Under the pieces are notes generated by a model that did not search any database, was not told the DNA's origin, and saw only the letters and a program-made list of their open reading frames with translations. DNA of 64,000 nucleotides from Saccostrea echinata (Eukaryota), in contig NW_026889761.1 of assembly GCF_033153115.1 (NCBI RefSeq), positions 18,910,001-18,974,000 of the forward strand, written 5' to 3'. A program made the position numbers and the translations under genes. Below are positions 1 to 64,000 of the stretch, in pieces; positions within the stretch are counted from its first letter, which is position 1, and every line of letters begins with the position of its first letter.

Positions 1-51440: not shown

Positions 51441-51712
51441 GTTTTGTAATCTTACGACGTCACATAACGTCAAAGAATAACGAAATATGACGTCATAAAC
51501 ACTTGACTGGAGATCTACGAAACCGCGTGACACAGCGGTTAGGGTGAGTTCACCATGCATAGGACACATACCACAGGTGCTTGGGGACAGGACCTCCCCT
51601 CCCCCCTCCCCCGTTCGACTTTGTTTAAATAAAATATTTTTCTATGACCCATTCACAAAGTATTACAAATGAAAAATCCAAAATATAATCTAAAACTAGC
51701 CTTTTATAACAA

Positions 51713-53845
51713 GTCAAGTCAAGTAAATTTTATTTATAGTCGGCATGTATATACAGTATAACATAATAACATGAGCTATGATAGCTCTTTAACCGACTTC
51801 AACAAATTTACATAGATAAAAGTCAGTAAAAGTATACATAGTTAGTAAAAAAACATAATTTAAATAAACCATAGGAAATAAGCACATATACTAGCAATAA
51901 CAGCAGAAATTGTAATGCACATGTATAACTATCACAAGTAAGAAAGAATCTGACAAAGCACAATACAGAGCACACATTTACTATCACTGATCATGCTAAT
52001 GGAAAGAATAAAAACTAAAATAAGCAAAGGAGCACAAATAACATTGACATATATGACTATCACAAGTAAGTACAATCACAAAGCACATTTACTAGCATCG
52101 ATAGAAGAGAAAAACTGAAAACACAAGGAAAGCAACATAGATAGTAATTATACATATGACTAGCATGCATATGGACAATCACAGAACAGGAAAATAAAAC
52201 AAAACAAAATATAAAACAAATTCATATTAGAAATAAAAAGATACACCACAGATGAACACTTAAAAAGGCTTCTCAGACATAGGCAGCATGGACTGGTGTT
52301 TACATAAACTACATTTACATGTCTGATTTCCACACCAAGTAGATATATAGTTTTTAAAAAATTAAAGGATTTTGTGTTCCGAATATCATTAGGAAGAGTA
52401 TTCCATATCCTTGCTGCCTCATATCTGAAAGAACCTTTTCCTTGTAGTTTTTGGTCTAGGAATATCTGCGGCTTTAGCATACCTAAAATTATATGAATTT
52501 TCTCTAATTATAACCAGATCTTGGAGAAAGACTGGACTCTTTTATATAATTTAAAATGTTTCTAATGCCAGCAATCTCATTCTTCTAGTCTTTAGAGAGG
52601 GCAATTTGGATCTTTCCAATAATTGTTCATATAAACTTTTATAGTCATTATAAATAAAACGCAACGCTCTTAACTGAACTTTCTCCGTTTCAAAACATTT
52701 AGTTGTCTTGCTGCCTTCTTACACATCTCTGAGATATGAGTATTAAAATACCGGTATAGTTTAAAATCAATTGTAATTCCTAAAAGTTTAACTTCATCTT
52801 CCCATTTGATGATTACATTTTCCAAGTTAAAAGATATTTGTTGTTTTGGTGTTTTGGACCCAATTGCAATTGCTTGAAATTTTTCAGGATTTGCCTTCAT
52901 TTTATTAATTGAAAACCATTTAATAAGAGATAAACTGTCCTCTTGTAAAGAATTTATAACATTTTGTAATGTTTTGTAAGATTTTGATAGAGTATTATCA
53001 TCTGCATAATTATAGAGAATACAGTTTTTAACAAAAAAGAACAGGTCATTAATGAAGATATTGAAAAATACAGGTCCAAGAATGGATCCCTGAGGTACAC
53101 CTTTCAGAATATCCAGCATTTCACTTAAATGAGAACCAATCTTAACACATTGTTTCCTATTTGATAGATAACTGTTTAACAAATCTAATGTTGGATTGGA
53201 CAGACCATATACTTTAAGTTTTAGAAGGAGCAGATCATGAGGAAGGCAATCAAAAGTCTTTGATAAATCCATCAACATCGCAGCTATGTATTCGTTATTA
53301 TCAAGGGCATGTTTCCAGTCTTCGATAACCCGTAAAAGGGTTGATTGGCATCCAAAACCTGGTCTAAAAGCAGCCAAAAATGGGTTTAAAATCTTTTCAA
53401 AATAGCCATGCAGACAATTGAATTTCAATGGCTTTTTCAAAAATTTTAGAAATGACAGGGAGCACACTGACAGGTCTGTAATTGTCTTTCATAAGAGCAC
53501 TATTTTTCTTATGAATAGGTGTAACCTGAGCTTCCTTAAGCTTGTCAGGGAAAGTCGAGGATAATAAGGACAAGTTTATAATATTTGAAATAGGTTTAAC
53601 TATAACCGATTCTGCTAAATGGAGTAATTTAGATGATATTCCATCAATTCCTGTAGCTTTCTTTACATATATTTTACTGATTCTTTTCTTAACGAAATTT
53701 TCGGTCACACTAGTAAAAGAAAAATCTTCTTCAGGTATATTTTAAGGATATGCTTGAATAGCTGCAATACTTGGGTGTTTGTCATCAACTTGCACACTAT
53801 TTTCTACCATATCTTTGGCAACATTAACAAAATAATTATTAAAAA
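51713..53845 (-). mobile_element. 5'-truncated CR1/L2-group LINE (frameshifted RT, 3' UTR, (CTTGA)n tail)
   Basis: KATGIDGI, NYRPVSVLP, DLSKTFD, GVPQGSILGP, YADD, KLLGITID; AATAAA then TTGAC repeats; TTTATAACAA at 51703-51712 and 53846-53855. Confidence 0.9.
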
Positions 53846-53964
53846 TTTATAACAATCCACTCTCTCTGATACTTAAAAGATAACAAGCTAGGTTGACAAC
53901 TTCGACTTTCGACTCGTCGATGGGAAATCCTCAAAAAATGAAGATTCATGCATGATTCAAGTTA

Positions 53965-54897
53965 CGAGGGGTGATCAAAAAGTTCGCGAACTAATTGAAT
54001 AACTTCCATAAAAGAAATGAAATTAGGTTTTAGTGTCCATTATTTTTTTTAAAGTAGTCCTCTCCGATTTAAATCACATAGATCTGCCACAGTTCTGTCC
54101 ATGCGCAAATCACGTGATACAGGCGGTCACGTGACATGCTCCGAAGCGTTCCGTTCACAGGAAAAGATTTTTTCGAGTCTTATATTTCTTACCATGCAAG
54201 TTATTTTTTATAACAAAAACAGTCAACTTGTCAAAAATGGCCAAATGTCGGCAATAGGATGGGTGGATAAGGATATCCTTTCCCGGAATGAGCATGGTGA
54301 CCATCGCAACCCGAGTTTTCCGTCTTGGGAGCGTCGTTTATCCAATGTGGATATAAGGCAAGGCGCCTTCTTTTTATCATATCTGATATGATTAAATTCT
54401 AAAGTAAACGATATTTTAGGGATTTAATACTTCTAACTGTAACTTGGCGGTCTTTCATATCAAATTGCTCAACTATGGACACATCTCTTCCCCAGCTTGC
54501 TTTCACTGGGCAAGAGAACAAACATCATTTTTAACCATATCCCTTCTTTTACTAAAACAATCAATCCAATTAATGATTAAACTCCTGGCAAGTCTTTTGT
54601 CTTCATAAACTTTGTACAAAGTATTATATGCTATTGCAAAGGAATTTCCAAGATACCCATAAAACTTTACAGCAGTTCGTTGCTCGAGTACGACTGAGTC
54701 AATCATTTTTTGTCACAAGTAACCTACCTAATGACGTCATTTTCACATTGTGACGTCACAAACATGGATCAAAACATTACATAAAACTGCTATATATAGA
54801 ACAAATGTATGACTATATGTGTACCAAATTTCATTCTGATCTGAATTGTGGTTTTGAAAATATAGAGATAGTTCGCGAACTTTTTGATCACCCCTCG
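53965..54897 (-). mobile_element. Internally deleted mariner element (933 bp)
   Basis: Perfect 29-bp TIR CGAGGGGTGATCAAAAAGTTCGCGAACTA, TA TSD; HTH remnant EQRTAVKF..LG...VYED..L.RS....W...F; C-terminal GEDYFKK. Confidence 0.9.
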
Positions 54898-55477
54898 TAT
54901 ACATGTATACCGCCTGGAAGTAAAGGTTTCCATATCTTCAGAGAATATTAATTAATCGATACATCGCAAATTTGTGTCCCATTGTGGTTCCAGTCTTGGG
55001 AATTTTCATGTTTAACACGCGCAACTCGTCATTTCAATTGTCAAATGGACCTTAATCCCCCACCCCTCACCCAATCCCAACCCTAAAGCAAAATTTGAAG
55101 TTAGAAGAATTCTCTTTTCGTGGGGGCTAGCCAAAGATTTTTTTCATCAGCTGTTACGTCCCGTTATCCTCTTTTTAGTGTTAGAGAGAGTGATTTATTT
55201 ATCTATTTATTTTTTTTTTTATAAAAGGCTAGTTTTAGGTTATATTTTGGATTTTTCAGTTGTAATGACTTTGTAAATGTGTCATAGATAGAGAAATATT
55301 TTATTTTTAAAAAGTCGAAGAATCCTTGGGGTACGGAACATGGGGTGAGGGCCTGCTTGACTGGTTAAGTAATAGACTCTTCCATAAACTATTCGGTCAT
55401 TCATTCAATCGGGTTAGGCCTTCCCTCTCCAATTACATAATATAGAGTCATACCGGAATTTGTTTTTCCGAACTGCC

Positions 55478-55504
55478 TGACTCAGATGAAAACGAAAGTA
55501 GAAA
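55478..55504 (+). promoter_or_regulatory. AP-1 site + IRF element (ISRE-like) upstream of the NB-ARC-TPR gene
   Basis: TGACTCA 55478-55484; GAAAACGAAAGT 55488-55499; further GAAA 55501; kB-like GGGAATTTTC 54998-55007. Confidence 0.55.
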
Positions 55505-55742
55505 TTGGTTTCCAACTAGGAACAGATGACAAAAGCTGTTTCCTATCACTATGGTATCTAAAGAACAACGTACACACATCACCGTTTCTGACAACAACCA
55601 TGAATACAGGACTGAACCGGTTGCTAAGTACTGTACTTGAGATCTGTAAACTGGGTGCAAGGGCATGGCTTTGATATCTGTAAATTTTATATGAACATGA
55701 TATCGAAAACTTAACATCAGAGGCACTTAGTCCTCCAATAAT

Positions 55743-58700
55743 ATGGATTATATTGACTTTGATTCGCCCAATGTTGGGGTCAGTGATACTCTCATTAGTC
55801 CATGGGACCTGATTCTCCACGGACTTTCCGAGGAACTGGACACCGATCAGAGCCTTTTACAAGAAGTATGCCAACGTGCAGTCCAGGACCTGGGGCCAGC
55901 ATTTGCTGGAATTCAGAATGCTGACGATTTCTTCGCTGCTCTTGAAAACAATCTGAGTAACGACAAAGGTTTAATTCTTGACTATTTGATAGCTTTAGTA
56001 GATATTGTTAATTTATACAGACGTCAGGGGACTGAACCATTCAAAGATGTTTTACTGCAATATAAAAACCAGTTAACAAAATACAGAGAAGATTGTGCAC
56101 GGGTCTCCAAATCTAAGGTTGAGGAATTCATAGGAAGAGAAGCAGACCTTAAAAATATAGAGGAAAATCTGAGAGGAAAAAAATATCAAGGTAATTAGCA
56201 AAAATAAATTTTATCATAACAAAAAAAAAAAAAAAAAAGATAATAAAAATTGTCCATAGGTTTTCAAGACCAAGTAGATATTGTGGGGGTGGGTGGAAAC
56301 CCCTCCCCCCCCCCCCCATTATATTCCCTGTTTATACCATACAGTAGCAAAGCAATGCAAGATAAACTGCCGTTGTGCCCCTCTCAATAATATTTATGAT
56401 GCCCCATTTCGATTTTTTTTTATTTGTCAGAGGATTTCTAATTGGTTGTCCCCCCCCCCCCCCCAAAAAGCCAAATTTAAAAACAAACTTAAATTGCTTT
56501 TTTTTCATTCGGGAATCTAAAAAGTTAACTGAATACATCATGTACATTAGTCAAATGAATTTTGTTCTAAAATTTTAGGCGTTGCAATCTGTGGAATGGG
56601 TGGGATTGGAAAAACAAGTCTGGCTACAGAGGTCTGCTACAGACTGCAGCATGCAAGAGAGAAATGGCATGTTGAGACCATAGACATGAGGTAAGTTAGT
56701 AGTATTTGTAATTTTGTAAAATCTAAAAGAATTAATAAAAGTTTAATATTTGTTATGTTTCCTCTTGCCATACTGTTTTGATCTATGTGTAAAATCATAG
56801 GCACCACATGCAACAAATGAATCTAATTAAAATGAGATCTTTGACCCACTCTAAGTAGATCCTAAGACCATCCTTAAAAAATTGTTTGTTTGGAATTGCC
56901 ACCTGGGAAGTTTCAGACCCTGGAAGGAGAAAGGGAAATTATTATTTTTTTTTAAATTAAAGTTAAATTAAAAAATTATGATAAAAATCCTAGTAAGCAG
57001 TGAGCACATTATTTTCTGCCTTTTTGTAAAGGGTGTCTCCCATCAACAAGGAACCCAGTTTTGCTTAGATCCGACACTCACTTTAAGTGATTGGGTGGCA
57101 CATGTGATAACTGGCCAAGAATTGATTGAATAAAATAATCTTCTTATTTATGGTTAATAAAATTTTTCCAGGAGGGGTCATTTCAATGAGGCGGGAGGCA
57201 ATTCCAAACAAACCATAATTTTATTTTGGCCTAAACAATATAGCAATCCAGTTGGTGTGGATCAAAGACTAATTTTAATTACATTGCACATGCAATGAAA
57301 TTTTTTTGCCCCCCCCCCCCAAAAAAAATAGATATTGTTATTTATATTCTGACCAATGTGATCTCAAATATTTTTTTAGAATGACAGCATTTTGTAGAGA
57401 AATTAATTGTTTACCTGTGCATTACCCTTGGATATTTTGACGAGTCATTCAGATTCTGTGTGCCTCTTTTTCAGAGAGAAGGAAGATTTGGTAGACTTAC
57501 TGCGAGATCTGGTTACTGCAGTAGGGCAGGAATGTAACAGTGCAGAAGTTGTAGACCTGTACTCAGAATTAATCACAGGACTGAGAGGATTGAAAGCCAG
57601 TAAAAAATTTAAAATACTAGTATATACTTAACATAAAGTAAATGCAGGAAGGGTATTTCTTTCTCAGTGTAATCTGGCTGCATCAGTTGCCATGGGACTT
57701 ATAGCTTTGTTAGAAGAACATTTGCTCCAATGTTTAAGATTCAGATCTTTATCAGATATCTATATTTTTCACCAGGTTCACTTACTGCAAATGCCTGAAA
57801 CAAAGAGGCTATAAATCCTCCATACCAGAGCCTACATTGTGTGTTAGAGAGGGGGATGTTGATATTCTTTTTGGATTAGATGCATTTGAACCCAGAGGTT
57901 CATTTTAGAAAGCAATCACATAATTACAGGCGCGGATCCAGGAATTTTTTTCCAGGAAGGGTCCATCTAAGTAAAAAAAAACTTTCAACCCAAAAATTCC
58001 TTGACAAACTATATTCCCTTCCCAAACGTATTAAACCCAGAAATATTCTTGACAAGCAAAAAAACAAAAAACAAAAAACAAAACAAAAACAAACCTAAAA
58101 TCCATTTCTCAAAGGTGCAAAACACCTATTTTGTGGTGGTGTTGGTGGGGTCCACATTTTCTGGGGGGGGGGGGATCCAAAGTTATTTTTTTCTTTCCTT
58201 CAGTATATACATTTAATAACTCTGCAAATTCCAGGGAGGGTCCATACCCCCCCCCCCCCAACCCCCCCAACCCCCTAGATCCGTGCATGAATTAGTACAG
58301 TTCAGGGTTTGAATCATTATCATATTCCTACATTGTCATATTTAGTGATTGCTTATCTATGTAGTTTAGATTTACAAAGGTGCAACTGAAGACAATTTGA
58401 AAATTTCTGAATGTATCATTAAACAATCGCAATGCTGAGTAATTTAATAACATGGCTTGGAATGATTCTTACATAAATGGAGTTAAAAATCACACTAACA
58501 TACTGCTAATTTAATGATGATAGTAAAGTAATAATATTTTTCTTGCCAGAAAAATATTTCTTAAATACCATATAGGGTGTCCAGTAAACTGAATTTTAAG
58601 TTGTGCTACAGATCTAAACTTCGTTATCATATTTGATCAAAACTAAACAAAGTTCATGAATTTTCAGGTCTAAAAATCTTTGTGTATAATTTTATTCCAG

Positions 58701-61700
58701 TAATTTTCCAAGTTTTTCCATGAATTATATTACAAGGCTCTCTGTATCTTTTTATTAAAATGGGTACAATTCTAATTCAAAAGTAATTTTTGTACCGGTA
58801 CCCTTGAGAATGTGGAGCATATTCAAGCACATGTTATCGTACTAGAATTATACAACATTATTATTTTTTAATCAATTTTTTCCACATCTTTAAATTCTAG
58901 GGACAATTTTCTTCATGGATAACCTGGATGATATGATGAAAAGCAGTGAAAGAAAGGAGCAGTTGCTGAAATTTTTGGAAAAATTCAGTCTTGATACAAA
59001 AGTACTAGATACCAAGGTAGCCAATGTAATTTATTAGCAAATATAATATGCTCAGCTACACGTGCAGTAAAACAGGCTTAGCAGAGTGCCCGAGACTAAC
59101 AATTCTAATTCGTTATAAATATTTTTTGTTTTCTCAGTTTAGTGCATAAATGAGCTCTTTGGCATTGTTTTCTATTTATAGCATATTTTGGCAAAATTAT
59201 CAAGAAAAGGGGGTGGGGTGGGGGTGGGGAGCAGCCCTATAGAATGGGCCAGTATTTGTAACATACAAGGCAAACAAAGTTGTAAAGAAAATTCTTCTTT
59301 AATGTACATTTTCATAAACAAAGCAATTATCATTTTAACATGAATTGTATTGCAGGAAGACTGGTAGTTTCAACTTCTCATGCTTTGTTGATATTGAAAT
59401 TGTGCAATGCAAGGGAGGATTTCCCAGTGATAATAAATATATATGTATATTCATATCGCTACAATTGATTTTGTTTAAGGTGCTTAACCCCCTTCCTATA
59501 TATATTAGGAATGGCAATTTGTAATCGGTTAACCGGTTACTGGTTGGAACGATGGTAATCGGTTAGAAAATTTGTAATCGGTTAGTCAGAAAAAATTAAT
59601 ATATGTGTAAATTTGAGTACAATTTCCTGAAAATTCAATTAAGAAATACAATTGAAATGTTAGCATTTTCACCTATCTTTTTAAGCTGATTTAGAGGTGA
59701 TAAAGGCTCTCTTGATTGATATCATGCCTCTCCCCATGGTTATAAAGTTTGTGAAACTTTACTAATCACAGAATATCTCCAAAATTTCTCCAGTGAAAAC
59801 ATTTCCATGTTTTTAGTACTGTACTTTGAAAATTGCTAGAAAGCGATTCCCTGCTTCAAGAGACTACCTGTCATATGTGACAATTTTAGAATTTCCCTTG
59901 ATAGGTCACTTAATACATGTTTTACTGTAAATATTATTTACCCAGGGTCAAGGTTATTAATATATAGAGTGGTTTTGAAGTCATATTACAAAGTTATTTC
60001 TGCTACAGCTTTCAAACTCTGATTGAATGATTTAAATCACAAGTTTTATAACTTGTTGTTCATGGCCCAAAATTGTGTCATTATTTAGATCCAAGGTCAT
60101 CAAGGCTGATTTTTGTTAAGAAATCAAAATTATCTAGAACTAAGATGTGTTTATATGCCCACAGGTTCGAATATTGCTGACTGTGCGACAAAAATTGGTT
60201 ACTGAGGAGAAACTGAATGTGTCAACATTTATCAGAAAGATATCCAGAAGTGCTGAAAGACTTGGTCAGTTGTTTGAAGTAGAACTACAAAGACTGAATC
60301 AACAGGAAGGTGTTTTACTGTTCAAAGCTTGTTGTAGAAGACCATTTACAGTAAGTGAAGTTACAGTTTAAAGATCAGACTGTTTGGTACATAGTAAAGA
60401 AATTAACTGAAAGATAAGTAACTCTGCAGCCAAAATGATAGATCATTCAAATGATATTGTGTATATATAGTAAAAACAGTTACAAGGCAGTTTACTACAA
60501 TTAAAGTTTAAATGTCAGTATACTACCCAGAGGATATTCAATGTTTTGTAGTTGGATGTGGAATTTATTTCACGAGTGGGGCAGGATATGTTCACGAGTG
60601 CGAAGAAGCAGGAGTGAAAATGAAAAAAGAATTGTCTCAGAATTGTTTCAACTACAAAACATTGAATGTTCTGTTTATTATATTTTCTTTGATTTTCCCT
60701 TTACCTTCCTTTTTTCATAACATGGTGTCATAGGCTCTGACGTCATACTTGAGTGCTTGTGAGACAAATGTGAGATTGAAAATAGTAAACATGGATTTTA
60801 ACAACAATTAAGAGAAACCTTTGGCAGTTTTGGTATTTGTTAGCATGGTTTATTTACTCTCACTATCTTTTAACAGGATAGGTAGCATTTTTGTAATACT
60901 CTTTGTGAAGGAAAAGAAAATAAAAAATTTTGCTGCACCATTGATATTTCTCCACGATGTGAAAAATATTGCTTTTATTTAATAAATAAATTCAGTATTT
61001 TACTGTTGAAAATGTAATAAAATGTTATACTTGACTATTTGTCTTGTTTAGAATTTCAGAGCAATTAATTTAAGGGAAGTTGGTAAGATTCTTTACTCCA
61101 TAAACATTTGACTCAAAGCTGATTTTACCTCATGTTTCAGGCTCCCCCTGAAAACGAGGTCTGTCGGAAGATTGTAGATTTATGTGGAGGAAGTCCACTG
61201 GCCATCAAATCTGTTGGGGCAGCTGTCAGAAGTGGGAAGGTTAATCCTGAAATGTTGGCCCAAAAGCTCGAAAAAGATTTCCCAGGTCTGAAAATGGAAA
61301 GTAAATGTCTCACTCAAACATTTGAAACCTTAGACAAACTGAAAAAAGATATCATGGTAAAGTTACATGTGTTTGGGACAGCTAAGTTTGACTTGGCCTG
61401 TGCAGCTTTTGTGTTAGGTGAGGACACTTTGAAGTATGAAAACCCAATTACTGCAATCACCAATGCAAATTTGATATATCTGAAGAGCCGCCATTTTGTA
61501 GAGGTTGATGACTTGACCAAAATGGAGAATGAAGATATTCAAACAGAATCAAAGAGTGTAAAATTTTCTCTACATCCATTAGTCCATGAATTTCTCTCTC
61601 AAATTGCAAATAATGAAATGTTTAAACAAGCAGATAATGAGGCAAAATGTTTGTTCATTGAGTATGTAGAGAAGAAAAACAGTGACATTTTTGAGAAATT

Positions 61701-63594
61701 TGAGAAAAACTGTGTGAAGGCATGGAAAGATTTGAAAGACTTCAAGGTTCATTTGAAAACATACTATGACTTGATCCAAAACATAACCCCTGATTTTCTT
61801 AAATTAAGGAAGAGTTCAAGATCAATATTGACTTGTAAAAGAATATCAGAAGTGGCAGATCTATTTCTTGAAGATTACGTTAAGTTTAAGCTGCTTGAAA
61901 AATTCATTGAGCAGTCAAAGTCAAGGGGTGATTTCTTGGAAACTGCGTTATGGCAGGTACATCTGGGAAGAAAATTTTTTGAAAGTGACAGAAATGAAAT
62001 AGCTGAAAATATTCTCAACTGTATTCTAACAGAAACATTACCCAGTTTTCCCCTGGAATATGGAAGTCTTGGTCCATTTGTTGAAGTAGCAGGTGCAACT
62101 TTTTATTTTGCTGGAAAGCTATGTCTCAAAGACAGAAAATATTCCGAGGCACTAGTCTACTTCGAAAATGCTAAGCAACTTTGGGCTAACAAACTAGAGA
62201 AGACCGTGAGAAACAAATACAGTATTGATCTAGCATTGGTGTACAATTCTTTAGGAAAAGTGCATGCAAATCTAACACCACCAAATCTTCAAAAATCAAA
62301 ATACAATCACTTGAAGGCATTTCGTATTGCATACAAAAAGTCTGAAAACTTCAACAACATTGATATTCCTCTGTATATTCACAATATCGGGAGATGTTTT
62401 TACAGAGAAGGAAATGAAAATGAGACAAGAAGCAAAAAAGATGAAGCCAAGCAATGCTTCAGAGATGCAGAGAATTATTACAAACAGGCTATGAAACTGT
62501 TCAGACATTTTAAAATGGAAAAGTTTGACAGCTTTGCAGAAGTGCAGCGATCCCTAGCTTTTGCAGAGATGAAGTTGAGGGAGATGGGATTAGCTGAGGA
62601 TGACATAGTAAAGGCTTATGAGTTGAGAAAGTTGGTCATGTCCCCTCCCCATGAAGCCATCACCACCACAGTGCATGATGTAGCCACAATAAGGATAGAA
62701 AGGGCCATTTATCTTTACTGGGAGTACTTTCAGAAAAAAATAGGAGACAAATGTAAGAATTTTTGTTTATTACATATTTTTTTGTGTAGTTTACCTCATA
62801 AAAATTGAATAATGCATCCATATATGGGTGTATACCATGGTTACCAGCAGACATGCTCCATATGCAGCATCTGGTGCATTTCGTGGACAATTTAACAGGT
62901 TAGAATTCAGGGATCAGGTTCATTACCAAGAAACTATATATAGCCTACCTGGGCCAAATTTGCATGGATATTGCATCCAAGGATACACACTTCAAGACAT
63001 TCTTTGAAATGTCTGCGTCTGATATATATTTTTTGGATGATTAAACAGGTTAAAAGTTTTTGGAGCAGGTTTACTCTTAAGTAAAAGTATAAGCTCTACT
63101 CAAACCAAACTTGCATGAACATTGCCTCTAGGGATGCACACTTAAAAAATTCAGTTGATGTGGAATATTGCATAACATCTTTATTTTCCTGAGACTGTAA
63201 ATGCCTGAAAATGATTTTGTGAGGAGTGAACAGACAGACAGTCATGGTAAATCAGAAATTCTCCTCTCATGGGGGGAACATAATAATTTTAAAAGTATAT
63301 GTTGCCAAGTTGTAATTTTTTTAAACATAAAATTTTATTGGTCAGTGTTTCAATCAGAGAATCTTTTGGCAAGGGAATTTTTTTTAGAATGGCATATATT
63401 TTTGAATTGCAGATGAGCCCATTAACAAGTTATATGAGGCCATTGCAGACTATGAACATGTGATGCATTTAACAAAACTTGGAGGTCTGCCCATGGATCA
63501 TCCAGAATACCAACACATAAAGAATAACCATATCTGGGCTCTGACACAGGTCAAAGAAAACAAGAAAATAGCCAAAGCTGTCCAGTTCTATAAG
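55743..63594 (+). CDS. DED-like + NB-ARC (STAND NTPase) + TPR protein, 3'-incomplete. Exons 55743-56190, 56579-56690, 57475-57599, 58901-59016, 60165-60350, 61141-62752, 63413-63594
   Basis: FIGREADL, Walker A GMGGIGKT, Walker B IFFMDNLD, sensor ILLTVR, LCGGSPLAI, winged-helix LHPLVHEF, TPR-like helices (YSEALVYFENA, LALVYNSLGKVH, IHNIGRCFY, AENYYKQA); phases consistent; no stop before the window end. Confidence 0.9.
57927..58289. mobile_element. Short non-autonomous DNA element with poly-G/C tracts in an intron
   Basis: CAGGCGCGGATCCAGG ... CCTAGATCCGTGCATG; AATTA on both flanks. Confidence 0.65.
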
Positions 63595-63714
63595 GTCAGA
63601 ATGTTGATAAAGATCCAAATCAAAAGTTAATTTCCATTAAGATGATGTTTCCAGCAAGTAATATATTTAAATTTGTTGAAAAAAGGTGAAGATAATGAAT
63701 AGTGAAAATTAATA

Positions 63715-63869
63715 AACACAAATCTGTGAACAGGGCATAAAACATGGACCCCTGGAAGTTCCGGGATCAGGTTCCTAGGAAGAATAGACATCCACTGTCG
63801 ACCAGTCACACCCGCTGTGAGCCCTAAGCATTGATCAGATAAACGGAATATTCGGTAGTCAAGTGTAAG
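63715..63869 (-). mobile_element. Penelope-like element 3' fragment
   Basis: Matches 9700-9845 and 32470-32610 (ACAAATCTGTGAACAGG, GGGATCAGG, GTCACACCCGCTGTG). Confidence 0.65.
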
Positions 63870-64000
63870 AACAAGATGTGTTTGTAAAACACTGATGCCC
63901 CCATATAGCAACTTATAGCGAAGGTTAAACTTTCTCAAATGCAAATGAAATATGTTGGTACCCAAAGTAAGGTCTTGTCTCAAGGAATATACCTGTGATG
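63870..64000. mobile_element. Probable start of another Helentron-type element, truncated by the window end
   Basis: AACAAGATGTGTTTGTAAAACACTGATGCCCCC begins with the same AACAAGA as the three HINEs; other end not visible. Confidence 0.45.

Follow-up and report, generated by a model that had tools for sequence, protein, structure and literature searches.

Gene structure of the locus

The window, a 64-kb stretch of Saccostrea echinata DNA, carries on its forward strand seven exons joined by six GT..AG introns, which together give 926 open codons. Exon 1 (55743-56190, aa 1-149) holds the start codon, a divergent predicted death fold of the DED type, a linker and the first residues of an NB-ARC domain. 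Exon 2 (56579-56690; joints of introns 1 and 2 seen) contains Walker A (aa 155-162, 56593-56616), exon 3 (57475-57599) the helical part of NB-ARC, exon 4 (58901-59016) Walker B (aa 231-238, 58906-58929) and exon 5 (60165-60350; joint of intron 4 seen) the sensor-1 TxR (aa 273-275). The 1,612-nt exon 6 (61141-62752, aa 330-866) encodes GxP (61183-61200), a winged helix with an MHD-like LHPL (61570-61581), a helical arm and, starting near 62074, TPR-like repeats. Exon 7 (63413-63594, aa 867-927) completes the helical sensor region and terminates at a splice donor.

A preliminary description of this DNA had reported an intact spliced frame of more than 900 aa, certain N-terminal motifs with a full NB-ARC motif set, and a sensor lying mostly in one 1.6-kb exon. 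The frame is as described and agrees with the public RefSeq model P0046, which is identical to our translation across the first 1,213 aa; all of the motifs are present, and the TPR region lies mostly in exon 6. The earlier gene model, which stops at 63594, is incomplete. Three more exons, located 10-13.5 kb past the end of the window, add a 304-aa acidic tail rich in D, E and S, and the full protein has 1,230 aa. Orthologues share its start Met.

The splice junctions were compared with contigs from two public runs of related oysters, both from one study and of presumed RNA origin. These contigs skip introns 1, 2, 3, 4 and 6 exactly (388, 784, 1301, 1148 and 660 nt), and the proposed junctions are supported to that extent; no joint for intron 5 is listed in either run. 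A search for RNA records covering the stretch found none. A 2,141-aa RefSeq fusion of this gene with its tandem copy was rejected because each copy has its own terminal exon and stop, and because a contig from a relative extends into the terminal exon of copy 1. The window gene is confirmed as a real gene.

NB-ARC domain and TPR region

The window exons match the Pfam NB-ARC profile piecewise. In the orthologue P0004 (82-91% identical), NB-ARC scores 53.9 bits against a cut-off of 23.5, NACHT reaches 22.4 bits, below its cut-off of 26.7, and there is no LRR family at E<=1 and no CARD or WD40 match. The window protein contains Walker A, Walker B, sensor-1, GxP and a winged-helix MHD-like His. 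None of the 38 aligned rows varies at K161 (Walker A), D235 (Walker B), P348 (GxP) or H474 (MHD); 29 of the 38 have Pro in place of the MHD Asp. By profile and motif, the protein belongs to the NB-ARC (AP-ATPase) STAND NTPases. With NACHT under its cut-off and no LRR match, it falls outside the bona fide animal NLRs, which are defined by NACHT plus LRR (PMC3879445).

Exon 6 matches TPR_12 at 25.7 bits (E 1.3e-5), under the cut-off of 30.1, and TPRs exceed the Pfam cut-off in four of four full-length bivalve relatives; the C-terminal TPRs of TPR-sensor STAND proteins are therefore present. The TPR region yielded no self-match in a search for internal repeat similarity, and the near-identical or diversifying repeats of fungal and brown-algal hypervariable receptors are lacking. 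The suggested check of TPR dN/dS, made on the tandem copies, gave 0.23. In a set of 13 C. gigas sequences, variable columns make up 12% of the TPR region, 15% of the NBD and 21% of the DED, the most variable folded part. The TPRs are conserved under purifying selection, not diversifying as in hypervariable fungal sensors. They are as conserved as the NTPase, which makes the variable pathogen sensor pictured earlier less likely.

The N-terminal domain is predicted to be a divergent DED

Pfam scanning of exon 1, and of the N-terminus alone, gave no death-fold family match at E<=10. An HHalign profile of 26 N-terminal rows, chosen to leave out N-termini clearly matched by the oyster-DED model, scored 89.6% against 11 oyster DEDs (E 1.9e-6, 77 columns), with a reversed control of 0.1%, and 98.8% against 10 DED-positive relatives. 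We relied on this test because a profile of all 50 N-termini, which gave 97.8%, included DED-positive rows. Twelve close N-termini alone, too few for HHalign, scored 1.7% against the oyster DEDs, which indicates that alignment depth is needed.

AlphaFold with 51 alignment rows returned a model with a mean pLDDT of 79.7, and about 90 over aa 21-90, that is not independent of DED-positive rows, which made up about 10 of the 51; its helix 3 is only three residues long. Of the 12 best structural matches, 10 were DED proteins. The best fits were MC159, PEA-15, FADD and caspase-8 at Z 9-10.5, values under the level of 13 below which the search tool itself advises caution for helical bundles; the highest was 10.5 (rmsd 3.0, 103 aligned), followed by 10.2 (rmsd 2.4, 88 aligned). 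In a wide fold search, ranks 1-36 were all death-fold entries, two of which we presume to be so from the complexes to which they belong, and the first clearly unrelated row came at rank 37 (Z 5.8). Foldseek with the same model gave no significant E-value (best 0.31), two ESM Atlas searches yielded no usable match, and nothing significant came up when the N-terminal alignment was searched against PDB sequences. A single-sequence AlphaFold model of exon 1 (pLDDT 50.5) was discarded; its fold search had returned generic helical matches.

The confident model core, the fold ranks and the 26-row HHalign score all point to a six-helix death-fold bundle. Profile comparison and modelling together show the N-terminus to be, as a predicted fold, a DED-type death fold homologous to DEDs, in line with the type first suggested for it. 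On the combined basis of HHalign, AlphaFold, fold searches and motif columns, the domain is placed at 55794-56084 (about aa 18-114).

The surface of this domain is atypical. The FL motif of the helix 2 hydrophobic patch is absent, its position being occupied by Q44-R45, and so is the D/E-RxDL charge triad. RxDL is present in 9 of 11 canonical oyster DEDs but in 1 of 30 sequences from the bivalve/brachiopod group, and is kept in 5 of 20 more distant relatives. In the bivalve/brachiopod branch an LHxxxG hairpin stands in its place; the window copy reads LYRRQG, with Tyr for the family His, and its tandem twin has Gln. Lacking RxDL, FL and a Pfam DED match, the domain is classed as DED-derived and not as a canonical DED. 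It shares fold and helix register with the DEDs of FADD, caspase-8, cFLIP/vFLIP and PEA-15, from which it differs not only in these motifs but also in a six-residue hairpin between helices 5 and 6 and in its fusion to a STAND NTPase.

Distribution of the family

The paralogue count proposed earlier was carried out. There are six family loci in this genome, arranged in two tandem clusters, one locus having an in-frame stop, and the N-terminal domain is present in all six, at least in part. Tandem clusters and broken copies are common in immune gene families. Pairs also occur in C. gigas, S. cucullata, Sinanodonta and Mya, and the named relatives are bilaterian animals, many of them marine invertebrates. 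Among 16 relatives picked for DED-likeness and not at random, nine pass the Pfam DED cut-off, including proteins from amphioxus, a hemichordate and echinoderms, and seven pass for DED, NB-ARC and TPR jointly. The Lingula protein P0088 combines a DED match below the cut-off (E 6.6e-7) with the hairpin insert, and groups with the window gene in one 28-row clade of a quick, midpoint-rooted tree (58 rows, SH-aLRT only) that supports grouping and not origin. P0088 bridges the Pfam-DED-positive and hairpin types. Searching the genome with two N-terminal exons recovered family loci only (a lower bound), and no separate protein with a hairpin DED.

Comparison with known systems

Proteins with a death fold, NB-ARC or NACHT, and TPRs are reported from Acropora, Hydra, Trichoplax, Nematostella and amphioxus in the available text of four accounts (PMC4083563, PMC7642931, PMC6321704, PMC2246300). 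The architecture is therefore not confined to the fungi and bacteria for which it had been called typical, and the suspicion that similar ones were already catalogued in invertebrates was correct. As far as that text extends, these NLR-like proteins share with the window family the three-part plan, tandem clusters and a lack of functional characterization, and DED, NB-ARC and TPR are named as parts while the family itself is undescribed. The bivalve/brachiopod proteins differ in their long acidic tail and in a DED that Pfam does not detect and that has the hairpin insert but no RxDL. Our literature search found no description of this DED-NB-ARC-TPR family, no paper for five locus ids and no use of the term 'DED-NB-ARC', although figures, supplements, Hamada et al. 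and Lange et al. may show such proteins or this domain order. What appears to be new is this family with its disguised DED; the general plan is known.

APAF-1, CED-4 and Dark resemble the window protein as animal proteins with a death fold immediately before NB-ARC, and as likely ring-forming switches. The window protein has a DED-type domain where they have CARD, and it has TPRs and no WD40. The N-terminal model fits the APAF-1 CARD at Z 6.0, below its DED matches, and the family profile matches 34 PDB sequences, of which APAF-1 is not one. Judged by domains and fold, the protein lacks the CARD, NB-ARC and WD40 combination of an APAF-1 orthologue and lies nearer to DEDs. Fungal, brown-algal and bacterial receptors share the NB-ARC domain and TPR sensor; in contrast to these, as they are described in the available text, the window family has an animal death-fold head, bilaterian named relatives, no near-identical or shuffled repeats and TPRs that are not diversifying (PMC4986451, PMC3341825).

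Proposed function and alternatives

We propose, with a probability of roughly 0.5, that the 1,230-aa protein is a STAND switch whose TPRs bind a conserved cue, whereupon oligomerization clusters the DED-like domains and nucleates a DED adaptor or caspase. APAF-1 and plant NLRs are autoinhibited when ADP-bound and form rings on ATP exchange. By analogy, the oyster protein would rest in an ADP-bound state as an intracellular sensor, and cue binding to the TPRs would permit ATP exchange and ring formation; the clustered domains would then recruit a DED-bearing adaptor or caspase, with death or immune signalling as the probable output. Given the purifying selection on the TPRs, a fast-changing effector is a less likely cue than a conserved molecule of self, stress or microbial origin. 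With the FL and RxDL surface motifs lost, the protein may pair with a DED protein that has co-evolved with it instead of canonical FADD or caspase-8. We found no functional or expression-response data on the family.

Direct binding of canonical FADD or caspase-8, as in the preliminary description, would make the protein a receptor-independent DED apoptosome. FADD, caspase-8, FLIP and PEA-15 DEDs are the best fold matches, some distant relatives retain RxDL, and possible partners are encoded in the genome: one DED+Death gene resembling FADD, and three genes in which DED exons occur together with caspase-like ones, Death and caspase domains having been scanned for two of these genes. A complex prediction for the N-terminus with the oyster FADD-like DED, run without the alignment, scored 0.00 and speaks neither for nor against such pairing. 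Molluscs are also reported, in the available part of one survey, to lack APAF-1 and to have FADD and DED caspases (PMC11463336). The oyster protein, however, lacks FL and RxDL, both of which the available text of two sources presents as important for, or typical of, DEDs (PMC7156525, PMC6651876), and direct recruitment is weakened to a tentative and rather unlikely alternative.

Slightly less probable still is a reading in which the oyster DED is decaying or has only a structural role left, the protein being a conserved, possibly nuclear, regulatory STAND switch whose signal passes through its tail or TPRs and not through death-fold assembly. The loss of both motifs would fit this reading, as would the variability of the DED in C. 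gigas, its 6 non-synonymous versus 1 synonymous changes between the tandem copies (numbers too small for a test) and the 72-76% identity of the TPRs to Crassostrea orthologues. The tail is acidic, Ser-rich and basic-ended, and many family members finish in a K/R cluster that may be a nuclear signal. Nevertheless, the domain is 66-83% identical among oysters and occurs, at least partly, at every locus, and conservation across bivalves and Lingula extends to its hydrophobic core and to the His/Gly of the hairpin (21 of 30), which suggests that the surface has been remodelled, not lost.

A single-copy housekeeping STAND such as a ciliary protein of the NPHP3-like type, for which TPR conservation and weak NPHP3 Pfam matches in some relatives might be cited, is highly improbable given TPR_NPHP3 scores of only 17-35 bits against a cut-off of 100, the death-fold N-terminus, and the six loci and the pairs in other bivalves.

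Implications

The available text of a survey that kept only sequences with recognised domains reports that APAF-1 has been lost in molluscs, annelids and brachiopods (PMC11463336). The family matters in view of this report: if APAF-1 is lost, the question arises of which STAND platform, if any, activates the initiator caspases of these animals. The family places a predicted death fold on NB-ARC in bivalves and Lingula, in a DED form that is missed by Pfam and that surveys would consequently overlook. Our surprise is moderate, because the general plan was already catalogued in other invertebrates. A bolder and doubtful extension is that a bilaterian-wide DED-NB-ARC-TPR family could form a cytosolic 'DED apoptosome' and switch on caspase-8-type caspases with no death receptor involved. 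Its bivalve version, with a cryptic, resurfaced DED, would then serve as the STAND platform that is missing there, pairing through a lineage-specific surface that has taken over from RxDL and FL. The family offers a natural DED variant in which both textbook surface motifs are replaced, and a concrete candidate for a STAND platform in a farmed animal.

A spliced gene with tandem and dispersed copies

The gene that begins at window position 55743 on the plus strand is a real, spliced and conserved bivalve gene. The preliminary description had claimed an intact spliced frame across 55743..63594, and this is borne out by seven plus-strand exons with GT..AG joints: 55743-56190, 56579-56690, 57475-57599, 58901-59016, 60165-60350, 61141-62752 and 63413-63594, which together form a single open frame; the last of them ends at a splice donor (63594). 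Beyond the window, two exons at 18983622-18984090 and 18985275-18985664 of the contig and a terminal exon at 18987437-18987489 (3437-3489 of genome stretch L005) complete a model that has nine GT..AG introns and encodes 1,230 aa. Of the six introns in the window, five are skipped at their exact lengths in contigs of related oysters, from two runs of one study whose RNA nature is only guessed, and one such contig extends into the terminal exon. The final 304 aa comprise 10% D, 13% E and 12% S and end in a basic cluster. Many family members carry a K/R cluster at or near the C-terminus that resembles, in sequence, a nuclear localisation signal.

A second copy, also intact, sits 32 kb downstream (92-95% identity, by folded domain). 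The overlapping RefSeq model, P0046, is identical to our translation over its first 1,213 aa, beyond which it enters the next copy; RefSeq XP_061176141 (2,141 aa) joins both copies, from 18965743 to 19016784. Because the two copies each end in a terminal exon and stop of their own, this fusion is most likely an annotation error. The paralogue count proposed in the preliminary description yielded, besides the tandem pair, four diverged paralogues clustered 1.2 Mb away, which have 24-28% identity in the large exon and the same N-terminal domain, divided between two exons in the three for which both could be placed. Three more searches found no further family loci in the genome, and these counts are lower bounds. 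One diverged paralogue (L023, 17.790-17.796 Mb, minus strand) is likely a pseudogene, since an in-frame stop interrupts its large exon and its N-terminal exon is shortened. Orthologues occur in S. cucullata, C. gigas (a pair of genes sharing 93% identity), C. virginica, Pinctada, Potamilus and Sinanodonta. Other NB-ARC genes with TPR-like exons form a tandem cluster of their own (L045, L046 and L062; 10.33-10.35 Mb, minus strand), in which the NB-ARC exon apparently begins without an in-frame N-terminal domain.

Several other features were recorded nearby. The second copy is followed directly by a gene with a weak TIR and a BIR on the opposite strand (L009:34-1182, minus), and a front-truncated copy of that gene, fused to a reverse-transcriptase fragment (L006:1770-2636, minus), sits between the tandem copies at the duplication junction. 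A broken LINE-type reverse-transcriptase fragment (RVT_1; window 52673-53741, minus) lies 2 kb upstream of the gene. Elsewhere in the window, Pfam identified a Cupin_8 exon (19905-20453, plus) and Ist1 exons (34473-35717, minus), and gave no match for an RGG-rich exon (14464-14835, minus), which we take to resemble hnRNP R/Q. There are also an unassigned coiled-coil exon (41328-41999, plus) and arrays built from a satellite-like unit of 163-168 bp and from 20- and 46-bp minisatellites (9925-10884, 22819-24094, 37061-37628 and 26081-27789).

A resurfaced death-effector domain

Judged by profile comparison and predicted structure, the N-terminal domain is DED-derived, as its helical spacing had first suggested. 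Alone, the N-terminus has no match in Pfam, PDB sequences or the ESM Atlas. From nine sequences that lacked DED hits, a full-length profile was built and searched against 1.84 billion representatives; 46 of the 150 listed matches, covering or adjoining the N-terminus, were combined with eight known members to give 50 usable N-termini. Look-up named ten matches (Glandiceps, Branchiostoma, Anneissia, Diadema, Antedon, two Lingula, Ylistrum, Mactra and Mya). In a scanned set chosen mostly for DED-likeness, nine of 16 relatives passed the Pfam DED cut-off and seven passed those for DED, NB-ARC and TPR together.

To avoid circularity, a profile of 26 N-termini was built without the clear DED scorers. 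It aligned with 11 canonical oyster DEDs at 89.6% (E 1.9e-6), against 0.1% for the reversed alignment. When the 11 oyster DEDs were ranked together with 508 decoy segments and the 11 DEDs reversed, six of them fell within the top seven and the other five at ranks 37-72. An AlphaFold model from a 51-row alignment has a mean pLDDT of 79.7; Foldseek returned DEDs in rows 1-7, with no E-value significant. A wide structural search gave MC159 (Z 10.5), PEA-15 (10.2), FADD (9.7) and caspase-8 (9.4), followed by PYD, CARD and DD entries, the first clearly unrelated fold being at rank 37.

By its sequence, the domain differs from a canonical DED. Published work (PMC6651876, PMC7156525) treats RxDL as a hallmark of DEDs and regards FL as critical to the assembly of caspase-8 DED2. 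RxDL is present in nine of 11 oyster DEDs, five of 20 more distant relatives and one of the 30 rows in the bivalve/brachiopod group; 21 of these 30 carry instead an LHxxxG-type insert, modelled as a hairpin; the FL position reads QR in the window gene. The hairpin His (24 of 38 family rows) is Tyr at codon 92 (window 56016-56018), and Gln in the second copy. In a quick NB-ARC tree (midpoint root, no bootstrap), the gene falls within a group of 28 rows (SH-aLRT 98) that adjoins the DED-positive deuterostome proteins; those of its members that have names are bivalves and Lingula.

NTPase and TPR region

The proposed NB-ARC and TPR architecture is upheld in relatives: in the S. cucullata orthologue Pfam NB-ARC passes (53.9 bits) and NACHT does not, and TPR_12, under cut-off on window exon 6, exceeds it in four of four bivalve relatives. 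The 38 aligned rows retain Walker A, Walker B, sensor-1, GxP and the winged-helix His, and in the PDB the family profile matches TPR proteins, plant NLRs and AfsR. No internal repeat match was found in the TPR region.

The TPR region is not diversifying. Its dN/dS between the tandem copies, a measure the preliminary description had called for, is 0.23; identity to Crassostrea orthologues is 72-76%, compared with 64-67% for the NBD; and 12% of columns are variable among 13 C. gigas sequences. Given such conservation, we favour a conserved cue.

Possible mode of action

APAF-1 and NLR biology supplies a model of autoinhibition release, ATP exchange and ring formation. By analogy, a ligand on the TPRs would release autoinhibition, ATP exchange would drive ring assembly, and the ring would bring the DED-like domains together to seed a partner. 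We give this general death-fold output a probability of about 0.5. Candidate partners in the genome are one DED and Death gene and three genes with DED and caspase-like domains; in one DED-caspase gene, an extra exon (L065:3023-3391), death-domain-like by eye, separates the DEDs from the caspase domain. Direct use of FADD/caspase-8 would claim roughly half of that weight and is a tentative reading. It is unlikely that the DED is a structural remnant in a protein that is possibly a nuclear regulator.

Relation to known receptors

Zmasek et al. (PMC2246300) report Nematostella APAF-1/CED-4 homologues that carry DEDs, and TPRs instead of WD40. Death folds, NB-ARC/NACHT and TPRs are likewise described as NLR-like parts in coral, Hydra and placozoans in portions of PMC4083563, PMC7642931 and PMC6321704, and true NLRs are limited to NACHT-LRR in the text covered of PMC3879445. 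The sections covered of PMC8195603, PMC13712769 and PMC7831173 hold no description of the family, and a literature search found no account of it and no paper for five locus identifiers, with primary coral and Hydra papers, figures and supplements outside its scope. From its domain content, the family is a variant of an already catalogued kind of invertebrate STAND receptor, with a candidate receptor role. What sets it apart, in a lineage reported to be without APAF-1, is a hidden and resurfaced DED.
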